In this document: one piece after another, positions 1-64,000 of the stretch
Position numbering within the stretch: the first letter of the stretch is position 1
Layout: each line of letters starts with the position of its first letter
Assembly: GCA_946623875.1 (NCBI GenBank)
Contig: CAMORO010000004.1
Span: 2,997 to 66,996 of the forward strand
Reading direction: 5' to 3'
Origin: an uncultured Lachnospiraceae bacterium
GTDB lineage: Bacteria; Bacillota; Clostridia; Lachnospirales; Lachnospiraceae
DNA: 64,000 bases
Made by a program: the position numbers and the translations under genes
Notes under the pieces: model-generated
What the model was told of the DNA's origin: nothing
What the model saw: only the letters and a program-made list of their open reading frames with translations
Database searches by the model: none

Positions 1-1
1 A

Positions 2-763
2 AAGCACCTTAAGGTACAGGCAAAGGGCGAGAAGGCCACATGGTATGAGATAGACGAAGATATTGACGGGAACGGTTATGATTTCAAGGAATATCTGAGT
101 ATGGATGAGGATACCCTTGAATATAAGGATAAGAATGTTTCTACGGTCAGGGGCGTGGATGTATCCAAATATCAGGGTGTTATTGACTGGGCTAAGGTTA
201 AGGCCGCCGGATATGATTTCGCGATGATAAGGGCAGGAGCCAGAGGATACGGAGGCGGTCAGCTTACGCTGGATGATAATTTCGTTTTGAATATGACGGG
301 AGCAAAGGCTGCGGGGCTTGATGTGGGAGTGTATTTCTTCACACAGGCAACTACGAAGGAGGAAGCGGTCGAAGAGGCTAATTTCACTGTCGGAGCTCTG
401 CTGAATTACGGAGTCACTTATCCGGTTGCAGTTGATGTCGAATGGATAGAGAACGATAAGGCACGGACCGATGATCTTACCCCGGAGGAGAGGACTGAAC
501 TGGCGCTTACCTTCTGCGAAACGGTGAAGTCATTCGGGTATACGCCCATGATATATGCCACAAGGGATATGCTGGTAGCAGGTATGCTCCCCGGAAAGCT
601 TACGGATTATGAGGTGTGGCTCAGTGATGATTACGAACCTCAGGACGGAACCGATTATCCTTACATGTTCGGCATGTGGCAGTACAGTAAAACAGGTAAG
701 GTTGACGGTATAGAGGGTGATGTGGACCTGAATCTGCGTTTTATCAATAAAAAAGAGAAATAA
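2..763 (+). CDS. GH25-family lysozyme/muramidase domain protein, 5' end upstream of window
   Basis: The frame of ORF 101..763 stays open back to nt 2 (KHLKVQAKGEKATWYEIDEDIDGNGYDFKEYLS...), so the listed Met is probably internal. GH25 hallmarks: RGVDVSKYQGVIDW, YDFAMIRAG, DVGVYFF, MWQYS..GKVDGIEGDVDLN. Confidence 0.8.
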   Translation, partial: KHLKVQAKGEKATWYEIDEDIDGNGYDFKEYLSMDEDTLEYKDKNVSTVRGVDVSKYQGVIDWAKVKAAGYDFAMIRAGARGYGGGQLTLDDNFVLNMTGAKAAGLDVGVYFFTQATTKEEAVEEANFTVGALLNYGVTYPVAVDVEWIENDKARTDDLTPEERTELALTFCETVKSFGYTPMIYATRDMLVAGMLPGKLTDYEVWLSDDYEPQDGTDYPYMFGMWQYSKTGKVDGIEGDVDLNLRFINKKEK

Positions 764-767
764 AACG

Positions 768-1562
768 TTACTTTGATACATTAAGTGACTTAAGCGCATC
801 GGATATGGGAAGAGTCGTGTAGATGTCCGCATATCTGGACGGGCTTAAGGTATCTATATAATTCTGATCGTATTTTCTCCAGGGCTGCTGCTTCTTGATG
901 ATGTCGGCAGCCTTGTTGTATGCTATGGCGGCCATTTCCTCGGTCGGATACGTCCCGACCGTGTAATTGCCGTTTACCAGGATGACTACCTTGTAGCTTA
1001 CCCGGCCTTTTTGCGATATCTTTTTCCTGACTCCCTGATAGCGGTTGATTATCTCTATGTTTTCGTAGCGGAAGTCATATCTGTCATCGTTTATGAAGCG
1101 GTAATCACGTCCGAGAACGGCGTGCTTCTTGATGCCGTATCGTGAATGGAGATTGACCTGCATTCCGTAGTCGGCAACAAAAAGATGTCTTCCTCTTCGC
1201 GAGATCTTGTGCTCGGAATAGTAGAACAGATCCTCTATATCGAATTTATATACATGGGTTCTGTCAAGATAGTATAGAAAATACCGTTTCTGCAGATAGA
1301 TGGGGTTCTTTATATATACCCGGTTGTCCCTGAAGTTGATCAGTACAACATACTTTTCAAAATCAAGAGGGCAGTCGTCACTGTAATCATCAACTGAGGC
1401 GGTACTTTTGATAAGCTGTTTCGCGTATTCATAGGCGCTTCCGGCCCGGCTCCTTGTATCGTAGCTTCCGAGGCTTATATGCTTGCTGCGGTATGTAAAG
1501 GATGCCCTGTAATATACATCCCCGTTCTTTTTCGTTGCTTCAAATACGCCGGTCTGACTCAT
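768..1562 (-). CDS. AP2-domain DNA-binding protein with a central degenerate HNH-like module (AP2 / HNH-like / AP2)
   Basis: N-terminal AP2-like segment: GVFEATKKNGDVYYRASFTYRSKHISLGSYDTRSRAGSAYEYA. C-terminal classic AP2: YQGVRKK..GRVSYKVVILVNGNYTVGTYPTEEMAAIAYNKAA. The middle (LHSRYGIKKHAVLGRDYRFINDDRYDFRYENIEI) resembles the HNH_3 core (..vdHingd..dNr.eNLe..), but the catalytic His and Asn positions are Phe. Confidence 0.7.
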   Translation of the reverse strand: MSQTGVFEATKKNGDVYYRASFTYRSKHISLGSYDTRSRAGSAYEYAKQLIKSTASVDDYSDDCPLDFEKYVVLINFRDNRVYIKNPIYLQKRYFLYYLDRTHVYKFDIEDLFYYSEHKISRRGRHLFVADYGMQVNLHSRYGIKKHAVLGRDYRFINDDRYDFRYENIEIINRYQGVRKKISQKGRVSYKVVILVNGNYTVGTYPTEEMAAIAYNKAADIIKKQQPWRKYDQNYIDTLSPSRYADIYTTLPISDALKSLNVSK

Positions 1563-1598
1563 ATTTCCTTCCCGTTTCCCTTTGTGATATCAACAGTA

Positions 1599-1623
1599 TA
1601 CACCATATCTTGTAGTTGGTGTA
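1599..1623. promoter_or_regulatory. 7-bp inverted repeat TACACCA-N11-TGGTGTA in the divergent AP2/WYL intergenic region (candidate operator)
   Basis: Read directly: tacacca (1599-1605) and tggtgta (1617-1623). It lies between the divergently transcribed 768..1562(-) and 1754..2731(+). Confidence 0.25.
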
Positions 1624-1753
1624 GATTTTTTTGTGAATATGTTGTATGATGTATAGGTCTGAAAGTGTCATTGCCGTACCGGTGTCAGGAGACGGATATG
1701 ATACCTTTGATTCCGTTAACGTAAATGATTCGTTTTGCCAAGGGGGACTGAAA

Positions 1754-2731
1754 ATGCCAAGATCCGTTAATCAGAAGCTGAAGATAATGTATATACGGGA
1801 TATTTTAAATAAATATACCGACGAGAATCATCCGCTGAGTGCTACAGATATCTGTAATATACTTAAGGAATACGGTATAGAGGCGGAACGTAAGAGCATT
1901 TATAACGATATAGAGATGCTGGCGTCCTACGGAATGGATATAATGAAGCTGTCGGGGCGCGAGGGCGGCTTCTTCGTCGGAGAGAGGGAGTTCGAACTTC
2001 CCGAGCTTAAGCTGCTTATAGATGCGGTGATGTCATCCAAGTTTATTACCAAGAAGAAGTCTGACCAGTTGGTGAAGAAGATCGCGTCGTTTGCGAGTGA
2101 TTACGATTCGGATGAACTTAAGCGGCAACTGTACAGCATAAACAGGATAAAGGGGCAGAACGAGGCTCTTCTTTACACGGTAGATGATATAAATGAAGCG
2201 ATAAGACAGAATTCCAGGATTGAGTTCACTTACTGTGAATGGGGAAAGGATATGAAGCTTCATCCGAGGAAGAACGGAGCTGTATATAATGTCAGCCCGC
2301 TGACTCTTATATGGGACGATGAATATTACTATCTGGTAGCTCTCGATTCGGCAACGAAAATCGTTAAGCATTACCGTGTGGACAAGATGCAGAATATAGG
2401 CATTACCGGTCAGAAGCGTTTAAAACCCGGGACGAAGCCGGATATGTCCGCATATTCGGGCAAGATGTTCGGTATGTTCGGCGGTGAGAAGGTTCCGGTT
2501 GGTTTTGCTTGTCCCGGTGATAAGGTCGGAATACTCATAGACAGGTTTGGACAGGACCTGAAGATCACAGGTAAGGACAGTGATACGGTGACCGTGCATA
2601 CGGAAGCGGTCCTGAGTGATATGTTCTACGGATGGGTTGCCGGAGTGGGACCGGACATTAAGATCGTAAGCCCTGCTCAGGCAGTGAACGGAATGCGGAA
2701 GTTCCTGAAGGATAATCTGGCCAATTACTGA
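1754..2731 (+). CDS. HTH-WYL-WCX type transcriptional regulator
   Basis: I prefer ATG 1754 (MPRSVNQKLKIMY...), preceded by AGGGGG at 1741-1746, over the listed 1646 start. N-terminal HTH (LSATDICNILKEYGIEAERKSIYNDIEML). WYL core (WDDEYYYLVALDSATKIVKHYRVDKM). C-terminal extension typical of WYL regulators. Confidence 0.8.
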   Translation: MPRSVNQKLKIMYIRDILNKYTDENHPLSATDICNILKEYGIEAERKSIYNDIEMLASYGMDIMKLSGREGGFFVGEREFELPELKLLIDAVMSSKFITKKKSDQLVKKIASFASDYDSDELKRQLYSINRIKGQNEALLYTVDDINEAIRQNSRIEFTYCEWGKDMKLHPRKNGAVYNVSPLTLIWDDEYYYLVALDSATKIVKHYRVDKMQNIGITGQKRLKPGTKPDMSAYSGKMFGMFGGEKVPVGFACPGDKVGILIDRFGQDLKITGKDSDTVTVHTEAVLSDMFYGWVAGVGPDIKIVSPAQAVNGMRKFLKDNLANY

Positions 2732-2779
2732 ATACGAAGTGTTTTGAGTCTGTCCGAATGTTTACCGGGATTTTTACTG

Positions 2780-2808
2780 TTGACTTATGGCGGAACGATT
2801 GATATTAT
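2780..2808 (+). promoter_or_regulatory. Sigma-A type promoter for nrdDG-dut (TTGACT-17-TATTAT)
   Basis: TTGACT at 2780-2785, a 17-nt spacer, then TATTAT at 2803-2808, read directly. Confidence 0.55.
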
Positions 2809-2817
2809 GGTATCTGT

Positions 2818-2833
2818 ACCCTAAATATGGTAC
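2818..2833. promoter_or_regulatory. Candidate NrdR box 1
   Basis: ACCCTAAATATGGTAC matches the published 16-bp NrdR palindrome consensus acaCwAtATaTwGtgt at about 11/16 positions. It sits just downstream of the -10. Confidence 0.4.
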
Positions 2834-2848
2834 CGAATGCAAACGTCA

Positions 2849-2864
2849 ACACAATATGTAGTAA
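2849..2864. promoter_or_regulatory. Candidate NrdR box 2
   Basis: ACACAATATGTAGTAA matches the NrdR consensus at about 13/16 positions. The centre-to-centre distance to box 1 is 31 bp, which is the typical tandem-box spacing. Confidence 0.5.
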
Positions 2865-2880
2865 TGATATGGAGGCTGTT

Positions 2881-5064
2881 ATGGGAGAAGAAGCTAAGGT
2901 GAATACCGAGAAGGATTATTCGTCGTTATACAAGCCGAAGAAGGATGTCAGGATGGTCAAGAAGGACGGAACGCGTGAGGCGTTTAATGTCCAGAAGGTA
3001 ATAGATGCGGTAGGTAAATCCGCGTACAGGGCACTGACCAAGTTCACGGAGGAGGAGAAGGATTTCATATGCTCCAAGGTCGTTGAGAGAGTTGATGAGC
3101 TTGATGTGGACGAGATACCCATTCCCATAATGCATAATATAGTAGAAAGCGCTCTCGAAGAGGTTAAGCCCATAGTTGCGAAGTCCTACAGGGATTACAG
3201 GAACTATAAGCAGGACTTCGTCAGGATGCTCGATGATGTATACAAGAAGAGCCAGTCCATCATGTATGTGGGCGACAAGGAGAATGCCAACACCGATTCG
3301 GCGCTTGTTTCAACCAAACGGAGCCTTATCTTTAACCAGCTCAACAAGGAGCTGTATCAGAAGTTCTTCATGACAACCGAGGAAATACAGGCCTGTCGTG
3401 ACGGTTATATCTATGTGCATGATATGTCGGCAAGGCGTGATACCATGAACTGCTGTCTGTTCGATGTGGCTACGGTACTGAAGGGCGGCTTCGAGATGGG
3501 TAATATCTGGTACAATGAGCCCAAGGCACTCGATACCTGCTTTGATGTCATAGGAGATATCGTTCTTTCCGCGGCTTCACAGCAATACGGAGGATTTACC
3601 GTACCTTCGGTCGATCTTATCCTTGAGCCGTACGCCGAGAAATCCTATCAGAAGTATATTAAGAAGTACACTGATCTCGGAATAGATGAAAAGAAGGCCG
3701 AGGAAGTAGCCTACAAGGATGTGGAGAGAGATTTCGAGCAGGGCTTCCAGGGCTGGGAGTACAAGTTCAATACAGTGGCAAGCTCCAGAGGTGACTATCC
3801 TTTCATCACCGTTACCGCAGGTACCGGAACAGGAAGATTTGCCAAGCTTGCAACCATTACGATGCTTCACGTAAGGCGTAAAGGACAGGGCAAGGCTGAA
3901 TGTAAGAAACCTGTATTATTCCCGAAGATAGTCTTTTTATATGATGAAAATCTTCACGGTCCCGGAAAGGAGCTTGAGGATGTGTTTGAAGCTGGAGTGG
4001 AGTGCTCGAGCAAGACCATGTATCCCGACTGGCTGAGTCTTACCGGCAAGGGTTATATTGCCAGTATGTATAAGCAGTACGGGAAGATCATATCACCGAT
4101 GGGCTGCCGTGCCTTCCTTTCGCCCTGGTATGAGCGCGGAGGAATGCATCCGGCTGATGATAAGGATGAGCCGGTATTTGTGGGAAGGTTCAATGTCGGA
4201 GCCGTATCGCTTCATCTTCCGATGATACTTGCCAAGTCCAGACAGGAGAGCAGGGATTTCTATGAGGTTCTCGATTACTATCTGAATCTTATCAGGGGAC
4301 TCCACAAGAGGACTTATGCTTATCTTGGTGAGATGAGGGCTTCCACCAATCCGCTCGCATACTGTGAGGGAGGATTCTACGGCGGACATCTGCAGCTTAC
4401 CGATAAGATCAAGCCATTGCTCAAGTCGGCTACGGCTTCCTTCGGTATCACTGCGTTTAATGAGCTTCAGGAGCTTTATAACGGTAAATCACTGGCGGAG
4501 GACGGTGAATTTGCTCTTGAGGTTCTATCATATATCAATAAAAAGGTAGCGGAATTCAAGGAGGAGGACGGACATCTGTATGCCATTTACGGAACTCCGG
4601 CCGAGAGCCTGTGCGGACTTCAGGTTAAGCAGTTCCGTAAGAAATACGGTATTGTTGAAAATGTATCCGACAGGGAATACGTATCCAATTCATTCCACTG
4701 CCACGTTACAGAAGATATCACTCCAATTGAGAAGCAGGATCTTGAATACAGATTCTGGGAGCTCAGTAACGGCGGTAAGATACAGTATGTTAAGTATCCT
4801 ATAGATTACAACCTTGATGCTATCAAGACACTGATACGCAGGGCAATGAAGATGGGATTCTACGAAGGCGTCAATATGTCGCTGGCTTATTGCGATGATT
4901 GCGGGCATCAGGAGCTGGAAATGGATGTGTGCCCCAAGTGCGGAAGCAAGAATCTGACAAAGATCGAGCGTATGAACGGTTATCTGTCATACAGCAGGGT
5001 ACATGGAGATACCAGGCTTAATGATGCCAAGATGGCCGAGATAGCGGAAAGGAAGAGCATGTAG
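2881..5064 (+). CDS. nrdD: Anaerobic (class III) ribonucleoside-triphosphate reductase
   Basis: ATP-cone (VKKDGTREAFNVQKVIDAV), a long NrdD core, a C-terminal Zn ribbon (CDDCGH..CPKCGS) and a glycyl-radical motif (RMNGYLS). I moved the start to ATG 2881 (GGAGG at 2871-2875) because the listed 2827 start lies inside the promoter/NrdR-box region. Confidence 0.92.
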   Translation: MGEEAKVNTEKDYSSLYKPKKDVRMVKKDGTREAFNVQKVIDAVGKSAYRALTKFTEEEKDFICSKVVERVDELDVDEIPIPIMHNIVESALEEVKPIVAKSYRDYRNYKQDFVRMLDDVYKKSQSIMYVGDKENANTDSALVSTKRSLIFNQLNKELYQKFFMTTEEIQACRDGYIYVHDMSARRDTMNCCLFDVATVLKGGFEMGNIWYNEPKALDTCFDVIGDIVLSAASQQYGGFTVPSVDLILEPYAEKSYQKYIKKYTDLGIDEKKAEEVAYKDVERDFEQGFQGWEYKFNTVASSRGDYPFITVTAGTGTGRFAKLATITMLHVRRKGQGKAECKKPVLFPKIVFLYDENLHGPGKELEDVFEAGVECSSKTMYPDWLSLTGKGYIASMYKQYGKIISPMGCRAFLSPWYERGGMHPADDKDEPVFVGRFNVGAVSLHLPMILAKSRQESRDFYEVLDYYLNLIRGLHKRTYAYLGEMRASTNPLAYCEGGFYGGHLQLTDKIKPLLKSATASFGITAFNELQELYNGKSLAEDGEFALEVLSYINKKVAEFKEEDGHLYAIYGTPAESLCGLQVKQFRKKYGIVENVSDREYVSNSFHCHVTEDITPIEKQDLEYRFWELSNGGKIQYVKYPIDYNLDAIKTLIRRAMKMGFYEGVNMSLAYCDDCGHQELEMDVCPKCGSKNLTKIERMNGYLSYSRVHGDTRLNDAKMAEIAERKSM

Positions 5065-5065
5065 G

Positions 5066-5578
5066 ATGAGGTATCACAATATAACGAAGGACGACATGCT
5101 GAACGGTGACGGTCTGCGGGTCGTATTGTGGGTGGCGGGCTGTGATCATTGCTGTAAGGACTGCCACAATCCCGTAACATGGAATCCTGACGGTGGTCTT
5201 CCCTTTGATGATAATGCCAGGCAGGAAATTTTTAATGAACTGGACAAGGATTATATTTCCGGGATTACCTTCAGCGGCGGTGATCCGCTGCATCCCGCCA
5301 ATATGATGGATGTACAGGCGTTTGCAAAGGAGGTCAGGGAGAAATATCCGGCTAAGACCATATGGCTGTATACGGGTTCCGACTGGGAGGATATAAATCA
5401 TCTTCCGATAATGAAATACATTGATGTTCTTGTAGACGGGGAGTTTAAGACCGAGCTTAAGGATGTTAAGCTGCGCTGGAAGGGAAGCAGTAACCAGCGT
5501 GTCATAGATGTACAGGATACACTTGAGAGTGAGGATCCGTTAAAGCCCGTTATACACTGTCCCGATTACTATGTGTAA
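5066..5578 (+). CDS. nrdG: Anaerobic RNR activating protein (radical SAM)
   Basis: Cys cluster GCDHCCKDCHNP and GITFSGGDPL. Starts 2 nt after the nrdD stop. Confidence 0.9.
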   Translation: MRYHNITKDDMLNGDGLRVVLWVAGCDHCCKDCHNPVTWNPDGGLPFDDNARQEIFNELDKDYISGITFSGGDPLHPANMMDVQAFAKEVREKYPAKTIWLYTGSDWEDINHLPIMKYIDVLVDGEFKTELKDVKLRWKGSSNQRVIDVQDTLESEDPLKPVIHCPDYYV

Positions 5579-5626
5579 CTATTCATAAAAGCACATATAT
5601 TTTTAACGACGGAAAGCGAGGTAATC

Positions 5627-6073
5627 ATGACCGAAACAATAAAGATAACATATCTTTCGGACAAGATAGACAAGCTTACATATATAGAAGGCAAGTCGGA
5701 CTGGATCGACTTAAGATCGGCAGAGGATGTAAGCCTTAAAAAGGGCGATTTCCATCTTATCAATCTAGGTGTTTCAATGTGTCTGCCGGATGGATATGAA
5801 ATGCTTATCGCTCCCAGGAGTTCGACATTTAAGAACTTTGGCATAATTCAGACCAACAGCGTCGGCGTAGTGGATGAATCCTACGGAAAGAACAGCAGCA
5901 GTGATGTTCTCATGATGCCTGTTTATGCAGTAAGAGACACTGAGATACATGTTAATGACAGAGTGTGCCAGTTCCGGATAATCAGGCATCAGCCGGTTAT
6001 CGGGTTCATCGAATGTGAACCGACAAAAGAAGGAGAGGCACGCGGAGGTTTCGGTTCGACAGGCGTGAACTGA
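5627..6073 (+). CDS. dut: dUTP diphosphatase (trimeric dUTPase)
   Basis: Motifs APRSS, GVVDESY and RGGFGSTG. Confidence 0.9.
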   Translation: MTETIKITYLSDKIDKLTYIEGKSDWIDLRSAEDVSLKKGDFHLINLGVSMCLPDGYEMLIAPRSSTFKNFGIIQTNSVGVVDESYGKNSSSDVLMMPVYAVRDTEIHVNDRVCQFRIIRHQPVIGFIECEPTKEGEARGGFGSTGVN

Positions 6074-6076
6074 CAG

Positions 6077-7414
6077 ATGAAAAAGCACAGGATCATGAAG
6101 GTGCTTCCTGAAAGCATTGCTGAGGAGATGGGTATTGAGCCGGGTGACTGCCTGCTTAAGATAAACGATCAGGAAATGGATGACATCTTCGACTATCAGT
6201 ATCTTGTCGAGGATGAATATTTGGAAGTGCTTATCGGGAAGCCGTCCGGAGAAGAATGGCTGCTTGAAATAGATAAGGAGGCGGATGAGGATCTGGGGAT
6301 TGAGTTCGAGAGCGGACTCATGGATTCCTACAGGTCCTGTTGTAATAAATGCATCTTCTGTTTTATCGATCAGATGCCTCCGGGGATGAGGGAAACACTA
6401 TATTTTAAGGATGATGATTCAAGGCTCTCATTTTTGCAGGGCAACTATGTTACACTTACAAATATGAGCGACCATGATCTTGACAGGATAATCAGGTATC
6501 ATATGTCGCCTATCAATATTTCATTTCAGACAACCAATCCCGAACTCAGATGCAAAATGCTTAATAACCGCTTCGCGGGACAGGCACTTAAGAAGGCAGA
6601 CAGACTGTATGAGGCCGGAATTATTATGAACGGCCAGATAGTGCTGTGCAGGAATGTGAATGACGGGGATGAGTTAAGGCGCTCCATAAGCGATCTTATG
6701 AAATATATCCCGTGCCTTGAGAGCGTATCGGTTGTACCCGTCGGATTGTCCAAATACAGAGACGGCCTGTATCCTCTCGAGCCGTTTGATAAGGAAACAG
6801 CCGCACAGACAATAGATATTATCGAGGATTTTCAGAGGAAGATATACAAAGAACACGGGATCCATTTTATACATGCATCGGACGAGTTCTATCTTTTGGC
6901 CGGGAGGGAGCTCCCGGAAGCTGAGCGTTATGACGGTTATCTTCAACTGGAGAACGGCGTCGGGATGCTTCGGCTTCTGCTTGATGAATTTGATGAAGCG
7001 CTGGCAGAGCTTAAGGAACGTATCGGGGATATACCTGCTGCTGCGGATACTAAGATACATGTTTCGCTGGCTACCGGTAAGCTGGCTGCTCCGTATATAA
7101 GGAGCATGGCTGACAGGCTGACAGAGCTTCTTGCGGGTGTCCGTATCAGTGTGTATGAGATCAGGAATGATTTCTTTGGCGAAATGATCACTGTGGCGGG
7201 ACTATTAACGGGACAGGATATCAGAGAACAGTTGTCCGGTAAGGAACTCGGTGAACGTCTGCTGCTGCCGCAATGCGTACTCAGGGCCGGAGATGATGTT
7301 TTCCTTGATGACGTACATCTTCACGAGCTTGAAAAATCTTTACAAGTACCTATAGATATTGTAAAATCAAGCGGATGGGATTTTATAGAGGCAGTTTTGG
7401 GAGATAAGATATGA
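6077..7414 (+). CDS. PDZ-domain radical SAM protein (DUF512-type)
   Basis: N-terminal PDZ-like segment ([15 protein letters not shown]), a Cys cluster (CNKCIFCF), and the conserved position immediately upstream of der seen in Clostridia. Confidence 0.75.
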
Positions 7415-8733
7415 GTAAGCCGATCGTGGCAGTAGTGGGACGTCCTAATGTCGGGAAATCAACTTTGTTCAATGCGCTCGCAGGGGAAAGGATCAGTATC
7501 GTTAAAGATACACCCGGCATAACAAGAGACAGGATATATGCGGATGTTTCATGGCTGGATCATGATTTTACCCTGATTGATACAGGCGGAATAGAGCCCG
7601 AGAGCAGGGACATAATCCTTTCGCAGATGCGCGAACAGGCTCAGATCGCGATAGACACTGCGGATGTGATCATTTTTATGGTTGATGTCAGGCAGGGACT
7701 TGTGGATTCGGACAGCAAGGTGGCAGACATGCTGCGCCGGTCAAAGAAGCCTGTGGTTCTTGCGGTAAACAAGGTTGATGATATCAGGAAATACGGCAAT
7801 GATATATATGAGTTCTATAATCTTGGAATAGGTGAGCCCTATGGTATATCCTCGGCCAACAGGATGGGACTCGGAGATATGCTCGATGTTGTCGTTTCGT
7901 ACTTCCCGGAAGGGAGTGATGAGGAAGAGGAGGATGACAGGCCGAGGATAGCGATCGTCGGCAAGCCAAATGTGGGCAAATCCTCGATAATTAACAAGCT
8001 TCTGGGTGAAGACAGGGTAATAGTATCTGATATTGCGGGTACTACCCGGGACGCCGTTGATACACCGGTCGTACACAACGGTCGTGAGTACGTATTTATC
8101 GATACGGCCGGACTAAGGCGGAAGAACAAGGTTAAGGAAGAACTTGAGCATTTCATGGTGGTGCGCACGGTTGGTGCCGTTGAAAGAGCCGATGTTGCGG
8201 TACTTGTGATCGATGCGGTTGAGGGCGTTACCGAGCAGGAAGCCAAGATCGCCGGCATAGCGCACGACAGTGGAAAGGCCGTGATCATTGCGGTAAATAA
8301 ATGGGATGCGATCGAGAAAGATGATAAGACCGTATATGAGTATGAGAAGAAGATAAGGAACACTCTCTCATACATGCCTTATGCCGAGATCATATTTATA
8401 TCGGCGAAGACAGGCCAGAGACTGCAGAAGCTGTTTGACATGATAGATATGGTGGTTGAGAACCACTCAATGCGTATACAGACGGGAGTTCTTAACGAAA
8501 TAATGTCGGAAGCAGTTGCAATGCAGCAGCCACCGGCAGACAAAGGCAAGAGGCTTAAGCTGTTCTACATGACACAGGTTTCGGTGAAGCCGCCTACCTT
8601 CGTTATCTTTGTCAATGATAAGGAGCTTATGCATTTTTCTTATACAAGATATATTGAGAATCAGATAAGAGAGGCCTTCGGTTTCAGGGGAACTCCTCTC
8701 AAATTTATAATAAGGGAAAGAGGCGAGAAGTAA
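7411..8733 (+). CDS. der: Ribosome-biogenesis GTPase Der (EngA)
   Basis: Two tandem G domains ([17 protein letters not shown] and [17 protein letters not shown]) plus a KH-like C-terminus. ATGA overlap with the upstream gene. Confidence 0.95.
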
Positions 8734-9431
8734 TGGAGCGTATTATCTGCCTGATAATGGGTTATGCGCTTGGACTGGTACAGACAGGATATCTGGTCGG
8801 TCGTGCCAAAGGAATAGATATAAGGAATTACGGCAGTAAAAATGCGGGAACAACAAATGTCCTGCGTACTCTCGGTAAGAAATACGCAGTGATCGTGCTG
8901 TTGGGGGACGCCATGAAATGTGTGATAGCGGTGTTGCTGTGCAAGGTTGTATTCGGGTACCTGAAGCCTGAATTGCTCAGTCTGCTCATGCTGTATGCCG
9001 CCGCAGGCGTTATACTGGGTCACAATTTCCCCTTTTATCTTAATTTTCAGGGTGGCAAGGGGATTGCAGCGACACTGGGTCTTGCGATCTCATACTGTTT
9101 TCAGATAAGGCACGGTTGGATCGTTCTGGTCGGCGGGTTCGGCTGTTTTGCGATCATTTTCTTTATTACTCATTACGTTTCACTGGGTTCCATAGTGGGA
9201 TATATTTCCATGTTCATTACGGTCGTGGTGATCGGAGAACTTGGTTTTCTTAATCTGTCACCGGCTTCCGACAGGGTATATCTTATCGAGTATTACATAG
9301 TTCTGGGATTGCTTACGCTAATGGCGATCTACAGACATAAGGAGAATATAAAGCGTCTGATCGCCGGAAATGAGAGGAAGACATTCCTTAGAAGTAAGGG
9401 CGAGCTTGAGGATGCGGGTAATCAGACGTAA
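8733..9431 (+). CDS. plsY: Glycerol-3-phosphate acyltransferase PlsY
   Basis: GSKNAGTTNV, GHNFP and GGKGIA motifs in a polytopic membrane protein. Confidence 0.9.
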   Translation: MERIICLIMGYALGLVQTGYLVGRAKGIDIRNYGSKNAGTTNVLRTLGKKYAVIVLLGDAMKCVIAVLLCKVVFGYLKPELLSLLMLYAAAGVILGHNFPFYLNFQGGKGIAATLGLAISYCFQIRHGWIVLVGGFGCFAIIFFITHYVSLGSIVGYISMFITVVVIGELGFLNLSPASDRVYLIEYYIVLGLLTLMAIYRHKENIKRLIAGNERKTFLRSKGELEDAGNQT

Positions 9432-9463
9432 GCATACATGAATAATCAGGGAGAGGTATTGAT

Positions 9464-10468
9464 ATGGCTAAAGTGGCAATAATAGGAGCCGGGAGTTGGG
9501 GGATCGCACTGTCTGTTGTGTTGTACAACAACGGACATGAAGTGACTGTCTGGTCTGTTATAAGGGAAGAGATAGACATGCTTAGGGAAAAGCATGAACA
9601 TGTAGATAAGCTTCCGGGTGTCAGACTTCCCAATGATATGATCTTTACCACGGATCTTAAAGAGGCGTGCAGTGATAAGGATGCACTGGTACTTGCTGTT
9701 CCTTCACCTTTTACGAGGAGCACAGCGCATTCCATGAAGGACTGTGTAAGCGACGGACAGCTTATCGTAAGTGTTGCCAAGGGTATCGAAGAAGATACAC
9801 TTATGACTTTGTCGCAGATAATAAAGGAAGAGATACCGCAGTGCAGGGTAGCCGTACTGTGCGGACCGAGTCATGCCGAAGAGGTGGGTAAGTTAATTCC
9901 GACTACTCTTGTGGCCGGCGCGGATAATAAGGATACAGCCGGGTATGTTCAGAATCTTTTTATGAATGAGAAGCTCAGGGTTTATACGAGTTCGGACGTG
10001 CTTGGAATGGAGCTGGGTGCATCTTTGAAAAATGTTGTTGCGCTTGCTGCCGGAATAGCTGACGGTCTGGGATATGGCGACAACACCAAGGCTGCACTTA
10101 TTACAAGGGGAATTGCGGAAATAAGCCGTCTGGGTGTGAAGATGGGCGGAAAGCTTGAGACCTTCGGGGGACTTACCGGTATCGGGGATCTTATAGTGAC
10201 CTGCGCGAGTATGCATTCAAGGAACAGAAGAGCCGGTATACTTATAGGGCAGGGAAAGACCATGGATGAAGCCATGAAAGAGGTCAAGATGGTTGTCGAG
10301 GGCGTGTATTCGGCCAAGGCAGCCAAGGCGCTTGGTGAAAAATATGAGGTGGATCTTCCCATCATAGATCAGGTGAATGAGATACTGTTCAACAATAAGC
10401 CGGCAGCAGATGCCGTAAGGGATCTTATGCTGCGTGACAGAAGGGATGAGCACGGGACTTTCATATAA
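9464..10468 (+). CDS. gpsA: NAD(P)H-dependent glycerol-3-phosphate dehydrogenase
   Basis: IIGAGSWG dinucleotide fold and GASLKNVVALAAG. RBS GGAGAGG upstream. Confidence 0.95.
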   Translation: MAKVAIIGAGSWGIALSVVLYNNGHEVTVWSVIREEIDMLREKHEHVDKLPGVRLPNDMIFTTDLKEACSDKDALVLAVPSPFTRSTAHSMKDCVSDGQLIVSVAKGIEEDTLMTLSQIIKEEIPQCRVAVLCGPSHAEEVGKLIPTTLVAGADNKDTAGYVQNLFMNEKLRVYTSSDVLGMELGASLKNVVALAAGIADGLGYGDNTKAALITRGIAEISRLGVKMGGKLETFGGLTGIGDLIVTCASMHSRNRRAGILIGQGKTMDEAMKEVKMVVEGVYSAKAAKALGEKYEVDLPIIDQVNEILFNNKPAADAVRDLMLRDRRDEHGTFI

Positions 10469-10515
10469 GAGTACCTGCAACGGCTTGAAAGCGGGAAAGC
10501 CGGTAATCATTTAGG

Positions 10516-11202
10516 ATGGGATATATGTTTGAAAAGTTAACTGCATTTATAAAAGAAAGAAAACGAAGGATAGGCATGTCACTTGCGGGTGTCATTATCT
10601 GTGCCGTAAGTGTCGGAGTGTTTAAGCTGGCTGCACTCGGCGTGGATCCGTTTCAGTCGCTCATGAGCGGTCTGGATGCGACTGTTCCGATCGAATTCGG
10701 TACGCTGTATGTGATCGTCAATGCCGTACTTCTTGTATTCAGTCTGGTTGCCGACAGGCATAATATCGGTATAGCAACGTTTATCAATCTTTTCCTGTTG
10801 GGTTATATAACACAGTTCACATACGATATGCTGCAGAAGATATTTCCTGCGCCGTCCATGGTGTTTCGTGTAATATGTCTGATAATAGGGATAGTAGTGA
10901 TCTGTTTCGGATCGGCACTTTATATGACGGCCGATCTGGGTGTTTCCACATATGATGCAGTTGCGATCGTTATTTCCGGGAAATGGAAGATAGGTCAGTT
11001 CAAGTATGTGCGTATCTGTACTGATCTTGTGTGTGTGATCGCCGGATGCATCCTGTTCGCGGCTGCGGGGAATCCGATAGGAAAAATACCCACGATAGCG
11101 GGTATAGGTACCATAATCACGGCATTTTTCATGGGACCTCTTATTGAACTGTTCAACGAGAAGGTGGCACGTCCGATGCTTAAGAAGGATGAGAAGGGTT
11201 AA
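10516..11202 (+). CDS. Polytopic membrane protein, YczE/YitT-like (DUF6198-like)
   Basis: About 6 TM segments and LGVDPFQSL / DLGVSTYDA pseudo-repeat motifs typical of this family. The family is assigned from memory. ATG 10525 is an alternative start. Confidence 0.55.
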   Translation: MGYMFEKLTAFIKERKRRIGMSLAGVIICAVSVGVFKLAALGVDPFQSLMSGLDATVPIEFGTLYVIVNAVLLVFSLVADRHNIGIATFINLFLLGYITQFTYDMLQKIFPAPSMVFRVICLIIGIVVICFGSALYMTADLGVSTYDAVAIVISGKWKIGQFKYVRICTDLVCVIAGCILFAAAGNPIGKIPTIAGIGTIITAFFMGPLIELFNEKVARPMLKKDEKG

Positions 11203-11203
11203 T

Positions 11204-13261
11204 TTGAAGCGGAATCTTATAATCTGTTTTGCTGTTCTTGTTTTGGTGGAACTGTTTATATGCAATTACATGCATTTTTGGACTGTAGGGGAAAGCAGTT
11301 CAAGCCTTCTGTATCCGGCGGGAGACATGTCAGTGACATATAACGGGATGGAAGCGGACGGTTCGACTTTAAATATAGTTTCGGAATATGATGTTTATAT
11401 CCTGGCAGAAGATATAAACACCGAATGCAGGGATATATATATAGGGCTTGAGAAATTCGATACGCCTCCGATAAGAGGAGACGAGGGTGTGGACATTACC
11501 GTGTATATGAAGGACGGAGCCCATACCGAGTGGTATACAAGAGGCGGAACGCACACTGTCTGCAGAAATGTCGACAGGAGCAAGTATATCAGCATAAGAC
11601 CGATGGGAGAGCTTACGGCCCTGATGATACGTTTCGGGGATAACCTTGGGGGAACGTCACTTACGTTTGATGATATTTCCGTAAACCGGCCGGTTCCTAT
11701 GCATTTTTCAATACTCAGGGTTCTTGTTATATATTTGCTCCTGCTCCTTGTGTATGCAGTAAGGCCGGGTTCGGCTGTTTTCAGGGTTAAGTACGATCCG
11801 CGAAATAAAAAACAGACAGCCGGGGCGGTATGTCTGTGCCTTGCATTAAGTATAACGGTAATACACTTTACGGATTATATGACCCAGTACGCGGAAAACG
11901 GGGCAAGGGATCCGTATAATATGCTGGCGCATGCACTTTCACAGGGAAAGGTGAGTATCGATGACGATCTTTCCGATATGATGGGGATCGCCGAGGCTGA
12001 GCATCCCTATGTGCCTGATGCAAGGTCCGGTTATTCGTATAACTGGGACAGTGCATTTTATAACGGTCATTATTATGTGTATTACGGTATTGTACCGGAA
12101 ATCCTGTTTTATCTTCCGCATTATCTTTTAACCGAAAAGGATCTTAATATCAGATGGCCGCTCAGGATTGAGCTGCTTCTCATCATTTTCGGAGGATTAT
12201 TCCTGTTTCGTGAGATGTCAGGGCGTTTTGACGCGTTGCCGTATGTTTTATGGCTTTTGCTGCTTGCATCCTCGTTGATGGGAATGTATCTTATGACACT
12301 TTCCAAGGTTCCCACCTTCTATTACCTGCCGCCGGCAATGGCTATAGCGGCTACTCTGTGGGGACTGTATTTCTGGCTGTCTTCGGTAAGATCCGGTCCT
12401 CAGAAGGCAGGGGCTGATACATATGTTGCGTGGAGGATTGCAGCCGGATCCCTCTGCATGGCACTCGTTATCGGATGCAGGCCGCAGATGATTATCGGAA
12501 GTATACTGGCCGTTCCGATATTCATGGAGTATTTCATAAAGAAAGACAGTGAATCATACAATACGAACAATACGGTAAAGTACATCCTGTGCGGCGGGGT
12601 TCCGTATATTCTCGTCTTTGTTCCGATACTGTATTACAATTCGATAAGGTTTTCGGGACCGTTTGACTTTGGAGCGGCGTACAATCTTACTGCAATAGAT
12701 TTGACTCAGATAAACAGTGATTTCGGTAAGCTTATCCCCGGACTGTTCACGTACTGGTTCAGGCTTCCGAGGATCTCCATGGTCTTTCCCTTTGTCATGG
12801 GGGAGGCTTATGAGACTTCATACATCGGTGATATATTCTCCCATTGGGGATTTGGAGGTCTTGTTCCCGCCGATCCGCTGCTTTTGTTTGCATTTCTGGG
12901 GTTGAAAAAAAGATCGTGGATCCCGGGTTCAGGGGTGAGGCTGTTTATAAGGATTTCCTTTGCGGTCTCAGTGGTGATCACAGTGGCTGATCTCATGGCA
13001 GGAGGCTATATGCCCAGATATCTGTGCGATATTGCCCCGTTTTTATTTGCGGCAGCTCTTCCCGTGGTTTTCCCGCTGGTTGTAAGCCGGGAAGATACAG
13101 AGACCGGACGGCTGCTTGTATCTGTACTGTGTTATATATGTATAGCATCAATCATGTACCATTATTTCCTTTATTACACTCTTGATGACGGTTCGCAGTT
13201 CGGTACATGGGACAGGGATGTTTTTGTAAGAGCGGCACATTTCTGGCAATGGTGGGAGTGA
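11204..13261 (+). CDS. Large polytopic membrane protein, possibly a GT-C-type glycosyltransferase
   Basis: An N-terminal TM, an extracytoplasmic domain of about 160 aa, then 12 or more TM segments. I prefer TTG 11204 (GAGAAGGG 5 nt upstream, abutting the upstream stop) over the listed ATG 11144, which overlaps the upstream gene by 59 nt. The function is a guess. Confidence 0.45.
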   Translation: MKRNLIICFAVLVLVELFICNYMHFWTVGESSSSLLYPAGDMSVTYNGMEADGSTLNIVSEYDVYILAEDINTECRDIYIGLEKFDTPPIRGDEGVDITVYMKDGAHTEWYTRGGTHTVCRNVDRSKYISIRPMGELTALMIRFGDNLGGTSLTFDDISVNRPVPMHFSILRVLVIYLLLLLVYAVRPGSAVFRVKYDPRNKKQTAGAVCLCLALSITVIHFTDYMTQYAENGARDPYNMLAHALSQGKVSIDDDLSDMMGIAEAEHPYVPDARSGYSYNWDSAFYNGHYYVYYGIVPEILFYLPHYLLTEKDLNIRWPLRIELLLIIFGGLFLFREMSGRFDALPYVLWLLLLASSLMGMYLMTLSKVPTFYYLPPAMAIAATLWGLYFWLSSVRSGPQKAGADTYVAWRIAAGSLCMALVIGCRPQMIIGSILAVPIFMEYFIKKDSESYNTNNTVKYILCGGVPYILVFVPILYYNSIRFSGPFDFGAAYNLTAIDLTQINSDFGKLIPGLFTYWFRLPRISMVFPFVMGEAYETSYIGDIFSHWGFGGLVPADPLLLFAFLGLKKRSWIPGSGVRLFIRISFAVSVVITVADLMAGGYMPRYLCDIAPFLFAAALPVVFPLVVSREDTETGRLLVSVLCYICIASIMYHYFLYYTLDDGSQFGTWDRDVFVRAAHFWQWWE

Positions 13262-13293
13262 TATAAGAGAATATGGATGTTTGCCTGAAAATG

Positions 13294-13302
13294 TGTTATA
13301 AT
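13294..13302 (+). promoter_or_regulatory. Extended -10 (TGtTATAAT) upstream of argB
   Basis: tgttataat read directly, about 75 nt upstream of the argB start. Confidence 0.4.
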
Positions 13303-13376
13303 ACAGCACGTTTGATCGGCGGATAATGTAAATAGACAATTAAAACCGTATACGATGAAGGATTGGAGTGAGTGAT

Positions 13377-14282
13377 ATGTCAGTCAGCAGAGAAGAATAT
13401 ATGGAGAAATATTATCAGAAGGCAGAAGTGCTTATCGAAGCGCTGCCTTACATACAGAAGTTCAACCGTAAGGTAATTGTTGTTAAATACGGCGGCAGTG
13501 CAATGAGTGATGAGGAAATAAAGAAGAATGTCATCAAGGATGTCACTCTGTTAAAGCTTGTCGGTTTTAAGCCTATCGTTGTGCACGGCGGCGGAAAGGA
13601 TATAAGCAACTGGGTTCGGAAGGTTGGCAAGGAGGCTCAGTTCGTTAACGGCTTCAGGGTTACCGATGATGAAACAATGGAGATCGCCGAGATGGTGCTT
13701 GGAAGAGTTAACAAACAACTGGTTGCGATGGTGCAGGAGCTCGGTGTTAAGGCTGTCGGTATATCCGGTAAGGACGGAGGACTGCTGGAGGTGGAAAAGA
13801 AGTACGCTGACGGTAAGGATATCGGGTATGTCGGAAATGTTACAAAGGTGAATACGAAGATTCTTGAGGATCTTCTGGATGATGATTTTCTTCCGATCGT
13901 ATCACCTATAGGTCTTGACAGTAATTTCGATACTTACAATATCAATGCCGATGATGCGGCGTGCGCGATAGCCAAGGCCATGCATGCGGATAAGCTGGCA
14001 TTCCTCACAGATATTGAAGGTGTATTCAGGGATAAGGATAATAAATCAGACTTTATCTCGAGACTGACCGTAAGCGAGGCCAAGAAGCTGATCGATACAG
14101 GCATAGTCGGGGGCGGTATGCTTCCGAAGCTTAACAACTGTACGGATGCAGTTGAACACGGAGTTAACAGGGTGCATATTCTTGACGGAAGGAAGCCTCA
14201 TACACTGCTTCTTGAGATTTTTACCAATAAGGGTATCGGAACCATGTTCTTTGCGGATGATGAGAAAGACTCGCTGCTGTAG
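13377..14282 (+). CDS. argB: Acetylglutamate kinase
   Basis: [14 protein letters not shown], and the amino-acid kinase fold throughout. ATG 13377 follows GGAG (13365-13368). The listed start 13368 is a GTG overlapping that GGAG. Confidence 0.92.
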
Positions 14283-14392
14283 AAGAGCAAATCATACCAA
14301 TTAAGACAGATTGGTGGTATAAAGCGGATTATGAAATCCGGGAATCGTCATAAGGGATGAATTCTTTATGACAGGTAAAAGAGGGAAAACAG

Positions 14393-15589
14393 ATGACGAT
14401 GAATGAATACATTAATGAAGCCGAGGGTGTTCTGCTTCATACATATAACAGGTATCCCGTAGTCTTTGATCATGGCAAGGGCGTAAGACTGTATGATCTT
14501 GAAGGAAAGGAGTACCTTGATTTCTGCGCCGGAATAGCGGTATTTGCTTTGGGTTATGGAAATGAGGAGTATAACAGTGCCCTGAAGGCCCAGATAGACA
14601 AGCTTATCCATACCTCCAATCTGTTTTATTCCGTTCCTGCAATAGAGGCTGCCAAAGGACTTGCGAAGGTGTCCGGCATGGACAGGGTTTTCTTCACGAA
14701 CAGCGGGGCCGAGGCTATAGAGGGTGCCATCAAGTCGGCAAGGAAGTATGCCTATGATAAGGATGGGAAGACGGATCATGAGATAATAGCGATGAACCAT
14801 TCGTTTCACGGACGCACCATGGGAGCATTGTCTGTTACGGGAAAGAAGCAGTACAGAGAGCCGTTCTATCCTATGATCGGTAACATCAGGTATGCAGAGT
14901 TTAATGATTATGAGAGTGTACTTGGAAATGTAAATGATAAGACCTGTGCGATCATCATGGAGACCATTCAGGGAGAGGGAGGTATATATCCGGCAGAACA
15001 GGAATTCCTTGAAAAAGTCAGGAAATTGTGTGATGAGAGGGATATATTGCTTATCCTTGATGAAATACAGTGCGGTATGGGACGCAGCGGAAGCATGTTC
15101 GCATATGAAGCATACGGTATACGTCCGGATATCGTCACTGTTGCGAAGGCTGTAGGCTGCGGCGTTCCGGTAGGTGCATTTATGATGACACAGAGGGTTG
15201 CGGACAGGGCGCTTAAGCCGGGAGACCACGGTACTACATATGGCGGCAATCCGCTCGTGACGGCGGCTGTCTGCGAGGTTCTTAAGCAGTTTGAAGAACG
15301 CAGGGTAATTGATAATGTCAGGACAGTGGGCGAATATCTGTATGCAAGTCTTGAACAGATATTGAATGAATATGATTGTGTGACAGCACACAGGGGAAGG
15401 GGGCTCATACAGGGTATTGAGCTTGATCCTGATAAGAAATCGGCGGCAGATGTCTGCAGGAAGGCTATAGAAAGCGGACTTATAATAATAACTGCGGGAA
15501 CCAATACCATCAGATTCATCCCTCCTCTTATTATAACAAAAGAGGATGTTGACAGTATGATCGGTATCTTGAAGAATGTATTAGGGTAA
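14393..15589 (+). CDS. argD: Acetylornithine aminotransferase (class III PLP)
   Basis: LILDEIQCGMGRSG, FHGRT and the PLP-Lys region TVAKAVG. Adjacent to argB. Confidence 0.9.
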   Translation: MTMNEYINEAEGVLLHTYNRYPVVFDHGKGVRLYDLEGKEYLDFCAGIAVFALGYGNEEYNSALKAQIDKLIHTSNLFYSVPAIEAAKGLAKVSGMDRVFFTNSGAEAIEGAIKSARKYAYDKDGKTDHEIIAMNHSFHGRTMGALSVTGKKQYREPFYPMIGNIRYAEFNDYESVLGNVNDKTCAIIMETIQGEGGIYPAEQEFLEKVRKLCDERDILLILDEIQCGMGRSGSMFAYEAYGIRPDIVTVAKAVGCGVPVGAFMMTQRVADRALKPGDHGTTYGGNPLVTAAVCEVLKQFEERRVIDNVRTVGEYLYASLEQILNEYDCVTAHRGRGLIQGIELDPDKKSAADVCRKAIESGLIIITAGTNTIRFIPPLIITKEDVDSMIGILKNVLG

Positions 15590-15593
15590 TTTA

Positions 15594-17321
15594 ATGAAAA
15601 GAATGGTAAGCATGATCATTGCAGCCGTATTGGTGGCTGCAATGGTCATTTTAGCGATAAGAATAAAGGATCCCATGTACACGGATGCTTCGGGTTACGT
15701 GGTAGGTGACAACGGTACGGGAAAGACGGGGATGATGCTGAAGAGGAACACATCCACCCTTCACGAACCGGATACGCTCATATTGTGGTATACCGATGAT
15801 TCGCTTACTGATTACATCAATGATACCGCTGTGGCGTACCGTGCCGAAAAAGGAGTACGTGTTAAGCCGGTACTTGTAAGCGGAGTGGAGCTTCTCGAAC
15901 AGATAAACCATGCGTCAATATATGAGGGAACCGAGGAAAACGGAGAGATCCTTACCGCGCCCGATCTGTATATTACGACACATGACAATCTTATGAAGGC
16001 CTATTATGCCGGTCTGGCCTCGGAGATCACCGATCCGCAGAAGATGGTCAATGCCATCAATTATCCGCAGACATCACTGCATGCCGTAAGCTGCAGCGGT
16101 AAATATGTGGGATATCCGCTTTATTACGAAACCAACTTCCTTCTGTATAACAAGACTTATATGGCCAATATAGCCAAGCAGAATATAGGGAGCTCCGACG
16201 GGTTCGACGATATGGAGAATGCGGCGGAAGATACTTCTGATGAGGCTGCCCGGGATAGTGGAGAGGATGACGGGGGCGGATCTGATGCGGTATCCGGGAA
16301 TGATGCCGAAAGGACTGTGACTTCCGGTAACGGAATAAAGGTTGAAAACAGGGCAATATCCGCAAACAGCACAGCTTCTCCGGAAAACGAAGAAGGCCCT
16401 GATGCATCTGATTCTTCCACAGAAGGCGGAATGACAGAGGATGGGCAGGAAGACACCGAACCGATGGGGAATGAGGATATGACAGCAGATCCCGAGGTAC
16501 TTGAAAAGCTTGCCAATATGATCCCGTCTACAATAGATGATATCCTGACCTTCGCCAATAACTATGATGCCCCCGAAGAGGTGGAGGCGATTTTCAAGTG
16601 GGATGTTTCGGATATATTCTACAATTATTTCTTTGTCGGAAATTACATGAACGTAGGCGGCGAAGACGGTGATGACAATTCCTATTTCAATATCTATAAC
16701 CAGCAGGCGGTTGACTGCCTGAAGGTTTACCAGAATATCAATCAGTTTTTCTCGATAGATTCAAAAGAAGTAACCTATGAAGGTATCCTGAATGAATTTA
16801 TTGAGGGGAAGACCGTATTTACGGTTGCAACTACAGATGCCATAGCAAGGATAAAGGAAGCCAGGGAAAAGGGAGAGTTTAATTATGATTACGGTGTCGC
16901 CGTACTTCCCGATATCAGTGCGACTCTTAAAGCCCGCGGTCTTTCTCAAACATCGACGGTGGTTGTTAACGGATATTCATACAATAAGGAAACGGCGAAT
17001 GATTTTGCCGAATATATGTCCTTTACCAAGGCGGCGGATATATATAAGAAGGCCGGAAGGATCTCCTGTCTTAAGAATGTCAACTACGAAGATGCGGAAA
17101 TTCCCAATATCATGCAGGAATATGAGAAATCGGTTCCCCTGCCCAAGATGATCGAGGCAGGTAACTACTGGGTTCAGCTTGAGATAGCGTTCACCAAGGT
17201 GTGGAACGGTGCCGATCCGGATGAAACCCTTAAGGAGCTTAACGATACCATAGGCGAGCAGATAGATGAGCTTGAACACCATGTGCTTACCCAGGAGTCG
17301 ATCAAGGTAGGAATCGACTGA
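15594..17321 (+). CDS. Membrane-anchored MalE-like solute-binding-fold protein with a large acidic insertion
   Basis: N-terminal TM. LILWYTDD...VRVKPV...PDLYITTHDNL and GYPLYYETNFLLYNK parallel the MBP fold. An Asp/Glu/Ser/Gly-rich insertion of about 105 aa is encoded at about 16185-16500. No ABC permease or ATPase is nearby. Confidence 0.6.
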   Translation: MKRMVSMIIAAVLVAAMVILAIRIKDPMYTDASGYVVGDNGTGKTGMMLKRNTSTLHEPDTLILWYTDDSLTDYINDTAVAYRAEKGVRVKPVLVSGVELLEQINHASIYEGTEENGEILTAPDLYITTHDNLMKAYYAGLASEITDPQKMVNAINYPQTSLHAVSCSGKYVGYPLYYETNFLLYNKTYMANIAKQNIGSSDGFDDMENAAEDTSDEAARDSGEDDGGGSDAVSGNDAERTVTSGNGIKVENRAISANSTASPENEEGPDASDSSTEGGMTEDGQEDTEPMGNEDMTADPEVLEKLANMIPSTIDDILTFANNYDAPEEVEAIFKWDVSDIFYNYFFVGNYMNVGGEDGDDNSYFNIYNQQAVDCLKVYQNINQFFSIDSKEVTYEGILNEFIEGKTVFTVATTDAIARIKEAREKGEFNYDYGVAVLPDISATLKARGLSQTSTVVVNGYSYNKETANDFAEYMSFTKAADIYKKAGRISCLKNVNYEDAEIPNIMQEYEKSVPLPKMIEAGNYWVQLEIAFTKVWNGADPDETLKELNDTIGEQIDELEHHVLTQESIKVGID

Positions 17322-17440
17322 GTTCACAATTTGAACACTTTTTTTACACTTTTTTCTCACCAAAGCTATATAAAATGAACACAAGATAAAGATAAGGTAT
17401 TATTAAAGGTAATCAAAGACAAAGGCTGTCACGGTTGCAA

Positions 17441-17448
17441 TGTATAAT
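17441..17448 (+). promoter_or_regulatory. Extended -10 (TGTATAAT) upstream of htrA
   Basis: tgtataat read directly, about 60 nt upstream of ATG 17510. Confidence 0.4.
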
Positions 17449-17509
17449 GAGAAACAAGGTGTAAGGCAGATCGTGAGAACAGTGAACAGTAATAAGGGAG
17501 GTATGCATC

Positions 17510-19012
17510 ATGTATGAAGATTACGATTACGAAAACAAAGTGATACCGGATGAGAAGGAAAAGCTTCAGGCCAGGATGAAGGCGGAGGCCGTTAAGGAAG
17601 CAAAGGCAAAGAAAAAAGAGAAACGTAATAAATGGTTTATGTGTGTTGCTTATGCCCTTGTATTCGGTCTTATAGCCGGCGGAACATTCCAGGGCGTCAA
17701 TCTTGCAGGTGACCTGATACGGGAAAAGACGGGGCTTGCAGGTAAGAATGTCGCAGAAGAGAAGGAAAGCGATAAAAAGGAAGCCACACTTAAGACAAAC
17801 GAAGAAAAGAGTAATGACACTGAAACCGAAAAGGAGAGCAGGAGCAAGGCCAGTATCAGCAAAGCTGAAACAGCATCTCTTGCAGCCGAGGGTCCTCTTG
17901 ATGTATCGACAGTTGCCGGTAATGTAATGCCTTCGATCGTGTCAATAACAAATAAGGGAGTTCAGGAAGTCAGATCACTCTTCGGACGCGGTATACGTGA
18001 GTATGAGAGTATGAGCGCAGGATCCGGGATCATAATCGGTGAGAATGATGACGAGCTTCTTCTGGTCACAAACAATCATGTTATTGAGGGAGCCAAGGAG
18101 TTGTCGGTATGCTTCATAGATGAGGAGGTATGTTCGGCGGTTGTAAAGGGAACGGATCCGGAGAACGATCTTGCTGTTATATCGGTTAAACTGTCGGATA
18201 TCAAGGACAGTACAATGGACAAGATCGCGATCGCAACCATGGGTGATTCGGAAGATCTGGTAATAGGGCAGCAGGTTGTTGCCATAGGTAATGCGCTGGG
18301 TTACGGACAGTCGGTAACAACGGGTATAATAAGTGCGCTTGAGCGTGAGGTTGAGATTGACAATCTGGCCAGCAAGCTTATTCAGACCGATGCAGCGATC
18401 AATCCTGGTAACAGCGGCGGCGCACTTCTTAATATGAGAGGCGAGGTTATAGGAATCAATTCAGCCAAGTTCGCATCGTCGGAGATAGAGGGTATGGGTT
18501 ATGCGATCCCTATTTCAACTGCGACGCCGATCATTGAAGAACTTATGAACCGTGAGACTAGAGAGCTTGTTGACAAAAAGGATGCAAGTTATCTGGGAAT
18601 ATCAGGAGTATCGGTTACCGAGGATGTTTCAAAGACTTACAATATTCCCAAGGGTATATATATTTCGGAAGCGGAGGAAAACGGACCTGCAGACAAGGGC
18701 GGTATTGTGAAAGGCGATGTCATAAGAAAGTTTGGGGGTGTGACCGTTTCCACCATGAATGATATTAAGGAACAGCTTCTCTATTACAAGGCAGGAGAAG
18801 AGGTTGAAATACTCCTTCTAAGATCTGACGGAAGTGAATATAAGGAAGTTACCGTAAAGGTTACACTCGGTAAGAAGTCCGATTCACCGCTTGCCAACGA
18901 GGAGGAAGAAGACGGGGAGACCGAACAACCGTCCGGAAATAACGGCAATAACGGTTTGGGCGGAGATTTCGGTGAGTATTACATAGATCCTTTCTCGATC
19001 TTCGGATTTTAA
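17510..19012 (+). CDS. htrA: HtrA/DegP-family serine protease with PDZ domain
   Basis: Catalytic triad context (TNNHV, DLAV, GNSGGAL), a C-terminal PDZ (GIYISEAEENGPADKGGIVKGDVI), and an N-terminal TM after a Lys/Glu-rich tail. Confidence 0.9.
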   Translation: MYEDYDYENKVIPDEKEKLQARMKAEAVKEAKAKKKEKRNKWFMCVAYALVFGLIAGGTFQGVNLAGDLIREKTGLAGKNVAEEKESDKKEATLKTNEEKSNDTETEKESRSKASISKAETASLAAEGPLDVSTVAGNVMPSIVSITNKGVQEVRSLFGRGIREYESMSAGSGIIIGENDDELLLVTNNHVIEGAKELSVCFIDEEVCSAVVKGTDPENDLAVISVKLSDIKDSTMDKIAIATMGDSEDLVIGQQVVAIGNALGYGQSVTTGIISALEREVEIDNLASKLIQTDAAINPGNSGGALLNMRGEVIGINSAKFASSEIEGMGYAIPISTATPIIEELMNRETRELVDKKDASYLGISGVSVTEDVSKTYNIPKGIYISEAEENGPADKGGIVKGDVIRKFGGVTVSTMNDIKEQLLYYKAGEEVEILLLRSDGSEYKEVTVKVTLGKKSDSPLANEEEEDGETEQPSGNNGNNGLGGDFGEYYIDPFSIFGF

Positions 19013-19093
19013 TTTTCAAAATCTGTTTATAAATACATCAACTTAAGCATTTACTTTAAATCCCATTCATTCTATAATTAGATTATCAATAAC

Positions 19094-19135
19094 AAACGGG
19101 CGTCCAAGGGACGCTCGTTTGAGTGTGTATATTTT
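19094..19135 (+). terminator. Hairpin (12-bp stem) downstream of htrA, probable terminator
   Basis: aaacgggcgtcc / ggacgctcgttt pair (one G-U) around a 3-nt loop, followed by a T-containing tract (gtgtatatttt). Confidence 0.45.
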
Positions 19136-19145
19136 GGAGTTAATT

Positions 19146-21239
19146 ATGTTGGTTAATCAGATTAATCTTACTTCCGAGTTGAGCATACCCAAAGGGAATT
19201 TCGATTTTATCATTGAGGCTACTCACAACGAGCAACTTTATCTTGGATGCCTGAATGCCGAGAAGGAACTCATGATGAATTATGATGAGTGCCTTATTAA
19301 TCTAAGAAAAGCGCTGGAGATGCTCGGAATTGAGCTGGAGAAGTGGTACAGGGCCGAGAAGAACGGCGGTTCTTCCGCTGATGCACTCCGCTCTATCTTT
19401 ATTGATCTCAAGAAGTCGAAGAGTCACGGCGATGAGCGCAAGGAGAGGAGAAGTGTATCAAAGAAGAATTTCTATATAAGACATGTTGTCGATTTCGAGA
19501 AAAAGGATCACGAGGACTTCACAAAGCAGAATATCAAGGAATTCATAGAGGATTATGTCTCCTGTTATCCGTACGAATACCCGGATGAAAAAAAGCGTAT
19601 AAACAGTCTTAAATCGATCGCATACGATCTGTACAACCGTTGCTCAAGACCTCTTAAAGAGAAAGGCAGCGGTACAAAAACCGACTGTGTAAATCTGGTC
19701 AGGCTGTTCCACAGATTATTGTGCATGCTCAACTATGTGCAGGAGCCGTATGACTTTGATCTTACTCCCATGGGTGACTACTATCCCATTCCTTTTGAAT
19801 GCTACGATCAGCTTTCTTTTGTGCGCGGAAACAACATGAAGATGTATGTATCCGAGGACGGCGGAAGTTACTATATGTTCAAACGCAAGGATACAGAATA
19901 TCTCGAAATACTTGATCAGGTTGTATATAAGGACAGGCTTGCCGCGCTGGAGCGGATGGATGGTGAGTGGAAGATACTTGATACTGTTACAGGATACGGA
20001 GATCATGCGGTATCCGAAATTGGTACCCGTGATTACAGACGAAGAGTATATCCCTTCATGGGACGCCCGCGGGCGCTGACACATTCATTTTTGAAAAAGC
20101 TTGCCCATGAAGGCCTGAGGGAGGAAGCGGTACGTTCCATACTGCGGCTTTTTGCGGCATTGCACAGGGCGCAGTCTACAATAGCACATACAAGACTTAC
20201 GCCTGAATGTATCTATATCTGCATGAACAGCGGTATTCCGATGCCTTATGTTGTTGATTTCGAAAATGAGAGAGTGCTTAATTCAAATAACGGAATCCTG
20301 TCAAAGGGGATGCTGGATGATTATTTCGATTCCATGGATCTTCAGAAGTTCCTTGCTCCCGAAGTCAGGAACAGTCCTTCTTTAAGACCGTGGAACACGG
20401 AAGCGGCTGATGTATATTCACTTGGTAAGATAATCAGGTATATTTACGAAGAAGACGAGAAGAAGGTTGCGTCATATGTAGAGAAGCTCACTGTAAAGGA
20501 TCCGGATGAGAGGCCGGGTGTGTTCGAGGCCGCAAGAACTTTTTCGGATGAGGTTGTTTCCTTTGAGCCTACGGTCACTATCGGATTGGATATCCTGATC
20601 GATTTAAGGCTTCTTGTATTCTCCATGTTTAAAGGTTTTGAAGATTACTATATCAATGATTCGATCACCATAGGCAGGATGTACAGTTCGAACGGATCGG
20701 ATATCAAGCTGGATTCGCCGATAGCTTCCAGAACACACGGAAGGTTCTTAAAAACCGATCACGGTTTTGAGTATATAGATATGCTGAGTACCAACGGAAC
20801 CTTTATCAATGGAATCCTCTACGGGGCACAGAGAAACGGCCGGACGGATCCCAAGCCTCTTAAGGCCGGGGATATCCTTAAGATAGATCATCCGGAGTTC
20901 AAGAAGCCTCACAGGAATGCAATTTATATGTTTGTCCTAAATCCTTCCGATCATGAGATGAGCCAGCATGAGATCGAGATATATGAAGGGATGGATATTC
21001 TTATCGGAAGAGACAGGGGAGATATATGTCTTACCAATAACAGGGTAAGTAAAAGGCATGGAAGATTTGTCGTTAAAAAGGGCGTGCTCTTTATCCAGGA
21101 TCTGAACAGTACCAACGGTATTTTCCTGAACGGGAAGAGAGTAAATAAACCAACGGCACTGAAAGAAACGGACTGTGTCAGGATAGAGGATTACATATTT
21201 ATATATGTTGAGGGAAAGATATATTATTATTCGGAATAA
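19146..21239 (+). CDS. Multidomain signalling protein: helical N-domain (DUF4145-like), degenerate protein-kinase fold, and two FHA domains
   Basis: Start ATG 19146 (GGAG at 19136-19139). The listed 19119 TTG lies inside the upstream hairpin. Kinase C-lobe motifs are present (FLAPEV, DVYSLGKII, DPDERP), but the catalytic loop reads HTRLTPEC instead of HRDLKPxN, and DFG is DFE. FHA1: ITIGR..ASRTHGRF....STNGTFING. FHA2: ILIGR..VSKRHGRF....STNGIFLNG. Confidence 0.75.
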   Translation: MLVNQINLTSELSIPKGNFDFIIEATHNEQLYLGCLNAEKELMMNYDECLINLRKALEMLGIELEKWYRAEKNGGSSADALRSIFIDLKKSKSHGDERKERRSVSKKNFYIRHVVDFEKKDHEDFTKQNIKEFIEDYVSCYPYEYPDEKKRINSLKSIAYDLYNRCSRPLKEKGSGTKTDCVNLVRLFHRLLCMLNYVQEPYDFDLTPMGDYYPIPFECYDQLSFVRGNNMKMYVSEDGGSYYMFKRKDTEYLEILDQVVYKDRLAALERMDGEWKILDTVTGYGDHAVSEIGTRDYRRRVYPFMGRPRALTHSFLKKLAHEGLREEAVRSILRLFAALHRAQSTIAHTRLTPECIYICMNSGIPMPYVVDFENERVLNSNNGILSKGMLDDYFDSMDLQKFLAPEVRNSPSLRPWNTEAADVYSLGKIIRYIYEEDEKKVASYVEKLTVKDPDERPGVFEAARTFSDEVVSFEPTVTIGLDILIDLRLLVFSMFKGFEDYYINDSITIGRMYSSNGSDIKLDSPIASRTHGRFLKTDHGFEYIDMLSTNGTFINGILYGAQRNGRTDPKPLKAGDILKIDHPEFKKPHRNAIYMFVLNPSDHEMSQHEIEIYEGMDILIGRDRGDICLTNNRVSKRHGRFVVKKGVLFIQDLNSTNGIFLNGKRVNKPTALKETDCVRIEDYIFIYVEGKIYYYSE

Positions 21240-21264
21240 AATACTTTTCAGTAAGCCGGAAGTA

Positions 21265-21273
21265 TGTTACAAT
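21265..21273 (+). promoter_or_regulatory. Extended -10 (TGtTACAAT) upstream of comEA
   Basis: tgttacaat read directly. It overlaps the listed ATG 21264, which argues for the downstream TTG start. Confidence 0.35.
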
Positions 21274-21308
21274 GTTTGATGCATAAGGGCCTGCACAGGG
21301 AGGCTGTA

Positions 21309-22031
21309 TTGAAATTAAACATATTTGGGATTACAAAGGTGATCATCCTTTCTTCTGCTCTGTTTCTCGCGGGGGGTTGCGCATGGGACGGGGCAGTCGG
21401 TTTTGACGAACAAGAGATTATTCTTTCCGAACAACAATTGAATATTGATAACGAAGAGGGCATGAAAGCTGTGCCTGAGTGTGCTGAAGGTGTTTCCGAC
21501 CGGGGGGTATACCCGGATGAAGCGAATGCCGTAACCGCAGCCGCAGTAACAGATACAAAGGTTCATACTACGGTGACAGTGTATGTCTGCGGTGCAGTCG
21601 TATGTCCCGGCGTATATACGCTTGAAGAGGGAGCCAGAATAGTAGATGCCGTTAAAATGGCGGGAGGCATGGATGCCGGGGCTGACAATAATTATGTAAA
21701 CCAGGCAATGCCGCTGACTGACGGTCAGAAGATTTATATTCCTTTAAAAAGTGAGACTGAAGGGATGGCATTTGCTCAGGAAGCGGAGAGCGGGATGTAC
21801 GGTGATGCCGACAGATCCGTCAGCGCTGATGGAACTACATCAGGGATCAGCTTAAACAGGGCAACTGAAGAAGAGCTTATGACTCTTCCGGGTATCGGAC
21901 GGGCCAAGGCTGCTCTGATTATAGAATACAGGGAGCAAAACGGAGGGTTTGCAGCGATCGAGGATATCATGAAGATAAGCGGTATCAAGGAAGGGATGTT
22001 TAATAAAATAAAAGACAAGATCACCATTTGA
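21309..22031 (+). CDS. comEA: ComEA-type DNA receptor (SLBB plus helix-hairpin-helix)
   Basis: SLBB (VYVCGAVVCPGVYTLEEGARIVDAVKMAGG) and a C-terminal HhH (LNRATEEELMTLPGIGRAKAALIIEYREQNGGF). TTG 21309 lies 5 nt after GGAGG and gives the signal-anchor MKLNIFGITKVIILSSALFLAGGC. Confidence 0.8.
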   Translation: MKLNIFGITKVIILSSALFLAGGCAWDGAVGFDEQEIILSEQQLNIDNEEGMKAVPECAEGVSDRGVYPDEANAVTAAAVTDTKVHTTVTVYVCGAVVCPGVYTLEEGARIVDAVKMAGGMDAGADNNYVNQAMPLTDGQKIYIPLKSETEGMAFAQEAESGMYGDADRSVSADGTTSGISLNRATEEELMTLPGIGRAKAALIIEYREQNGGFAAIEDIMKISGIKEGMFNKIKDKITI

Positions 22032-22046
22032 TCATGAGGAGGGTAT

Positions 22047-22745
22047 ATGAAGGTTCTGGTTGTTGATGATGAAAAGGTAATAGTTAAGGGGATAGTGTTC
22101 GGTATTCAGAATGATGAGACCGAGGTGGATACTGCTTACGACGGGGAGGAGGCACTTGCCAGGATAAGGGAGAACGATTACGATATTATCCTTTTAGATG
22201 TTATGCTCCCCAAGCTTGACGGTTTTGAGGTGTGCAGAAGGGTCCGGGAATTCTCGCAGGTTCCGATAATAATGCTCACGGCAATGGGTGATGACGAGGA
22301 TAAGATATCGGGACTTAACTACGGCGCAGATGATTATGTGCTCAAGCCGTTCAATATTAATGAGGTAAAGGCCAGAATGGAGGCCATCCTTCGAAGGACA
22401 GGGGCGCAGCAAAGCCGGAAGTCTGCCGGTAAAGCCGAGGATGACAGTATTATCAACATAAGTGACATGCGGCTTGAATGTAATAACAAGAGAGTATATA
22501 TAAACAATAAAGAGGTTAACATAACTGTCAAGGAGTTTGAAGTGCTCGAGTTGCTTGCCAGGAATCCGGGCAAGGTTTACAGCAGGGAGAAGCTGCTCGA
22601 ACTCATTTGGGGACTTGATTATCCGGGCGGTTCAAGGACAGTGGATGTTCATGTCAGAAGGCTCAGGGAGAAAATAGAGGAGCATCCCGCAGAACCCAGG
22701 TATGTTCAGACGAAATGGGGTGTAGGCTATTATTTTGGCGGTTAG
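22047..22745 (+). CDS. OmpR/PhoB-family response regulator
   Basis: Receiver domain (VLVVDDE..LLDVMLPKLDG..TAMG..KPF) plus a winged-helix C-terminus (VDVHVRRLREKIE). Confidence 0.9.
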   Translation: MKVLVVDDEKVIVKGIVFGIQNDETEVDTAYDGEEALARIRENDYDIILLDVMLPKLDGFEVCRRVREFSQVPIIMLTAMGDDEDKISGLNYGADDYVLKPFNINEVKARMEAILRRTGAQQSRKSAGKAEDDSIINISDMRLECNNKRVYINNKEVNITVKEFEVLELLARNPGKVYSREKLLELIWGLDYPGGSRTVDVHVRRLREKIEEHPAEPRYVQTKWGVGYYFGG

Positions 22746-24225
22746 GGAGAAGCTGTCAAGACTTTGGATATTTAAAAGTCTTGGCGTACGTATATTCATA
22801 ATAATATGTGTGGTAGGGATACTTCCGGGTTTTATTTTACGCTTTATTCTTCTCAACAGCTATGAAACCAGGGCTATTTCCGTCAGGAAGACGGAGATAC
22901 AGAACCAGTGTACGATACTGGCAGATCATCTGCTCACTTACGGGTATTTAAGTGACCAGTCATCCGATGTGGTAAATGCGGAGCTGGAGCAGTTCTCATC
23001 CCTTTATGACGGACGCATAATGATCATCGATGATGATCTGAGGATCATAAAGGATACATATTCGATCAGTCAGGGGAAGATCATGATTTCCGAGGAAATC
23101 CTCAAATGCTTTGATAAGGTCTCCCTGGCCAAGCATGACAAGATAAACCAGTATATAGAGTTCACAACACCGATAACGGATAAGGGAACGGGCAGTGTGG
23201 TCGGGGTGATTCTGACCAGCGTGTCAACTGACCGTATCGCCGAAACGATAAGGATCATGGGTAAAAAGGCTACCATATTCGAAGTGATAGTCGGTGTGAT
23301 AACTCTGTGCTTTTCCGTTTTCGTTTCTGCTGATCTGATCAGGCCGTTTAGGGACATAAATACAGCGATCATACAGGTCGAGGAGGGCTTTACCGAAGAG
23401 AAGATATCGGTACCCGTCTATAATGAGACAGAAGCCATCGCGGCATCTTTCAATAAGCTCATGGACAAGATGAACACGCTTGAGAATTCAAGGCAGGAAT
23501 TCGTGTCCAATGTCTCCCACGAACTGAAAACACCTATAACATCAGTAAAAGTGTTGGCGGATTCTCTGCTCGCACAAGAGAATGTACCTGTTGAGATATA
23601 TCGTGAGTTCATGGAGGATATTACAAAGGAGATAGACAGGGAGGATAAGATAATAAATGACCTTTTGTCCCTGGTCAAGCTTGACAGGTCAGCTGATGAT
23701 CTTATGAACATAAGCGTGGTCGATATCAATTCAATGGTTGAGGATATTCTTAAACGTGTGCGTCCGATAGCAGACAGGGCCAAGGTTGAGCTGATACTGG
23801 AAAGCATCAGGCCTGTAAGTGCCGAAATAGATGAGATCAAGCTTTCACTTGCCATCATGAATGTTATAGAGAATGCTGTAAAGTATAATAAGGAAAACGG
23901 CTGGGTAAAGGTAAGCGTGGATGCGGATCATCAGTTCTTTACCGTTGTGGTCGCCGATTCGGGTATGGGAATACCGGAGGATGCGCAGGCACACATATTT
24001 GAACGCTTCTACAGGGTGGATAAATCACACTCCAGGGAGATAGGAGGTACCGGACTTGGTCTTGCCATTGCAAGAAATGCGATCCTTATGCATGAGGGGG
24101 CGATCAGGGTAGAGAGCTCCGAAGGAGTGGGAACCACCTTTACCATAAAGATACCGAAGACACATACCGTAACAGGTAAACAACAGGAAGCAAGAACGGA
24201 AGATGACAGTAAAGAAAAAGCATGA
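22735..24225 (+). CDS. Sensor histidine kinase (2 TM, extracytoplasmic loop, HAMP-like, HisKA, HATPase)
   Basis: H-box SHELKTPITS, N box NAVKYNKENG, and G boxes DSGMGIP and GGTGLGLAI. TTG start overlaps the regulator stop. Confidence 0.88.
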   Translation: MAVREKLSRLWIFKSLGVRIFIIICVVGILPGFILRFILLNSYETRAISVRKTEIQNQCTILADHLLTYGYLSDQSSDVVNAELEQFSSLYDGRIMIIDDDLRIIKDTYSISQGKIMISEEILKCFDKVSLAKHDKINQYIEFTTPITDKGTGSVVGVILTSVSTDRIAETIRIMGKKATIFEVIVGVITLCFSVFVSADLIRPFRDINTAIIQVEEGFTEEKISVPVYNETEAIAASFNKLMDKMNTLENSRQEFVSNVSHELKTPITSVKVLADSLLAQENVPVEIYREFMEDITKEIDREDKIINDLLSLVKLDRSADDLMNISVVDINSMVEDILKRVRPIADRAKVELILESIRPVSAEIDEIKLSLAIMNVIENAVKYNKENGWVKVSVDADHQFFTVVVADSGMGIPEDAQAHIFERFYRVDKSHSREIGGTGLGLAIARNAILMHEGAIRVESSEGVGTTFTIKIPKTHTVTGKQQEARTEDDSKEKA

Positions 24226-25156
24226 GAACTTAATATGGTCATATTTGCCACCGGCTGTTCTTACAGCGGCAGTTGTTTCCGTATTCCTGCTTGCCGGCTG
24301 TAAAAAGCAGACATATGATGATGCCGGCTTCAGGCTTTATTATCCCGATAAGGATAATGTAAAGGTGGCATCTGTCGGATACGAAACAAAAGGAGAGGAT
24401 GCCCTGGCGCTTGTCAATGAAGTTCTTGATAAACTGAGACAGCAGCCTGCGGATTTCGATCTGCGACCGGCAATCCCGGAAGATATCCCGGTGAGATCGG
24501 TCGGTCTTAATGACGGACTGCTGGTCATAGATTTCGGCACCGAGTATTTAAGAACGGAAGGAAGGGAAGAAATCTTAAGAAGAGCAGCTCTGGTAAGGAC
24601 ACTTGACCAGATAGACGGGGTCGATGAGATAATGTTCACCGTTGACGAAACGGCACTTACCGATACCAAGGGTAATCCGGTAGGGATGATGACTGCGGAT
24701 ATGTTCATAGACAATGCGGGTAATGAGATCAATGCATATGAAAGGACCAGGCTTGTCCTTTATTATGCGGATGAAGCCGGTACAGGACTTGTTAAAACCA
24801 CGGAAGCGGTTGCTTACAATTCCAATATTTCGATGGAGAAGCTTGTAAGTGAGCATCTTATACAGGGTCCGCTGTCCAACGGGGTATATCCGGTTGCAGA
24901 TCCGCTCGTGCATATAATTTCAGTGACCACGAAGGATGGAATATGTTATGTCAACCTAAGCAAGGAATTTCTGGTCAAGCAGGGTAAGCTTACCGATGAA
25001 GTGGCTCTTTATGCCTTTGTGAACTCTCTTACCGAACTTCCCAATATTAACAAGGTTCAGTTCATGATAGATTCGGAGACCGAGATTTCTTTCGGTGATC
25101 ACAGCTATCTTAACGAACCCTTTGAGAGGAACCTGGAGATCGTGGATGGAAAATAG
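24203..25156 (+). CDS. GerMN-domain lipoprotein
   Basis: Lipobox LLAGC. Two GerMN-like beta-rich modules (RLYYPD..., LVLYYADEAG...). Overlaps the kinase gene by 23 nt. Confidence 0.7.
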   Translation: MTVKKKHENLIWSYLPPAVLTAAVVSVFLLAGCKKQTYDDAGFRLYYPDKDNVKVASVGYETKGEDALALVNEVLDKLRQQPADFDLRPAIPEDIPVRSVGLNDGLLVIDFGTEYLRTEGREEILRRAALVRTLDQIDGVDEIMFTVDETALTDTKGNPVGMMTADMFIDNAGNEINAYERTRLVLYYADEAGTGLVKTTEAVAYNSNISMEKLVSEHLIQGPLSNGVYPVADPLVHIISVTTKDGICYVNLSKEFLVKQGKLTDEVALYAFVNSLTELPNINKVQFMIDSETEISFGDHSYLNEPFERNLEIVDGK

Positions 25157-25165
25157 GAGGAACAA

Positions 25166-27553
25166 TTGTATATAAGAAGACCGTTGTGTGCCTTCAGCCT
25201 GCTGTTTGCGCTGATCCTGGCGGCAATAATGTCAATAAACGGCAGTATTGGGACGAAGGAAGCCGATACAAAGCGGATCGAAGGAAGGGTTATCACTGTT
25301 GAGGGAATCATCAGAAGAATTGAAGTTAAGAATAATAAAACCGTAGTACATATTAAAAACACATCAAAAACCAATGATCTGTTATCCAAATACATTCTGA
25401 TATATTTCTCCGAAGATCATGAAATAAACAGACAACTGCATATGGGCCAGAATATTTCCGTGCGCGGACGCTTTGAGAAATGGGACAGGGCATATAACAG
25501 AGGGCAGTTTGACATGCGGGCATATTATACGCTTAAGCATTACGGAGGTGTGCTGTATGATCCGGATGTTATAGGGAGATCGGCTTCATATAACCGACTG
25601 ACTGACAATCTGTACAGGATAAAATGCCGTACCATGCTTGTGTACGGTAAGTATATTGACGAGCGGTACAGCGGGATAGTAAAGGCATTGGTACTGGCCG
25701 AAAGAGGTGACATTGACAGGGAGCTTAAGGAACAGTTTAAGAATGCCGGAATTTCACATATTCTGGCATTGTCGGGACTGCATATCGTTACAATGGGTTT
25801 CATGCTCTATAAGCTTATAAGACGGCTGGGTGGCTCTGATATAACGGCGGTCCCGGTATCTGCCGTGATAATAGTCCTGTATTGTATTATGACCGGAATG
25901 CAGACATCCGCAGTCCGTGCCCTTATAATGTACCTGCTGTCAATGGCTGCGCCGGTTGTCGGAAGAACCCCGGATATAAGGACGTCGGCTGCCATTGCTG
26001 CGGTTATAATGCTTGTGATAAATCCGGATTATCTGTATGATGCGGCTTTTCTTTTATCATTCTCTTCCGTACTGGGTATCGGTCTTGTATATCCTTCCGT
26101 AAGGAGCATTGTAATGTGTCTTCTTAATAAGGACAGGATAATGCAGCTTAACAGGAGTGATAAAAGAACGATCCGCATGGTTATGGCTGTTCTGCGCTCA
26201 CTTCTTTTCTCGGCATCGATACAGCTTGCGACCATGCCTGTCACCATGTGGTTTTACTATCAGATCCCGACTTACGGGATATTCGTCAATATCCTCGTCA
26301 TCCCTCTGACCGGAGTACTTCTTTTGGGAAGTGTTGCAACCGGAGTATCCGGTTACGCCGCTCTCTGTTATCACCACGGCATTTCCTGCGTGTTTGAGCT
26401 GATCACAAAGCTATGCGCTTATATTACTTCATTGATACTTAAGCTTTACGATCTGGTAACGTCCGGAGTGTGCAGGCTTCCGGGCGGACTTATGATCACC
26501 GGAAGACCGAAGCTGTGGCAGATATTTATATATTATGCGGTGCTTATAACGGTAACTGCGGGAGGATATATACTTGCCGGTAAGGAAAGAAGGCATGTCA
26601 GGGAGGCAGGGAAAAAAGGTGTCGTAATAAGGGGCAGTCACGGAAGGCAGGCAGGAGCAGTGACCGTTAATGCCGCATTCCTTACTGTACTCTGTGCCGC
26701 AGCAACTGTGATCCTGTTTGCAAGAACAGAATCCGGATTCGAATTGTCCTCTCTCTATGTCGGTCAGGGTCAGTGCTTTGTCATGCACGGGAGGGATATT
26801 CCAACGATCATGTACGATTGCGGCAGCACGGACATTAAGGAGGCAGCAGGATATAACGTAATTCCATATCTTAAGTTCTGCGGTCTTGACAGAATTGATA
26901 CGGTGTTTATATCACATCTTGATACGGATCACGTAAGCGGGCTTATGGAAATGCTTGATTCAAAACTTCCGGGGATCTCTGTTGGAAGGATAGTCATACC
27001 GGACGGTGAAGAGCAGAGGGCATCGGATAATTACAGGTTACTCACGGAAGCGGCCGCAGACAGAGGAGTACCGGTATACAGGATGAAAAAGGGTGATACC
27101 GTCAGATGGAAACATCTGACTGCGGAATGTCTGTCTCCGGATGACAGTGGTAGGTATGAGGATATTAATGATGCATCTTTGGTTCTGGGAATTGATTACA
27201 AGGGATGCTTCAGGGCGCTGTACACGGGGGATATAGGCTCAGATACAGAGGACAGAATACTGGAAACGGGTCTGTTAAGCTATGACTGGGTCCAGATCCC
27301 GCATCATGGATCGAGAAACGGGGCAAACGAGAGATTTATTAAGAGTGCAGTCGGGAATATGGCGGTCATTTCGGCCGGGAGAAATAATCAATACGGGCAT
27401 CCGCATAAGGAGACACTCGAGATGCTTAACCGAAATTCCGGCATTCATACATATATTACCTCGCAATGCGGAGAAACGGATATTAAGATAGAACGCAGAG
27501 GCGACAGTGTAAAAGGTTTTGTAAGTACGTTCCTTGATCAGAATGTCTTATAG
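25166..27553 (+). CDS. comEC: DNA internalisation competence protein ComEC/Rec2
   Basis: Polytopic competence domain (GISHILALSGLHI) and a C-terminal metallo-beta-lactamase domain (ISHLDTDHVSG ... IPHHGS). TTG start 5 nt after AGGAGG. Confidence 0.9.
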   Translation: MYIRRPLCAFSLLFALILAAIMSINGSIGTKEADTKRIEGRVITVEGIIRRIEVKNNKTVVHIKNTSKTNDLLSKYILIYFSEDHEINRQLHMGQNISVRGRFEKWDRAYNRGQFDMRAYYTLKHYGGVLYDPDVIGRSASYNRLTDNLYRIKCRTMLVYGKYIDERYSGIVKALVLAERGDIDRELKEQFKNAGISHILALSGLHIVTMGFMLYKLIRRLGGSDITAVPVSAVIIVLYCIMTGMQTSAVRALIMYLLSMAAPVVGRTPDIRTSAAIAAVIMLVINPDYLYDAAFLLSFSSVLGIGLVYPSVRSIVMCLLNKDRIMQLNRSDKRTIRMVMAVLRSLLFSASIQLATMPVTMWFYYQIPTYGIFVNILVIPLTGVLLLGSVATGVSGYAALCYHHGISCVFELITKLCAYITSLILKLYDLVTSGVCRLPGGLMITGRPKLWQIFIYYAVLITVTAGGYILAGKERRHVREAGKKGVVIRGSHGRQAGAVTVNAAFLTVLCAAATVILFARTESGFELSSLYVGQGQCFVMHGRDIPTIMYDCGSTDIKEAAGYNVIPYLKFCGLDRIDTVFISHLDTDHVSGLMEMLDSKLPGISVGRIVIPDGEEQRASDNYRLLTEAAADRGVPVYRMKKGDTVRWKHLTAECLSPDDSGRYEDINDASLVLGIDYKGCFRALYTGDIGSDTEDRILETGLLSYDWVQIPHHGSRNGANERFIKSAVGNMAVISAGRNNQYGHPHKETLEMLNRNSGIHTYITSQCGETDIKIERRGDSVKGFVSTFLDQNVL

Positions 27554-27591
27554 CCTGATGTGAGAAAAAAACCCCACGAAGGGCAGGTCTG

Positions 27592-27600
27592 TGGTATAAT
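27592..27600 (+). promoter_or_regulatory. Extended -10 (TGgTATAAT) ending 6 nt before the holA ATG
   Basis: tggtataat at 27592-27600 and ATG at 27607. No Shine-Dalgarno sequence in between. Confidence 0.4.
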
Positions 27601-27606
27601 GTCTGC

Positions 27607-28632
27607 ATGAAAAGCATAGATGAGGATATTAAGAACGGAAAGTTTAAGAATATATACTTCCTGATCGGAGTTGAACGCTATCTGATAAGACAGTACCGTA
27701 ATAAGCTTGTGAAGGCTATGGTCGGTGAGGACGACGGGATAAATTACAGGATGTATTCGGCGCAGATACCGGATATGAACGAACTGATCGGATTTCTTGA
27801 TACGGTCCCTTTTTTCGCCGAAAGAAGGGTGGCGGTAATTGAGGATACAGGTATATTCAAGTCAAATGACAATACACTTGCCGAATATCTGCCCGGTCTG
27901 CCGGACACGTCCCATATCATATTCGTTGAAGCATACCGCGGTGCCAATGACAGGAGCAGCGAGAAGAAATATGAGCAGACTCTTGTGGATAAACGTTACA
28001 AGCTGTACAAAGCGGTACAGAAACAGGGACGCATCATCGAATTTGCACGTATGTCCAGAGGGGTTCTTAATAAATGGCTTGTTAAACGCTTTGCGGATGC
28101 GGATCTTAATATAACCCGAAATGCTTTGGAATGCCTGTATGACTATGTGGGTGAGGATATGAGTATGCTTTACAACGAATCCGAGAAGCTCATATGTTAC
28201 AGACTGGGACATAAATCCATTGATATTGATGATGTAAAGGCGATCTGTACCAGAAATATTGCCAATGATGTATTTGAGATGGTGAGAGCCATTGCAGCTA
28301 AGAATAAACGAAAAGCACTCGGGCTTTATTATGACCTTCTTGAGCTCAGGGAAAGACCCATGGGGATCCTTTTTATGATATCAAGGGAATTCAAGCTTCT
28401 TTTGCAGATTAAGATGCTTAAGAATGAAGGAGCCGGCCGGGAAAAGATGAAGCAGATTACAGGGCTGCCCGGGTTTGCCGTTGACAGGTATCTGGGGATC
28501 TGCGCCGGGCTGGGTCCGGAATACATAAGGGAAGCACTTTGTTCCTGTGCCGATACCGAAGCACTGTTCAAACAGGGCAGGCTTAATGATGTTATGGGTG
28601 TGGAAATGCTCATAGTTAAATATTCGACTTAA
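27607..28632 (+). CDS. holA: DNA polymerase III delta subunit
   Basis: The length, the N-terminal YFLIGVERYLI motif region and the position directly after comEC (as in Bacillus) all fit. Confidence 0.8.
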   Translation: MKSIDEDIKNGKFKNIYFLIGVERYLIRQYRNKLVKAMVGEDDGINYRMYSAQIPDMNELIGFLDTVPFFAERRVAVIEDTGIFKSNDNTLAEYLPGLPDTSHIIFVEAYRGANDRSSEKKYEQTLVDKRYKLYKAVQKQGRIIEFARMSRGVLNKWLVKRFADADLNITRNALECLYDYVGEDMSMLYNESEKLICYRLGHKSIDIDDVKAICTRNIANDVFEMVRAIAAKNKRKALGLYYDLLELRERPMGILFMISREFKLLLQIKMLKNEGAGREKMKQITGLPGFAVDRYLGICAGLGPEYIREALCSCADTEALFKQGRLNDVMGVEMLIVKYST

Positions 28633-28659
28633 ATAAGGATGCGATCAGGAGGAAGCATT

Positions 28660-29202
28660 ATGCGTGAAACACCAAGACCATATCAGGTATACAGACATTT
28701 CAAGGGGGCCTATTATCAGGTCATATGCGTTGCGAGTCATTCGGAAACAGAGGAGAAGCTGGTCATATACAGACCTTTGTTTGAAGAGACTGACCACGTA
28801 TGTGCACGACCTCTTGAAATGTTCTTAAGTGAAGTGGATCATGAGAAATATCCCGATGCGAAGCAGAAATGGCGTTTCGCTCTTGCGACCGGTCCATTTA
28901 AGGGATCCGGTGCCAAACATAAGTCCGGGGCTACTGTCAGTGAAGAGCCTGTTGCCGGGAAGGATGCAGATGATGCAGATGATGCGGCCGCGTTTCTGGA
29001 CAGATTTCTGGATGCCGACACATATGAAAAGAAGCTGGATGTTTTCACGGGTATGTGGAAGACGATAGAAGAGCAGGATATTGATAATGCTGCGCTGGTG
29101 ATGGATATCCGGCTTAACGGTGAGACGGTAGAGGATAAATATAAGGAAATGCTCAACTGTCTTAAAATGAGGGCAAGATACGAGAGTACAAGGCTTCGGT
29201 AG
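28660..29202 (+). CDS. DUF1653-domain protein with acidic/helical C-terminal extension
   Basis: YQVYRHFKGAYYQVICVASHSETEEKLVIYRPLF matches my memory of the DUF1653 core. ATG 28660 follows CAGGAGGA. The listed 28639 is upstream in frame. Confidence 0.6.
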   Translation: MRETPRPYQVYRHFKGAYYQVICVASHSETEEKLVIYRPLFEETDHVCARPLEMFLSEVDHEKYPDAKQKWRFALATGPFKGSGAKHKSGATVSEEPVAGKDADDADDAAAFLDRFLDADTYEKKLDVFTGMWKTIEEQDIDNAALVMDIRLNGETVEDKYKEMLNCLKMRARYESTRLR

Positions 29203-29245
29203 GGATTGCGGTCATGCCGGATAAAAGAAGGATGGTTTACATAAT

Positions 29246-30265
29246 ATGAAACTTTTAAGTGTAGCAATACCGTGTTACAATTCACAGGATTACATGAAGC
29301 ATGCGATAGAATGCCTGCTGGTCGGAGGCGATGACGTTGAGATCCTTGTGATAGATGACGGTTCGATCGACCATACCGCTGAAATAGCGGACGAATATGA
29401 GAAGATGTACCCGGGTATAGTCAGGGCGATACATCAGGAGAACAAGGGTCATGGAGGTGCGGTAAATACAGGTATAGAGAATGCCCGGGGAATGTATTTC
29501 AAGGTGCTTGACTCTGATGACTGGTTTAAGGAGGAGGCCTATCTGAAGGTATTGGACAAGCTTAAGGATATAGCCGGGGGCAGTACTGTCGTCGATCTTT
29601 TTATATGCAATTTTGTTTATGAAAAAGAGGGGAAAGACCACAAGAAGGTAATGACCTACAAATCAGCCCTGCCGGTTAATAAGATTTTTACGTGGAATGA
29701 TGTTAAACATTTCAAAAAGGGGCAGTATCTGCTCATGCATTCGGTAATATATCGTACCAAACTGCTGAGGGAGTGTGAAATGGTTCTGCCCGAGCATACC
29801 TTCTATGTTGACAACATCTTTGTTTTTGAGCCTTTGCCCTATGTGAACACGATGTATTACATGGATGTAAATCTGTATAGGTATTATATTGGAAGAGGTG
29901 ACCAGTCGGTCAATGAGGAAATAATGATAAAGCGTATAGATCAGCAGCTTAAGGTTAATAAGATCATGATAGACTATATGGCCGGAACCAGAAGATGCCT
30001 GCATCCCAAGCTTGAGAAATATATGCTTAATTATCTTGATATCATGATGACTGTTTCATCGATCTTTCTTATCAAGGACGGCAGCAGGGAGGCTTTGAAC
30101 AAGAAAAAGGCACTGTGGGAATACCTGAAGGAAAATGACGGAAGGGATTATTTCAGGCTCAGATTCGGAATGCTTGGAAATTCCATGAATATCCCCGGAA
30201 AGGGAGGACGTAAGATATCGGTTCTTGAGTACAAGATAGCTCAGCGTTTTGTTGGATTTAACTGA
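29246..30265 (+). CDS. Family 2 glycosyltransferase
   Basis: LSVAIPCYNSQDYM, ILVIDDGSIDHT and DSDDW (DxD) motifs. Confidence 0.85.
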   Translation: MKLLSVAIPCYNSQDYMKHAIECLLVGGDDVEILVIDDGSIDHTAEIADEYEKMYPGIVRAIHQENKGHGGAVNTGIENARGMYFKVLDSDDWFKEEAYLKVLDKLKDIAGGSTVVDLFICNFVYEKEGKDHKKVMTYKSALPVNKIFTWNDVKHFKKGQYLLMHSVIYRTKLLRECEMVLPEHTFYVDNIFVFEPLPYVNTMYYMDVNLYRYYIGRGDQSVNEEIMIKRIDQQLKVNKIMIDYMAGTRRCLHPKLEKYMLNYLDIMMTVSSIFLIKDGSREALNKKKALWEYLKENDGRDYFRLRFGMLGNSMNIPGKGGRKISVLEYKIAQRFVGFN

Positions 30266-30944
30266 GGCTGTCCGCTTCCCTGTCCGTGCTCTCGAAAAAG
30301 AACGGATAAAGGACGGCCGACATTGTTATGGCGGTTATTATATCAAACAGGGAATGCTGTTTGATCAACACTGTGGATAATATAATGGATATGCATAATA
30401 CAAGAGACAGATTGCATATCCATTTCTTTTTCCTGAAAACCCTGTTGTGCATAACGGTAATGTGTGCAGCTATCGAGTTGTGAACATGAAGGCTCGGAAA
30501 AAGATTGGACGGAGTGTCTGTCTGCTGGAGTATGTTTACCATTGACGAAAGTATATTGGATCTTGGCATAACTTCCGGACGCAGATCATGGTAGTTGGGG
30601 AAAAGAAAAGATACTATAAGGAAGATGGTCATTCCCGATGCCATGAAGAAAAAACCGCGAACATAATCATCCCTGTCCGTGAAATATGAAGCAACAACAA
30701 CACCGATCATGTAAATAAACCACATAAGATAGGGGATGATGAACGCTTCACAGAAGGGAATGCGATCGTCAGCCGCCATATGTACGACAGTGCTGTCTGC
30801 GTAGCTGTGCTTTTCAAGGAAAATGAAACAGGGAATGTAAAGAGCCGCATAAAGGGGGATAAACAGAAAACTCATATTTCTGTCGTGCGCATACAGGCGC
30901 GTTTCAGTTCTTTGTTTTGTAAGGCTGTTACTCATCGTCTTCAT
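30258..30944 (-). CDS. PAP2-superfamily (PAP2_3-like) integral membrane phosphatase/transferase
   Basis: 6 TM segments and FPSLHVHNS, typical of the C-terminal PAP2 motifs. Its 3' end overlaps the convergent GT2 gene by 8 nt. Confidence 0.6.
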   Translation of the reverse strand: MKTMSNSLTKQRTETRLYAHDRNMSFLFIPLYAALYIPCFIFLEKHSYADSTVVHMAADDRIPFCEAFIIPYLMWFIYMIGVVVASYFTDRDDYVRGFFFMASGMTIFLIVSFLFPNYHDLRPEVMPRSNILSSMVNILQQTDTPSNLFPSLHVHNSIAAHITVMHNRVFRKKKWICNLSLVLCISIILSTVLIKQHSLFDIITAITMSAVLYPFFFESTDREADSLS

Positions 30945-31092
30945 AAAGTCATGCTCCGTTTTGTGTTAAAAATCCGCATTCGATCCATAATCCGCAGTAC
31001 ATTACCCTTCGCTTGCCGGCAACAGAAATTATTATTACGCATTTTTAAGATTATTGCAAGAGAAAACTTTATGTGATGCGTTATGTCGGCTC

Positions 31093-31121
31093 TTGTCATT
31101 TGGTGTAACATCTTATATAAT
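31093..31121 (+). promoter_or_regulatory. Sigma-A promoter for glyA (TTGTCA-17-TATAAT)
   Basis: TTGTCA at 31093-31098, a 17-nt spacer, then TATAAT at 31116-31121. Confidence 0.6.
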
Positions 31122-31196
31122 GATACGAGGACTTAAGGCCGCATGATGATGTGGCGTCTCAGATATATTATTTCAAGTACGAAACGGAGGATTAAA

Positions 31197-32435
31197 ATGT
31201 ATTCACTGGATGAAGTTAAGGCAGTCGATCCGGAGATCGCTGAGGCAATTGTTAAGGAACAGGAGAGACAGAACAGTCATATTGAGCTGATCGCATCCGA
31301 GAACTGGGTAAGCAAGGCTGTAATGGCAGCTATGGGAAGTCCGCTTACCAACAAGTATGCGGAAGGGTATCCCGGAAAGAGATATTACGGCGGATGTGAG
31401 TGTGTGGATGTTGTGGAGGATCTTGCAAGGGAGCGTGCAAAGAAGCTTTTTGGCTGTGACTATGCCAATGTTCAGCCGCATTCCGGAGCGCAGGCGAACA
31501 TGGCTGTGTTCTTTGCAATGCTTGAGCCGGGTGATACATTTATGGGTATGAACCTTGATCACGGCGGACACCTTTCACACGGTTCACCTGTCAATATGTC
31601 GGGAAAGTATTTCAATTGTGTACATTACGGAGTAAATGACGAAGGCTTTATCGATTATGATGAAGTAAGAAGGATTGCTCTTGAGTGCAAGCCCAAGATG
31701 ATACTTGCAGGGGCAAGTGCATATGCAAGAAAGATCGATTTTAAGAAGTTCAGGGAGATCTGTGATGAGGTTGGAGCTTATTTTATGGTAGATATAGCTC
31801 ATATAGCAGGCCTTGTTGCAACCGGGTATCATGAGAGCCCGTTCCCTTATGCGGATGTTGTTACGACCACCACGCATAAGACACTTCGCGGTCCCAGGGG
31901 CGGTATGATATTGTGTAATCAGGAGGCAGCCGACAAGTTCAATTTCAATAAGGCTATCTTCCCCGGCATCCAGGGCGGACCGCTTATGCATGTTATAGCA
32001 GCCAAGGCTGTATGTTTCAAGGAGGCACTTTCTCCCGAATTCAAGGAATACGGAAAGAATATCATCGACAATGCACAGGCTCTCGCAAAGGGTCTGCTTG
32101 ACAGAGGATTAAGCATTGTTTCGGGCGGCACGGACAATCATCTGATGCTGCTTGACTTGAGACCACAGGGTCTTACCGGTAAGGAAGTTGAGAAGCTTCT
32201 GGATGAGGCACACATTACAGCCAATAAGAATACGGTTCCCAACGATCCTCAGAAGGCATTTGTAACAAGCGGTATAAGGCTCGGAACACCTGCCGTTACC
32301 TCAAGAGGCATGAAGACCGGTGATATGGACAGGATAGCGGAGGCTATCGCGTATGTGGTTAAGGAAGGTCAGGACGGAGTACCCAAGGCACGTGCGATAG
32401 TTGATGAGCTTACTAAGAAGTATCCTCTTATTTAA
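31197..32435 (+). CDS. glyA: Serine hydroxymethyltransferase
   Basis: [21 protein letters not shown] (PLP-Lys). ATG 31197 follows ACGGAGGA. The listed 31143 start precedes the SD. Confidence 0.95.
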
Positions 32436-32468
32436 TCCTGAATAGATACAAGAAAATTATATAATCTG

Positions 32469-32508
32469 CAGCCACCGTATCATGATAAGATATGGTGGCT
32501 GTATGTTT
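32469..32508 (+). terminator. glyA terminator hairpin
   Basis: 12-bp stem cagccaccgtat / atatggtggctg (one G-U) with a 9-nt loop, followed by a weak T tract. Confidence 0.55.
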
Positions 32509-32544
32509 GCGGTTATAATTTTACATAATTGATGGAGAGTGTGG

Positions 32545-33915
32545 ATGATTTTCAGCTCCTTACTGTTTATATTCTGGTTTATTCCTATATTCTTTACAAT
32601 CTATTACATAGTCCCCGTGAAGTTTAGGAATCCGGTGCTTTTTGCGGGAAGCATTGTGTTTTATGGATGGGGTGAACCCAAATATCTGATCCTGCTTACG
32701 GTGTCGATACTTGTGAATTACCTGGCAGGTCTGCTGATAGACAGGTACAGAGGCCGTATGGACAGGGCTGTGCTTGTGTCAGCGCTTATATTTGATGTAG
32801 GAATGCTTTTCTTCTTCAAGTATATTAATTTCTTTATAGAAAATATTAATGCCGTGGCACACACCGGAATAAGCCCGGTTAACATAAGTTTGCCGTTGGG
32901 AATAAGCTTTTATACCTTTCAGATCATGTCATATGTGATCGATCTGTATCGCGGTAAAGTGGAGGCAGAGAAATCGGTGATCAGTCTCGGTACTTACCTG
33001 TGTATGTTTCCGCAGCTTATTGCCGGTCCGATCGTTGTTTACGGTGATGTGGCAAGGTCGCTTAAGGAAAGAGAGATCACTCCCGTTAATATTGAGGAAG
33101 GTGTCAGGCTGTTTGTCATGGGTCTTGGTTCCAAGGTTCTCATTGCGAATAACGCAGGTGAATTGTGGAATGAGATATCCGCAATTGGTTACGCCGCTCT
33201 GTCCGCACCCATGGCATGGCTGGGTATGGCGGCTTATACTATACAGATATATTTCGACTTCAATGGTTATTCAATGATGGCAATAGGACTCGGAAAGATG
33301 CTTGGCTTTGAGTTCCCAAGGAACTTTAATCTGCCCTATACATCCGGATCGATCACGGAATACTGGCGAAGATGGCATATGACTCTGAGCGGATGGTTCC
33401 GTGATTATCTGTACATTCCGCTTGGCGGTAACCGCAGGGGAAAGTTAAGGACCGTGTTCAATCTTTTTATAGTATGGTTTGTTACGGGCTTCTGGCATGG
33501 CGCGGACTGGAATTTTATACTGTGGGGACTTTATTTCTTTGTCCTTCTCATGATCGAAAGGGCCGGCTTTAAGGATTATCTTGACAGACATCCGTTTGTT
33601 TCACATGTATATGCCCTGCTTGCAATCGGCTTGGGGTGGATGCTGTTTGCGATAACGGATCTTAAGGAGCTTATGATCTATATATCAAGACTGTTTGTGG
33701 GTGGAGTATCAAATGAGATACTTTACTATATCAGGAACTATGGTTTCTTCCTGATACTTGGATGTGTGCTGTCGTCAGGTGTTGTGAACAGGCTGTACGA
33801 GAGGATAAAGAACAGAGATGCCGTAGTATTGCCGGTACTTACCGTGATCTTTCTTCTTTGTATTGCCTTTCTTGCCGATGCCGGATACAATCCGTTTTTG
33901 TATTTCAGATTTTAG
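32545..33915 (+). CDS. MBOAT-family membrane O-acyltransferase (AlgI/DltB/PatA-like)
   Basis: YWRRWHMTLSGWFRDYLYIPLGGNR and the catalytic-His region FWHGADWNF. Polytopic. ATG 32545 follows GGAGAG. Confidence 0.88.
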   Translation: MIFSSLLFIFWFIPIFFTIYYIVPVKFRNPVLFAGSIVFYGWGEPKYLILLTVSILVNYLAGLLIDRYRGRMDRAVLVSALIFDVGMLFFFKYINFFIENINAVAHTGISPVNISLPLGISFYTFQIMSYVIDLYRGKVEAEKSVISLGTYLCMFPQLIAGPIVVYGDVARSLKEREITPVNIEEGVRLFVMGLGSKVLIANNAGELWNEISAIGYAALSAPMAWLGMAAYTIQIYFDFNGYSMMAIGLGKMLGFEFPRNFNLPYTSGSITEYWRRWHMTLSGWFRDYLYIPLGGNRRGKLRTVFNLFIVWFVTGFWHGADWNFILWGLYFFVLLMIERAGFKDYLDRHPFVSHVYALLAIGLGWMLFAITDLKELMIYISRLFVGGVSNEILYYIRNYGFFLILGCVLSSGVVNRLYERIKNRDAVVLPVLTVIFLLCIAFLADAGYNPFLYFRF

Positions 33916-33957
33916 CTTAAGGCTTAGGATCTGCTGCATGATAAATCTGCAATTGTT

Positions 33958-35160
33958 ATGAACAGCTCCTTAGTGTTTGATTGGAGAAATCAGAAATTCA
34001 TGTTACAATATATTAGCCGTGTAAAATTCACATTGATATTCGCACTGATGGTGATATCTGCTTTCATCGGGTACCTGTTCTGCGCGGATCCGGTGTTTTC
34101 CGAGAGAGAAAACAGATTTCTTGCGGCGCGTCCGGCGATCACGCTGTCGGGACTTGCAGACGGGGACTTCATGAACCGGTTTGAATTGTATACAACCGAG
34201 AGGCTTCCGCTCAGAGACATGTTTGTAAGTGTGAAGGCTGCATTCGGGGAGATGATCGCTAAAAATGAGAATAACGGGATCGTACGTGGCAGGGACGGGT
34301 ATCTGTTTGAAAAGCTTGTTGCCACGGATCCGCAGCTTGAAAAGAACAGGGCATCAGTGCTCAATATGGCTAAGCAGACAGACAGAGAGATAACTGTCTG
34401 TATAATCCCCAACTCATTTGAAATTCTTAAGGATAAGCTTCCGGCAGGATTTCCCAATATACCGGAGGAAGAGATCATAAGGAGCTTTTATGATGAACTC
34501 GGGAAATGCGGTAATGTGCGTACCATCGATATGTATGAAGCGCTCAGGGGACATGAGGATGAGTATATTTACTATCGGAGCGATCATCATTGGACGACGG
34601 ATGGAGCATATCTCGGGTATCTTAAGCTGCATGAGCAGCTTTTAGGAACCGGTGACATGCAAGACGGCGGTGATATGAATACCGGGATAAGCCCTCCTGC
34701 TTATAAGAGGATTGAAGTACCGGGCTTTCTTGGCACATATTATTCCAAATACAGAGGTGTTTTTGGGGATCATTCCGATATCCTTACATATTATGATATT
34801 CCCGTATCCTCATATACCGTCGGCGGTATCGTTTATGATTCGCTGTACGACCTTGATAAGCTTGGCGCATATGATAAATATGCCATGTTCATGAGGGGGA
34901 ATGAGGGAGTTGCCGTTGTAGAGAGTGTTGATGACGGGACAGACAGGAAGGATGAGCTTATTCTTTTTAAGGATTCGTACTCCAATTGTCTTATCCCTTT
35001 TCTGACCTTTGATTATGACAGGATAACTGTAGTGGATCTGCGGTATTTTCCGGATTCCGTGCAGGAGCTGCTGGCCGGGAAGCCGGATGCGGATGTGCTT
35101 TTAATGTATAATTTTATGCATTTTAATGAAGACAATCATTTCTATAAGCTGGTCAGGTGA
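33958..35160 (+). CDS. DHHW-motif protein (AlgJ/AlgX/PatB-like periplasmic acyl-transfer partner)
   Basis: N-terminal TM and the signature YYRSDHHWTTDGAYLGY. ATG 34000 is an alternative start. Confidence 0.75.
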   Translation: MNSSLVFDWRNQKFMLQYISRVKFTLIFALMVISAFIGYLFCADPVFSERENRFLAARPAITLSGLADGDFMNRFELYTTERLPLRDMFVSVKAAFGEMIAKNENNGIVRGRDGYLFEKLVATDPQLEKNRASVLNMAKQTDREITVCIIPNSFEILKDKLPAGFPNIPEEEIIRSFYDELGKCGNVRTIDMYEALRGHEDEYIYYRSDHHWTTDGAYLGYLKLHEQLLGTGDMQDGGDMNTGISPPAYKRIEVPGFLGTYYSKYRGVFGDHSDILTYYDIPVSSYTVGGIVYDSLYDLDKLGAYDKYAMFMRGNEGVAVVESVDDGTDRKDELILFKDSYSNCLIPFLTFDYDRITVVDLRYFPDSVQELLAGKPDADVLLMYNFMHFNEDNHFYKLVR

Positions 35161-35182
35161 CCGGTTTTACTTTGACTGAGGA

Positions 35183-36364
35183 GTGAAATTGAAGGACAAC
35201 AACTTATTAAATTTAATAGTATCACCGGTCAGGGAAGGAATGTCCGAGGAGGAGAGGAAGCTTGAGGACAGGAGACGGATCATCAGAACAGCGTCCGTAT
35301 TGCTGGTATTGCTGTGTACGCTGTTTCTTGCGGTGGCTGCCGGGACAATGATAGCACTGTGGTCTACCGGTAAGACATCTCAGGATCTCTTTGCCGTTAT
35401 GAACGGGACCTATGTATATGCAAAGACACAGGAAGAACTTGAACGGATCAGATATGAGGAGGAGATGAAGGATGTAACTGCCGTGTCATTTGATGATGCA
35501 GGTGATGCATCTGCTGCCACAGGACCTGATGTTTCCAATGAGGTTGTAAGCGCAGATGAGGCTGTTCCGGCTCCTGACGGTGCACAGGAGGATACGGGTG
35601 AGGATGAGGAAGGACATGACGGGCTGCCCGATGTGACTGCAGACGGTGGAGACGACGATCCGTACGGAAGCGATGCCGGTGCACAGGATCATGCTGATGA
35701 GGGCGGCGATACCGATGCCGCTCTGTTTGAGGCTTCGGGTGTTAATGCCTATGTTGATCCCAATGTTAATTATCCGCTTCCTTTTACGACCGTTGATGAG
35801 AGCTATTTTCAGGATGCGCTTTTTATCGGGGATTCAAGGCTTCAGGGTTTTGGGATGTATTCGGGGCTGCCCGGAACATTTTATGCGGCAACAGGCTTTC
35901 AGTTGTATAAATATGATACGATGAACGTTGTTAACACTGACAGTGGTAAGGTTCCCATACTGAATGCAATTCCTTATGATACATTTACCAAGATATATAT
36001 CAAGGTGGGGCTTAATGAAATGGGTGGAAACGATTCGGCTTTTTTAAGCAAATATGCCGAATTTATAGCAAGGCTCAGAGAGGTTGAGCCCCGTGCGATC
36101 ATATATATTCACGGTATACTTCCGGTTACGGCAGCCAAATCAGGCTCGGATAAGGTGCACAATAATACGAATGTGTATGCAAGAAATGAGAGCCTGAAGG
36201 TTCTGGCAGCGGAACAGGGGGCATATTACCTGGATGCAGGGTCTGTATTTATGGGCGCCGACGGCTGTCTGCCGGCCGAAATGGCCGCGGACGGAATACA
36301 TCTTAAGGCGCAGTATATGGATATATGGAAGAAATATCTGATGGAGCATGCAATAGTATTATAA
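35183..36364 (+). CDS. Membrane-anchored SGNH/GDSL-type hydrolase/acyltransferase with acidic linker
   Basis: TM (ASVLLVLLCTLFLAVAAGTMIAL) followed by an Asp/Glu/Gly/Ala-rich linker. SGNH blocks FIGDSR, GLNEMG and DGIHL. The start is ambiguous (GTG 35183 or TTG 35189). Confidence 0.75.
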   Translation: MKLKDNNLLNLIVSPVREGMSEEERKLEDRRRIIRTASVLLVLLCTLFLAVAAGTMIALWSTGKTSQDLFAVMNGTYVYAKTQEELERIRYEEEMKDVTAVSFDDAGDASAATGPDVSNEVVSADEAVPAPDGAQEDTGEDEEGHDGLPDVTADGGDDDPYGSDAGAQDHADEGGDTDAALFEASGVNAYVDPNVNYPLPFTTVDESYFQDALFIGDSRLQGFGMYSGLPGTFYAATGFQLYKYDTMNVVNTDSGKVPILNAIPYDTFTKIYIKVGLNEMGGNDSAFLSKYAEFIARLREVEPRAIIYIHGILPVTAAKSGSDKVHNNTNVYARNESLKVLAAEQGAYYLDAGSVFMGADGCLPAEMAADGIHLKAQYMDIWKKYLMEHAIVL

Positions 36365-36383
36365 AATAAGAGGAGATGATATT

Positions 36384-36848
36384 ATGAAAAAGGATCTGAT
36401 TGTGTTGGTTTTATCGGCGGCTATGCTCATTGCGCTGGCAGGATGCGGCTCTTCCGGCATGGATGTTGACGCGCAGGGGCTTGCGGACGCGCTGAAAACA
36501 CAGATAGCATATGCTGATGATCTTGCACCTGTCGATCTTGATACGGCTAAGATGTTCTACACATTCGGTGATGCCCGGATCACGGAAGCGGTATTTTATG
36601 AAAGCAGCGGAGCCACGGCAGAGGAGATAGCGGTCATTAAGTGTGCAGAGGGCAAAGATCTTGACAAGGTCGAAGCTGTGCTTAAGACCAGGGTTTTGGA
36701 GCAGACAGAGTCATATAAGGATTATGTTCCGGCAGAACTTGAGAAGCTTAATGCAGCCGTCGTGATGCGAAAGGGTAATTGTGCTGTGTTATCGGTAAGC
36801 AACGAACCGGATAAGGCCAGGGATGTGATCGATGATTACGGTAAATAA
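36384..36848 (+). CDS. Small lipoprotein, DUF4358-like
   Basis: Lipobox LAGCGS, about 150 aa. The YESSGATAEEIAVIK region matches my unverified memory of DUF4358, which commonly neighbours DHHW/MBOAT genes. Confidence 0.55.
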   Translation: MKKDLIVLVLSAAMLIALAGCGSSGMDVDAQGLADALKTQIAYADDLAPVDLDTAKMFYTFGDARITEAVFYESSGATAEEIAVIKCAEGKDLDKVEAVLKTRVLEQTESYKDYVPAELEKLNAAVVMRKGNCAVLSVSNEPDKARDVIDDYGK

Positions 36849-36960
36849 ACCGTGATCTCTGTTATGAGGATATGAACCGGTGAAGTTATGTAAAGTGTTT
36901 TAACAGTATGAGATATTTTAAATGTATATACAATTTAATGTTTCTGAATAATATAGACTT

Positions 36961-37048
36961 AAAATACAAAAAATATAGATATAAAAATAAAAAATAATAA
37001 TAAAAATAAATAAAAAGTGTTGACAATTAAGATGCTCTGATATATAAT
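36961..37048 (+). promoter_or_regulatory. A-tract/UP-like block plus perfect consensus sigma-A promoter (TTGACA-17-TATAAT)
   Basis: 36961-37017 is almost entirely A/T with repeated A4-6 tracts. TTGACA at 37020-37025, an exactly 17-nt spacer, then TATAAT at 37043-37048. Confidence 0.75.
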
Positions 37049-37054
37049 CTAATC

Positions 37055-37488
37055 ATGAAGCAGGAGATTTAAGAAATCGGAAGTCGGAGGAACTTCAATC
37101 TTACATAAGGAGGTACGGACCACCGGAAACTTAAGTTTAGCTTTATAAAGATCATTACTTACTTTTATCATATGTTTCGACCGTAGAAGGGTGTCGTGAC
37201 TGAGGTTAGGGTCATAAGACACGGTATTAGAACAGGACACGCGATGCAAAGCAGACGTACATGAAGAAGGGAAGTGTACAGTTAAGTCCGGGTACCGAAC
37301 CGATGTCTGTACAATTGAATAGGGAGTCTGATAATTGATGGAGTGCAAGAAGGCACTATAAAATTTAACATAAATTACGACCCCGGAACAGGTTGGAACG
37401 GAAAGAGAGAGGTATAGTCCATTGGGAACTGAAGAGCAGGTATGAGAGCGGATGCAGACAGAGTTTAGTCGGCATCCGCTTTCCATTT
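37055..37488 (+). ncRNA. Candidate stand-alone large non-coding RNA (about 435 nt), family unknown
   Basis: It sits between the consensus promoter and a terminator. The longest + strand ORF is 25 codons and has no SD. The one strong AAGGAGG (37108-37114) has no start codon within reach. Hairpins checked by hand: 37065-37073/37130-37138, 37080-37084/37092-37096, and 37191-37200/37211-37222. The strand is purine-rich. Confidence 0.5.
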
Positions 37489-37490
37489 AA
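37444..37490 (+). terminator. Terminator hairpin ending the candidate ncRNA
   Basis: Stem gagagcggatgc (37444-37455) pairs with gcatccgctttc (37472-37483), including one G-U, and is followed by a short T tract (cattt). Confidence 0.5.
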
Positions 37491-37525
37491 AGGAGATGAA
37501 AACAGGCTGTCCCTGACCGGTCTTC

Positions 37526-37554
37526 TTGTGTGTGAACCTGTATTGTGATATATT
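37526..37554 (+). promoter_or_regulatory. Separate promoter for the amidase gene (TTGTGT-17-TATATT)
   Basis: TTGTGT at 37526-37531, a 17-nt spacer, then TATATT at 37549-37554. It lies downstream of the ncRNA terminator. Confidence 0.4.
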
Positions 37555-37582
37555 ATAGTATTAGAGGAAGCGGTTATTTGTT

Positions 37583-38995
37583 TTGCCGGGGATTTACAGA
37601 GGGATGAAGAGGATTATAAGGTCAGCTTTGGCTGTGCTATTTTTTTTGTTTATATTCAGGCCGCAGTATGTTACGGCATCTGACAGGGTAGTTGTTGTCA
37701 TAGATCCGGGGCATGGCGGCTACAGTGAGGATGCATCTGCGTACGGAGCGGTATATAAGGATGATCTGTGCGAGAAGGATGTAAACCTTGAGACTGCGTT
37801 TGCGCTGAGGGATGAGCTCCAAAGATACAACAATGTTGAAGTATACCTTACAAGGGAGGATGACCGGCGGCTCAGCCTTGAGGAAAGGGTTGACTTTGCA
37901 CTGAGCGTGGGTGCCGACGTTCTTGTGAGCTGTCATTACAATGCATCGGAAACGCATCTGTTCTACGGCTCCGAGATATTTACAAGCGCCTTTGGTTATT
38001 GTTATTCCTACGGAAACGGTCTGGCACAGTGTATAATGGAGCAGTGGACAAATGACGGACAGGCTTCCAAGGGAATTAAGACAAGGATAGGAAGTACGGG
38101 TGAGGACTACTACGGCATCATCAGGCACGGATGTGAGGTTTCTTTGCCTGTGATCATCATAGAACACGGGTATCTGGACAATCATGTGGATTACGAGCGG
38201 CTGGGAACGGCCGGGGACTGGGAGCGTATGGGCAGGCTGGATGCTACAGGAATTGCCAATTATTACGGCCTTAGTAAGGAACAGGTATATGACGAGGTAT
38301 TTCCTATAGTGGATGTTCCCATTCCCGATCATGTGGTCGAACCTGATACGACACCGCCGGGATACGTGTATCTTAGGATTATCGATCAGAATATCGAGAC
38401 AAGTGAAGTGGTATATGAGCTGAGTGCCAAAGAGAGTAACGGCAGGCTCATGTATTACGGTCTTTGTCTTGGCGAGCCGGAGGAGACGGTACCTGAGGAT
38501 TACGGCGATCTTATGCTGTGGGAAGAGGGGAAGTCCGTTATTACGGGTACTTACAGTGTCCCGACAGGATATCGTGGGAAGATCACCGCAAGGGTATACA
38601 ATAATTATGAACTGTATTCGGACAGTGCTCCGCAGGAGCTTGATTTTGCCACTCTGCTTGAAGAAAGGGCACAGCTTCTTGAGCAGGCTGCAAAGGAAGC
38701 GGCTGCCAAGGCGGAAGAGAGGAGACAGTCGCTGTTAAAGCGTGAGGAGGAAGCAAAGCTTGAGGCAGAACGTAAGAAGGAGAGGGAAGAGGTGGGCGAT
38801 TTCTTCTTCTTTGTCGGCGGAGAAAAAAAGGGTGATCAGGTTGATCCCGTCAAGGCCAGGCGGTCACTGTATATTGAAATAGTGGCGTTGGTCGTTCTGA
38901 TCGCCGTTCTTGTTTGTATCATTATCATAAAACACAGAAAAGAAATAATGAAGACCATCAGAAACATAGAGGGAAACGACTGGGATCGATATTAA
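37583..38995 (+). CDS. N-acetylmuramoyl-L-alanine amidase (Amidase_3) with C-terminal coiled coil and TM anchor
   Basis: Signal peptide, VVVIDPGHGG, and LVSCHYNA/IIIEHGYLDN motifs. Lys/Glu-rich helix (EERAQLLEQAAKEAAAKAEERRQ...) and a C-terminal TM (IVALVVLIAVLVCIIII). ATG 37604 is an alternative start. Confidence 0.85.
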   Translation: MPGIYRGMKRIIRSALAVLFFLFIFRPQYVTASDRVVVVIDPGHGGYSEDASAYGAVYKDDLCEKDVNLETAFALRDELQRYNNVEVYLTREDDRRLSLEERVDFALSVGADVLVSCHYNASETHLFYGSEIFTSAFGYCYSYGNGLAQCIMEQWTNDGQASKGIKTRIGSTGEDYYGIIRHGCEVSLPVIIIEHGYLDNHVDYERLGTAGDWERMGRLDATGIANYYGLSKEQVYDEVFPIVDVPIPDHVVEPDTTPPGYVYLRIIDQNIETSEVVYELSAKESNGRLMYYGLCLGEPEETVPEDYGDLMLWEEGKSVITGTYSVPTGYRGKITARVYNNYELYSDSAPQELDFATLLEERAQLLEQAAKEAAAKAEERRQSLLKREEEAKLEAERKKEREEVGDFFFFVGGEKKGDQVDPVKARRSLYIEIVALVVLIAVLVCIIIIKHRKEIMKTIRNIEGNDWDRY

Positions 38996-39035
38996 ACAGA
39001 GCAATTAATAACAGAAAGAGATGGGAGGGACTGTC

Positions 39036-40637
39036 ATGAAGCTTACTTTTGTAGGAGCTGATCACGAGGTTACCGGTAGCTGTCATTATATTGAGAACGG
39101 CGGAAAGCATATGCTGGTCGACTATGGAATGGAGCAGGGGGTAAATCTGTATGAGAATGTTGAAATTCCCGTAGATGCCGCCATGATAGATTACGTATTT
39201 CTGACCCATGCCCATATCGATCACTCCGGACTGCTCCCCCTTCTGTATTCGAAGGGTTTCAGAGGACAGATATATGCAACGGAAGCGACCTGCGACCTTT
39301 GTAACATAATGCTGCGTGACAGTGCTCATATACAGATGTTTGAAGCCGAATGGCATAACAGGAAGGCGAAAAGAAGCAGGGATATTGAGGAATATGTTCC
39401 TCTTTACAATATGCAGGATGCGGACGGCGCGATCAAATGTCTGGTACCGTGTAAGTACGGCTCGATGATAAAGGTTAATGACGACATAAGTATAAGATTT
39501 ACCGATGTGGGACATCTTCTGGGGTCGGCGGCCATCGAGGTATGGCTTAGGGAAGGAGATGTGAGCAAAAAGATCGTATTTTCGGGTGATGTCGGAAATA
39601 CAGATCAGCCGCTTATCAAAGATCCCGGAACCGTAGAAGAAGCCGATTATGTGGTAATAGAGTCAACATACGGCGACAGGCTGCATGAGAGAAGCCGGCT
39701 GGATTATCCGACGGAGCTTGCAAAGGTGCTTAAGACAACCTTCGATAAGGGCGGAAACGTGGTCATCCCCTCCTTTGCAGTCGGACGAACACAGGAGATG
39801 CTTTACTTTTTGAGGCATATCAAAGAGGAAAAGCTTGTAGAAGGCTACGAGGATTTTGAGGTATACATGGACAGCCCGCTGGCTGTTGAAGCAACGGGAG
39901 TCTTCAATAAGAATATTTACGACTGTTTCGACGAGGAAGCCATGGCCCTTGTAAACAGGGGAATAAATCCGATATCCTTCCCCGGACTCAATCTTTCGAT
40001 AACAAGCGAGGAGAGTAAATCCATCAACTTTGATGACAGACCCAAGGTCATACTTTCGGCTTCCGGAATGTGTGAGGCCGGACGTATCAGGCATCATCTC
40101 AAACACAATCTGTGGAGGCCCGAGTGTACCATACTGTTTGTGGGATATCAGGCTGTGGGAACGCTTGGAAGGAGTATCGTTGACGGCGTTAAGGAGGTCA
40201 GGCTGTTCGGCGAGACTGTTGAGGTAAGAGCGCAGATAGTACAGATGAAGGGACTGTCGGGACATGCCGACAAGGCCGGACTGACTGCCTGGATGAGAGG
40301 TTTTTTGAATAATCCCGACAAGGTATTTGTGGTTCACGGTCAGGATCAGGTATGTGATGATTTCGCGCAATATTTAAAAGAGGAATATGCATTTGATGCA
40401 TATGCACCCTATTCGGGTACCTGTTTCGACCTTGCCTCGGGTACTTTTGTTGAGGAAACATCAGGCACTAAGGTGGTTCCGAAGAAGAAACGTCAGATAT
40501 CATCAGTATTTGAACGTCTTATTGCAGCGGGACAGAGGCTGCTTACCGTTATTCAGCATAATGAAGGCGGTGCGAACAAGGATCTTGCAAAGTTCGCAGA
40601 TCAGATCAATTCATTGTGCGACAAGTGGGACCGTTAA
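39036..40637 (+). CDS. MBL-fold beta-CASP family hydrolase (RNA-metabolising nuclease type)
   Basis: HAHIDHSG motif 2, ESTYGDR, and beta-CASP/RMMBL-like motifs (SGHAD). ATG 39036 follows GGGAGGG. Confidence 0.8.
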   Translation: MKLTFVGADHEVTGSCHYIENGGKHMLVDYGMEQGVNLYENVEIPVDAAMIDYVFLTHAHIDHSGLLPLLYSKGFRGQIYATEATCDLCNIMLRDSAHIQMFEAEWHNRKAKRSRDIEEYVPLYNMQDADGAIKCLVPCKYGSMIKVNDDISIRFTDVGHLLGSAAIEVWLREGDVSKKIVFSGDVGNTDQPLIKDPGTVEEADYVVIESTYGDRLHERSRLDYPTELAKVLKTTFDKGGNVVIPSFAVGRTQEMLYFLRHIKEEKLVEGYEDFEVYMDSPLAVEATGVFNKNIYDCFDEEAMALVNRGINPISFPGLNLSITSEESKSINFDDRPKVILSASGMCEAGRIRHHLKHNLWRPECTILFVGYQAVGTLGRSIVDGVKEVRLFGETVEVRAQIVQMKGLSGHADKAGLTAWMRGFLNNPDKVFVVHGQDQVCDDFAQYLKEEYAFDAYAPYSGTCFDLASGTFVEETSGTKVVPKKKRQISSVFERLIAAGQRLLTVIQHNEGGANKDLAKFADQINSLCDKWDR

Positions 40638-40674
40638 AACATGATAAACAGTAAAAAACAAAGGTGGAAATAAT

Positions 40675-41520
40675 ATGAGCTACGCTGATAAAGTGTTTAT
40701 AGACATGTGCAGGGACATTATTGAGAACGGCTGCAGTACGGAAGGAGAGAAGGTAAGACCCAGGTGGGAGGACGGATCCTTTGCCTATACCATCAAGAGG
40801 TTCGGAGTTGTCAACAGATATGACCTTCGCAGGGAGTTCCCGGTCATAACTCTTCGTAAAACAGCGATAAAGAGTGCAACGGACGAGGTTCTGTGGATCT
40901 GGCAGAAAAAGTCAAACAGGGTCAGTGAACTCAGTTCCCACATATGGGATGCGTGGGCTGATGAGGATGGTACGATCGGCAAGGCTTACGGTTACCAGCT
41001 TGGCGTTAAGCATGAATATAAAGAAGGAATGATGGATCAGGTCGACAGGGTAATATATGATCTTAAGAACAATCCCTTCAGCAGGAGGATAATGACCAAT
41101 ATATATGTACATCAGGATCTCCATGAAATGAGGCTTTATCCGTGCGCATACAGTATGACCTTTAATGTGACGCAGGAAAAGGGAGAGGACCGGCTTACTC
41201 TTAATGCCATTCTTAACCAGAGGTCACAGGATGTGCTCACGGCGAACAACTGGAATGTGGCTCAGTACGCAGTACTTGTTCATATGATGGCTCAGGTGTG
41301 TGATATGAATGTGGGAGAGCTTGTTCATGTGATAGCGGATGCTCATATATATGACAGGCATATAGAACTTGTAAAGGAGCTGATAGAACGTCCCGTATAT
41401 GATGCTCCCAAATTCTGGCTCAATCCTGAAATAAAGGATTTCTACAAATTTACGAAGGATGATGTGAGGCTGGATGACTACAGGTACGGAGAACAGATAA
41501 CGATACCGGTTGCGGTATAA
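40675..41520 (+). CDS. thyA: Thymidylate synthase
   Basis: ThyA-length protein with RRIMTN, the active-site Cys in LYPCAYSMTFNV, and QRSQDV. Confidence 0.92.
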   Translation: MSYADKVFIDMCRDIIENGCSTEGEKVRPRWEDGSFAYTIKRFGVVNRYDLRREFPVITLRKTAIKSATDEVLWIWQKKSNRVSELSSHIWDAWADEDGTIGKAYGYQLGVKHEYKEGMMDQVDRVIYDLKNNPFSRRIMTNIYVHQDLHEMRLYPCAYSMTFNVTQEKGEDRLTLNAILNQRSQDVLTANNWNVAQYAVLVHMMAQVCDMNVGELVHVIADAHIYDRHIELVKELIERPVYDAPKFWLNPEIKDFYKFTKDDVRLDDYRYGEQITIPVAV

Positions 41521-41537
41521 GATGCTAAAAGACATAT

Positions 41538-41569
41538 AAAAGCCTCTTCGGGTTTCCGAAGAGGCTTTT
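41538..41569. terminator. Bidirectional terminator between thyA(+) and the GGDEF gene(-)
   Basis: A perfect 14-bp stem, aaaagcctcttcgg / ccgaagaggctttt, with a 4-nt loop. A/T runs on both sides give a U tract in either orientation. Confidence 0.8.
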
Positions 41570-41584
41570 ATAATGCATCGGTGA

Positions 41585-42670
41585 TCAGTAAATGATCCTG
41601 TTTCTTCCTTCCGCTTTACCCTGATAGAGCTTGGAGTCCGCATGCTCTATGGTCTTCTGGATGCCGATGCTGTCATCGAATTCCTCGAGACCGAAGGTCA
41701 TTGTTACGTAGAAGGTGAAATCCTTGAATTTGAAGGTTGTTTTCTCTATCTGGTATTTAAGCTTGCTGAGCTGTTCATAAGCATAATCGCCGTTGTTGTT
41801 CTCGAAGGCGAACAGGAATTCCTCGCCGCCCCATCTTGCTATCCGTCCTTTGTCCTTCATGAAGTCATTGAACATCTTGCCCAGCTCGACGAGAACATAA
41901 TCTCCGGCATCATGGCCGTATGTATCATTGATCCGTTTGAAGAAGTCGATATCACTGAGTGCGAGAGCAAGTGTTCCTTCGCTGTTGCTGTCCTTGATAT
42001 AGCGGTCAAGATGATCCATCATGCCTCGCCTGTTGGTCAACTGTGTAAGCGGATCCATGGTTGCAAGCTTCTCGAGCTTCTTGGCGTATTTAACGATCTT
42101 GTGCTCGCTGGATGCGAACTTAAGATAGTAGAAGTTCGCGATGGTAACGAAGGTAACAGACAGATACAGCGTATCGGTAAGCACGATGCTTATGTCCTGT
42201 GAGTGGCTGAATTCAACAACCTTATCGGCGATCGTGAGATATACCCATATGCCTACTATTGCAACCGATATAATAAAGGAAACAACATATTTGATGGCGG
42301 GGCTGTCATCCGTCTTATAACAGAAAAGCAGTATAAGGGAATAAAGAGAAAACTGGAAGCCCGCCGTAGGACCAAGGGCAAACGAATACGCTATCATGGT
42401 AAACAGCATTGCCGCCGAGTATACAAATACGGTTCCCGAAGCATTGCTCCAATACGTCATCCACAGAATGAGCAGATAAGTAATGCTGAAAGCTATCGAC
42501 CAACGGTACAGGGCCGAATGCAATGATGTAGCAAAGAATAATGTCAGTATAAAATTAAAGAAAAAGTTAACAAGGCAGAGCATACGAATAAGTACCGAGA
42601 GATCACTTAACTGGTTCTCACCCGCCACGTCCTTGAACAGTAATTCTTTTACTTTGTGAAATACGGCCAT
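41585..42670 (-). CDS. Membrane-bound diguanylate cyclase (GGDEF domain, GGEEF active site)
   Basis: About 6 N-terminal TM segments, then DPLTQLTNRRG ... RWGGEEFLF. No RxxD I-site seen just upstream of GGEEF. Confidence 0.88.
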   Translation of the reverse strand: MAVFHKVKELLFKDVAGENQLSDLSVLIRMLCLVNFFFNFILTLFFATSLHSALYRWSIAFSITYLLILWMTYWSNASGTVFVYSAAMLFTMIAYSFALGPTAGFQFSLYSLILLFCYKTDDSPAIKYVVSFIISVAIVGIWVYLTIADKVVEFSHSQDISIVLTDTLYLSVTFVTIANFYYLKFASSEHKIVKYAKKLEKLATMDPLTQLTNRRGMMDHLDRYIKDSNSEGTLALALSDIDFFKRINDTYGHDAGDYVLVELGKMFNDFMKDKGRIARWGGEEFLFAFENNNGDYAYEQLSKLKYQIEKTTFKFKDFTFYVTMTFGLEEFDDSIGIQKTIEHADSKLYQGKAEGRNRIIY

Positions 42671-42957
42671 GATCTTACCTTCCGGTCTGCATAATCGTGG
42701 ATATACATATAAATTCTCTATGCTTTACCCACTGTCGTGTCACATGATGGCATTAAAATCACACAATACACAATTTAGTATAACACAGGTGTAACCTCAT
42801 GTAAATGAAAACTGTCCTCTTTTTATTGCATAAAAAACAAATATCGTATATATTATTCTAATGGAAATACCTAAAAGGTAGTGAGAAGTGGATTATGAAA
42901 ACATAAATCTTCATAAGTGATCCGCAACCTTATGACAAATCAAAGGAGATGAGTGAT

Positions 42958-43989
42958 ATGGATAAGAAAAATATCGATTGGGCAAATATAGGATTTGGTT
43001 ATATGCCCACAGATGTAAGGTATGTTTCCAATTTCAAGGACGGAGCCTGGGATGACGGTGTCATGACAAGTGACAATACCGTTACCATCAGTGAATGTGC
43101 CGGTGTGCTTCAATACGCCCAGACCTGTTTCGAAGGACTTAAAGCCTATACTACAAAGGACGGAAAGATAGTCACCTTCAGGCCGGATCTCAATGCGGAG
43201 CGTATGATCGATACCTGTAAAAGGCTTAAAATGCCTGTTTTTCCAAAGGAAAGATTCCTTGAGGCTGTCGATAAGGTAGTGGCAGGCAATGCAGCGTATG
43301 TACCTCCGTACGGATCGGGAGCGACTCTGTATCTGAGGCCTTATATGTTTGCCAGTTCATCGGTAATAGGAGTTAAACCGGCGGAAGAGTATCAGTTCAG
43401 GCTGTTCGGCACACCTGTTGGTCCTTATTTTAAAGGCGGAGCCAAACCAATTTCAATAAGGGTGTGTGATTATGACCGCGCCGCACCCCACGGAACAGGA
43501 CATATCAAGGCCGGACTTAACTATGCAATGAGCCTTTATGCCATCGTTGAAGCTCACGAGGAGGGCTTTGATGAGAATATGTATCTTGATGCGGCAACAA
43601 GGACCAGGGTTGAGGAGACCGGAGGCGCGAACTTTATGTTTATCACAAAGGACGGCAAGTTCGTAACGCCTAAGTCAAACAGCATACTTCCATCCATAAC
43701 CAGACGTTCGCTCATGGTTGTCGCAAAGGATTATCTCGGACTTGAGGTTGAGGAGCGCGAAGTATACTTTGACGAGGTAAAGGATTTTGCAGAGTGCGGA
43801 TTGTGCGGTACCGCAGCAGTCATCTCGCCGGTAGGCAGGATAAACGATCACGGCAAGGATATATGCTTCCCTTCGGGAATGGATGAAATGGGGCCTGTTA
43901 CCCGTAAGCTTTATGATACACTTACCGGAATCCAGATGGGAACGGTAGATGCACCCGAGGGCTGGATCAGAGAGATAAAGGTTTCATAA
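42958..43989 (+). CDS. ilvE: Branched-chain amino acid aminotransferase (class IV)
   Basis: The IlvE type-II pattern (FEGLKAY, RPDLNAERM, EETGGANFMFI, GTAAVISPV). ATG 42958 is better spaced from AAAGGAG than the listed 42949. Confidence 0.88.
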   Translation: MDKKNIDWANIGFGYMPTDVRYVSNFKDGAWDDGVMTSDNTVTISECAGVLQYAQTCFEGLKAYTTKDGKIVTFRPDLNAERMIDTCKRLKMPVFPKERFLEAVDKVVAGNAAYVPPYGSGATLYLRPYMFASSSVIGVKPAEEYQFRLFGTPVGPYFKGGAKPISIRVCDYDRAAPHGTGHIKAGLNYAMSLYAIVEAHEEGFDENMYLDAATRTRVEETGGANFMFITKDGKFVTPKSNSILPSITRRSLMVVAKDYLGLEVEEREVYFDEVKDFAECGLCGTAAVISPVGRINDHGKDICFPSGMDEMGPVTRKLYDTLTGIQMGTVDAPEGWIREIKVS

Positions 43990-44015
43990 ATAAATAAACT
44001 GGAGATTTGTTTTTG

Positions 44016-45764
44016 ATGGATGATAAGAATAGAGTCATGATGCTTGGCAATGAGGCTATTGCCCGCGGAGCATATGAGGCCGGAGTGAAGGTTTCGGCAG
44101 CATATCCCGGAACACCAAGCACCGAGATAAGTGAAAATATAGTTAAATATAAGGATGAGCTGTATTGTGAATGGTCTCCCAATGAGAAGGTGGCGACCGA
44201 GGTGGCGATAGGAGCTTCCATGGCAGGAGTCCGTTCGCTTGTATCAATGAAGCATGTCGGGGTAAATGTGGCGGCAGATCCGCTGTATACTGTTTCTTAC
44301 ACGGGTATATCCGGCGGAATGGTGCTTGTAGCGGCAGACGATCCCGGAATGTACAGCTCGCAGAATGAACAGGATACAAGGATGGTAGCGCGTGCTGCTC
44401 AGGTACCTGTGATCGAACCCTCCGATTCGCAGGAGGCAAAGGATTTCATTAAGTTCGCTTATGATCTGAGTGAAAAGTATGATACACCGGTGATCTTAAG
44501 GACCACAACAAGGCTGTCACATTCGCAGGGTCTGGTTACCCTCGGGGACAGGCTTAATATAGAAGATAAACCGTACGAAAGAAATATAGCAAAGTACGTA
44601 ATGATGCCCGGCAATGCCAAACTCCGTCATCTGGTCGTAGAGGAGAGGGAGAAAAGGCTTATAGAGGATTCGTGTGATTTCCCCATAAACAGGGTTGAAA
44701 TGAACGATACATCCATAGGCTTTATAACGAGCGGAATACCTTATACGTATGTTAAGGAAGTCCTTCCCAATGCCTCTGTGCTTAAGCTGGGGCTGGTCAA
44801 TCCCCTTCCGCGCAAGCTGATCGAGGATTTTGCGTCCAAAGTGGATACTCTGTATATTTTTGAAGAGCTGGATCCTCTTATTGAGACACAGGTGAGGTCG
44901 TGGGGCATTAAGGCGATCGGTAAGGAGATATTTACGATACAGGGCGAGTACAGCGCCAATATGTTAAGGAAGGCAGTACTGCATGAGGATATTAAGATCA
45001 AGGAAGCTGCTGCTGTTCCCGGACGTCCGCCCATCCTCTGCCCGGGCTGCCCCCACAGGAGTGCTTTTACGGTGCTTAACAAGCTCAAGATACATGCGGC
45101 GGGTGATATAGGATGCTATACGCTCGGAGCGGTTCCGCCTCTTGGTGTTGTTGACACCACCATTTGCATGGGATCGAGTATTTCCACCCTGCATGGTATG
45201 GAAAAGGCGAAGGGTAAGGATTATATCAAGAACTGGGTTGCGGTTATAGGGGATTCCACCTTTATGCATACCGGTGTCAATTCGCTTATCAACATGGTAT
45301 ATAATCAGGGTACCGGAACAGTTATGATCCTCGACAATTCCACAACCGGAATGACCGGACATCAGGATCATGCGGCAACGGGAAAGACACTTCAGGGTGA
45401 AGAGGTTCCCGCTGTAAGCATTCCGAAGCTGTGTGAGGCTATCGGGGTCAGGAATGTATATGAAATCAACGTGTTTGATACGGAGGGCCTTGAGAAGCTC
45501 ATAAAGCAGGAGCTTGCCAGGGATGAAGTGTCTGTCATCATAACAAAGACGCCGTGTGTACTGCTTAACAGGACACCGGTTACGCATACCTGTCAGGTGG
45601 ATGCGGATGCATGTAAGAAATGCGGAATGTGCATGAAACCGGGATGCCCGGCAGTTACGAAGCTTGACAGCGGTGTTACAAGGATAGATACGACGATGTG
45701 CAACGGATGCGGTCTTTGTAAGTCGCAGTGTAAATTCGGTGCGATAAAGGATGTTCCCTGCTGA
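44016..45764 (+). CDS. iorA: Indolepyruvate:ferredoxin oxidoreductase alpha subunit
   Basis: N-terminus GNEAIARGAYEAGV, a TPP-binding region (GDSTFMHTG), and a C-terminal 2x[4Fe-4S] pair (CKKCGMCMKPGC, CNGCGLCKSQC). Confidence 0.88.
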   Translation: MDDKNRVMMLGNEAIARGAYEAGVKVSAAYPGTPSTEISENIVKYKDELYCEWSPNEKVATEVAIGASMAGVRSLVSMKHVGVNVAADPLYTVSYTGISGGMVLVAADDPGMYSSQNEQDTRMVARAAQVPVIEPSDSQEAKDFIKFAYDLSEKYDTPVILRTTTRLSHSQGLVTLGDRLNIEDKPYERNIAKYVMMPGNAKLRHLVVEEREKRLIEDSCDFPINRVEMNDTSIGFITSGIPYTYVKEVLPNASVLKLGLVNPLPRKLIEDFASKVDTLYIFEELDPLIETQVRSWGIKAIGKEIFTIQGEYSANMLRKAVLHEDIKIKEAAAVPGRPPILCPGCPHRSAFTVLNKLKIHAAGDIGCYTLGAVPPLGVVDTTICMGSSISTLHGMEKAKGKDYIKNWVAVIGDSTFMHTGVNSLINMVYNQGTGTVMILDNSTTGMTGHQDHAATGKTLQGEEVPAVSIPKLCEAIGVRNVYEINVFDTEGLEKLIKQELARDEVSVIITKTPCVLLNRTPVTHTCQVDADACKKCGMCMKPGCPAVTKLDSGVTRIDTTMCNGCGLCKSQCKFGAIKDVPC

Positions 45765-45842
45765 TGTCCATGGGATTATCTTTTGTGTAAGTGAATTCTT
45801 ACCACAGAAAGCATAAGTATAAATGATGTAGGAGATTAACAA

Positions 45843-46412
45843 GTGAAAACCAGGAATATAATGATAGTAGGTGTCGGCGGACAGGGAACACTCCTTACGA
45901 GCCGTATCCTTGGAGGGATCATGCTTGGCGCCGGTTTTGATGTCAAGATGTCGGAAGTTCACGGAATGGCTCAACGCGGAGGCTCTGTCGTGACTTATGT
46001 CAGATACGGAGAGAGTGTTGCCGAGCCCATCGTGGAAGAAGGGCAGGCTGACGTCCTTATCGCCTTTGAGCAGCTTGAGGCCAAAAGATATGCGCATTTC
46101 CTTAAAAAGGACGGAGTACTTATAGTAAATACACAGCGCATAGATCCGATGCCTGTAGTCATAGGGCAGGCCGAATATCCCGAAGGCATAGTTGAAAGTC
46201 TTAAGAAGGAATACAGGGTTATTGATGTTGATGCGATGAGTGAAGCGCTTAAGCTCGGCAATCCAAGGGTATTTAATGTCATAGTCCTCGGAGTTGCCGC
46301 AAAGCACATGGATTTTGATAAAGAACAGTGGTTTGATGTGATTGAAAAGACTGTCAAGCCCAAATTCGTTGATCTTAACAAGCGGGCTTTCGAGACAGGA
46401 TACAATCTCTGA
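45843..46412 (+). CDS. iorB: Indolepyruvate oxidoreductase beta subunit
   Basis: IVGVGGQGTLLTSRILG and HGMAQRGGSV. GTG start 7 nt after AGGAG. Confidence 0.85.
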   Translation: MKTRNIMIVGVGGQGTLLTSRILGGIMLGAGFDVKMSEVHGMAQRGGSVVTYVRYGESVAEPIVEEGQADVLIAFEQLEAKRYAHFLKKDGVLIVNTQRIDPMPVVIGQAEYPEGIVESLKKEYRVIDVDAMSEALKLGNPRVFNVIVLGVAAKHMDFDKEQWFDVIEKTVKPKFVDLNKRAFETGYNL

Positions 46413-47490
46413 TAACATTTATCAGACGGTCGTTCATTTCCGGTGACATGAAGCACAGCCGGAAAAACCTGTTGTCAAGGAAAGGGAAGGTGCAGCAGTT
46501 TCTTATCATCATTTTACTGCGTATGCAGACATCGAACAGTATGTCGGCATTTACGCTTTCGTCTTCTGTCTTGACCAATACGAAGTTGGCTGAGGGCTCA
46601 TATACCTTGAGCCCTTTTATATTGGAAAGAGCATCGGTCACACGGGCTCTTTCGGTGCTTATAAGCTCTTTTGTATGTGCAATGTAATCTTCATCGGTGA
46701 ACATCAGCTTGCCGGCCTCCTCGGCCAGTGAGTTGATCGTCCACGGATTCTGCCTAGAGTTGATCGCCTTGATAAGATCCTTGTTGCCCGTGATGCCGTA
46801 ACCGAGGCGCAGACCGGGTGCGGCGAAGAATTTGGAGATCCCGCGAAGGATAATGATGTTGTTGTAGTATCTGGTCAGGGGAATACAGTTAACTTCGTCA
46901 TAGTTACTGGTGAATTCGATATAGGTTTCGTCCACCATTACAAATATATCGTTCTGTTTGCAGACATCAAGGATATTTCTCATGGTCTGTCTGGTGATAC
47001 AGGTGGAAGTCGGGTTGTTCGGATTGCATAGGATAAGAAGATCGATGCTTTCATTAAGCTGTGTTTCGAGCTTATCGTAATCAAGAGCGAATCCATCCTT
47101 TTCTCTTAGCGGGAAATAAAGGGAAGTGCCGCCTCCGAGCGAAACCTCGCGTTCGTATTCGGAGTATGTAGGTCCGATTATCAGGGCTTTTTTCGGGTGC
47201 TCAAGCTGTATGAACAGGGAGATGAGTTCGGTTGAACCGTTTCCGACAACAATATGTTCGGGCTCAGTACCGCAGTATCCTGCAATAACTTTTCGAAGAC
47301 CGAGGTATTCTCTGTCCGGGTAGGCGGTTATCACATCAAGATGCTCTGCAAGTGTTTCCCTTAGCCTGGGCGACAGTCCGAGAGGATTTACATTTGCCGA
47401 GAAGCTTACGATTTCGTTTCTGTTTATTCCGTATACCTGTTCGATCTTTTCGAGATCGCTGCCGTGAAAATGGTCTGAATGCTGTATCAT
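46375..47490 (-). CDS. Class I/II PLP aminotransferase (HisC/CobD-like)
   Basis: NPNNPTS, the PLP-Lys context GISKFFAAPGLRLGYG, and YPD. The 3' end overlaps convergent iorB by 38 nt. Confidence 0.8.
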   Translation of the reverse strand: MIQHSDHFHGSDLEKIEQVYGINRNEIVSFSANVNPLGLSPRLRETLAEHLDVITAYPDREYLGLRKVIAGYCGTEPEHIVVGNGSTELISLFIQLEHPKKALIIGPTYSEYEREVSLGGGTSLYFPLREKDGFALDYDKLETQLNESIDLLILCNPNNPTSTCITRQTMRNILDVCKQNDIFVMVDETYIEFTSNYDEVNCIPLTRYYNNIIILRGISKFFAAPGLRLGYGITGNKDLIKAINSRQNPWTINSLAEEAGKLMFTDEDYIAHTKELISTERARVTDALSNIKGLKVYEPSANFVLVKTEDESVNADILFDVCIRSKMMIRNCCTFPFLDNRFFRLCFMSPEMNDRLINVIRDCILSRKPAC

Positions 47491-47526
47491 TTATGTTTAA
47501 TCTCCTTGTGTGATTTATATCGGGTA

Positions 47527-47535
47527 TGGTATACT
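47527..47535 (+). promoter_or_regulatory. Extended -10 (TGgTATACT) upstream of the 4-gene operon
   Basis: tggtatact read directly, about 27 nt upstream of GTG 47562. Confidence 0.35.
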
Positions 47536-47561
47536 CTATTTTGATTAAAGTCAAGTAAAGT

Positions 47562-50500
47562 GTGGTGAGGAACTTGCATGAGATAGTAGATAAACTTGTT
47601 AACGGGTTTTTCGATTATGACAACGGAAAGCTCTCTTTTTCTGTGTCAAGAATTGAAGAGTCGCTTCCCGCAGGTGAGCTGTATGAAGGTTCCTTTACCA
47701 TTTTCAGCAGGGACTCGCTTCCTGTTTCCGGTAAGGTGTATACATCCAATATGAGGCTTGTCTGCCGTATCGACAGCTTTAATGCCAGCAGGGTGGATGT
47801 TGCATTTATGTTTGCAACAACCGGTCTTGAACCCGGTGATCTTATAAAGGGAGATGTCCAGATAGTATCAAACAAGGGTGAATACTACATTCCGTTTGCT
47901 TTTTCGATCGTAAGAAGCATTGTGAAGAATTCTCTGGGCAACGTAAAAAACCTGTTCCACTTTACCAATCAGGCACAGACGAGCTGGGATGAGGCGGTTT
48001 CTTTGTTCTATGCAAGGGATTTCGTTCAGGTCTTTGAGGGAAACGAACAGCAGAATCTTATCAAATACCGCGGATTTTCCAACAGGATCGGAAATGAGGA
48101 GAGTGTTGATGATTTCCTTATAGCCATAAACAAGAAGCAGCCCGTAATGTATTCCGTCGATAAGACATATCATGAACTTACCAATATTACCGAAACACTC
48201 AGATGTGAGCTGCCGATAAGGAAGTCGACATGGGGCTATGTGAATGTTAAAGCCACATCGGACAGCAGTTTTCTTCGTGTTGAAAAAGATACACTCACAT
48301 CAAATGATTTTCTCGGAAATGTACACCGTTTTGTCTTTTTTATTGAAGAAGACAGGCTTCATGAGGGCAGGAATTTCGGAAGGCTCATTTTCGAAAGCTC
48401 TCATCAGAAGCTGACCGTGACCATAGTTGCCTCCAAACGTATGAGTAATGAAGGCCTCAGGATAGAAAGACGTGAGAAACGTAACCTTACGATGCGTCTG
48501 ATGCGCTGTTATATTGCCTTCAGGACAAAGCATATAAGCGTTAATACATGGATAAGGGATTCGCTTAAAATAGTGGAACGTCTCAATGTTCTGGACGACA
48601 AGAATCCCGAATCAAGGCTTTTTCAGGCTCAGCTTCTGCTGGTTTCACAAAGATACAACGAAGCCAAGTGGATACTGGATCATGTTGCCAATGATCTTAA
48701 GATAATGAGGAAGGAACCGACCATATACAGCTACTATCTTTATCTGACAACTCTGTATATGCGGGATGATGCATATATAAATGAAAAGGCCGGGGAAGTA
48801 GAGGAACTGTATAAGGAAAACAGGGACGATTACAGGATATTGTGGACCCTTATGTATCTTGATGAGGATCTGTCAAACAATCATGTGCGTAAGATCGAAC
48901 TCATAGATGAACAGTATAAAAGGGGATGCCGCAGTCCCATCATATATGTTGAAGCCTACCAGTACTATGTGAATAATCCGGCCACGCTTACACGGCTGGA
49001 TGAAATGGAGATACAGATCCTTTACTGGGCAGCGAAGAACGGACTCATGAACAACGAACTGTGCAAGCAGATACTGTATATATGTGCGCGCACCAGGGAG
49101 TTTTCTCCAGCGCTGCTTAAGCTTCTTATAAAGATACATAAGATAAATGAAGATCCGGATGTGGTCAGTGCTATATGTTCCATGCTTATCAAGGCAAACA
49201 AGACCGACAGTGAGTATTTCGAATGGTACAGCAGGGGAGTTGAGCTTGAGCTGCGTATCACCAAGCTGTACGAGTATTATATGCTGTCCGTACCGATGGA
49301 TCATGAGGAACTTCTGCCCAAATCGGTGATCATGTATTTCGGGTTCAGAAATCATATGGATTATGTGCATCTTGCTTATCTGTATACCAACATGCTCAAG
49401 CACAGGATGGATATCCAGAAGCTGTGTGAGGAATATGAGCCTACCATGAAGAGCTTCGCCGAAGAACAGATCGCGGGAGGAAAGATAAACAGGGATCTTG
49501 CTTATCTTTATGAGCATGTCTGTCCGCCGCAGGAGGTTAAGCCCGATATGGTCAACGCGTTTGTGCGGCTGCTGTTCTCGGTGGATGTGGTTATTAAGGA
49601 TCCGGGGATCAAAAGGATATGTGTGATCCAGGAGGAGTTTGAGGGCGAAGGGATCTATCAGGTTGAGAACGGCCATGCATATCCCGAAGTGTACAGCAGC
49701 AGGTATATGGTGTTTGGCGAGGACGCAGACGGAAGGCGGACTGTGATCTCTCCCGAAAACATATCAAGACTTATGGATGAAACTCAGTATATTCCGTATA
49801 TCAAGAACTACGTAACAGACAATCCGGGCTTCAATCTGTATCTGTGCAACGGAAGAAGACATTATATAACTGTCGATGACAATAATGTCGAGTACTGCAG
49901 GAATCTGGTCGATTCCGTGGATATCAAGGAAAGTTTTAAGCGGGATGTCCGGATGGAACTTTTAAGGTATTACTATGATAACAATGCCATAAGCACGCTG
50001 GACGAGTTCCTTATAAATATAGATCCGTCCATACTGAGTGTAAAGGACAGGGCGGAGCTTCTCGGATACTTTGTTATGAGGGGCATGTATGAGGCTGCTT
50101 ATGAGATAGTCACTGTTTACGGCGCTGAAAAGGTTCCCGTTAAGACACTTGTCAGAATATGTTCGCATATGATAGGCAAGAAAGAGGAGCTTTATGACGT
50201 TATGCTCGTCAAGGTGGCTTATCATGCTTTCATTAAGGGCAAGTATGATGTGCTGACACTGCAGTATCTGGTCGACCACTTTAACGGCCTGACCAAGGAA
50301 CTGAGAAATCTGTGGAAAGCAGCCAGGGAGTTTGACGTTGATTATTTCCAGTTGATGGAGAAGCTGATCATCCAGATGCTGCTGACAAGGACAACAATAG
50401 GTGAAAAAGAGGAACTTTTTGAGGAGTATTTAAGGCAGGGACCCAATACAAGGGTCGAGCTTGCGTACCTTTCGTACAATGCCTACGATTACTTTGTAAA

Positions 50501-51128
50501 GGACAGGATGCTTGACGGCAGGATATTTGAACACATACTCAAGAATTACAGGAGGGGAGAAGAGTTAAATGATGCCTGCAAGCTGGCGATCCTCAAGCAT
50601 TATGCCGAGGAACGTGATGAGGAGAACGAAGAACTTAAGGAAATGATAGTTACTTTTCTTAAAGAGTATACACAGAGAAATATCTATTTTGAGTTTTTCA
50701 AAAGGTACACGAAGCTTTTACCGGGGCTTGCTGAGTATAATGATAAGACGATAATCGAATATAAGACCAATCCGGCTGCAAGAGTCAGATTACATTATAT
50801 TATAGAGAGCAACGAAATGGATGATAATTATCATACCGATGAAATGAGAAATATGTACGGTGGTATATTCTCACGGGAATTTGTGCTGTTTTTCGGTGAG
50901 AATCTCCAATACTATATTTCAGAGGAGCTTGATGGCAGGGAATCCTTTACATTCTCGGATTCGATATCGGTGTCGGATACCGTTTCGCAGATGGGAAGTT
51001 CCAGATATGCCCTGTTAAATGATATGGTAGTGTCCAAAACGCTTCAGGATGATGATACACTGATGCAGCTGATGGAGGAATATGTCACTGATGAGTGTTT
51101 TGCGGAAAGTGTGTTCACCTGTATTTAG
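47562..51128 (+). CDS. Uncharacterised 1188-aa cytoplasmic protein (beta-rich N-terminal modules, about 750 aa helical-repeat-like core, beta-rich C-terminal module)
   Basis: A long uninterrupted ORF with genome-typical codon usage. No signal peptide or TM and no catalytic motif that I recognise. The start codon is uncertain (GTG 47562 with a weak SD). Confidence 0.8.
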   Translation: MVRNLHEIVDKLVNGFFDYDNGKLSFSVSRIEESLPAGELYEGSFTIFSRDSLPVSGKVYTSNMRLVCRIDSFNASRVDVAFMFATTGLEPGDLIKGDVQIVSNKGEYYIPFAFSIVRSIVKNSLGNVKNLFHFTNQAQTSWDEAVSLFYARDFVQVFEGNEQQNLIKYRGFSNRIGNEESVDDFLIAINKKQPVMYSVDKTYHELTNITETLRCELPIRKSTWGYVNVKATSDSSFLRVEKDTLTSNDFLGNVHRFVFFIEEDRLHEGRNFGRLIFESSHQKLTVTIVASKRMSNEGLRIERREKRNLTMRLMRCYIAFRTKHISVNTWIRDSLKIVERLNVLDDKNPESRLFQAQLLLVSQRYNEAKWILDHVANDLKIMRKEPTIYSYYLYLTTLYMRDDAYINEKAGEVEELYKENRDDYRILWTLMYLDEDLSNNHVRKIELIDEQYKRGCRSPIIYVEAYQYYVNNPATLTRLDEMEIQILYWAAKNGLMNNELCKQILYICARTREFSPALLKLLIKIHKINEDPDVVSAICSMLIKANKTDSEYFEWYSRGVELELRITKLYEYYMLSVPMDHEELLPKSVIMYFGFRNHMDYVHLAYLYTNMLKHRMDIQKLCEEYEPTMKSFAEEQIAGGKINRDLAYLYEHVCPPQEVKPDMVNAFVRLLFSVDVVIKDPGIKRICVIQEEFEGEGIYQVENGHAYPEVYSSRYMVFGEDADGRRTVISPENISRLMDETQYIPYIKNYVTDNPGFNLYLCNGRRHYITVDDNNVEYCRNLVDSVDIKESFKRDVRMELLRYYYDNNAISTLDEFLINIDPSILSVKDRAELLGYFVMRGMYEAAYEIVTVYGAEKVPVKTLVRICSHMIGKKEELYDVMLVKVAYHAFIKGKYDVLTLQYLVDHFNGLTKELRNLWKAAREFDVDYFQLMEKLIIQMLLTRTTIGEKEELFEEYLRQGPNTRVELAYLSYNAYDYFVKDRMLDGRIFEHILKNYRRGEELNDACKLAILKHYAEERDEENEELKEMIVTFLKEYTQRNIYFEFFKRYTKLLPGLAEYNDKTIIEYKTNPAARVRLHYIIESNEMDDNYHTDEMRNMYGGIFSREFVLFFGENLQYYISEELDGRESFTFSDSISVSDTVSQMGSSRYALLNDMVVSKTLQDDDTLMQLMEEYVTDECFAESVFTCI

Positions 51129-51150
51129 GCCGGTATAGTGCGGAGGATAA

Positions 51151-52479
51151 ATGGATAACAGTACACGGTATGTTGTGGGTTACGATCTGAATGACCTGCT
51201 CACACAGATCAGCTATTTTGAACTGAATAATGATGATCCGAAGACACTTGTTTCAGACGGTGAAAACGAGAGGCTGGGCATCCCGACGGTGTTATGCAAG
51301 AGGAAGAAGGTCAATCAATGGAGCTTTGGGACTGAAGCTACAAGGCTTATCATGAATGATGAGGGAGCCGAGGTTAACAAGCTCCTGACACTTGCGCTTC
51401 GCTCGGGAAGCATAACTATAGATGGTGAGGAATTCAACGGGATAGATCTTCTCATACTGTTTATGAGGAAATCCCTTGATCTGTTGTCGGTATATGTGGC
51501 AGTGGATCAGATTGAGTCACTTGTTATTTCCGTTCAAAAGCTCGATCGTGAAATGCTGGCGGTTCTTGAGAGAGTGGCTGCCGCAATACCGGTGGAACGG
51601 GCAAAGATACTTTTCTTAAGCTACAGTGAGAGCGTATATTATTATATGATCCATCAGCAGAGTGAGCTCTGGGATCCTGAATGCGTTGTATTTGACCATG
51701 ACGGAAGGAATATAATGTCATACCATATGAGGCTGAACCACAGGACGACGCCGGTAGTGGGCATGATCGACGAACAATTGTTCAGCAATTATCCGGTTCC
51801 AGAGAAAAAGGTGACTTATGAAGATGAGGACTCCGGTGGCGATACAGGCGGTAAGGCTGATGCCGAATATGAGGAACAGGTGGAGGTTTCCGATAAAAGG
51901 CTGCATGATATGATGCATGATTTCCTTATGTCAAGGCCGATCCGTTCGGTATATCTGCTGGGAGCAGGGTTTGACGGTGAATGGTGCAAAAAGACTATAG
52001 GCTTTCTGTGTGTCGGAAGACGCGTGTTTCAGGGAAGGAATATGTATTCGAAGGGCGCCTGTTACTTCGGCATGGACAGGCTTATACCGACAAAGCTTAA
52101 CGAGGATTATCTGTTCCTTGGTAAGGACAAGCTTCAGTTTAACCTCGGGATCCTGATGGACAGAGGCGCCAAAGAGGAATATATAGCACTTGCGGATGGC
52201 GGTGAGAACTGGTTTGATATCGGTACCGAGGTGGAATTCATACTTGCGGGGGGCAGTAAGGTCGATCTGATTGTTACACCCCTTGACGGTAAAGCCGTAA
52301 GAACGGTATCGATCGGACTTGACGGTCTTCCGGGCAGGCCGCCCAAGACTACCAGACTTAAGATGAATGTGGGCTTTCAGTCGGGCAGTAAGGTCAAGGT
52401 TGTGATAGAGGATCTTGGATTTGGTGAGATCTTTCCTGCCACGGGTATGAGATGGGAACAGGAGACTGAGATAGAGTAA
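51151..52479 (+). CDS. Hsp70/actin-fold homologue with degenerate nucleotide-binding loops and an Hsp70 SBD-beta-like tail
   Basis: VVGYDLNDLLTQISY aligns with the DnaK IGIDLGTTNS motif. IPTVL and FGTEA follow. ECVVFDHDGRNIMSY aligns with DLGGGTFD, and VYLLGAGFDGEW with LVGGSTRIP. The C-terminal LPGRPPKTTRLKMNVGFQSGSKVKVVIEDLGFGE aligns with the PRG.PQIEVTFDID.NG motif. RBS GCGGAGGA upstream. Confidence 0.65.
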   Translation: MDNSTRYVVGYDLNDLLTQISYFELNNDDPKTLVSDGENERLGIPTVLCKRKKVNQWSFGTEATRLIMNDEGAEVNKLLTLALRSGSITIDGEEFNGIDLLILFMRKSLDLLSVYVAVDQIESLVISVQKLDREMLAVLERVAAAIPVERAKILFLSYSESVYYYMIHQQSELWDPECVVFDHDGRNIMSYHMRLNHRTTPVVGMIDEQLFSNYPVPEKKVTYEDEDSGGDTGGKADAEYEEQVEVSDKRLHDMMHDFLMSRPIRSVYLLGAGFDGEWCKKTIGFLCVGRRVFQGRNMYSKGACYFGMDRLIPTKLNEDYLFLGKDKLQFNLGILMDRGAKEEYIALADGGENWFDIGTEVEFILAGGSKVDLIVTPLDGKAVRTVSIGLDGLPGRPPKTTRLKMNVGFQSGSKVKVVIEDLGFGEIFPATGMRWEQETEIE

Positions 52480-52494
52480 AGGGAACATACGAAT

Positions 52495-53337
52495 ATGTCC
52501 AATCTTTTATTGTGCCATGGTAAGATGGCGGACAAACCATATAATGTTACCGGGCTTTCCGTAAATGTTTATTCCGCTGAGGAACTGTGCTATGTTCTTG
52601 CACAGAATGCACATACGCTTGACAGGGATTTCATGGTAGAGTCTCTGTGCAGCTTTATCGGCGAACAGCTCGGGCTTAAGGAGCTTGCCGCAAAGCTTCG
52701 GGAAATCATCGAAATTGACGGCAGTCTTACTGATTTTGTTACAGCCATATTGACGGAGGTTGCATACTGCGATCAGGATGAAATAAGAAATGTAAAACAG
52801 ATACTTATTGACAGTTCCGGGTTGAGCCCCGCAAGAAAGCACAAGAGCCGGGGAGACAATCTTCTTAAGGCAAGGCGTTATGCGAGGGCGCTGGACGAGT
52901 ACAGGGGAACACTTGACCGGATAGATCCGGATGCGGAACCGGTGTTATATGCGTCGGTACTGCACAATACGGGTACGGCTTATGCCAGGCTTCTGACTTA
53001 TGAAAAAGCCGCGGAATGCTATCTTGAGGCTTACAGACTCAGTATGGATGATGATACGTTGAAGCTGTATCTTGTCTGCTGCCGCATATATATGGATGAT
53101 GACGAATACAAACGTATGCTGATAAGATGCGGTTATCCTCAGGATATCATAAATGAGGCCGAGCAGATCGTGGCTAAAAGGACAGAATACAGGGATCCGC
53201 AGAATTCATATGTAAAGGAGCTTGAGGAGCTCAAGGCTCTTAAAAAAGAGGGAAGGATAAGCAGTTACTATATAGCTGTCGATCAGACCATAGACTCATG
53301 GAAGAATGACTACAGGATGGAGATGATCCTTCATTAG
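52495..53337 (+). CDS. Uncharacterised 280-aa protein with a TPR-like helical pair
   Basis: GDNLLKARRYARALDEYRGTL ... LHNTGTAYARLLTYEKAAECYLEAYRL resembles two TPR units. Tightly coupled within the operon. Confidence 0.6.
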   Translation: MSNLLLCHGKMADKPYNVTGLSVNVYSAEELCYVLAQNAHTLDRDFMVESLCSFIGEQLGLKELAAKLREIIEIDGSLTDFVTAILTEVAYCDQDEIRNVKQILIDSSGLSPARKHKSRGDNLLKARRYARALDEYRGTLDRIDPDAEPVLYASVLHNTGTAYARLLTYEKAAECYLEAYRLSMDDDTLKLYLVCCRIYMDDDEYKRMLIRCGYPQDIINEAEQIVAKRTEYRDPQNSYVKELEELKALKKEGRISSYYIAVDQTIDSWKNDYRMEMILH

Positions 53338-53349
53338 GAGGAGATGCCG

Positions 53350-54582
53350 ATGAGGTTATTTGACTTTATAAAGGAAAAGCTCGGTTTTGACGATGATGAT
53401 GAGGATGATGATCTTGACTTTGGCGCGGGAATGACCTTTGATGAGGGAGATGACGATGATGCCGAAGAGATCCGTGAGAAGCTGAAGAGGACAGGTATTA
53501 AGCTTGCCGACATCAATATCCTTGATTACCGTGAAAGAGAGCTCTACGTCAGGGATAAGTGTGAGATGATGAAGGCGGCGGCCGATGATCTTAAGGGCCA
53601 GCGTCACGAATATGAAAGGGTCACCCAGCAGCTTGCCGATATTGATGAGGTCTGCGCTCTGTCACTGACTCAGTTTTCCGAACTGGTCAGACTAGCCAAG
53701 CGTATAGAGAAGATTGAGGAAGATGAGGAGAAGTATGAACGTCCGCTCACCAAGATAACAGAAGCCCAATATCGTGATATAGAGCGGCGGGAGAAGGAAA
53801 TACCGGATGTTATAAAGAAGATAAAGGCTGAAGAAGACCATCAGATGACAATAAAGCGGGATCTTAACCTGCTCGAAGGAGAGAAGGGTGCTCTGGCTTA
53901 TCAGCGCAGAGAGGACAGACACCGGGCTGCAAATGCCAAGGCATTTGCCTTTGTGGCTACACTCGTATCCGTGCTGGCCGCTGCGTTACTGTTTATCCTG
54001 CAGATGACACTTAACTTTGATGTGCGTATAGGGTATTATGTGGTGCTTGCCTTTTTCTGTCTTGCACTTACGGGGGTGAGCGTTACATTTAAGAATTCGC
54101 AGGATTCGCAGGTGAAGACGGAGAAGAAGATCAATAAAGCGATAACGCTGCAGAACAGCGTCAAGATAAAATATGTCAATACGACAAATCTCATTGATTT
54201 CTACTATACAAAGTACAATATCAACAATTCCTATGAGCTTAACTATATGTGGGAGAAATACCTTGAAGAGAAGGCTGCCAGGCATCATTCCGAAGAGGTT
54301 GCCGAGAAAATAGAGAAAGCAAGGAAAGAACTGATAAACGAACTGAGGAAATTCAGGCTTAACGATCCCTCGATGTTCGTATACAGAACAGAGCTTCTGA
54401 CTGATGAAGATGTAATGCAGGATGTACGCCGTAAGCTCATTATACAGAGAAAAAAGCTTAAGAAAGGCATGGATTTCAACAATTACAGTATGGATAATTC
54501 AAAGGAAGAGATCGAGGCACTGGTCAGGGAGTATCCGAAGTTTGGTAACGAGATACTGGCAATAGTGAGTCAGTATCAGTAA
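53350..54582 (+). CDS. Uncharacterised coiled-coil membrane protein (poly-acidic N-terminus, 2-TM hairpin)
   Basis: DDDDEDDDLDF..DEGDDDDAEE near the N-terminus. Heptad-like Lys/Glu-rich stretches. TM segments FAFVATLVSVLAAALLFIL and YYVVLAFFCLALTGVSV. ATG 53350 is better spaced from AGGAGGAG than the listed 53344. Confidence 0.7.
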   Translation: MRLFDFIKEKLGFDDDDEDDDLDFGAGMTFDEGDDDDAEEIREKLKRTGIKLADINILDYRERELYVRDKCEMMKAAADDLKGQRHEYERVTQQLADIDEVCALSLTQFSELVRLAKRIEKIEEDEEKYERPLTKITEAQYRDIERREKEIPDVIKKIKAEEDHQMTIKRDLNLLEGEKGALAYQRREDRHRAANAKAFAFVATLVSVLAAALLFILQMTLNFDVRIGYYVVLAFFCLALTGVSVTFKNSQDSQVKTEKKINKAITLQNSVKIKYVNTTNLIDFYYTKYNINNSYELNYMWEKYLEEKAARHHSEEVAEKIEKARKELINELRKFRLNDPSMFVYRTELLTDEDVMQDVRRKLIIQRKKLKKGMDFNNYSMDNSKEEIEALVREYPKFGNEILAIVSQYQ

Positions 54583-54635
54583 TCCTTGATTTATGCATGG
54601 AAACATGGTAGTATTTTGCATTGGTGAGCAACAGG

Positions 54636-54989
54636 TCAACTGTCGGATATCCTCTGTTCGAAATCGTCGAGCATTTTGGATACCCGGGGAGATATAGAAA
54701 CAAACTCGCACCCGTAGCGGTAGCGGTTATCATCGATCGCCTGTGAGCGGATGATCCTTATATCGGTGATGATCTGCGGAAGCTCGCGATCCAGTTCGAT
54801 ATTTGAGATAAATATACAGCCTATGGGAAGGACGGCATCCGATATAAATCCCAGTCCTTTGGCCGAAATGTCAGTGACTTCGATAGGTGCCGATATGTCC
54901 AGCAGTGTATTTGAGCTTTCCGTATATAAGTCTGACACCGAAAGCTTTATATTGATCGGTATTCTTTTTTCTTTGCGTTTTTCGTGCAT
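54636..54989 (-). CDS. Single-domain PilZ c-di-GMP receptor
   Basis: RxxxR (RKEKR) and DxSxxG (DISAKGLG) motifs at the expected spacing. 117 aa. Confidence 0.8.
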   Translation of the reverse strand: MHEKRKEKRIPINIKLSVSDLYTESSNTLLDISAPIEVTDISAKGLGFISDAVLPIGCIFISNIELDRELPQIITDIRIIRSQAIDDNRYRYGCEFVSISPRVSKMLDDFEQRISDS

Positions 54990-55157
54990 TGACCCGTACT
55001 CCGGTAATTTGTTATTTCTTCAGTACTTAAGAACATTTATAAATGTGCTGTATATAGATTATATCTCAATGCCCATGCATTATCAAGAGCATGCATCATG
55101 GCACCGGGATGATGAGTTACATTGTGTTAGATACAACAGATAGGGAAAGGGAAAAAT

Positions 55158-56588
55158 ATGACAAACAGATATGTGAGTCCTTTGTCGGAAAGATATGCCA
55201 GCGAGGAGATGCAGTACATCTTTTCGCCCGATATGAAATTCAGGACATGGAGGAGACTGTGGATAGCACTGGCCGAGACGGAAATGGAACTGGGTCTTAA
55301 CATAACCCGGGAACAGATAGACGAACTCAAGGAGCACGCCGAGGATATCAATTATGATGTGGCCAGAAAGAGGGAAAAGGAAGTGCGCCACGACGTCATG
55401 AGCCATGTTTATGCTTACGGTGTACAATGTCCGAAGGCAAAGGGCATAATCCATCTGGGAGCTACATCCTGTTATGTGGGTGATAATACAGATATCATAG
55501 TTATGAATGAGGCTCTTAAGCTGGTCCGTCGTAAGCTTATTAATGTTATATACGAAATGTCAAAGTTCGCTGACAGGTATAAGGAGCTTCCTACTCTTGC
55601 ATTCACACATTTTCAGCCGGCACAGCCGACAACGGTCGGTAAAAGGGCAACTCTGTGGATGAATGAGTTCATGCTCGATCTTGAGGAGATTGATTTCGTT
55701 CTTTCGACAATGAAGCTTCTCGGATCAAAGGGTACAACCGGAACCCAGGCAAGCTTTCTTGAGCTTTTTGACGGTGATAATGAGAAGATAGACAGGATTG
55801 ATCCGATGATAGCCGCGAAAATGGGCTTCAAGGAGTGCTATCCGGTATCGGGACAGACCTATTCAAGGAAGATCGACACAAGGGTTGCCAATGTCCTTGC
55901 CTCAATTGCCGCCAGCGCGCATAAGTTTTCGAATGACATAAGGCTGCTTCAGCATCTTAAGGAGGTTGAGGAGCCCTTTGAGAAGAACCAGATAGGTTCT
56001 TCCGCAATGGCTTATAAACGTAATCCCATGAGAAGCGAGCGTATAGCTTCACTCAGCCGGTATGTGATGATAGATGCGCTTAATCCGGCGATAACCTCCG
56101 CGACGCAGTGGTTCGAAAGAACACTTGACGATTCGGCCAATAAGAGGCTCAGCATTCCCGAAGGTTTTCTTGCGATAGACGGTGTTCTGGACCTGTGCCT
56201 CAATGTTGTTGACGGGCTGGTTGTATATGACAAGGTCATCGACAGGCATTTAAGGAGCGAGCTTCCCTTTATGGCAACGGAGAATATAATGATGGATGCA
56301 GTAAAGGCGGGCGGTGACAGGCAGGAGCTTCATGAAAGGATAAGGGAGCTTTCCATGGAGGCTGCAAGAAATGTTAAGGAGCGTGGTGAGGAGAATAATC
56401 TTCTTAAGCTTATCGCGGACGATCCGGAGTTCAATATGTCGATAACAGAGCTTAACAGGACTATGGATCCGAAAAAGTATGTGGGACGCGCACCGCAGCA
56501 GGTAGATAAATATCTGAAGGAAGTCATACAGCCCATGCTGGATGCCAATCGGGATGTATTGGGAATGCATGCGGAAATAAATGTTTAG
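55158..56588 (+). CDS. purB: Adenylosuccinate lyase
   Basis: Fumarate-lyase signature GSSAMAYKRNP plus the PurB C-terminal domain. Confidence 0.95.
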   Translation: MTNRYVSPLSERYASEEMQYIFSPDMKFRTWRRLWIALAETEMELGLNITREQIDELKEHAEDINYDVARKREKEVRHDVMSHVYAYGVQCPKAKGIIHLGATSCYVGDNTDIIVMNEALKLVRRKLINVIYEMSKFADRYKELPTLAFTHFQPAQPTTVGKRATLWMNEFMLDLEEIDFVLSTMKLLGSKGTTGTQASFLELFDGDNEKIDRIDPMIAAKMGFKECYPVSGQTYSRKIDTRVANVLASIAASAHKFSNDIRLLQHLKEVEEPFEKNQIGSSAMAYKRNPMRSERIASLSRYVMIDALNPAITSATQWFERTLDDSANKRLSIPEGFLAIDGVLDLCLNVVDGLVVYDKVIDRHLRSELPFMATENIMMDAVKAGGDRQELHERIRELSMEAARNVKERGEENNLLKLIADDPEFNMSITELNRTMDPKKYVGRAPQQVDKYLKEVIQPMLDANRDVLGMHAEINV

Positions 56589-56671
56589 TCTTATATAAAT
56601 CTGATCATGAAAGTTGAGAACAGTCATAAGGGCTCAAACGCCTTATGACAGATGTTAGGAGGAGATGCAAG

Positions 56672-57949
56672 ATGGTTAAAGCAATAGTAGGTGCCAACTG
56701 GGGTGATGAAGGAAAGGGCAAGATGACGGATATGCTTGCTCAGGAATCCGATATTGTCGTACGTTTTCAGGGCGGCGCGAATGCGGGGCATACAATTGTT
56801 AACAAATACGGGAAATTCGCGCTTCATACACTCCCTTCGGGTGTGTTTAACGAAAATGTAACGAGTATAATAGGAAACGGTGTTGCACTTAACATACCGA
56901 TCCTTTTTAAGGAGATTGAAGATATCACGTCCAAGGGCGTACCGATGCCCAAGCTTCTTATTTCGAACAGGGCACAGATTGTAATGCCTTATCATATCGA
57001 CCTTGATACATATGAAGAAGCGAGGCTTGCAGGTAAGTCATTCGGTTCCACCAAATCGGGAATAGCTCCTTTTTATTCGGACAAATACGCTAAGATCGGC
57101 TTTCAGGTCAGTGAACTCTTTGAGGATGAGGATGCTCTGAGGGAAAAGATTGCAAGAGTAAGTGCGATCAAAAATGTAATGCTTCAGTATCTTTACAATA
57201 AACCGCTGATAAACGAGGATGATCTGTATAGTACTCTTATGGAATATAAGAAAATGATCGAACCGTACGTCTGCGATACATCGCTTTATCTTTGGAATGC
57301 ACTTAAGGAAGACAGGAATATCCTGCTTGAGGGACAGCTCGGTTCGCTTAAGGATCCCGATCACGGTATTTATCCCATGGTCACATCATCATCAACACTT
57401 GCTGCTTACGGTGCGATAGGAGCGGGACTGCCTCCGTATGAGATCAAGCAGATAATTACGGTATGTAAGGCGTATTCATCGGCAGTAGGCGCGGGTGCCT
57501 TTGTTTCTGAGATATTCGGAGACGAGGCCGATGAGCTCAGAAGACGCGGAGGAGACGGAGGTGAATTCGGAGCCACAACCGGAAGACCCAGACGTATGGG
57601 GTGGTTTGACTGTGTCGCAAGTAAGTACGGATGCCGTATTCAGGGGACAACGGATGTTGCATTTACGGTTCTTGACGTTCTTGGCTATCTTGATGAGATC
57701 CCGGTATGTACGGGTTATGAGATCGACGGAGAGGTTACGACAGATTTCCCCGTTACTTCACTGCTTGAGAAGGCAAAGCCTGTTCTTGAGGTTCTGCCGG
57801 GTTGGAAGTGCGATATAAGGGGAATAAAGAAATACGGTGATCTTCCAAAGAACTGCCGGAAATATATTGAATTTATCGAGGAGAGGATTGGTTTCCCCAT
57901 TACAATGGTTTCCAATGGTCCTTCAAGGGATGATATTATTTACAGATAA
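56672..57949 (+). CDS. purA: Adenylosuccinate synthetase
   Basis: GANWGDEGKGK, GGANAGHT and TTGRPRRMGWFD. ATG 56672 follows GGAGG. The listed 56645 is upstream in frame. Confidence 0.95.
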   Translation: MVKAIVGANWGDEGKGKMTDMLAQESDIVVRFQGGANAGHTIVNKYGKFALHTLPSGVFNENVTSIIGNGVALNIPILFKEIEDITSKGVPMPKLLISNRAQIVMPYHIDLDTYEEARLAGKSFGSTKSGIAPFYSDKYAKIGFQVSELFEDEDALREKIARVSAIKNVMLQYLYNKPLINEDDLYSTLMEYKKMIEPYVCDTSLYLWNALKEDRNILLEGQLGSLKDPDHGIYPMVTSSSTLAAYGAIGAGLPPYEIKQIITVCKAYSSAVGAGAFVSEIFGDEADELRRRGGDGGEFGATTGRPRRMGWFDCVASKYGCRIQGTTDVAFTVLDVLGYLDEIPVCTGYEIDGEVTTDFPVTSLLEKAKPVLEVLPGWKCDIRGIKKYGDLPKNCRKYIEFIEERIGFPITMVSNGPSRDDIIYR

Positions 57950-57979
57950 TGCCCGCGCTTAAGGGGAAGGGGTTATTTA

Positions 57980-59095
57980 ATGCTGTTAAGGGCGCTTAAT
58001 GATATATGGATTGCTTTGCGGAGCTTCGACGAACAGGCGTTGAGCTTTTCCGGCAGGGCAGTCCTTATATATATTATTTACATATTGATCAGGAATGTTT
58101 CAAAGAAGATTCGTAAGAAGAAGTGTGACAGTGTGATACAGATAATACTGTCTGTATGCGTTGCTTCGGTTCTGTTTGTCTATCTTTCATATCTTATATC
58201 GCTTACTTTGTCCGGGCGTGAGGCCGGGAGCAGGGATACGCGGGTTGATCTTGAGATATTCGGAACGTGGAAACCGGATGGTACACTGTCTGATTTTGCG
58301 CTCGAAAACGTGCTTCTGTTTATCCCCTTTGGTATGATAGTGCCCTTAAAGAGCCGTTTCTTTAAGAAATGGTGGAACCTTGTTCTGATGGCGTTCATCT
58401 TAAGCGTGCTTATAGAGATCACGCAGCTTGTCACAAGACGCGGGTATTTCGAGATAGATGACATACTGCTAAATACCGGAGGCGCTGTACTCGGGTATAT
58501 GGTATTTTGGGCGATCTATCACAGCTATATAGCGTTTAAGCACGAATCACAGCTTCCGCTCAGCGTACATGAACAGAAGCTTAACCGGATAACGGTATTG
58601 GCAATACAGCTTCTTCCCGTGATCCTTTGTATCATGCTCATATACGGCTTCGGCAGTGATGATGCCGACCAGTCGGGTGAACTGAGCAGATTTGTTACGG
58701 AGAAGCTTCTTTATATTATAAATAAGGTCATGCGTTACAACTGGACGGCAGAGAAGATAGGGAAAATGGTCCCTTTATATGAGGGATATGTAAGAAAGGG
58801 AGCGCATTTTACCGAATACGGTCTGCTCACAATGTTTACATTTGTGTTCCTGTATTGCAGAAGACTGAAAAATTTATTTTCTTTTCTGATATCGTTTGTA
58901 CTGGCTGCCGTTCTTGCTGTTGCGGACGAAATCAACCAGGGGTTCGTGGAAGGAAGGAACAGTTCGTTCAGGGATGTCTGTATTGATTGCCTGGGCTCAC
59001 TTACAGTTCTGTTTATTATTTTTATCATACTGGCTTTGATAAGGTTTTACAATGCGCACAGAAAAGTTAAAGAGACAATGAACGTATTCAGATGA
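57980..59095 (+). CDS. VanZ-like family membrane protein (two VanZ-like halves)
   Basis: [10 protein letters not shown] ... [28 protein letters not shown] in the first half, and HFTEYGLL ... [21 protein letters not shown] in the second. Confidence 0.7.
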
Positions 59096-59108
59096 AAACG
59101 GAGGATTT

Positions 59109-60926
59109 ATGTCAACTATAGACCGGAGTAAGATAAGGAATTTCTGCATAATCGCACATATTGATCATGGCAAGTCCACCCTTGCGGACAGGATAATCGA
59201 GAGTACGGGCCTGCTCACGAGCCGGGAAATGCAGGCTCAGGTCCTTGATAATATGGATCTTGAACGCGAGCGCGGTATTACGATCAAGTCACAGGCGGTA
59301 CGCACAGTGTATAAAGCAAAGAACGGTGAGGAGTATATCTTTAATCTGATCGATACACCGGGACATGTTGATTTCAACTATGAGGTTTCAAGGTCTCTTG
59401 CGGCCTGCGACGGTGCGATCCTCGTCGTTGATGCCGCACAGGGGATAGAGGCTCAGACGCTGGCAAACGTGTATCTTGCGCTTGATCATGATCTTGATGT
59501 GTTCCCTGTAATAAATAAGATAGATCTTCCAAGTGCCGAGCCTGACCGTGTGGTTAATGAGATAGAGGACGTGATCGGGATTGAAGCTCAGGACGCCCCC
59601 AGGATATCGGCCAAGAACGGCATAGGAATAGATGAAGTACTTGAAAAGATTGTTGACAAGATACCGGCGCCTTTGGGAGATCCCGACAAACCGCTTAAGG
59701 CGCTGATCTTTGATTCACTATACGATTCGTATAAGGGAGCGATAGCTTTTGTACGTCTCGTCGATGGTAAGGTCAGCAAGGGAACCCCGATAAGGATGAT
59801 GGCGACAGGAGCTACGGCAGAGGTTGTTGAGGTAGGATATTTCGGAGCGGGGCAGTTCATACCGTGTGATGAGCTTTCGGCCGGAATGGTAGGTTATATA
59901 ACCGCGAGCATTAAAAATGTCAGGGATACGGCGGTCGGCGATACAATAACCAACTCCGCTGTGCCCTGTGATGAAGCTCTCCCGGGTTACAAGAAGGTGC
60001 TTTCCATGGTTTACTGCGGAATGTATCCTGCTGACGGAGCGAAGTACCCTGATCTTCGTGATGCTCTCGAGAAGCTGCAGCTTAATGATGCTTCTCTTAA
60101 TTACGAGCCTGAGACATCGATAGCCTTAGGCTTTGGCTTCAGATGCGGATTTCTGGGTCTTCTGCATCTTGAAGTCGTACAGGAGAGGCTTGAAAGAGAA
60201 TACAATCTCGATCTTGTTACTACGGCTCCGGGCGTTATATACAAGGTTCATAAGTTAAACGGTGAGCTTATTGAACTGACCAATCCCTCCAATCTTCCGG
60301 ATCCGGCTGAGATCGATTACATGGAGGAGCCGATAGTTAATGCGGAAATAATGGTGACAAAGGATTTCGTTGGTCCGATAATGGAACTGTGTCAGGAAAG
60401 ACGAGGCAGGTATATCAGTATGGAGTATATGGAGGAAACAAGGGCTCTACTGAAATACGAATTGCCGTTAAACGAGATAATATATGATTTTTTTGATGCA
60501 TTAAAGTCAAGATCCCGGGGCTATGCTTCGTTTGACTACGAAATGAAGGGATACGAAAAGGCGGATCTTGTGAAGCTTGATATCCTTATAAACAGAGAGG
60601 AAGTTGATGCCCTCAGCTTCATCGTTCATGCCGACAGTGCCTACGAGAGGGGACGCAGGATGTGTGAGCGCCTTAAGGAAGAAATTCCGAGACATCTGTT
60701 TGAAATACCCATCCAGGCTGCTATCGGAAGTAAGATAATTGCAAGGGAAACGGTTAAGGCAATGCGTAAGGATGTTCTTGCCAAGTGTTACGGCGGAGAT
60801 ATCACACGAAAGAAAAAGCTGCTTGAAAAGCAGAAAGAGGGTAAGAAGAGGATGCGCCAGATAGGTAATGTGGAAATACCTCAGAAGGCCTTTATGAGTG
60901 TTCTCAAGCTGGATGAGGATAAGTGA
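59109..60926 (+). CDS. lepA: Elongation factor 4 (LepA)
   Basis: [24 protein letters not shown], and the LepA-specific C-terminal domain. Confidence 0.97.
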
Positions 60927-60948
60927 TTTGTGTGGCCTGAACTGTGCA

Positions 60949-60975
60949 TATACAAGATATTGTATGGAATTTTTT
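60949..60975 (+). terminator. Weak AT-rich hairpin plus T run after lepA
   Basis: atacaa / ttgtat stem (6-7 bp) with a 4-nt loop, followed by gaatttttt. Confidence 0.4.
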
Positions 60976-60993
60976 CGGTAATTAAAATTATTC

Positions 60994-61011
60994 AATTAAA
61001 TCCGATTAATT
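60994..61011. repeat. 18-mer AATTAAATCCGATTAATT (site A), near-identical to the palindrome at 62233-62250
   Basis: Read directly. It sits 13 bp upstream of the -35 of the repeat-protein promoter. Confidence 0.6.
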
Positions 61012-61023
61012 TTTTATTTTCAC

Positions 61024-61052
61024 TTTACATAACTGTGTTATGTATATATAAT
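61024..61052 (+). promoter_or_regulatory. Promoter of the repeat-protein gene (TTTACA-17-TATAAT)
   Basis: TTTACA at 61024-61029, a 17-nt spacer, then TATAAT at 61047-61052. Confidence 0.55.
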
Positions 61053-61138
61053 TATCCTTAATTTATTAAATTTATAAAAACTTCGAAGTTTGCTAATTAT
61101 TATTTTATTATTGTTCAGTATTGAAAGGAGATACTATT

Positions 61139-62077
61139 ATGAAGAAGATGGAAATGAGTAAGATGATCAAGGCTATTGTTTCAGGTGTGGCAGTAGCAGT
61201 TGCGGGTTTGTTTATTGCGGCATCACCGGTAAAGGCAGATGTTATTTCGGAAGCACAGGCCGGATATGAGAAAGGAATGGCTTATCTTATTTCCACTCAG
61301 GTTGATCCCTCGAATTCGGCGGTTATTTCGGAAGCACAGTCGGGTTATGAGAGAGGAATGGCATATCTTCAGTCAATACAGGCATCAACTGTAGCAGCAG
61401 CAATAGAAACAGACAGACAGGCACAGGCAGGTTATGATGCGGGAATGGCATATCTGCAGTCGATCGAGAAGGCTACGGCCGCCGCTGCTGCCGAGAGAGA
61501 CCGTCAGGCTCTTGACGGACTTGTAAGAGGTCAGGCATATCTACAGTCAATAAAGGAAGCTACGGCTGCTGCCGCGGCTGCAAGAGACAAAGAGGTGATG
61601 GAAGGCCTTAAGCGTGAGAAAGCTTATCTTGAGTCTATTGCCGATGCTACCGCCAAGGCTGCAAAGGACAGAGACGAAAAGGCGCTGGACGGTGCTTTGA
61701 GAGGGATTGCTTATCTTGAGAAGGTTAATCCCTCATTAGTTCCGAAGGCTCAGGCCGATGTCAAAAGAGGTATGGAGTATCTCTACTCTATAAATCAGGC
61801 TACAGCAACGGCCAATTATAATGGTCTGGTTGCGTTCGAGAAGGATGCCGCAAGAGAGATGGCGTACCTTGATTCGATCAACAGGGCTACCGCAGCAGCT
61901 TTCGCCGAGACGGAACGTCAGGCTAATTCGGGTGCTGAGAGAGGTCTTAAATATCTTGACTCCATCAACAGAAGCACTGCTGCTTCGATAGCCAACACAA
62001 AGGCTCAGGCACAGAGCGGTTATGAGAGAGGCATGGCTTATCTTAAGTCTATCCATGCTTCAGTGGGAGCACCCTAA
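61139..62077 (+). CDS. Secreted protein built from about ten degenerate 22-33-aa Ala-rich repeats (motif G-x-x-Y-L-x-S-I)
   Basis: ATG 61139 follows AAAGGAG. Signal peptide MKKMEMSKMIKAIVSGVAVAVAGLFIAASPVKA. The repeats resemble AQAGYERGMAYLQSI..ATAAAAAERDRQ. Confidence 0.8.
   Translation: MKKMEMSKMIKAIVSGVAVAVAGLFIAASPVKADVISEAQAGYEKGMAYLISTQVDPSNSAVISEAQSGYERGMAYLQSIQASTVAAAIETDRQAQAGYDAGMAYLQSIEKATAAAAAERDRQALDGLVRGQAYLQSIKEATAAAAAARDKEVMEGLKREKAYLESIADATAKAAKDRDEKALDGALRGIAYLEKVNPSLVPKAQADVKRGMEYLYSINQATATANYNGLVAFEKDAAREMAYLDSINRATAAAFAETERQANSGAERGLKYLDSINRSTAASIANTKAQAQSGYERGMAYLKSIHASVGAP
61238..62056 (+). repeat. In-frame degenerate tandem repeats (about 66-99 nt units) within the repeat-protein gene
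   Basis: The recurrent DNA core gg(t/a)tatga(g/t)a(g/a)agg(a/c)atggc(a/t)tatct appears about 10 times at the protein level. Confidence 0.7.
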
Positions 62078-62232
62078 GCTTTTAAGGAATTAGTAAAAGA
62101 TATATTATGTAAGTTTTTTGATCAGTCTGTAAGTAAGTTTTTTGAATTTTTAATTGATTTTGATTTTGGTTCAATTTTAGTATCAGTTTCAGTACAGCAA
62201 TAAAGTTAAGTGTTTATATAGTATATTTAAAT

Positions 62233-62250
62233 AATTAATCCGGATTAATT
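62233..62250. promoter_or_regulatory. Perfect 18-bp palindrome AATTAATCCGGATTAATT abutting the hemW start codon (site B)
   Basis: Read directly. It ends 1 nt before ATG 62252, and hemW has no obvious SD. Confidence 0.6.
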
Positions 62251-62251
62251 A

Positions 62252-63406
62252 ATGCATCTGCTTGGCTTATATATACACATACCATTTTGTAAGAGGAAAT
62301 GTAATTATTGTGATTTCCTGTCCGTGAACGCAGATGAGGATGTGAAAAAAGCTTATGTAGAGGCGCTTGTACAAGAGATCAGTAATTGGAAAGATAAATA
62401 CAGGTATGGGAACAGGGAGTATTCGGTGAAGACGATATATATCGGAGGCGGAACTCCAAGTGTTCTCATACCTTGTTGTATCCAAAATATACTTGGCGCC
62501 GTAGAAGATGAATTCAACCTTGATCTGAATGCCATGCCGGATATTGAGGTTACTGTTGAGGTCAATCCCGGAACCGTTGACAAAGATAAGCTTAAGATAT
62601 ACAGGGAAGCCGGGATCAACAGGCTGAGTATCGGCCTGCAGTCGGTCAATGACAATGAATTGAAGCTGCTTGGCCGTATTCACGGCTTTGATGATTTCCT
62701 TCGTACTTATGAAGCTGCAAGGCAATGCGGATTTGATAATATTAACGCAGATGTGATGACCGCTATACCGGGACAGACGATGAGCTCGCTTAAACATACT
62801 CTTGATGTTGTTTGCGCGCTTAAGCCTGAACATATATCGGCATACAGCCTCATTCTGGAAGAAGGGACACCGTTTTATGAGAAATATCCCGATAAAGAGT
62901 GTCTTTTCAGTGAAGATGAGGAAAGGGAAATGTATTGGTACACAGTCTCCTTTCTTAAAGAGCATGGGTATAACAGATATGAAATATCCAATTTCTCCCG
63001 GAAGGGATTTGAAAGCAGACACAATACATCTTATTGGAGACGTACCGAATATATCGGATTTGGAGCAGGTGCCTCGTCTTTTATAAACGGGATAAGGTAC
63101 AAGAATACGTCGGATATTGGCAAATATACGGATTATCCCGTGTCGGATAAGTATTTCGATGAATACATCAGGCTTGATGAGCAGGATATGATAGAGGAGT
63201 TCATGTTACTCGGACTGCGAATGAGCGAAGGTGTATCCGAATATGAATTTATGGAGCAGTTCGGCATTGAATTGAGCCGGATGTACGGTGAAGAGATCGG
63301 GAAGCTTCTCGAAGAAGGCCTGATATCAAAAGAAGCCGGAAAAATATATCTGACGGATAAAGGTATTGATTACGGGAATTACGTTTTTTCAAGATTCTTA
63401 AAGTAA
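62252..63406 (+). CDS. hemW: Radical SAM heme chaperone HemW (HemN-like, oxygen-independent coproporphyrinogen oxidase family)
   Basis: LYIHIPFCKRKCNYCDF (CxxxCxxC), the GGGTPS motif, and a HemN_C-like C-terminus. The conserved position after lepA also fits. Confidence 0.9.
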   Translation: MHLLGLYIHIPFCKRKCNYCDFLSVNADEDVKKAYVEALVQEISNWKDKYRYGNREYSVKTIYIGGGTPSVLIPCCIQNILGAVEDEFNLDLNAMPDIEVTVEVNPGTVDKDKLKIYREAGINRLSIGLQSVNDNELKLLGRIHGFDDFLRTYEAARQCGFDNINADVMTAIPGQTMSSLKHTLDVVCALKPEHISAYSLILEEGTPFYEKYPDKECLFSEDEEREMYWYTVSFLKEHGYNRYEISNFSRKGFESRHNTSYWRRTEYIGFGAGASSFINGIRYKNTSDIGKYTDYPVSDKYFDEYIRLDEQDMIEEFMLLGLRMSEGVSEYEFMEQFGIELSRMYGEEIGKLLEEGLISKEAGKIYLTDKGIDYGNYVFSRFLK

Positions 63407-63415
63407 ATCAGGCGG

Positions 63416-63452
63416 CCTGTGTGTAATGTTCATTCGCACAGGTCACTTTTTT
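63416..63452 (+). terminator. hemW terminator
   Basis: cctgtgtg / cgcacagg stem (8 bp, one G-U) with an 11-nt loop, followed by tcactttttt. Confidence 0.6.
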
Positions 63453-63473
63453 GTTTGAAAATTACACAATATG

Positions 63474-63502
63474 TTGTTGTTTGCCCTGAAATTTTGTATA
63501 AT
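63474..63502 (+). promoter_or_regulatory. Promoter with extended -10 (TTGTTG-17-TATAAT, with TG at -15/-14)
   Basis: TTGTTG at 63474-63479 and TGTATAAT at 63495-63502. Confidence 0.45.
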
Positions 63503-63537
63503 ATTTGCTATACATGACAACCAAGCGAGGGCAGACA

Positions 63538-64000
63538 ATGAAAAAGCTTAATATGAGTCCTTTCGGACATAAGGCAGATCTTAACGAAGTAATAGTATTT
63601 GAATATGATTTGAATTGTGATGTTATTACTTTTTCGGATAACATTGACAAATATATCCCCCAGTCACATAGCATTTCTTCATTTGTAGATAATATAAGTG
63701 TCAGAGGAAAGATCCATAATGATGATATAAAAAAGGCGATCTCCTTTTTTACACAGAGGCCTGTGGACGGGAAGGTAAAGATGGAGTACTTAAGATTCCT
63801 TGATTTTTCCGGGGAATTTCTGTGGTATCAGCTAAAGGGCAGGGTCAGGAATCCCGATGAGTATGAACTTGACGACAATGTGCTGTACGGCACTATGACA
63901 TATATCGATGATGAAAAGAAGCATTCGAGTGACGAACTTGAGATAAACAGAGACAGTCTGACTCATGTTTATAACAAAGCGGCTATTTTGAGGCTGACAG
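63538..64000 (+). CDS. Sensor-domain protein running into a GGDEF domain (3' truncated by window edge)
   Basis: This ORF is not in the supplied track because it has no stop within the window. It reads MKKLNMSPFGHKADLNEVIVFEYD... to ...NRDSLTHVYNKAAILRLT. The last segment resembles the DxLTGLxNR start of GGDEF domains. RBS GCGAGGG upstream. Confidence 0.6.
   Translation, partial: MKKLNMSPFGHKADLNEVIVFEYDLNCDVITFSDNIDKYIPQSHSISSFVDNISVRGKIHNDDIKKAISFFTQRPVDGKVKMEYLRFLDFSGEFLWYQLKGRVRNPDEYELDDNVLYGTMTYIDDEKKHSSDELEINRDSLTHVYNKAAILRLT

Follow-up and report, generated by a model that had tools for sequence, protein, structure and literature searches.

DUF5716 of the Lachnospiraceae as a highly diverged, lidless Hsp70 paralogue with degenerate phosphate-binding loops, encoded in a conserved four-gene operon

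Can a bacterial Hsp70 dispense with the loops that hold its nucleotide, and what would such a protein do? This question is raised by an open reading frame in the 64,000-nucleotide stretch of Lachnospiraceae DNA analysed here (the window), in which the first-pass annotation had seen a probably non-catalytic protein of Hsp70 fold. The gene, which we call g2, occupies 51151..52479 of the + strand, as are all coordinates below, exactly as first annotated; it starts with ATG, 6 nt behind the Shine-Dalgarno sequence GGAGGA, and encodes 442 amino acids. The motif strings originally quoted for it are all present (VVGYDLNDLLTQ at aa 8-19, FDHDGRNI at 181-188, YLLGAGFDGEW at 268-278 and LPGRPPKTTRLKMNVGFQSGSKVKVVIEDLGFGE at 393-426). 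Pfam DUF5716_C (PF18980) matches aa 124-440 at E 6e-93, its score of 311.4 bits lying above the gathering threshold of 34.7; this model starts at aa 124, and the N-terminal 123 aa have no Pfam match. A homologue search returned at least 1411 relatives, and the DUF5716 relatives form 1594 clusters at 50% identity. The family is confined to the Lachnospiraceae, bacteria of gut and rumen, where it is strongly conserved, and NCBI labels the relatives of g2 and of its upstream neighbour g1 'DUF5716 family protein' and 'DUF5717 family protein'. Nothing relevant on these two families, both uncharacterised placeholders, was found in the literature library searched, and a search for atypical or lidless bacterial Hsp70s gave eukaryotic or DnaK work only. 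The dN/dS of g2 is 0.075 (about 0.04-0.08 across the four genes of its operon), so its degenerate motifs are a conserved state and no sign of decay; together with the intact orthologues, this rules out a decaying pseudogene.

To what extent is g2 an Hsp70? Its AlphaFold2 (AF2) model has a pLDDT of 78.4, and its best 50 Foldseek matches in the PDB, with prob 1.00 and E values from 2e-16 to 1.6e-10, consist entirely of two-domain Hsp70s, among them DnaK, BiP, Hsc70 and Ssz1, the last including a structure with bound pseudo-substrate (6sr6_C) and the entries 5mb9 and 7x3k, listed under Ssz1/HSPA14. None of these 50 is an entry holding the nucleotide-binding domain (NBD) only, so the C-terminal beta-domain of the model appears to contribute to the score. 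The likeness is far fainter in sequence, with 10-15% identity to DnaK. Pfam HSP70 (PF00012) did not match g2 even at E <= 1, NCBIfam gave no match, and neither phmmer nor a profile hmmsearch of the PDB found an Hsp70. With hhalign, g2 aligned to the single DnaK sequence over the substrate-binding domain (SBD) segment only (E 0.16). Comparison of the 306-sequence DUF5716 profile with a 70-sequence DnaK profile gave a modest P of 0.011, pairing DUF5716 1-437 with DnaK 1-511 in one collinear alignment that reproduced the motif pairing proposed at first sight; the partner proteins, run as controls against the DnaK profile, gave P values of 0.11, 0.62 and 0.71. In global mode (-glob) the DUF5716 and DnaK profiles were paired over 8 columns only (P 0.62), with no meaningful alignment. 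The signal is thus weak at the level of sequence, and the likeness at the level of fold is more than chance.

The weak sequence signal leaves some room for an actin-like protein of the ASKHA superfamily, cytoskeletal or polymerising at the membrane like FtsA, MreB or PilM, whose likeness to Hsp70 would come from the shared superfamily fold and whose beta-domain would be unrelated to SBD-beta. An ASKHA core is indeed there, and the membrane-anchored g4 protein of the same operon, with its acidic-hydrophobic peptide motifs, recalls the logic of FtsA and the FtsZ tail. However, FtsA, MreB, ParM, PilM and sugar kinases are all missing from the best 50 structural matches, and the hhalign alignment runs on collinearly through the linker and SBD-beta motifs that are specific to Hsp70. 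We therefore regard the cytoskeletal explanation as quite improbable. In our reading g2 is a genuine paralogue of Hsp70, although an extremely diverged one: it has an actin-like NBD core, then the hydrophobic linker, then the SBD-beta sandwich, and both Foldseek and the collinear alignment support this Hsp70 order. The fold and marker order read from the letters alone have accordingly stood up, and no other fold came up among the best structural matches.

With DnaK, g2 shares the two-domain architecture and topology and a collinear order of motifs (GxDL..., ..PT/S.., xxD..., LxGG/xG, xxGAA/C, LLL/FL-D, LDG..P, xDxxxGx). It is nevertheless heavily trimmed. About 86 residues of DnaK, in subdomains IB and IIB, are left unpaired by the hhalign mapping; within DnaK 220-331 the unpaired residues number about 54. 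Most of subdomain IIB is replaced in g2 by aa 212-248 (51784..51894), a lineage-variable acidic insert followed by the beginning of a single long helix; its length varies in the alignment, its mean top-residue frequency is 0.18, and aa 222-232 have a pLDDT below 50 in the model. The interdomain linker and first SBD strand, in contrast, are aligned by hhalign at aa 316-333 (52096..52149; YLFLGKDKLQFNLG against VLLLDVTPLSLG in DnaK), with a conservation of 0.64 and with F322, L323, G324, D326, K327, L328, N331 and G333 highly conserved. Conservation in g2 is highest in the linker and on the IIA surface, as expected of an inter-domain or partner interface and not of a nucleotide site.

The remainder, aa 334-442 (52150..52476), is an SBD-beta-like sandwich of eight strands by DSSP of the model, into which the hhalign alignment runs with the pairings TPLDGK/VLQGER, LDGLPGRP/LDGINPAP and EDLGFGE/KDKNSGK; D421, G423 and G425 are about invariant, in keeping with the SBD-beta-like signature noticed earlier. 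The alignment ends at the equivalent of DnaK ~511, where the lid begins, and the model has no C-terminal helices; g2 therefore has no helical lid. Its C-terminus is not conserved across the family and so provides no EEVD tail. Both absences had been predicted.

Are the ATP-binding loops all degenerate, as was also claimed? The phosphate-1 equivalent lies at aa 10-18 (51178..51204), where GYDLNDLLT aligns by hhalign with GIDLGTTNS of DnaK; DnaK residues 8, 10 and 11 map to g2 residues 12, 14 and 15, so that the Asp is kept and Gly-Thr-Thr has become Asn-Asp-x. The phosphate-2 equivalent, placed by the mapping of DnaK 194 to residue 182, is FDHDGRNIM at aa 181-189 (51691..51717; YDLGGGTFD in DnaK), which again keeps the Asp and has lost the Gly-Gly-Gly-Thr loop. 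The protein encoded in the window thus carries DLNDL and DHDGRN in place of D-x-G-T-T and D-L-G-G-G-T. The same holds for the family, as counted in 306 sequences reaching down to 26% identity. D12 is conserved in 280/306, while position 14 is Asn in 185 and Gly in 48, and position 15 is Asp in 218; at phosphate-2, D182 is found in 234/306 and G185 in 148/306. The canonical phosphate-1 D-x-G-[ST]-[ST] occurs in a single member (1/306), D-x-G is retained there in 40, and the canonical phosphate-2 D-x-G-G occurs in none of the 306. The degenerate loops are therefore conserved as such and no orthologue has both motifs intact, and the search for a subclade with canonical motifs, which might represent an ancestral active form, gave none in these sequences.

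The catalytic residues were placed by hhalign and by motif reading, two mappings that differ by four residues around E171. The equivalent of the catalytic Lys70 falls at position 76 by hhalign or 77 by motif reading, and both columns are variable in the family (K79/Q51/N46/H42 or D97/S49/G48). Glu171 maps by hhalign to position 156, which is Gln in 235/306 members and Leu in the window protein, and by motif reading to Glu160, which is conserved in 289/306. The adenosine-motif equivalent LLGAGFD at aa 269-275 (51955..51975; LVGGQTR in DnaK) is better preserved. No part of the protein is better conserved than the stretch it opens, aa 266-305, which closes with SKGAC (AIGAA in DnaK) and has a conservation of 0.72 against 0.49 for the entire NBD; G271 and G302 are found in 306/306 and G273 in 244/306. 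The first claim was therefore right for the phosphate loops and slightly overstated for the site as a whole, in which D12 and D182 (the equivalents of D8 and D194, the Mg/phosphate-coordinating aspartates), a Glu or Gln near E171, and G271 and G273 are kept.

From these patterns we infer that g2 has lost nucleotide binding and ATPase activity. The retained D12, D182, Glu160/Gln156 and G271 may be merely structural, but one would hardly expect a wholly obsolete pocket to have kept them. Alternatively, g2 could still be a working ATPase chaperone under regulation, whose nucleotide site is non-canonical: the retained carboxylates and adenosine glycines would bind Mg-ATP, g1 or g3 would supply the missing catalytic or exchange functions, and the nucleotide state would gate the SBD-beta cleft through the linker. 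The conservation of D12, D182, E160/Q156, G271 and G273 speaks for such a chaperone, as do the 40 members with D-x-G at phosphate-1 and the linker motif (L/F-L-G-x-D-K-L) and IIA, best-conserved in g2, which mediate allostery in DnaK; moreover, other ASKHA proteins tolerate divergent loops. These points are set against a phosphate-2 Gly loop present in no member, a catalytic Lys conserved at neither candidate column, and the absence of an HPD J-domain signature from the operon. The mapping also finds no counterpart for most of subdomain IIB, from which DnaK builds much of its adenosine-binding cleft and in whose region GrpE contacts DnaK. An active ATPase is for us a serious but rather unlikely explanation. 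With the lid, most of IB and IIB, the phosphate loops and the catalytic lysine lost, the canonical ATP/J-protein/GrpE cycle is most likely beyond g2.

What, then, keeps this protein under such strong selection? Part of the answer may lie in its neighbours, since g2 was correctly described as embedded in an operon. Its content is a DUF5717 protein of 1188 aa (g1), the DUF5716 protein, a TPR protein of 280 aa (g3) and a coiled-coil membrane protein of 412 aa (g4), and the order g1-g2-g3-g4 is unchanged at 75/75 loci with sufficient flank, down to ~30% identity. The spacers in the window are 22, 15 and 6 nt, and at three other loci (L001-L003) g1 and g2 overlap by 4 nt. In at least six clusters g2 and g3 are naturally fused; one of these clusters has 1109 member sequences and another is a RefSeq protein of a cultured Butyrivibrio. 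WP_026504008.1 is a natural fusion of this kind. We found no HPD (J-domain) motif and no Walker A (P-loop) motif in g1-g4, and neither these four proteins nor the eight ORFs scanned around them gave a Pfam match to DnaJ or GrpE; use of the housekeeping DnaJ and GrpE by g2 is possible.

Hsp70-like and TPR proteins are found side by side in some predicted NTP-dependent conflict systems, and the module could be a mobile system of this type, serving conflict or defence, in which g2 would act as sensor or chaperone. The best of the weak matches of g4 is indeed the generic '2TM effector' model of PADLOC (E 0.0016). However, PADLOC did not match g1-g3, PHROG gave nothing for g1, g2 and g4 and one weak match for g3 (E 0.0045), no effector enzyme was recognisable, dN/dS is very low and the GC content at the locus is ordinary. 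Clades at 45% identity keep the locus in synteny amid housekeeping genes (aminotransferase, iorAB, purA/purB). With PADLOC, PHROG and synteny all pointing away from it, a defence system or mobile element is a very improbable origin for the module.

The first gene, g1 (47562..51128), lies directly upstream of g2 at all loci and has a dN/dS of 0.038. Its soluble 1188-aa product matches DUF5717_N (E 6e-290) and DUF5717 (E 9e-102) in Pfam, and its AF2 model (pLDDT 82.8) consists of Ig/ASH-like beta-sandwiches at aa 24-117, 197-292 and 673-736 and a TPR-like alpha-solenoid at aa ~297-1060. Its Foldseek matches include proteins of the ciliary central pair and further domains of Ig type, in our reading ASH/Ig-like. 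The scaffolds Naa15, Ski3, IFT-A, Ctr9 and OGT were matched as well, and no enzymes were among the matches. Judging from this model, g1 is presumed to be the scaffold of the module.

The third gene, g3 (52495..53337), starts 15 nt past the g2 stop in the same frame and encodes a soluble protein of 280 aa, listed here as the direct partner of g2. Three TPR repeats at aa ~106-222 (52810-53160) lie between conserved N- and C-terminal helical regions. Pfam TPR_2 and TPR_12 both scored under their curated cut-offs, and profile matches in the PDB were to consensus TPR proteins (2e-17) and, more weakly, to TOM70, Sti1, FKBP51, SGTA and CHIP; g3 is a real TPR protein. Compared with Hop TPR1, it matches the carboxylate clamp at two of five positions (K8 at K117, 69/71; N43 at N158, 71/71), N12 is replaced by D121 (Asp in 69/71), and K73 and R77 are not alignable. 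With two clamp residues only, g3 was rejected as an EEVD carboxylate-clamp TPR. A second idea, prompted by the position of the fusion, was that g3 could be the lid of an Hsp70 that has split in two; this was also discarded, as hhalign to the DnaK profile gave P 0.11 and paired g3 with SBD-beta residues instead of the lid.

The last gene, g4 (53344..54582), has no Pfam or PDB relatives, and its homologue search returned Lachnospiraceae proteins only, all unnamed. Hydropathy describes a membrane anchor of 412 aa with a cytoplasmic coiled-coil N-half, a TM hairpin at aa ~195-251 (53926-54096) and a helical C-half. Both ends carry conserved motifs, FDFIKEKLGF with an acidic run at the N-terminus (53356-53424) and the tail IVSQYQ/E-COOH at the C-terminus (54562-54579); LGF plus acidic run is found in 97/166 sequences, and a terminal Y-[EDQ] in 111/166, about two thirds. 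As candidate ligand peptides they would read MRLFDFIKEKLGFDDDD and EILAIVSQYE.

Because g2 combines lost ATP loops and lid with strong conservation and a constant four-gene set, it is probably a fixed peptide-holding subunit instead of an ATP-driven chaperone. On balance we lean towards a nucleotide-independent (or non-canonical) Hsp70-derived clamp or adaptor within a membrane-tethered scaffold complex of four proteins. In this model, g2 would be a permanent peptide clamp, nucleotide-independent or at most nucleotide-stabilised, in a stoichiometric complex: it would bind the TPR protein g3, the g2-g3 pair would join the 140-kDa Ig and TPR-solenoid scaffold g1, and the coiled-coil hairpin protein g4 would tether the module to the cytoplasmic face of the membrane. 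The physical association of all four proteins and their membrane tethering are inferred, and the conserved partners and the natural TPR-protein fusion lend the client- or peptide-binding adaptor first proposed for g2 only indirect support.

The closest functional analogy, without a claim of membership, may be Ssz1/HSPA14. Ssz1 is a stable structural Hsp70 paralogue of the eukaryotic ribosome-associated complex (RAC) for which ATP hydrolysis is dispensable; its SBD is truncated and lidless, with a segment of Zuo1, the obligate partner, lodged in the cleft. For g2, the invariant operon, the g2-g3 fusions and the conserved candidate peptides of g4 point only indirectly to such a complex. By analogy with the Zuo1 N-terminus in RAC, the SBD-beta cleft of g2 could, speculatively, hold a partner segment as pseudo-substrate. 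In Ssz1, an ATP-binding protein, the nucleotide-binding loops are still canonical, whereas those of g2 are degenerate. The eukaryotic Ssz1 pairs with a J-protein on the ribosome; the partners of g2 are TPR/solenoid and membrane proteins, with no ribosome link evident. From canonical DnaK, g2 differs in lacking a Pfam HSP70 match, the Gly/Thr loops of phosphate-1 and -2, Lys70, the lid and the C-terminal tail, and in being always encoded with DUF5717, TPR and membrane proteins, in Lachnospiraceae only.

The pairs of Hsp70 with Hop/Sti1, CHIP, SGTA or TOM70 offer a second comparison. Like them, g2 is coupled, genetically and by fusion, to a 3-repeat TPR protein, which weakly matches their TPR domains and whose K117 and N158 align with K8 and N43 of the Hop clamp. 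The conserved acidic C-terminal tail of the module sits on g4, whereas the eukaryotic EEVD sits on Hsp70; since g2 has no EEVD-like tail, any tail binding would invert the eukaryotic arrangement. Speculatively, the N-terminal g4 motif phi-D-F-I-x-E-K-L-G-F is a candidate ligand of the g2 cleft, and the acidic g4 tail phi-phi-x-Q/E-Y-E-COOH of the g3 TPR groove. In its most specific form, which we advance as a doubtful conjecture, the Lachnospiraceae would possess a membrane-tethered complex of ~270 kDa (the summed masses of one copy each of g1-g4) in which a nucleotide-independent DUF5716 clamp and its TPR partners recognise short terminal peptides of g4: the SBD-beta cleft would take the N-terminal motif, which is hydrophobic-basic, and the TPR groove the acidic ...Q/E-Y-E-COOH tail.

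To our knowledge, the characterised bacterial Hsp70 paralogues (DnaK, HscA, HscC) are all ATP-driven machines, and we know of non-catalytic 'structural' Hsp70s and of Hsp70-TPR/EEVD logic from eukaryotes only. If the clamp model is true, DUF5716 would represent a bacterial derivative of Hsp70 that is under strong selection throughout its family and has given up lid, exchange-factor surface and catalytic loops while keeping linker and peptide-binding sandwich. With its firm link to a TPR protein, in some cases a fusion, it would show how an Hsp70 scaffold can be repurposed as a passive clamp. The g4-peptide complex conjectured above would, in addition, be a bacterial counterpart of two eukaryotic themes, Hsp70-TPR/EEVD logic and the structural Hsp70 of Ssz1 type. 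The clamp model would also give a first functional handle on DUF5716, DUF5717 and two unnamed partner families widespread in the Lachnospiraceae. It predicts that g2 has no ATPase activity, that g2 and g3 form a complex, and that the terminal peptides of g4 are bound.

A scan of the locus for promoters and terminators gave counts at or under shuffle expectation and was uninformative. The sole + strand terminator-like site 3' of g4 is at 54655-54673, within a convergent PilZ gene.

An ORF of 442 aa (g2) lies on the plus strand at exactly 51151-52479, where the first-pass annotation had placed it, with a GGAGGA ribosome-binding site just 5' of it. The four peptide strings quoted in that annotation are all found in its product, at aa 8-19, 181-188, 268-278 and 393-426. 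The Hsp70 identity of g2 is not called by sequence databases. In Pfam, DUF5716_C (PF18980) covers aa 124-440 (E 6e-93), the first 130 aa have no match, and the HSP70 model does not match g2 even at E <= 1. No NCBIfam model matches the protein, and no PDB chain was matched by the single sequence or by a 42-sequence g2 profile. The DUF5716 family comprises at least 1411 members in a 90% clustered database, and 1594 clusters at 50% identity were retrieved by exhaustive search.

The fold emerged from structure prediction. The AlphaFold2 model of g2, computed with 42 homologues as input (pLDDT 78.4, pTM 0.65), gave 291 Foldseek matches in the PDB at E <= 1e-3, and the best 50 were all Hsp70s with both NBD and SBD-beta (probability 1.00, E 2e-16 to 1.6e-10, identity 9-15%), in line with the Hsp70 fold proposed from the sequence. 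This top 50 comprises DnaK in several states, the DnaK proteins of Geobacillus, Mycoplasma and M. tuberculosis, and also BiP, Hsc70(1-554), mortalin, Ssb, Sse1/Hsp110 and Ssz1, the atypical Hsp70 of the RAC complex. Since no NBD-only Hsp70 entry is among the best 50 of the 291, the C-terminal beta-domain appears to add to the match. That all of these are two-domain Hsp70s also makes it very unlikely that g2 is an FtsA/MreB-like cytoskeletal protein. At the profile level, hhalign joined a 306-sequence DUF5716 profile to a DnaK profile (70 sequences, from DnaK genes on viral contigs) in a single local, collinear alignment that pairs DUF 1-437 with DnaK 1-511; the E. coli DnaK(1-605) reference sequence, checked against PDB 2kho, differs from it at two positions. 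The pairwise P of 0.011 is weak taken alone; as controls, the products of the other three operon genes gave 0.11, 0.62 and 0.71 against the same profile. The full-length alignment reproduces the motif pairing proposed earlier and stops where the DnaK lid starts, as expected for a protein said to have no helical lid. From the fold matches and the collinear alignment we conclude that g2 is very probably a highly diverged, lidless Hsp70 homologue (NBD, linker and SBD-beta) with catalytically degenerate motifs.

The phosphate loops had been described as degenerate, and we counted alignment columns in 306 non-identical DUF5716 members, which share 26-96% identity with the window protein. The Gly-Thr-Thr of phosphate-1 is lost, D-L-N-D being the commonest form; D-x-G is kept in 40 members and D-x-G-[ST]-[ST] in only one, while the D-x-G-G of the phosphate-2 Gly loop occurs in none of the 306. 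These counts make the degenerate loops real and a character of the family. The catalytic Lys70 is also lost, both candidate columns being variable. Other positions persist: D12 (DnaK D8) is Asp in 280/306 and Glu in 19, D182 (DnaK D194) is Asp in 234 and Glu in 35, G271 (DnaK G341) and G302 (DnaK G373) are invariant, and G273 is found in 244. For DnaK E171 two mappings disagree: hhalign points to position 156, which is Leu in the window protein and Gln in 235/306, and motif reading to E160 (Glu in 289/306). Conservation in g2 is highest in the C-terminal segment of IIA, aa 266-305 (mean top-residue frequency 0.72), and in the linker, aa 316-333 (0.64); the value for the whole NBD is 0.49.

When DnaK is mapped by hhalign, 86 of its residues find no counterpart in g2, among them 78-98 (subdomain IB) and ~54 scattered in 220-331, most of subdomain IIB. 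In DnaK, a large share of the adenosine-binding cleft comes from IIB, where GrpE also contacts the NBD. The corresponding region of g2 holds one long helix and an acidic insert (aa ~218-232, low pLDDT) that varies between lineages. The insert region (51784-51894, plus strand; aa 212-248), modelled with low confidence, varies greatly in length: the insert is ~25 aa in the window protein, ~70 aa longer in the homologue P0030 and absent in most clades.

That g2 is non-catalytic stays something we infer, since it keeps the acidic residues and the glycines of the adenosine motif. Judged by its motifs, g2 would somewhat more probably lack a canonical ATPase cycle than retain one. The main rival, a still active, non-canonical ATPase, draws on the retained Asp, Glu and Gly residues and on the conserved allosteric linker; set beside the family-wide loss of both phosphate loops, we regard it as unlikely.

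Two cysteines of g2, C287 (290/306) and C304 (265/306), are conserved together with W278 (aa 278-304, 51982-52062), and C7 (52513-52515) and C32 (52588-52590) of the downstream protein g3 show no variation among 21 sequences. In strict anaerobes such residues might be a sign of a metal site or of redox chemistry; they match no canonical metal-binding pattern that we recognised. One homologue, P0038 (470 aa, ENA metagenome), has an NBD close to that of the window clade and is much more divergent from about the linker on (for example QRPDSR for TPLDGK), which would fit a recombinant or chimeric assembly as well as a paralogue carrying another SBD.

The operon setting claimed for g2 is borne out: it is second in a tight plus-strand run with g1 (47562-51128), g3 (52495-53337) and g4 (53344-54582), with spacers of 22, 15 and 6 nt; an aminotransferase gene diverges from the run on one side and a PilZ gene converges on it from the other. 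Among 75 loci fetched (4 metagenomic, 71 from species-representative genomes), the order g1-g2-g3-g4 is kept wherever there is enough flank, down to ~30% identity, and all missing module genes fall at contig ends. At loci L001-L003, g1 and g2 overlap by 4 nt. Named carriers are only Lachnospiraceae (Butyrivibrio, Kineothrix, Galacturonibacter, Konateibacter, Anaerobium, Acetatifactor) or unclassified Clostridia/Bacillota MAGs. The window is closest to the rumen MAG Lachnospiraceae bacterium Tb.RUG.133 (L067), whose four module proteins are 95-98% identical. Against its g2 (96% identical), dN/dS is 0.075 (23.5 non-synonymous, 72.5 synonymous differences), and 0.038, 0.059 and 0.039 for g1, g3 and g4. 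With this value and the large size of the family, g2 is not decaying. That the module is a defence system is highly improbable: PADLOC gave no match for g1-g3, PHROGs a single weak one (g3, E 0.0045), and the surrounding housekeeping genes are syntenic between clades.

Six independent 50% clusters (685-765 aa) carry g2 then g3 in one polypeptide; one has 1109 member sequences on many contigs, and another includes RefSeq WP_026504008.1 from the cultured Butyrivibrio sp. NC3005. By the classical Rosetta-stone argument, these natural fusions make a g2-g3 complex likely. In the window, the g3 ATG lies 15 nt past the g2 stop and in frame with it (52477-52497), so that loss of one stop codon would merge the two ORFs; fusions in Butyrivibrio and other clades may have arisen in this way.

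The g3 protein (280 aa) has a genuine three-repeat TPR (aa ~106-222), with profile matches to consensus TPR proteins (to 2e-17) and, more weakly, to TOM70, Sti1/Hop, FKBP51, SGTA and CHIP. It agrees with Hop TPR1 at only two of the five carboxylate-clamp positions (K117, N158), and N12 is replaced by a conserved Asp. The soluble g1 (1188 aa, DUF5717_N and DUF5717; pLDDT 82.8) is modelled with Ig-like sandwiches (aa 24-117, 197-292), a further beta-domain (673-736) and a very long helical-repeat solenoid. In Foldseek its N-terminus matches ciliary central-pair proteins and other Ig-type domains, matches taken here to be ASH/Ig-like, and its solenoid the TPR-type scaffold subunits Naa15, Ski3, IFT-A, Ctr9 and OGT; no enzyme was among the matches. 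The ciliary central-pair apparatus recurs in the lists of both g1 (chains of 7sqc, 7som, 9ijj) and g2 (HSP70 chains 7n6g_6K, 7sqc_Z0), most likely by coincidence of common folds (Ig-type beta-sandwich, Hsp70) and not by relationship. The g4 protein (412 aa) has a TM hairpin (aa ~195-251) between long helical, charged regions, no Pfam family and no PDB relative; its homologues are all unnamed and from Lachnospiraceae. HPD (J-domain) and Walker A motifs are absent from all of g1-g4.

Both ends of g4 are conserved, unlike the C-termini of g2 and g3, which suggests peptide-like recognition. Near the N-terminus (53356-53424, plus strand), phi-D-F-I-x-E-K-L-G-F precedes a poly-Asp/Glu run, often followed by L-D-F; LGF plus the acidic run occurs in 97/166 g4 sequences, and miscalled start codons have probably lowered this count. 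The extreme C-terminus (54562-54579, plus strand) reads phi-phi-x-Q/E-Y-E-COOH (I-V-x-Q/E-Y-E-COOH), with a Y-[EDQ] end in 111/166. These look like short linear docking motifs, their acidic-hydrophobic pattern loosely recalling FtsZ C-terminal peptides and EEVD tails, and the g2 SBD-beta cleft and g3 TPR groove would be the obvious candidate receptors; a pseudo-substrate or g4-peptide model is tentative and given low weight. In the model we propose, g2 would be an Hsp70-derived clamp and adaptor that works without nucleotide and stays permanently engaged, sitting with g1, g3 and g4 in a membrane-tethered scaffold complex. Its nearest functional analogue would be Ssz1 of the eukaryotic RAC; Ssz1 can do without its ATPase activity, and a segment of a partner is bound in its SBD, which has no lid.

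The structural identification of g2 is solid and, for chaperone specialists, unexpected. DUF5716 is catalogued only as a DUF, and no paper discussing it was found in the literature searched; to our knowledge, a lidless Hsp70 derivative family with degenerate phosphate loops, tied to TPR, solenoid and membrane partners, is undescribed in bacteria. We would place it in the Hsp70 superfamily, with the non-catalytic Hsp70 paralogues, and not in a new category.

Directly after g4, the convergent gene (54636-54989, minus strand) encodes a single-domain PilZ protein of the c-di-GMP receptor family, also present at the module in L001-L003 (only 45% identical) and not in L004, and a GGDEF diguanylate cyclase gene (41585-42670, minus strand) is found 5 kb upstream; the module may be connected with c-di-GMP. 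Every 2-kb bin of 1-64000 has a positive GC skew, the cumulative curve rises monotonically, and the plus strand carries nearly all long genes. Because of this skew, long minus-strand ORFs opposite well-supported genes, such as those opposite iorA/iorB (44964-46418, 484 aa) and g2 (51931-52488, 185 aa), are taken to be non-coding artefacts of codon usage. Skew and strand bias fit a leading-strand segment of a Bacillota chromosome.
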